Positions 1-64,000 of a stretch of 64,000 nt of DNA are shown piece after piece. The position numbers were made by a program, and so were the translations under genes. A model generated the notes under the pieces. It had not been told where the DNA came from, searched no databases, and worked only from the letters and a program-made list of their open reading frames with translations. Every line of letters begins with the position of its first letter. Position 1 is the first letter of the stretch. The DNA comes from Octopus vulgaris (taxonomy: Eukaryota): NCBI GenBank assembly GCA_951406725.2, contig OX597822.1:14074001-14138000 (forward strand), written 5' to 3'.

Positions 1-26075: not shown

Positions 26076-28086
26076 ATGACACAACATTGGTTGCCATGGA
26101 AAACAGTTAAACCATTGCAAACTAAACAAAAAACACAATTTACTAACTCCATATTTTTATGATATTTTCTATAATGCATATAAATATAATAAACAAACTT
26201 TGAAAGTGTCAAATGTGGTTGGTATTTTGCAGGCAAGAAAGTAAGTTTTGAATACAGTAAAGCTGTAAGGACAGCAGAGAAAAATTGGATATTTACACAT
26301 ATAAGATGGAAAAAGTTGCCAGAAGGTGGCTATGGAAATCGAACCTGTACCCATCAGATATCAGCTGAGTGCTCTGATCATGAAGCTAAATGGCCTCTGA
26401 CAACAATTACCATCAATTTTAATGCTAAATTATAGCTTTACAAATGCAATAACATTCGTCTTATAAGGGTAAATACCTAATCTTTCTCTGCTGTTCTTAC
26501 AACTTGACAGGATTCGTAATTTATATTCTTGTCCGCTAAATACCAAACACATTTAATGCTTCCAAATGTTCTGTGTGCCTCAGTGTTGGTGTTTGTCCCC
26601 CACACTGCTTGACAACCAGTGTTGGTTTGTTCGCATCACCACTATTTGTCAATTTTGCATAAGTGACTGACAGAATACCTCTCAGATTTTAAAAATCAGT
26701 ACAGGGGTTGATTTGTTCAATGAAACCTTTCCAGCTGGTGCCCTAGCATGGCCACAGTTCAATGACCAAAACAAATAAAACATAAAAGATATATACATGC
26801 CAATGGCACGTAAAAAGTAACATTGAAGCGTGGCTGATGCCAGTGCCTTCTGACTGGCCCCCATGCTAGTGGCACATAAAAAGCACTCATCTACACTCGT
26901 GGAGTGGTTGGCATTAGGAAGGGCATCCAGCTGTAGAAACCTTGCCAGATCGGATTGCAGCCTGGTGCAGCCTTCTGGCTTGCCAGTCCTCAGTCAAACA
27001 GTCCAATTCATGCCAGCATGGAAAGCAGACGTTAAATGAAGGTGGTGGTGGTGGTGGTGGTGGTGGTGACGACGACGACGACGACGACGATGATGATGAT
27101 GATGTTCACATGATGGCAATTACAAGACTAATCATATTTCTTTTGAGTTTCGAAATATCATTAGTGTTGCCACATGTTACAGAACACTTTCCATTAAGTA
27201 GTGGTTCTCTCAAATGCTAACACAGAAATCTAATTAAATAAATGTACACACACACACACACACACACACGTGCATATGATGAGCTTCTTCTCAGTTTCCA
27301 TCAACCAATTCTAAGGTTGGCATTTGTCAGCTCAAGGCTGCACCTGAAGATTCTTGCCTCAGGTGACACATATTGTTAGAACACACAACCAAATGGAGAC
27401 GAAGCGAACTCTGTATTGTTATATTGAGAATTTACAAAAAAACAAACGACGAAGATGGGTGTGTAAACAACAGACAGATGTATTAGTTTAACGCTCAAGA
27501 ACTGAGAAAGCTTACGCTCTTCGACAGAAAGGAACACAGAAACAAAAAGGGAGAGAAAATACAAAAAGGCTTAGTGGCGTGCGATCTATCATGGCAAATG
27601 CTTTACTTGTTCATGTACATGTACACACACAAACACACACAAACACACACACACACACACACACACATATTTATGTATATGTGTATGTGTATATGTATGT
27701 ATACACACACATACATATACATGTACATACCTATATATGAATATGTGTGTGTGTATGAATGTGTACATATATAATAGATATGTACATATATATATACATA
27801 TGTATATATATAGGAATAAAAATTTATATATAAAGAAACAAGAACGTGAAATACACAAAGGGATGAACACAGAAAACAGACAGGCCTTTAATCTTCAGTC
27901 AGAAACCGGATCATCATAGCAAATTTCAGCTGATTAATTCTGATATTTGCTCCAACGCGGCCAGCCCCAAGGAAAAACTAAGATGTGAGCATTAGATCTC
28001 TTGGAAAACAGGAACGAATGTAAACGCAACAGGGACGAATATAAATACAAAAAACGAAAACAAAAATAAAAACAAGAATGGTTAAT

Positions 28087-28153
<67 letters not shown>

Positions 28154-28963
28154 AAATAAATATATATATATGTATATATATGTATATATATGTGTGTGTG
28201 TGTGTGTGTATGTATGTATAAAGAGAGAAAAAGGAAGAAAGGAGTCACAAAGAAGTTTTAAAAAGAAACCGAAAAGCAAGGCAGTCGGCATATGTTATGA
28301 GGTTGTTGTCTTCAGATTTAACAAAGTATGTCTTTCTGGTTTATGATTAAGCAGACGACTGATGATCAAAGATACTTCATACATAATCACCTCAAATTTT
28401 TCCCATGTCCAGGTACACCTGAACTAGAATCACATTATCCAATGAGTTCTTCAAGGTGTTGTTTGAAGAACTGACTGCTATTTCTTACAGATCAAGCGAT
28501 CACATACAGGCTCCCGCATTAGTAAATTATGTAAGAAAGATAATTAACTAATGAGAAAATTACTAATTAGATCATCTAGTAATTAGGTTAGTAGGTTAAT
28601 CAGAAAGTTTGTTGGTTGGTAATTTTGTAGTTTTCTTAATTAATTGCTGAGTCAATTTGCTATGGGTGTTGTATGTAGGTGAAGATAGATAAAAAGGAAG
28701 TGACATCACAGTGGTATGGAAGAGGAATGGTGGTAGAGGAAGCACTGTTTAGGCATAGCTAAGCACAGGAAGTTCACTTTCTCACCCATGTGGTTTCAAG
28801 GTTAAGTCCGACTATGTAGCACCTTGGGCAGGTGTGTTCTACTATAGCTTGGGGGCCATGAAAAGAATTGGCAGAGAAAAAATGGAAACAAGAAGCCAGT
28901 CATACACACACACACATCATCATCATCATCATCATCATCACCATCATCATAAAGCAGGCTTCC

Positions 28964-28998
<35 letters not shown>

Positions 28999-29000
<2 letters not shown>

Positions 29001-29385
29001 CTAATGTAGGATAAAATTTTTTCGAGAAAAAAATTTCATCAATGGCCAGCATATCAAAAAATACCTTTAAAGGTTAAATTTATAAATAATTTACAATATA
29101 AGGGCAAAAGAAAAATTCTAATGCCAAATATGCCGAAAAAAGACAAAAATTGTCAGTTAACCATTATAATCTATGCGTCTCGAAACAAACCGATAGAAAT
29201 TTCTAAAAAATTCATTATTACCGTATTGGACCAATTTCGGAGTTGATTCATAAGAATTTTCTCCTCTTCAGTGGCAAATACACGAGATATAAGTGAATTA
29301 TAAATTATAATGGTTAACTGACAATTTTTGTCTTTTTTTCAGCCGATTTGGCATTAGAATTTTTCTTTTGCCCTTATATTGTAAA

Positions 29386-29394
<9 letters not shown>
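28999..29394 (-). mobile_element. Penelope-like foldback insertion in (TA)n
   Basis: Inverted arms at 29081-29174 and 29300-29394, a one-sided extension at 28999-29080, and a hammerhead between the arms. Confidence 0.7.
29218..29277 (-). ncRNA. Hammerhead ribozyme motif with an intact core
   Basis: Minus strand: TTGCCA-CTGAAGA-GGAG..CTCC-GAAA-TTG(GTC)CAA-TA-CGGTAA, with an AUA triplet and one mismatch at the base of stem I. Confidence 0.7.
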
Positions 29395-29444
<50 letters not shown>

Positions 29445-29544
29445 CATACATACATGCATATATATATATATATACACATACACACACACATATACATACA
29501 TATACATACATATCTATATATCTAAGTCTCTCTCTCTATTGCGT

Positions 29545-29822
29545 AATGAGATAAAAAACCAAGGCTGTGTAGATATTAGAACATTTATAGATAGAAGGTC
29601 TTACAGCTGTTTCCAGGATATTTATTAATTATATCCTTTCATAGGAGATGGCGTGAGAGGACGGCTAAGTATATATATATATATACTTAGGGATATAATT
29701 AATCAATGAATATCCTGGATATAATTAATAAATATCCTGGAAACAGCTGTAAGACCTTCTTTCTATAAATGTTCTAATATCTACATAGCCTTGGTTTTTT
29801 ATCTCATTGCGCAAAAAATTCT

Positions 29823-29826
<4 letters not shown>
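29545..29826. mobile_element. Penelope-like foldback, same family as 3426-4270
   Basis: Inverted arms at about 29545-29637 and 29716-29812 sharing CCAAGGCTGTGT...ACATTTATA...CTTACAGCTGTTTC with the 3.4-kb element. The HHR core is decayed. Confidence 0.65.
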
Positions 29827-29865
<39 letters not shown>

Positions 29866-31174
29866 ACAAATATTTGTATATATGTGTAAATGTTTGTATG
29901 TATGTATGCAGGCAGGTATGTATGTATTGAAGCATATGTCTATTTGTGTGTGTGTATGTGTGTGTGTGTGCTATTGTCTCCTTGTCTTGATATTACCCTG
30001 ATAGTTGCAAATGAGTAAGGGCTACATGTTGAAAGGCAAAGTGTGAGTGAAGGTGTAATTACAATCTGTAAGTGCAAGTTCAAGTGTGCGTACAAAATGC
30101 ATAATATTCAAGGTGAGTGTGAGTGAATGGTGGGGTGGGGTGGCACGTCGGGTAGATGCTGCTGCAAAAGAGTGGAAGTCGGGTGTGTCGAAGTGTAACT
30201 GAAGCTGAAGGAACGGTGGAGGTGGGTAGTTAATGGTGTGGCAGGGTAAGGGCGCGGAGTGATCGAGTGAGTTGCTGCATGTGTGTGTTGGGGGCGGGGT
30301 AGGGTGGGGGTGGGCGTTGACTGAGCTGTTGAGTGGGGTTGGGCGGGGCGAGGTGGGGTTGGGAGAGAATATAATATAAGGCAAAAGTGTGCGAGGTTTG
30401 AGCTTGATGTGAGATGCAGCTTACCATGCACATATTAAATATGTGAGTGATGTCGTGGCAGACATGGACACATAAAACTCACAAACTGGTGTACACACAC
30501 GAATTGATTCACACAAGGATTCATGTTCAGTCCCATGGCACAACACCTTGGGCTAAGGTCTTCTGCTACAGCCCCAGGATGACCTAAGCCTTGGGAGATG
30601 GAAATTAAAAGAATATCACTACACTTATAGGGTGGTGTATGTATGCATGTATGTATGTATATATATGTGTGTGTGTGTGTATGTGTGTATATATATAAAC
30701 ACACATACATCTACATATACAAAGTATGTACATATATCATCATCATCATGCTGGTAGTGATTGGATGGTTTGACTGGGGACTGCCAAGCCAGAAGGCCAC
30801 ACCAGGCTCCAATCTGATCTGGCAGTGTTTCTACAAGCTGGATACCCTTCCTAATGCCAGCCACTTTACAGAGTGTACTGGGTGCTTTTTATGTGCCACT
30901 GGCACGGGGGCCAGTCAGGTGGGCCTGGCATCAATCATGTTCAGATAGTGCTTTTTACATGCCACCAGCCTGGCACTGATCACATTCGGATAGTGCTGAC
31001 CGCGTGTCTATTGTTGGCAATTTTCTTTCTCCGTCTTCCCTTCTTTTGACTTTTTCTATATTTCTGATGAAGAGCTCCACTCGAAACGGGAAATCCTCTT
31101 TCTTTTCTTTCCTCTACTGAGCATCCAGTCCTTGCGTTGTTGTTTTTTCTTGCTTGTTCATGTTTGGATTAACT

Positions 31175-31492
<318 letters not shown>

Positions 31493-31738
31493 TCATCATC
31501 ATCATCATCGTTTAGCGTCTGTTTTCCATGCTAGCATGGGTTGGACGAACTTACCGTGCTTACCTTGGATCGTAGGGCAACCTATGTGCAACCCATATAT
31601 ATATATATAAATGAATAAATATTCAAATGATATTTATATAAATATTATTATTAGTCCTTATTAATGAAATAGACAATAACAATAATATAAGTAGCCAGCT
31701 AGCAAAAGCTGATAAATAGTAAATCCAAAATTTTGTAA

Positions 31739-32136
31739 TCTTTATATATAAAAGTCAAGTTGTGTGTCTGTCTCCTACGATTTAGATTCCTAACTACTCC
31801 CACATTTTGCGGTGCAGTTTAACCAAACCGGGTATCTTATAGTCGTGATTCATATCGAGCCCTTCTGGGTATTAGCGTGCATCTACGATGAGTCTACGAT
31901 TTAAAAAAAAATTTACCATCATTTTTTTCCATTTTAATGCATTTTTTCGCTATTATATAAGGGAAGTAACTCTCTAAAAATGTCTACGATGAGTGAACGA
32001 TTTAAAAAAAAATTTACCATAATTTTTTTTTTCATTTTTAATGCATTTTTTTGCTATTTTTGGGCTATAACTCTCTAAAAATGCTTATATAGTTATTTCC
32101 CTTACAAACCTGAGCAACGCCGGGTGATACTGCAAG
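31739..32136 (+). mobile_element. Non-autonomous Helitron, family 2, copy 1
   Basis: A|TCTTTATATATAAAAG start, a 3' GC hairpin and a CAAG|T end (variant of CTAG). Near-identical to 38031-38432. Confidence 0.75.
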
Positions 32137-32731
32137 TTAATTTATAATTATAATTGAGGCAACAAGAGGTGTCAGCATTGCTGTAAGAATTTGTCATACA
32201 TCTGTGGGTGTGCAGCCACCAGGTGCATGGCTCGTCCACGAAAGTCAACAGCCCCAGGGAAGGCTTGCCTTACAGCTGCCAATGCCCTTGGTGGCACCAC
32301 CCACCGATAAACCAGGCAGCCTGGAGTGTTACGATCTGCCGGTGGTAAGTTAATTTCTTTACTCAGAGCCTGATTTCTGTTGTGCCTGTTGCATTTCCAG
32401 TGAATTGAGGGCTATTGGAGGATTTTTCGTCTCTGATTTTTACAGCAAAGCTGGCACTTCGGGTTATCCTCAATTATAATTATAAAATTTATATATGAAT
32501 GATGATGATGATGACGACGACGACGACGACGACGGTGGTGGTGGTGGAGGTAATGATGATGATAGTGATGATGATGATGATGATGATGATGATATACATA
32601 CACTTCTCTGTATTTGACAATTGCTTTGTTAAGAGAAACATGTATATTCAGTTCTACACCAAGTTATTATGTCACAATGCTTTAGCAATATATATATATA
32701 TGTGTGTGTGTATGTATGTATATATATATAC

Positions 32732-32847
<116 letters not shown>

Positions 32848-33140
32848 GTATATATGTATGTGTATATATATATATGTATGTATGTATCTATATATATAAA
32901 CAAATAGATTTAAATTCAGTCTTCATGGATATGTGAATCCTAATATACGCAAGAAGTTACACTGAGGAAATTCTTGGCCAAAAAACAATGAATTTTTATG
33001 ATTTTATTATTGCTGAGAATTGAAACATTTCTACATGATTTATATTTAACTAGCTGGCTCCATGCCATAAAAAATCACGGCTAATTGTAGTATTTTATAT
33101 ACAAATACGGATAGTGAATCAAATTAATACACTTGTCAAT

Positions 33141-33303
33141 TATTTACGTTTGATGTATATTTGTCCTCATCTTGTTTGTTGTTAACACAACGTTTCGGCT
33201 GATGTACTCTCCAGCCTTCATCTTGGGGAAATTTTGAACCTGGGTTCTCCTACCTAAGGTATTTTTCGATGTTGTTATTATTATTATTACTATTACTATT
33301 ATT

Positions 33304-33346
<43 letters not shown>

Positions 33347-33414
33347 TCATTATTATTATTATTAGTATTATAATTATTATTCTGTTGATAAGTTCGATTC
33401 CAACAGTGCAGTGA

Positions 33415-33453
<39 letters not shown>

Positions 33454-33635
33454 CAATAATAATAATGATAACAACAACAACAACAACGTCAAAAAATACC
33501 TTAGGAAATAGAACCCAGGTTTGAAATTTCCTTAAGACACCTGATGAAAGCAAACAAGATGAGGACAAATATCCATCAAACGTAAATAATGTAAATAATG
33601 TACATAATTCCTCATCTCTTAAATATAGAACTGTA
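33141..33635. mobile_element. Penelope-derived tRNA-like + hammerhead element, copy 2 (foldback, deleted)
   Basis: TSD ACACTTGTCAAT/ACACCTGTCAAT (33129-33140 and 33636-33647). The minus half and plus half each retain part of the HHR; the complete terminus ...AAATATAGAACTGT is at 33634. Confidence 0.75.
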
Positions 33636-34048
33636 ACACCTGTCAATGCTATCTTGTGGTTATCTTTTGAGATGTGACATTGATCATCGTTTGTTACTGA
33701 AGGAAAACTGGTTCACACACACAAACATTCACATACTACCCTTTTACATACACACACATATACTCACACAGAGTTGAAATGCTGTTTGATTTTTTTTTAC
33801 CCCTTCCTTATTGTTCATCTATCATTCCTCCCTTTCTCATTCATATGTTGTGATGGAATAAAACGCAAAAATATTATTATAGTAGACACTTTTTACTTAT
33901 TATATTGCTTTATATCGTATTATTATAAGAATATAATATAATATACTATTATGCTAATGAATTTTGAATTTTAATTTTGAATTGCCAGTTGTTAAGCATC
34001 ATAAACAGTAAATAATATATAGTATATATATATATATATACATATATA

Positions 34049-35882
<1,834 letters not shown>

Positions 35883-37410
35883 GGAAAGTTTACGAAAATA
35901 AACAAAAGACGAAGGCAGGTGGAATACAAACAAACAATTGTATTAATATAGCGCTCAAGAATAGAAAAAGTCTTTTACGTTTCGAGCCTACGCTCTTTGA
36001 CAGAAAGATACACAGAAAAAAACAAGGAGAGAAACAAGGAGAGAAAAAAATGCGTGTAGTAGCTAATGATCTATCATGGCGTCTTGACTTCGGACAATGG
36101 TCAGACATGAGAGGGACAGTAGGTGAGATAACAGGGTCAAGTGACTTCCAATATGAAGGTGTCCCCAACACAAAGGTGCGTGTGTATAAGAGAGTATGTA
36201 TGTGCATGTGAAAGAGGGCTGGTGGTCTGGACGTATGTATGTATGTGTGGGTGTGGAGATGTGGGGATGGGTGTGTGGGTGGTGTGTTGCGATGTGATGT
36301 GTAATGTTGTATGGTGTAGTGTAGTGTGGTGTGGTGTTGTGGGGAGGTGGGGGAGGCATGTGATGTTGTAGGGTGTAGTGTAGTGTGGTGTGATGTTGTG
36401 GGGAGGTGGGGTAGGCAAGAGTGGGGAAAGCACAGGTGGGGTGTGGGTTCGGCTGGGGGTGGGATAGAGTGCGGGTTGTGGGTAGGTAGAGGGTGGGGTC
36501 AAAGGTGAGGTATGTGGGGGGTATGGGATAGGAGTGAGGTATGTGGGGAGGGTGGGGTTTAGAGTGGGGGGAGGGGTGGGAAGAATAGAGAATGTGGAGT
36601 AGGGGTGGGTGGGTGTATGGGGGAGGGGAAGGTAGGTATATGAGGAGAGAGAGGAGGAGAGAAGGAGAGAAGGGAAGAGAGTATAGGGCTATTGGACGCT
36701 CAGGAAAGGAAAGAAAGAAGAAGGATTTAACATTTTGAGTGGAGCTTTTCGACAGAAACATAAAAAGAGGAAAGGTCCAAGGAAGGAAAGATGGAGAAAG
36801 AAAATTGCCAATGATACACATGCAGTCACATATATAGATGAAATTTACAGAGAAACAAAAGATGAAGACAGGAGTATAAACAACAACCAGATGTGTTATA
36901 CATGCATATATGGGTACAGGATGTCACCAACAGTTTAAACAACATGAAATACGTAAACAAACGAGTTAAATACATAAACAATGAGGAAAAATGGAAAACA
37001 GGACAAATAAACACAGAGAAACGCCCCTTCATCAGTTGTTAGCTGTGTACCTATGACAGTTGTTCCTATAAATTCTAAAATAAAATTTAAGATTTATGGA
37101 GGGTCAATGTTGGGAACAAAAACAGGACAGTGGTGATATACCAGGAAACCAAACGAAAACAAACATGGAGAGTTGTTAGACCAGAACAAGAGGAAAATAT
37201 TTTCTTTCGAAAGAGAAAAGATAGAAGAGAGAAACAAAATGTCCAATCTCTTGAACGTCCATGCAGGAAAAGAAAGATGGACGATGGTCACATGTGAGCA
37301 ACGAGAGAAAGAAAGAGAGTGGGAGGGAGAGACAGATAGAAAATGGTGAAGGAGGGAGGAAAAAAGGTATATGTATACATATACACCCACACCCACACAC
37401 ACACACACAC

Positions 37411-37478
<68 letters not shown>

Positions 37479-38030
37479 ATATATATATTGTGTTTGAGTA
37501 AAGGCATAGCAATTAAGGTTCATAAACATGAACAAATTTATATACAAAGTTAATAGAAAAACATAGGGCAGGTGAAGGTGAAAAAGTGTTGGAAAATGGA
37601 AGTAGAAAAGAAAAACAATGAGAAAATAAAAAAGAAAGAAAAGAATAAGGATGGCTGAGTGATGTTTTTGCTGGTATATCTAGCAAAAGCAGCAACCATG
37701 TAAAGGTTTGGTTTGGTAAATATTGTTGCAGTTGTTGTTTATCTCCAAGTAATCTTTGATCAATCAGATTTATGATGTTGGGTATTCTAATAGTGACCAT
37801 CCAATCATTTTAGGACACTGTGAAGTGTGGGATTGCATTATTTAATGTGTCCTTTATTTAAGTTCAATTTGAGGGTGATTTTGGTATTATTTCTAGCGAG
37901 TCAAATGACTCCATAGAAACTCATAGAAATTTACATGACAGTAGGGTTTAGGCCAGGGGCTCTCAAATAGGGTCCACATGACCCTTCGGGATCTGTATAA
38001 GATTTTGTTGTCAAATTTATGTACAACAAA

Positions 38031-38432
38031 TCTTTATATATAAAGGTGAGGTTGTGTGCTGTCTGTCTCCTGCGATTTAGATTCCTAACTACTCCCACAT
38101 TTTGCGGTGCAGTTTAACCAAAACCGGGTATCTTATAGTCGTGATTCATATTGAGCCCTTCTGGGTATTAGCACGCGTCTATGATGAGTCTACGATTTAA
38201 AAAAAAATTTACCATCATTTTTTTTCCATTTTAATGCATTTTTTTCGCTATTATATAAGGGAAGTAACTCTCTAAAAATGTCTACGATGAGTCAACGATT
38301 TAAAAAAATTTTACCATTATTTTTTTTCCATTTTTAATGCATTTTTTTGCTATTTTTTGGCTATAACTCTCTAAAAATGCTTATATAGTTATTTCCCTTA
38401 CAAACCTGAGCAACGCAGGGCGATACTGCTAG
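38031..38432 (+). mobile_element. Non-autonomous Helitron, family 2, copy 2
   Basis: A|TC...CTAG|T with a subterminal hairpin, nested within a probable hAT-type MITE (about 37953-38847, CAGGGGCTCTCAA...TTGAGAATCATG). Confidence 0.8.
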
Positions 38433-40003
38433 TTGGTTATAATTGTATGATATGCAAATTATTCTAAAAATTTATTTTTTTATACAAATCTTAATAATAT
38501 TCCGTTATAAAGGCGTTGAGCTGGCAGAAATGTTAGCTGTATTTCATCTGCCATTATGTTCTGAGTTCAAATTCTACTAAGGTCAGCTTTGCCTTTCAAC
38601 CTTTGGGGGGGGGGCGATTAAATACGTACCAGTTACATACTGGGGATCAATGTAATCGACTTAATCCCTTTGTCTGTCCTTGTTTATCCCCTCTTTGTTT
38701 AGCCCCCTGTGAACAATAAAGAAATAAATATTCCATTATAGAAATATATAAGGTCTTTTTACAGCATCAAATGGCTTTGAGGGCCCATCCAAGGAAAATA
38801 AGGATCAAAGGGGTTCCATAGGCAAAAAAAAAGGGTTGAGAATCATGAGTCTCAGTGAATAGTCCTCTCTTCCTCCTCCTCCACTTCTTCTCATCCTCCT
38901 GCTTCCCTTCCTCCTCCACCTCCTCTTCCCACACTACCTTACTCATGAGCTTAGCATGGAATGATGGTGCAGTATTCTTATCTTTTTAGCTAACACTGAG
39001 ATAAGTCTGAAAGGATTTTTTTTTTTAGCTTTTACAGGGCATGTTTAAAATGTCAGAAAGATGTAAAGACTCCGTTGGTTGGCATGGTGACAAAGACAAG
39101 ATATTTTGGAGAAGTGAGTGTATATAGCTAGATATTAAACTGTATACATCATCACATTTATTTGGCAGCTTGGCACCAGTACAGGAACCACCACTGTTCT
39201 TCAGCTGACAGCAGATGAAGGAAATAGACTGTGTAAAATTATTTATGCACACACACACACACACACAACACACACACACACACAACACACACATGCACAC
39301 ACATACACACGTCTGGGTGCTGAAATTTGTCTCTTCATTAGGTCAGGATGAAAGAATCATCAAAATGGTAAACCTACCCTTAAACATTAACAGTCGGCCT
39401 CCATCCTTCTACTGACACAAGGCTCCTTATACTAAAAGAGGTCATTTGAATGTAATAGCTGTACTTTATACATGCACACACACACACACACACACACACA
39501 TGTGGTATTTATACACATTTATAAACGAAGGATATATATATATATATATACATATATGAAAAACAAGAACGAAAACGCTACTTTCTTAAAATTGGGTACA
39601 TTTTAAATTTCCTTTTACATGTTTCAGTTTTTGAAAAGCCTTACCAAAAATATGTACTAAAATGGAACATGTAAAGGGAAAAGAACTTTTTATAAAATTA
39701 GATTAAAATTAAAATTAAGATTAACATTCATAGTTTATTTTCCTTGTTCCTGCAAGAACATGTAGTTCTGGTAGCATGACATGTTCAACTGACTGTGACT
39801 GCAAATTACTACTACCTGCTTTTGTAAATTGAATAGTGTGGTCAAGCCTTGTTTTCTTAGGAGTGGCAGTTGAATAATGGCCAAGACAAAAACAATAATA
39901 ATAATAATAATAATTGCTTATAGCTTCTTCTAAGTTTGTTTATAAATACTTTTCTCTCTGTTGACCAAAAAGATTTTATAAGGTATGTGATTATTGTTCT
40001 TAC

Positions 40004-42670
40004 CTGTATTCTATTGTTGTCTTTGTCACAGGTATATAGGAATCCCATGTTATCCCATGCTATACCCCAAGGGTAGCTTAGTTCTCCATCACCATGGCCT
40101 GCAGAACCGATAACAGATTGGAAACATCCATGTCTATCGAAAAGTTGAATACGATTGTTGTATCGGTCAGTTACAGCGATGTTGCCAAATTGGTTCACTG
40201 CCACATCTGCTACACAATCAAACTGACCATTTCCTTGACCATAGGATCCAAAAGAATGCAGGAAGATTCCGGTATTATCAAACACTTCAACTCGATGGTT
40301 ACTGCTGTCACAGACATATATTTCATCATCTTCACTCGCTGCTACACCCCGTGGGGATATAAACTGAGACTCTTCATTGCCATGTTCACCAAACCGTGTC
40401 CATGATCGGGATTTTGCTCTATAGTTGTTCCTTGCTTGAGTGACCAGTGTACTTGCTGACTTGCAATGCCTATGTCCTGGTCCTGGTGTTCCAGCAGAGT
40501 TATCACCATCATCATCATCAGAAGAGTCTGCAACACCATGATTATCAAACCTTGACTGGGGAATAGATCGTCTCTTTCTTGTAGACGCTGTGACAGATGC
40601 ACCATTGTCAGTCGAAGAAGAACTCTCCTCTATATCTGGATGTCTGGACTGTGAATGAGAAATTGCTTTGTGGTTCCCATGTGGAGGAGCATCTAGGATT
40701 TGGCCTCTAGGCATTTGTTCAGAGTACCCACAAAGATCTCTCCAGTTAAATGTAATCGGTAGTGTATTCTGACTATAATAGCCAGCAGGATTTCTTGGGA
40801 AACCATTATATCTGGAAGAAATATCTGATCGTGGATGCCATGTAAGAGCAGCTGGTAATATTAAATCAACTGGATTCATTTCCATATTCCTATGGGCCAA
40901 AATGGGTGAATTTGGCAAAGATCTTCGCTGCAAAGGAGCAGATGCATTGTCTTCATATAACACAAGCTCATTTGAGGCTCCATATCTATCGTAATGAGAG
41001 TTTTGTGATCCATGGGAATCCCTTGGTGGTCTCATACCCATTGGATCTCTTTCAGCTAAAAGTCTGCCTCCATCATCCTCATATTCATCATCATCATTGG
41101 AAAAAAGGCTTCTATTTTTGGCGTGAGGTGTGGAAGAATATTCTGTCCTGGTTCTATTCTTTGCTCCTCCATAAGTATCTTGCTTCTTACCATAGCGGCC
41201 TCGGTTTTCATCAGAACCTGAGGAAGTTTTTGATGAAGAAGAGTCACCTTGGTTTCTTTGAGATTCTTTTGAATACTTGGAGTCTCTTTCAAAAACATTA
41301 TCTGAGAAACTTGCTGGATCTCTGAGTGTAGAAGTTCCTGATGGTCCCAAAGCTGCATTCTGCAGAGGTGCACTGGAAGCAGTTGCACCTGCTGCGCCAT
41401 ATGCAATATCAAAAGAATTGTGAGGATTTGATGAAGCTTGAGTGGCTGCAGGTTTCGAACTTTCCTGTAACAAACTTCCACTTAAATTTGAACTCAAAGC
41501 ACTGCTGCTAGCATTATCATTTGCTGTTCTTGAAGAACCATTTCCAGATAAGCTCTGTCTTCTTGATTCATTATATTCTCTCAAGTTGGTGCCTCTTGTA
41601 GAATCTGATGGTCCAAGTATTGAATTTCGAAGATATGAGCTAGGGCTACTGTGAAGAAGTACCATTAACTCCCCAAAATGGTTAATAGCTGGACCCAGCT
41701 GACTGCCATCGGCTTGTAATGTTAGCTGACGTGCTGAAGGCAGTTCAAGAGTTGACTGATTTTGCAGCGTCGAAATGTGTTCCTGTAATTGTCTTTTTAT
41801 ATCTGGCAGATCAACGTTTGATGCTTCAATATCCTCCCTCTGTGTCAGAAGAGGTTCAGTGCTATCACAAAAGCTGGCAATGGTTGTCAGTTCCATTTCC
41901 AGATTTTCCTGGTAAGTTTGTAGAGCATTGAGTTCTGTGTAGTGGAACGTGTCAATTTCTGACAACAGGTAGTCATGCCGAGCTTTCAGTTCTCTCATAT
42001 AATTGTCGATTGTCTCAGAAACTGTATCATTCACTGAGTTGCACATGCGTTGCAGCTGCTCACGACGGTGTTCAACGGAGGTGAGGGACTCCGATACATT
42101 TGGTAGAAGGCGCCGAATGCGCTGAAGCTGTCGTGACATGTCTTGTTTTAGATTTGAGATATGGGAATGTCTGCAGGTTTCACATGTCAGTTCCGTGCAG
42201 TGGGAGCATGTGCTCAATACTGTCATCCGACCACAATCTGAGCACATAGCATGGTTACTGGGTACTCTCGGCTCAACAGGCAATGATAAAGAACTGGGTG
42301 TACTATCAACAGGAGTTGATGGCACTTGTGTTGGCTGTGGGGTCGATGAGACTACATCTGAACCAGCAGGTGCCAGGGATGGAGTGTCGAGAGAGGTGGC
42401 CGTGGATGGCTGTTGTGGAAGCTCAAGGAAACTGATGATAGTGAGGTTGTTTGGAAACCCTGAAGTACCTGCTATAGGGACCCGGTGCTCTAAACGGCAC
42501 TCGGGACATTTTATACGACGAGTGTAATAGTCGACGAGACCTTCGAGACAAGGAGACTCGCAGAACGTGTGTTGGCATGGCAGTAATTTTGGCTGACGGA
42601 ATCTGTCCAAGCAAATTGCACATCGTAGTAGCTGCTGCACCTGTTCTGCTGCATATACGAGATCAGTCAT
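40004..42670 (-). CDS. nhl-1: TRIM-NHL protein (nhl-1/abba-like E3 ligase), first coding exon: RING, B-box-like, coiled coil, disordered linker, NHL repeats 1-3
   Basis: 889 open codons. RING CAICLDRFRQPKLLPCQHTFCESPC..CPECRLEH closely resembles C. elegans NHL-1 and Drosophila Abba/Thin (from recall). Also CSDC..CSHC..CETC..H and three NHL repeats. The ORF-track tail after NNRIQ is intron read-through. A likely acceptor TTGCAG| lies at 42695, 24 nt before the ATG. Confidence 0.95.
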
Positions 42671-43813
42671 ATTGATTTGTGCAGCTTCTTAGTTCTGCAA
42701 GTTTTGCAGAAACACAATCAAAAATAATTTTTTAAAAAAAAACACAAATAAAATATTTCCTTTATTTGCTACTTTTGGTGAGATTTTTTTCCGTTTGTTA
42801 AATCACATAATTATCATTGTTTGTTTTCTGTTTTAAATATTAATTCTTTAATCTTATTTATCACCGGATTTCAAACTCAATTCCCATATTGAATTTTAAG
42901 AACTCATCCTCCTCATCATCACATCATCGTTATCATCATCTTTGTTATCACAAATAAAGATTTCTCATTTAGTTTACAAGTTCAAAAATTTCCACAAGAA
43001 AAATGAAAGGAGAATGAGATGTTGTGATATTCATGCATTTCTAAAAGCCATTGATAACATGGGTGAAGAGAAATCTTTCAATATCTCGTACATCATCATC
43101 ATTTAATATTGATTTCTGTTAATGACGCTTTCCAGACAAATATTTATGATATAATGGGTAAAATTTGGTCGAAGGACCCCCAATATATTACTGGTATTGA
43201 ATTACTTAATTCTTGACAATCTTTCTGATCTCAACATTTTCTCATTTGTTCCTCTGTGTGCTGATGTGGGTTGGATACGTTTGCAAATTCTTAACTGACT
43301 ACGTTAATTAATTAATGGCTAACTGAATCTTTGCCATGGAATAAGTTGATGATGGAAAGATTAATGACACAGATGTTAGTGATGATAATGTTGGTGTTCT
43401 TGTTGTTGCTGTTGCTGCTTATTTGATTAGGGAGACAAAAACCACAAAGTTGAGTTGGCAGGTAAGCAATCCAGCAAGTATCCCTCACATCTATGGTTCA
43501 AACCTGGGTAGCAAAAAATAGAGAAAAGAAGAAAAAAAAATCAATTGGTATTAACGAAACAAAATGGTATTTGTGCATATAAATATGTGTGTATGTGTAT
43601 GAATTTATATATGTGTCTATGTAAGCATGCTTCCTGTTAAGCAAGAATGTGAGCATGTATGTATATATATGTATACAGCTATGTATACTTGTGAATGTAT
43701 TTTTCATGCATAGATTTGTGTATGTGTGGGTGAGTATATATACATATGAGTGTGCGTGTATGTGTTTATAGCTTAAATAAATATATACATATATACATGT
43801 GTGTGTATATATA

Positions 43814-44672
43814 CAGGGTGCAATGGGTAAATTGTCACCATTTTATAGTTTTAATTTCACATATGTATATTATTTTTGATTTTGTCAACTACACAGTAAA
43901 GTAGGGTCAGTTGGGCACCATCTGTGAGAAAAACAGCACTGTGACACAATTCCATCTGCCAGAAATTTGGAAATAATATGCTATACTGTTTGGCATTCAC
44001 ACTGAAAGCACCAATATGAATATTTCAGAGTGTTTGGGTGTCACTCTGAGGACATGTACCGAGAGTGATAAAAATCAAACAGCCAGTCAACATCATGGTA
44101 TTTGGAGTGATCACTAGTGATGGTGATGTTATGCCTCCACTTATCTTCCCATATGGCCCCAGACTCATCACAGAAACCTACATCAAGTGCCTGAAGGAGG
44201 TAGTGCTGCCCTGGGTCAAGAGGATGGCTGCTAGAAGATCCTATGTCTGGCAACAGAATTCTGCACCATGCCACACAAGCAGGAGAACACAGTCATGGCT
44301 GTCAGACAATTTCTGCAACCACATCACCCCTAACATCTGGCCACCCTTCTCCCCAGACTGTAACCCCCTTGATTATTATGTGTGGGGTACAGTTGAGCAA
44401 GAGACCAATAAAACTCCAACGATAAACTGAAGGCAAGGATTATGGCAGCAGTCACCACCATAAAGAAGGAGACTGTCCAGAAGAGATGCCGGAGAGTCCA
44501 AAGTCGTCTGGAGGCTGCGGTTGAAGCCAATGGCGATTTTATTGAATTAATTTACCATTTAGTATTTCAAGATATTTTTATGTAATTTTGGTAAATATAT
44601 CTGTTGAAATAAGATGTCAGTGTTATTTCCATTTTTGTGTAATTTAGATGACAATTTATTCACTGCACCTTG
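43814..44672 (+). mobile_element. Internally deleted maT (DD37D) transposon
   Basis: TIRs CAGGGTGCAATGGGTAAATTGTCA / TGACAATTTATTCACTGCACCTTG with TA flanks. In WQQ[N]SAPCH...WPPFSPDCNPL[D]YYVWG there are 37 residues between the catalytic positions. Confidence 0.9.
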
Positions 44673-45440
44673 TATATATACTTACGCACATGATGGTAAC
44701 TGACAATGGTTAAATGGTGTATGTGTAGATGGTACTGGTGGTGGCATGGAGTGGTGATGATAGTAGTGGTGGTCATCATAAATGTGATGATGATAGTGGT
44801 GTTGGTGATGATGGTGGTAATGGTGATGATGGTGGTGGTTGTGGTAACTGTGGTTGTTGGTACTGTAACTGGTGGTTGTGGTGGTGGAAATGGTAGTGGT
44901 GGTAGTTTTGATGATGGCGGCGGCGGCGGTGGTGGTGGTGGTGGTAGATGTGATGATGGTGGTGTTGGTGGTGACTCTTATAACTGACATAGCAAGCAAA
45001 TTCTAATCTTCATATTGGTTGGTGGGCTGTGGGGGGTGGGGGATAAAATAAGGTTTACTTTAGTACTTTGCATTTCATTACAAAACCCAATGGAGAGAAG
45101 GAGGAGGGGGAGGAAGAGGAGGAAGAGGAGGAGGGGAAGAAGAAGAAGAAGAAGAAGAAGAAGAAGAAGAAGAAGAAGAAGAAGAAGAAGAAATGAGAAC
45201 AACAACAATACCAATGTCTAGGGCATAATTAAACTTAACTACCAAATGCAATAGGAATTGGTGCCAAACCTGAAGAACAGCATTTCAGGTAAAGAAGAGA
45301 GAGAGAGAGAGAGAGAGGGGAGAGGGAGAGAGAGAGAGAATTGTAATATTTGTTCCTTCTTTTTAAATTGCAGAGAGGTAGACAGAACAGCAAATATATA
45401 AGAGAGAAATGAGCATATCTGTCCGTGTGTCACTAAGAGT

Positions 45441-45488
<48 letters not shown>

Positions 45489-45615
45489 GTCAGAGTTATA
45501 CATGAGTAGCTGCAGAAATATCTAGATGTCCCGAAAGGTTACCATAAGGTGTGTAAGTGTGTGTGTGTAAATGTATAGGTGTGTGTTTGTGCTTCTCTCT
45601 CTCTCTCCTTCTCTC

Positions 45616-45662
<47 letters not shown>

Positions 45663-45767
45663 TACACATACAAATTACAACTATTTAGCGGTTTAAGTTT
45701 GGCTGCTCTTTCTAGTGAATTGAATGTCCTATTATGGCCATTCCTTATATTGTTGAATATATATATG

Positions 45768-45798
<31 letters not shown>

Positions 45799-45902
45799 AT
45801 GTGTGTGTGTATATATATATATATATATACTTACATACACACATATATATATATATGTATGTGTGTGTGTATGCATGTATGCATATATGTGTGTGTGTAT
45901 AT

Positions 45903-45936
<34 letters not shown>

Positions 45937-46496
45937 AAGAGAGGGGAGAGAGAGAATGTGTATATCTTATAATCTCAGCATAAGTTGTGAGCTGAAGACA
46001 ATTCAGGCTCGTTTCCAAGTCGTTGCTACTGCACTTTCTCTGGAAAGCTGTGTCCTTGGGAAAGGCATGAATGTTACCACTTCCAATACCCCCCATTCTC
46101 CTGAAGTTATGAGGACTTGTCACTCATCGATGGACACTTACTGATATTGCAGGTCAAGTAGACTCCCTTTTCATTGGACTTTTACAGACAGACAGGCAGA
46201 CACATACACACACATATATATATATATACATGCATACATATATGTAGACACACATATTCATCCATCCGTACATACATACATACATACGTACATGCATACA
46301 TACACATATGCACACATATACATGCATATATAAGCATACATACATATACATGCATACATACAAGCATGCATATACATGCATACATAGACACACATACATG
46401 TATACATTCATACATACATAAATATACATCAATATACACATACATTTACGTGCGTGTGTGTGTATGTATGTTTTTACATACATACATACATACATG

Positions 46497-46930
46497 AAAG
46501 AACACCTATGCTGAGCTATTGAGAAATCTGTAGTTACTCTAACCAGATTACAAGTTCAGGTTTATACCTGTAATTATTGGGACCCTGGGATATGTAACAC
46601 ACTGCCTAAATACCAATCTTAAGAAATTGGGATTCTCAAAACCAGAAAGGAGAAAGCTGATTCAAACACTACAGATCAGAGCCATCGATGGAACTGTAAA
46701 AATCTGTAAAACTTTCCAGAAGTTTTTCATTTAAGTATATATGAGCATGTCTAGATAAGCAAATATATGCATGAGAATACATACATAAGACATACAAATC
46801 TGCACATACATACATACATACATACATACCCTGTTGTTGATATTGAAATTCCAATGAAGGAACCTCGGATCTAGGTTAGAAACCAGTTCTTTCCTATTAG
46901 CAAGAAATCTTGAAATAAACTGAATAATAA
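46497..46930 (+). mobile_element. R4/Dong-like LINE 3' end (restriction-like endonuclease remnant)
   Basis: TYAELLRNL*LL*PDYKFRFIPVIIGTLGYVTHCLNTNLKKLGF...LQIRAIDGTVKICKTF. Flanked by (CATA)n. The terminal 100 bp recur at about 47350-47450. Confidence 0.7.
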
Positions 46931-47589
46931 CATCCATCCATCCATACATACATACATACATGCATACACACAAACATACTTACAAACACACATACATACA
47001 CACATACATACATACATACATAAATACATACATATATACATACAAACATACTTACAAACACACATACATACACACATACACACATACATATATACATACA
47101 TACATACATACATACATACATACATACATACATAAATACATAACATACATACATACATACAAACATACTTACAAACACACATACATACACACATACACAC
47201 ATACATATATACATACATACACACATACATACATACATACATACATACATACATACATACATACATACATACATACACACATACACACATACATACATAC
47301 ATACATACATACATACATACATACATACATACATACATACAAAAATACCTTGTTGTTGATGTTGAAATTCCAATGAAGGAACCTTGGATCTAGGTTAGAA
47401 ACCAGTTCTTCCTCTATTAGCAAGAAATCTGGAAATAAACTGAACAATGACATACACACATAGGAAAGGGTCCAATAACCTCTCACACCTTTTCTTTATT
47501 GATGACCCGAAGCTCTGTGGGCCAAATATTATCCACATCAAAAAAACAATTGGGTCCTATAACCCAACACTCCTAAGACATTAGAATTG

Positions 47590-47970
47590 AAATTGATGAG
47601 TACAAATGTGCATTTTTGGTGGTAAAATATGGCACAATTGTGCCCTGATCTTAAATAAACTAAAATACAACTTTCTGCTCTCTAAGGAAAGTTACAAATA
47701 TCTTGGATAGGATGAGAATACCAGCTATGAGGAATCCTGCAATAAGGTGAGGATGAAGGATGAGAACCTCAAAAGGATGAAATAAAATTTGGTCAGCTGA
47801 ACAAATTGCCTACATCACCTTTACAGCACCTGTCCTCACACCTATGTTTAGCCTTCTGAACTGGTTGTTACAAGAACTCTATGACATAGAAGTCTGAACT
47901 CACAAGCTGCTCAGTGTTAAAGGAAACTTTGACATCACTGGAGATGTAGATAAGGTATACTTGTGATGCA
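47590..47970 (+). pseudogene. Decayed R4/Dong-like RT thumb fragment
   Basis: ESYKYLG*DEN and FTAPVLTPMFSLLNW..ELYDIEV*THKLL...GNF....DVDKVY resemble the post-RT region of R4-clade elements. Confidence 0.55.
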
Positions 47971-50385
47971 AGGATTTGCAACCATGAAATAGACAACATA
48001 AGAATGGCTAATGAACCTGAGCAGAGATATGAAATTAGAGCTGATACAAATCTCTTACCCAGAAATGTGGTTTCAAATGGGGCAACAGGTTTGGCCTCCA
48101 CTCTGAATGCTTGGCTGTTTTTATTGTATATTGACCAATAAAACAAATAAGCTTTCAAAATATTCTTTTCTGCTCTAGGCACAAGGCCTGAAATTTTGGG
48201 GGAGGGAACCAGTCGATTAGATCGACCCCAGTATGCAAGTGGTACTTGATTTATTGACCCCGAAAGGATGAAAGACAAAGTCAACCTTGGTGGAATTTGA
48301 ACTCAGAACATAAAGACAGACGAAATACTGCTAAGTATTTCACCCAGAATACTAACAATTCTGTCAGCTCATTGCCTTAAGTTACCAAAATATTGCAAAT
48401 CCTTTGACACAACATCGTATTATATGTCTGTCCTTGTTTATCACTGAGTCATTCATCACAAAAAGCTCAATTGCAAACCATGTTGCATTTATCATGAACT
48501 GATCTGTGATAATACAGGTCAGAGATTAACCAAAGATCTTTCATAAACAGCAAAAGCACACCCCAGTGACCATCCACAATCCTCAGGATAATCTGAGGTC
48601 CCAGAATGAATCCTATTGTTACCATAAGTTCTACTATTCCTTTATCAGTGATATATTTATCGTGGTGTCTTTTTGGAACCAAACTCCTGTGATAAACAAG
48701 GACAGATGAACCAAACTTAAATTTTAATAACAGCTAGGTGAATGAACTGAAAGCTTTACATGAAGGTCTCTTGCCCAGTTGGGGTCCAGTAGCCAAGCAG
48801 TGCAGATCTGGTCATCATCCTGTTAGTGCAGTGGATAAAACAGACTGGGAAAAAGAAGTTAACAAGATAAGAATGGCATATTCAGAAGTGAGTCAAAAAT
48901 GTAAAGATTCTTGAAAAGAATGTTGAACATTTAAAAAGAGATTCAAATATTTCACGTCTCAATGAATGAAAAACAAATTGCCAACCAAATACTTTATGTT
49001 AGGAATAAGAAATACCTGTATGGCTTAGAAATTGAAGAAATACAGAGAAAGATTAACCAAGAATTAGACGAACCAACAAACCAAAAACAGCAACTCTTCG
49101 TTAATCAGGTAAATGTAATTACCACAGTTGAAGCATGGACAAGTAAGAGTGGTAAGATACGTTCCATCATAACCATTTTGGTACTGCTTTTGCAGTCTGA
49201 AGGTTGTTGGTGGTCTGTGGAGGTGATTTGTTGATGAATGGAAATATGTTTCTTGGGCTGCATTTAGAAGTAACTGAACAACACCCAGAAACATCATTGC
49301 ATTTAAAGACAAACTGTGTTGGTCTTCACACAGATAACAACAGAGAGATACTGCTTGGAGTTTATGGCAAGCCATTGAGAGGGCAACATGGGGCTTGCCC
49401 AACACAACTGGAGACAATTGTGGTATATTCGTAGTGACAGAGGGTCCTGTCATCACTCTGTACCGTCTGTCTTAGACACCTTCCTGGCTATCTGGCTCTT
49501 AAAAATGTGAGCCAAACAGTTTTTGTAAGGGACTGGAAGCCAAATTCTAGAATATTCAAGAAAACCTGACTGGTCTGTTAATAGACCAATCACATGAAAC
49601 TACAGTGGTTTGTTCGTGTTGTCTGACTGTGTATCCAGGGATTCAGTTTCAAATCACCCCTACACTGACAATTTGGGATCATTGATTTGATGTTGTTTGA
49701 CATCAGACATTTCAGTGTTTCTTTTATTTTAATGTTTTTCTCATTCTCTCCTTCTTTTCCTCTCTTTCCCCCTCTCCCTGTATGTGTATATTTTTTCATG
49801 TACATGTATGTGTGCGCATGTGTGTATTCATATGTATGTGTGTGTGCATGCATGTGTGTGTCTGCATGTGTGTATGTGTCCGTTTGCCCCCAGTGCCAAA
49901 AAGTACTGTCATCAAAAGAGGCTGAAATTCCAGTCAGCCATGCCAAATCTCCAGCACCCAAACAGCCATGCCCAAGCATATCATTCTAAATTAAGAACAC
50001 ACAGAGCAAAAGAGAATTTGGGGTTGGTAGCCTTAAAGATGTGAGTAGAGGGCTATGAAATAAAACAGAGACAGAAGCTGAAGGAATCAAAGGCAGTTAC
50101 AGTCAGTTAAATTGAGAATAGGGTGTCAAAATAAGGTTTAAAAAAAGACACCGTAAACTGAAAGTGAACTGTGCAATTGATGAGATACTCTGCGAGAACA
50201 TTTACAGATACTAAGATAATGGTAATAGTAGGTGGCGCTAATGTTGTTGCAGATATGTTGGGGGAAAAAGAAAAGATAAATGGAGAATTAGCAGGGATTT
50301 TGGTGGAAAATATAGATTAAATAAAGTAGACTGGGCTAGACAGAAATCGAAATGTAAAGTGAGAGCTTACATAATATGTGCAGTA

Positions 50386-50768
50386 GGAGGCGCAATGGCC
50401 CAGTGGTTAGGGCAGCAGACTCACGGTCGTAGGATCGCGGTTTCGATTCCTAGACCAGGCGTTGTGAGTGTTAATTGAGCAAAAACACCTAAAGCCCCAC
50501 GAGGCTCCGGCAGGGATGGTGGTGATCCCTGCTGTACTCTTTCACCACAACTTTCTCTCACTCTTACTTCCTGTTTCTGTTGTACCTGTATTTCAAAGGG
50601 CTGGCCTTGTCACTCTCTGTGTCACGCTGAATATCCCCGAGAACTACGTTAAGGGTACACGTGTCTGTGGAGTGCTCAGCCACTTGCACGTTAATTTCAC
50701 GAGCAGGCTGTTCCATTGATCGGATCAACCAGAACCCTTGTCGTCGTAACCGACGGAGTGCTTCCACC
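50386..50768 (+). mobile_element. tRNA-derived SINE, family C (full copy)
   Basis: GGAGGCGCAATGGCCCAGTGGTTAGGGCAGCAGACTC...GGTTTCGATTCC head. A second, diverged copy lies at about 51053-51297. Confidence 0.8.
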
Positions 50769-51957
50769 ACACAATATGTGCAGTGGAGAGGATAAGACTC
50801 ACTAATCCAGGATTAAACAAAAATTAGTTTTAGTAGAAGGAAAAAAACCTGTACACCCAGGGTAGATTTTTTTTTTCCTACTGAAGCTAAATTTTGATTT
50901 AAGGTTTTCTTCGATTTTAAATGATATGATTTTAAATCATAATTTTAATTTCCTATGACCGGTTATTGAAGAGACTCTTAGTTGAAAGGACCAATGAAAC
51001 AAAGCCAATTTCAAATGTGCATCTATCGATGTAATTGTAAATTTATACATAATGGAGGCACAATGGTCCAGTGGTTAGGGCAGCAGACTTGCGGACGTAG
51101 GATCAGTTTCAATTCCCAGACCAGCTGTTGTGCATGTTTATTGAGTGAAAACACCTAAAGCATCATGAGGATCCAGCAGGGTATGGTGGCAAACCCTGCT
51201 GTACTCTCTCACCATAACTTTCTCTCACTCTTTCTTTCCGTTTCTGTTGTACCTGTATTTCAAAAGGGCCTGTCACATTGAATCTGCCTGAGAACTACTA
51301 TTCATCACAAAAAAAATCATCTCTCTCTCTCTTTCTCTAAATTTCTTTGTCTCTCTTTCTCTCCCTCTCTTTTTCTTTCTCTCTCTCTCTCTTCGCCACC
51401 ACCCTCACCAATCTCTATGCCTGCTATTACTCTTAACCCAGCACAAAGATGTGTCATTGAATAGTGAGAGAGGGGGTCAAAGTGTGACACACTGACACAC
51501 AGAAATTAGTGTTTGCATTTATTATATTAGAAGTATATATATATATGTGTGTGTGTGTGTGTGCATGTACACACATACACACACACACACATCACGTTAT
51601 ACATTTTCAAAACTTGTTCATTGCAGTATATATATTCTCATTAAATTCCCATCAGAGTCCAATATGTGTTTCTGTAGCATAAATGTCCTTTGATGTAGCA
51701 CTTAAATGCATTTTGTTGGTTCGGTTACAATCCATGTTCCATCCAGGTTGGACATTCCTATGCTGCTTTCATAAAGGATTTATACATGTGGATGGGTGAA
51801 GCGAATTGAGGAATTCAGTGTTAGAAAGCTCTTCTTAATATTAATCTTAAGCAATTCTGCATGTTCCCCATCATTTAATCTGGTTAGCCAGAACCTGGAT
51901 TATCTCAGAGTTCCTAATAAAATACCTGCCTGCATCTCATCTTCCTATTCTTTTATG

Positions 51958-52010
<53 letters not shown>

Positions 52011-52181
52011 TGAGTGTTTGTGTATGTGTGTGGCGTTCTGATACAATGCTGATCGTTGTAATAATGGTTGTGAGTGGTGATTGTGAAATACACACATACA
52101 CAGCATTACTCTTTCTCATTCATCATCTTTCTCTTTGTCCCCCCCCCCGCCTCTCTCTCTCTGTTTTTTTCTCTTTCTCTA

Positions 52182-52229
<48 letters not shown>

Positions 52230-52489
52230 CATTCTGTCTCCCATCACAATATCTTTTCCTACCTTTACCCATATTGTTCCCCTCAGAACACTCCCCCTTC
52301 TCCTCTAATTATCAGCCTCTTCTGCCCTCCACCCACCCCACCAGTAACCCTGCCATCACCCCAGCCCCTGCCCCAACATATGTTTATAACATACACAGAG
52401 TGGAAAGCTGAAGAATTCTTACCTTAACAACCCAAAGAGAGAACCCAGCAAATTCTTTCCAATATCTGCCAGCTAAAAACAGCTGCAGG

Positions 52490-52550
52490 TTTGTGGTGAT
52501 GGCAGCAGCGGTGGTGGTGGTGGTGGTAGTGGTAGTAATGCTGCTGATGG

Positions 52551-52581
<31 letters not shown>

Positions 52582-52965
52582 GATGGTGGTGGTGATGGTA
52601 ATGCTGGTGATGGTGGTGGTGGTGATGGTGGCGGTGGTGATGGTGGTTGTAGTGGTAGTAATACTGCTGATGGTGATGATGATGGTGATGGTGGTGGTGG
52701 TGGTGGTGGTGGTGGTGGTAGTGTGGTGGTAATATGCTGATGGTGATGATGATGGTGGTGGTGGTGGTGGTGGTGGTGGTGGTGGTGGTGGTGATGGTGA
52801 TGATGGTGGTGGTAGTGGTGATGGTGGTTGTAGTGGTAGTAATACTGCTGATGGTGATGATGATGGTGATGGTGGTGGTGGTGGTGGTGGTGGTGGTGGT
52901 AGTAATGCTGCTGATGGTGACGGTGGTGGTAGTGGTGGTGGTAAAAGTGGTGGAGCAGTGGTTGT
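52490..52965. repeat. (GGT)n/(GAT)n trinucleotide tract
   Basis: Low-complexity repeat that produces spurious poly-V/M ORFs. Confidence 0.95.
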
Positions 52966-53546
52966 GATTATGGTAAGTGTTTGTGCTGGTGCTGCAGCTG
53001 ATGATGATGATGATGATGAAATTAATGGTCTTTATTTATGAGAGTTCGTTTGTGTTTTGGTCATTATAAACCAAAATACTACAAATTCTTAACCTTTCTC
53101 CTTAAAAATAAATATATATGCACGGCTAACTGGAATATAAACAGATTAAAACACAAGAACACAAGATTCTTCAGAAGGGTTCAAAGTCAAGTAGCAAAAA
53201 TTCTGAGAAAAAAATTATTGTTTCCTAGTTTTTCGTTTGGTTTTTACTATTTTAATTTAAAATGAACTTAACGGGGACGATGGGGTCAACTTCACTTTTA
53301 TTTATTTATTTAGTTATTTATTTATTCTTTTGCTTGTTTCAGTCATTTGACTGGGGCCATGTTGGAGCACCATCTTTAGTTAAACAAACTGATCCCAGGA
53401 CTTATTTTTTGTAAGCCTAGTACTTATTCTATCGGTCTCCTTTACTGTGCTGCTAAGTTACGGGGACATTAACACACCAACATCGGTTGTCAAGCGATGT
53501 TGTGGTTAGAAACACAGACACACAAATATATACATACATACACATG

Positions 53547-53585
<39 letters not shown>

Positions 53586-53787
53586 ACAGACGCCATGATA
53601 GATCGTTAGCCACTACACACATTTTTTTTCTTTCCTTGTTTCTCTCCTTGTTTTTTCTGTGTCCCTTTCTGTAGAAGAGCGTAGGCTTGAAACGTAAAAG
53701 ACTTTTTCTATTCCTGAGTGTTATACTAATACATCTGTTTGTTTTGTACACCACCTGTCTTCGTCTTTTGTTTTTTTTGTAAACTCT

Positions 53788-53823
<36 letters not shown>

Positions 53824-54132
53824 TCATCATCATCATCATCGTTTAACGTCCGTTCTCCATGCTAGCATGGGTTGGACGGTTCGACCGGGGATCTGGGAAG
53901 CCAGAAGGCTGCACCAGGCTCCAGTCTTATCTGGCAATGTTTCTACAGCTGGATGCCCTTCCTAACGCCAACCACTCCGTGAGTGTAGTGGGTGCTTTTT
54001 ACGTGCCACCTGCACAGGTGCCAGGCGAGGCTGGCAACGGCCACGGTCGGATTGGTGTATTTTATGTGCCACCGGCACGGAAGCCAGTCGAGGCGGCGCT
54101 GGCATCGGCCACATATTTATATATATATATAT

Positions 54133-54232
<100 letters not shown>

Positions 54233-54373
54233 AAATGAAGAAAATGCTGACAAATAATTGAAGTAATTTAAGTAATTTAATTAGGTGAAAGTTCTTTTTA
54301 CCGGTTGCGCATTTGTTATGCTTATCAAAATATAAAAGAGAGATTAGAGTTCCTTTCTTATAGAATTTTTCCT

Positions 54374-54430
<57 letters not shown>

Positions 54431-55685
54431 TGTTAGGAAGGGCATGGCGTTAGGAAGAGCATCCAGCTGTAGAAACTCTGCCAGATCAGATTGGAGCCTG
54501 GTGCAGCCATCTGGTTCGCCAGACCTCAGTCAAATCGTCCAACTCATGCTAACATGGAAAGTGGACGTTAAACGATGATTATGATGATATATATATATAT
54601 ATACATACGACAAGCTTCTTTCAGATTCCATCTCCCAAATCCACTCACAAGGCTTTGGTCAGCCCGAGGCTATAGTAGAAGACACTTGCCCAAGGTTCCA
54701 TGCAGTGGGACTGAACCTGGAACCATGTGGTTGGTAAGCAAGCTTCTTACCACACAGCCATACCTGCACCTATCTATTTATTTTGTTGTTTTGCAAGAGA
54801 AAAGAAGGCATAGTCATATGAATGATCTTTTACAATTCACTTATCAAGGAGCTGCCAGGAATTCCCTGTACTCTCTTCTTGTCCCTCCTTGTACCTTAAG
54901 GGCTCACTTTGACCCCTTATCACCACCATCATTATCTCTTTTACCAGCTCCATCTCAATTACTCCCACCGACTCCTCTATAATGACAGCCATGTATCACC
55001 CCTTCAGCAAACAACCGTTTCTGCCTTTTCTTTCACACTTAAACCTTTTAATACCAAGCATAAAATTGTTTTCCTCTCTTCTCCACTTTTGCTCAATCAA
55101 AGAGAGATCTTGGTTGGTTTTGCAAGTTACATGGCAACCTCACTGGTGCGGGTGCAATGGCAAAAGATCACCCATTCAATCCTCTGTGAAGTGGTTGGTG
55201 TCAAGAAGGGTACCCAGCTGCAGAAACACTGCCACAGCAGACATTGGCATGCAACACAATCTTCTCACCCAACCTATGCCAACATGGGAGATGGATGTTA
55301 AATGATGATGATGCTCAACAATATTTCTTCTGAGTCTTAACATTCAGAGCTCGATTCTTAGCTTTGCCTTTCATTCATTCAAAGTGGATAAAATCAAGTA
55401 CTAGTCAAATACTGGGGTCATTGTAATTAACTTGCCCTCTTTCCTCAAAATTGCTGGCCTTGTCTTGAAAAGAAGGGTGTCCAGCTATAAACACCATTCC
55501 AAAGAAGATATTCAAGCTCAATGCAGTCCTAGGGCACATCAGATCCTGTCAAACTGTCCAAATGATGATAATATTGATGATGATGATGATAATGACGATG
55601 GTTACTAAGACCACCTCTGCTTCTTTGATACAAACTTTCTGTTTGAAAATGGACTAAATTAAAACTAATCTTTACATTAATTTAT

Positions 55686-56230
55686 ACACTATTTACATTA
55701 TTTACATTTGACGGATATTTGCCCTCATCTTGTTTGTTGTTAACACAACGTTTCAGCTGATATACCTTCCAGCCTTCATCGGGTGTCTTGGGGAAATTTC
55801 GAACCTGGGTTCTCATTCCTGAGGTATTTTTCGATGTTATCAATATTATTCAGGTCACTGCCTGGAATCGAATTTTGAATCTGAGGGTTAGTAGACTGCG
55901 CTATTAACCCCTACGCCATTTGCCCATGGACAATTATGGAGTGAATTTTAGGGCTTATAATTCTAATATTTTCCTATCCTTCCTTAATACCAGTTCCCAT
56001 ATGCTATTCATATCTGCACTCAGTCTGCTTAGGAGGTTGTTGCGTCATAGCATATGTGCTGCTTCTTTTAGTTTTTGTATTTTCCAGTGGTGTTCTCTGT
56101 CTATTATTTTAACTTCATCGCACAGTGGGAGGTGGTCTCCATTTTTCCATACATGACCAAGATGAGGACAAATATCCATCAAATGTAAATAATGTACATA
56201 ATTCCTCATCTCTTAAATATAAAACTGTTT
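55686..56230 (-). mobile_element. Penelope-derived tRNA-like + hammerhead element, copy 3, with GIY-YIG remnant
   Basis: TSD ATTAATTTAT (55676-55685 and 56231-56240). Minus strand: GIY-YIG end, tRNA-like module (55925-55853), decayed HHR (55787-55742). The inverted complete terminus is at 56156-56228. Confidence 0.8.
55955..56155 (-). pseudogene. Penelope GIY-YIG endonuclease C-terminal fragment
   Basis: HVWKNGDHLPLCDEVKIIDREHHWKIQKLKEAAHML*RNNLLSRLSADMNSIWELVLRKDRKILEL* fits the Penelope pattern H....GH...W..VKI.D.E..W..RK.KEA.H..., with one internal stop. Confidence 0.8.
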
Positions 56231-56351
56231 ATTAATTTATGGTCCAAACATCAGTTTAATAATGACCAAGTTATTTTACTAAATCCTTTGCTATTTCTAA
56301 AATTAATCAAGATGAAGAAATACGGTAGCAAAATGGATAGGTGCTTTGGTA

Positions 56352-64000: not shown

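What the first reader, a model, noticed from the sequence alone, without database searches (positions are those of the whole stretch)
55686..56230. Penelope element with a tRNA-like Pol III module built in between its ORF and its hammerhead
Seen: on the minus strand, a GIY-YIG C-terminus and stop (55955) are followed 29 nt later by the same tRNA-like module as at 7550, then the HHR and tail, with an inverted complete terminus and a TSD. This ties the tRNA+HHR unit to a coding Penelope-like parent. All three copies share one architecture: one end is complete (...AAATAT.(G/A)AACTGT) and the other stops about 35-45 nt short. Established: Penelope pseudo-LTRs carry HHRs and often insert with inverted ends. 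I do not know of an internal tRNA-derived module as a standard feature. Inference: it may act as a Pol III promoter, an RNase P/Z processing signal working with the ribozyme, or a source of new SINEs. This is the best candidate for an undescribed system in the window.
Basis: partly seen in the sequence, partly recalled or inferred. Interest (0 to 1): 0.85.

Follow-up and report, generated by a model that had tools for sequence, protein, structure and literature searches.

The report
Penelope retrotransposon with built-in tRNA promoter
A common, now decayed jumping-gene family in a large animal genome (likely an octopus) carries a tRNA-derived promoter fixed in front of its ribozyme and reading frame; this promoter likely made most of its copies and may even have transcribed its protein gene, a job normally thought to belong to a different RNA polymerase.

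Summary
Observation confirmed. Window 55686-56228 is a 5'-truncated Penelope/Poseidon copy: GIY-YIG C-terminus, stop, 29 nt, a 74-nt tRNA-like head, (AAT)n, minimal hammerhead, inverted end and 10-bp TSD. The head is no one-off insertion: it follows the stop in 26/27, 17/18 and 19/20 coding copies picked three ways, and in two other species labels.

It is a SINE-type head (A and B boxes at canonical spacing, no cloverleaf), sitting where Penelope keeps its promoter. Of 27 copies picked by their 3' end that reach the head's start, 25 stop or fold back there, so most templates likely began there (Pol III).

New point: across 65 coding copies the 2.6-kb sense strand has no shared T4 run, against 3.1 per kb in controls of equal T content (P 0.0003-0.05 by null; G4 runs are absent too). 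Pol III may therefore have transcribed the coding element as well (about 45%). No RNA start was seen directly.

The lopsided ends are known PLE tails. RNase P/Z processing is unlikely. Nine paper searches found no such PLE, and this scan has no earlier report of it. Repbase and Dfam were not checkable.

The parts
56231..56240 (.). Target-site duplication, copy at the inverted end (ATAAATTAAT read on the minus strand)
56158..56228 (+). Inverted arm: complete (tailed) terminus of the element
   Evidence: 93% to 55690-55732; 91% to 7479-7525
55955..56158 (-). 3' remnant of the RT-GIY-YIG ORF, one frame, internal TGA at 56047-56045, stop at 55957-55955
   Evidence: longer copies give RT (Pfam RVT_1) and a GIY-YIG-like fold
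55926..55954 (-). 29-nt linker ending in a short palindrome across the head's first bases; predicted Pol III start zone (-7 to -2) and fold-back pivot
55852..55925 (-). tRNA-derived SINE-type head; A box 55918-55908 (starts at position 8), B box 55873-55865 (starts at position 53; G53 changed in this copy)
   Evidence: sequence
55836..55850 (-). (AAT)n/(AAC)n spacer, length very variable between copies
55788..55835 (-). Start of the next tandem unit's ORF; likely start ATG at 55816-55814, frame open through hammerhead and tail
55742..55787 (-). Minimal type I hammerhead (stem I, core, stem II, GAAA, palindromic AACGTT); core changed in this copy
   Evidence: matches the min-HHR described in PMC4209133
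55686..55741 (-). Short (tail-less) terminus
55676..55685 (.). Target-site duplication, copy at the short end
7479..7798 (+). Second window copy: inverted complete end, then a unit that starts at the head; 13-bp TSD
33122..33634 (.). Third window copy: two arms, only the 3' part of the head in one arm

Best explanation
This is a broken copy of a Penelope/Poseidon retrotransposon family whose repeat unit carries a fixed tRNA-derived head between one ORF's stop and the next ORF's start, and that head likely served as the family's RNA polymerase III promoter. Shown: the head is in nearly all coding copies, has canonical A and B boxes, and marks the 5' end of most insertions that reach it. Inferred step 1 (about 0.8): Pol III starts 2-7 nt before the head and reads through (AAT)n, hammerhead, tail and into the ORF start. 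The element's own RT copies these short RNAs from the internal tail sites back to the RNA's 5' end. There the palindrome lets the cDNA fold back or join a second cDNA, giving SINE-like copies with Penelope-type inverted ends and TSDs. Inferred step 2 (about 0.45, the likeliest single account of the coding RNA): the sense strand has no T4 terminator over 2.6 kb, so some of the same transcripts would run through the whole ORF and into the next unit, supplying both the mRNA and the long templates. How such uncapped RNA would be translated is not shown.
For: Head after the stop in 26/27 copies picked by ORF-end DNA, 17/18 picked by RT DNA that reach the ORF end and 19/20 picked by a foreign protein. 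The misses are broken in the linker or keep the head's first bases. Contigs of species labels E and F span ORF-linker-head (table 8). Of 58 loci picked by the 3' end only, 22 lack a scorable head, 9 end inside it, 25 stop or fold back at its start and 2 run on (L144 reassigned). About 1-3 stops of 27 are expected in a 20-nt window from the truncation rates elsewhere (my estimate). 28 of 29 loci picked by the head have no linker or ORF upstream. The fold-back at -7 is the one head-side loose end among those listed, in runs of labels D, E and F (393 reads, 80 and 72 contigs). Dimers L225, L231 and L242 restart at -6/-7. Short and coding copies share one head sequence and polymorphism (p-distance 0.124, 0.138, 0.133). 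The B-box CpG is less decayed in short copies (16/84) than in coding ones (31/67), Fisher P 0.0004 (post hoc). Zero shared T4 sites in 65 copies with five reference copies; controls hold 66 runs in 21 kb at the same T fraction, 0.232. A second PLE family of this genome has 14 in 3.6 kb; two outside PLEs have 8 and 8. In D. virilis Penelope the promoter lies in this same position (PMC2377424 Discussion).
Against: No pile-up of read starts in the one raw RNA data set, and the strands are nearly equal (tables 2 and 6); such cDNA libraries would poorly show Pol III starts. No copy was found that starts at the head and spans the ORF. Of 7 near-full-length copies fetched for this, one reaches the upstream head's start and runs past it (L253) and one ends inside the head. 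L230 starts at -2 but ends about 400 nt into the ORF. The T4 result is one family, not 65 independent trials: P 0.003 (iid), 0.03 (13 shared T3 sites), about 0.05 per element (my scaling of the codon shuffle, 6 seen against 25 expected over 16 copies). G4 runs are also absent (expected 2.7-5.3), TTTT ranks only 4th among depleted tetramers, and 3 of 17 short control frames have no T4. One shared TCTTT lies in the ORF start. The linker plus head can form an RNA hairpin, which could add RT stops without Pol III.
Confidence: 0.7

Rival explanations
1. Pol III makes only the short RNAs. The coding RNA comes from a Pol II promoter elsewhere in the unit or from host read-through, and the lack of T4 runs in the ORF is chance or has another cause. 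The family is then an ordinary Penelope that carries its own SINE.
For: Long copies L235, L237 and L253 run through the upstream head; no head-started full-length copy was found; G4 is also absent; D. virilis Penelope uses a LINE-like internal promoter with an intron; Pol III RNA lacks a cap (established knowledge).
Against: The stop-to-ATG spacer is almost wholly head plus (AAT)n, leaving little room for another promoter. T4 is missing along the whole ORF, not only in the first 400 nt that short RNAs need (P about 0.003 at the control rate). Near-terminators (5 T in 6) also have no shared site.
Confidence: 0.35
2. The head is a passenger. Copies pile up at its start only because the palindrome stalls the RT or lets the cDNA snap back on a long Pol II transcript.
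For: The parent already holds the palindrome; predicted RNA hairpin of -7.9 kcal/mol for 24 nt and -22.5 for linker plus head; no RNA start seen.
Against: Ends lie on the far (5') side of the loop, not at the stem's 3' foot where a stall is expected (inference). The cDNA hairpin is weak, -1.3 to -3.1 kcal/mol. Dimers restart at -6/-7. Box CpGs are selectively spared in short copies. This account does not explain the T4 loss.
Confidence: 0.12
3. The module is cut by RNase P or RNase Z and works with the hammerhead as a processing signal.
For: A 5' boundary lies close to the head's first base.
Against: No cloverleaf: ARAGORN 0 by default and 1 of 30 relaxed; the predicted fold is not tRNA-like. 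Many ends keep 2-10 nt upstream of +1. No boundary at the head's 3' end was listed among the loose ends shown.
Confidence: 0.04
4. A one-off SINE insertion into this single Penelope copy.
For: The head is SINE-like, 73% and 68% identical over about 60 nt to heads of two other SINE-like repeats in the genome, and is followed by (AAT)n.
Against: Fixed in 26/27, 17/18 and 19/20 coding copies and present in other species labels. A SINE origin in the family's ancestor stays likely.
Confidence: 0.01

Closest known systems
Penelope/Poseidon clade of PLEs (D. virilis Penelope; Anolis Poseidon PAc)
   Same: Single RT-then-GIY-YIG ORF, partial tandems, minimal hammerhead overlapping the ORF start, 30-40 nt tail on one end, inverted 5' arms, TSDs, regulatory DNA in the upstream unit's 3' UTR (PMC2377424, PMC11167929, PMC8557442, PMC4209133).
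   Different: Here the spacer is a tRNA-derived head with A/B boxes, most copies begin at it, and the sense strand has no T4 run. D. virilis has a TATA-less LINE-like promoter and a spliceosomal intron. No tRNA module is mentioned in the passages or supplements searched.
Schistosoma Sm-alpha / Sj-alpha SINE-like elements
   Same: Pol III promoter joined to a type I hammerhead, often in tandem (review PMC6765202).
   Different: Non-coding, and no coding parent carrying the promoter is described in the passages read. Here the unit is the pseudo-LTR of an autonomous PLE. The original paper was not held.
TRIMp3 elements: Cassandra, Helenus, Ajax (Kojima 2024, PMC10886601)
   Same: A small-RNA-derived Pol III promoter inside the terminal repeat, likely from a SINE insertion; Helenus uses a tRNA-like one.
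   Different: They are non-autonomous LTR elements. The paper states that their autonomous partners must use Pol II because Pol III is weakly processive. Here the promoter is in the autonomous element itself.
Non-LTR retrozymes of animals (PMC7229834; bioRxiv 10.64898/2026.07.22.740005)
   Same: Short non-coding hammerhead units related to PLE pseudo-LTRs; the dimers L225, L231 and L242 resemble them.
   Different: No Pol III or tRNA-head mention found in either text. The copies here are mostly dispersed, two-armed insertions, not tandem arrays.
tRNA-derived SINEs
   Same: tRNA-derived head with A/B boxes at the 5' end of a short, non-coding, retroposed unit; predicted start about 13 nt before the A box, as in classic SINEs (recalled).
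   Different: Mobilised by a PLE with tails and inverted arms rather than by a LINE, and not a separate lineage: same sequence and age as the coding copies.
R2 retrotransposons
   Same: An autonomous element thought to be transcribed by a polymerase other than Pol II, from the rDNA promoter, with a 5' ribozyme.
   Different: R2 borrows a host Pol I promoter at a fixed site; this family would carry its own Pol III promoter.

Membership tests
Penelope-like elements, Penelope/Poseidon type | Reverse transcriptase related to telomerase RT | tested here: met
   Pfam RVT_1 E 1.2e-9 on copy L016; the profile of alignment A1 hits group II intron-like RTs (E 6e-5) and telomerase RT (E 8.5e-4) in PDB.
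Penelope-like elements, Penelope/Poseidon type | C-terminal GIY-YIG endonuclease in the same ORF | tested here: met
   Top three fold matches of the predicted C-terminus are GIY-YIG nucleases: I-TevI Z 5.8, rmsd 3.0, 69 aligned; EndoII and Hpy188I Z 4.1 (middling Z). Profile match E 1.5e-4 to another PLE's Pfam-positive domain. Pfam hit in only 1 of 15 members; Foldseek had no match at E<=0.001. One stop-free 569-aa frame joins RT and this domain.
Penelope-like elements, Penelope/Poseidon type | Partial tandems forming pseudo-LTRs | tested here: met
   L064, L051, L235, L237, L253.
Penelope-like elements, Penelope/Poseidon type | Minimal hammerhead in the pseudo-LTR | tested here: met
   CUGANGA in 130 of 177 distinct copies, both core motifs in 55; stems I and II fold in 2 of 3 copies folded. 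Rfam does not detect it. Cleavage not tested.
Penelope-like elements, Penelope/Poseidon type | Optional 30-40 nt tail, inverted 5' arm, TSD | tested here: met
Penelope-like elements, Penelope/Poseidon type | Placement in the Penelope/Poseidon clade by RT phylogeny | not tested
   No tree built. Clade assigned from domain order and the short RT-EN linker (recalled criterion).
tRNA-derived SINE (short copies) | tRNA-derived head with A and B boxes at the 5' end | tested here: met
   A box at position 8, B box at 53; 25 of 27 copies that reach it start there.
tRNA-derived SINE (short copies) | Transcribed by Pol III | not testable with these tools
   Indirect only; no start pile-up in cDNA reads.
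tRNA-derived SINE (short copies) | Separate non-autonomous lineage with its own source copies | tested here: inconclusive
   No diagnostic difference from coding copies over the 75-nt head, but B-box CpG sparing and the shared junction of L225/L231 hint at some short sources.
tRNA-derived SINE (short copies) | LINE-type 3' end (poly-A or simple-repeat tail) | tested here: not met
   3' ends are the two Penelope termini.
Functional tRNA or RNase P/Z substrate | Cloverleaf with acceptor and T stems | tested here: not met
TRIMp3 (Cassandra/Helenus/Ajax) | Non-coding element with true LTRs, PBS and PPT | tested here: not met
   The parent is coding and has pseudo-LTRs; PBS and PPT were not searched.

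The most novel reading that the evidence does not exclude
An autonomous, protein-coding retrotransposon transcribed by RNA polymerase III: a Penelope family that captured a SINE head as its promoter, has no Pol III terminator along its 2.6-kb unit, and makes its own SINE-like majority from the same promoter.
Probability: 0.43. Interest if true: 0.9.

Novelty: new variant of a known kind. Interest (0 to 1): 0.72.

Why it matters
Autonomous retroelements are expected to need Pol II; Kojima 2024 says so outright for the partners of Pol III-driven TRIMs. A natural Pol III-made mRNA of nearly 3 kb would be a test case for cap-independent translation and for what PLE hammerheads do. The sequence gives sharp predictions (start at -7 to -2, triphosphate end, amanitin resistance). 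Even on the weaker reading, it shows a SINE-like population made in cis by a Penelope element, linking SINEs, Sm-alpha and retrozymes, at roughly tens of thousands of insertions (3 in 200 kb sampled). It also gives a cheap screen for other genomes: PLE ORFs without T4 runs.

Tried and rejected
Rfam and ARAGORN do not see the head or the hammerhead. Pfam GIY-YIG missed the family's own proteins, and Foldseek gave only weak rows. Metagenome scans gave nothing and then 3 distant loci; the viral scan gave 1 irrelevant locus. A head-less sister family was sought in the own genome with two foreign proteins: all 30 loci were this family, and one search added only a distant PLE. A search for a copy running from the head through the whole ORF found none among 20 of 39 ORF-start hits and 7 near-full-length copies. 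The idea that linker and last codons are a decayed inverted copy of the head is only weakly supported (shuffle P 0.005-0.06 in 5 copies; 0.02-0.28 without the core). The PAc sequence file could not be read, so no T4 count for that element. Random sampling stayed at 20 stretches of 10 kb on contigs C1-C10. The run labelled insect metagenome (X20) holds copies of this family, including the junction; I treat it as likely contamination, not as host range. Earlier scan notes: nothing on this family.

Full report
Setting. The window is G000:C9:14074001-14138000 in a 2.8-Gb, 227-contig genome. I take the host to be an octopus from recalled repeat types and size; no call names it.

Observation. Copies at 7479-7798 and 33122-33634 share the plan. 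TSDs of 8 bp or more occur in 11 of 15 two-ended loci tested, against 1% in controls.

The parent. Longer copies encode an RT (Pfam RVT_1; telomerase RT among PDB hits) joined to a C-terminal domain whose predicted fold (pLDDT 66) best matches three GIY-YIG nucleases. Pfam and Foldseek support for that domain is weak. Partial tandems exist. The hammerhead is the minimal PLE type of PMC4209133 (first quarter of the text read): core intact in 130 of 177 copies. The unequal ends are the known tail (PMC8557442 passages; PMC11167929 first half read). All copies seen are decayed, about 6-16% from each other. Three insertions in 20 random 10-kb stretches suggest about 40,000 in the genome (rough range 9,000-120,000).

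The head is fixed. It follows the stop in 26 of 27 scorable loci picked by ORF-end DNA (28 of 29 by BLAST, two of which are arms of one locus). It does so in 17 of 18 loci picked by RT DNA that reach the ORF end (39 loci examined besides the seed), and in 19 of 20 scorable loci picked by a 63%-identical foreign protein (5 duplicates dropped from 30). L015 is broken in the linker; L054 and L188 keep the head's first bases. Six species labels hold the sequence, and contigs of labels E and F span ORF, linker and head.

What the head is. It has an A box at position 8 and a B box at 53 but broken stems; ARAGORN and Rfam do not call it. It is 73% and 68% identical over about 60 nt to heads of two other SINE-like repeats in the genome. 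The ORF frame opens just after (AAT)n, with a likely ATG at 55816, and runs through hammerhead and tail into the ORF proper. So the stretch between one stop and the next start is little more than head and (AAT)n. That is where D. virilis Penelope keeps its promoter (PMC2377424 abstract and Discussion).

Most copies begin at the head. Among 58 loci picked by the 3' end alone (2 seeds dropped), 22 have no scorable head, 9 end inside it, 25 stop or fold back at its start and 2 (L144, L155) run on. In the ORF, truncation runs at about 0.002 per nt. Of 29 loci picked by the head, 28 have no linker upstream (this set is biased towards whole heads). Many copies pivot on the palindrome TGCCC-AC-GGGCA at -7 to +5, and this fold-back is the listed loose end on that side in three species labels. 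Dimers L225, L231 and L242 restart at -6/-7 after about 290-310 nt of ORF start. Short and coding copies have the same head and age, so they likely came from the same source loci. The B-box CpG is spared in short copies (16/84 against 31/67, P 0.0004, ten sites tested) and the A-box CpG less clearly (18/63 against 34/73, P 0.035) (found after the fact). I infer a Pol III start at -7 to -2.

The ORF lacks Pol III terminators. In 65 RT-bearing copies no T4 run is shared at any site, with five different reference copies; A4 has about 30 shared sites and C4 8-9. The 51 scattered runs in 108.5 kb (0.47 per kb) look like decay. Seventeen control frames with the same T fraction have 66 runs in 21 kb, and none is T4-free for more than 1,313 nt. 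A second, young PLE family of this genome has no tRNA call and 14 runs in 3.6 kb. Against this: it is one family; P is 0.0003 at the control rate, 0.003 iid, 0.03-0.05 under stricter nulls; G4 is absent too; one TCTTT is shared.

RNA. In raw cDNA reads of label D (6% of four pooled runs) 9,212 reads lay on the unit, with continuous cover over the junction, near-equal strands and no pile-up of starts. This shows copies in RNA but nothing about the polymerase. No copy running from the head across the ORF was found. L253, L235 and L237 pass through the upstream head, which fits read-through of tandem units by either polymerase.

Mechanism. Shown: anatomy, fixation, 5'-end spike, T4 absence. Inferred: Pol III makes the short templates (about 0.8). 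Inferred, less sure: it also makes the coding RNA (about 0.45, against 0.35 for a Pol II source). Translation of an uncapped RNA would be needed; the A-rich leader might help (speculation). The hammerhead's role is untested; in PAc it is not needed for insertion in vitro.

Prior art. Nine full-text searches listed no PLE with a tRNA-derived module. Passages read: PMC6765202 (Sm-alpha), PMC10886601 (TRIMp3), PMC7229834, PMC8490949, PMC13282606 and PMC8967140 (octopus repeat surveys), and bioRxiv 10.64898/2026.07.22.740005 (first fifth and passages; supplements not seen). The library lacks most subscription papers, and Repbase and Dfam could not be checked, so prior annotation there remains possible.

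Verdict. A real Penelope-type family with an apparently undescribed built-in Pol III-type promoter: a new variant of a known kind, interest 0.72. It would deserve about 0.9 if the coding RNA proves to be a Pol III product.

Noticed in passing
window 39860-42688, minus strand: Uninterrupted 943-aa frame with an N-terminal RING finger and NHL repeats (TRIM-NHL-like host gene or retrocopy).
   Followed up: no
L216-L218 (G000:C1:27840001-27849000, C21:794501-800000, C2:60201001-60206000): A second, young PLE family with intact 775-1199 aa frames (RT and GIY-YIG), in 4.3-kb tandems and many near-identical copies; used only as a control.
   Followed up: partly
L225:820-990, L231, L242, L226: Dimers in which a head-to-ORF-start unit is joined to a new head; L225 and L231 share the junction and other variants, hinting at a small non-autonomous subfamily.
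   Followed up: partly
L233, L236 (about 870-900): ORF position about 292 is joined directly to the hammerhead's predicted cleavage site, but a 4-5 nt microhomology could explain it.
   Followed up: no
L023:1490-1711 as laid, run X24: RNA of species label D holds a distinct ORF variant (about 12 changes, each in roughly 40-55% of reads) hardly seen in labels E and F; at -6 it has A for G, still a purine.
   Followed up: no
run X20: A run labelled insect metagenome holds contigs of this family across the ORF-head junction; likely contamination.
   Followed up: no
L022:1670-1730 and other coding copies: The linker and last codons weakly resemble an inverted copy of the head, as if the parent captured a folded-back short copy.
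   Followed up: partly
window 34793-34876: A near-perfect inverted repeat of about 84 nt (picked up as a false miRNA match); possibly a small MITE.
   Followed up: no
window 54610-54770, minus strand: Another tRNA-type SINE-like repeat unrelated to the Penelope unit (family recognised from recall only).
   Followed up: no
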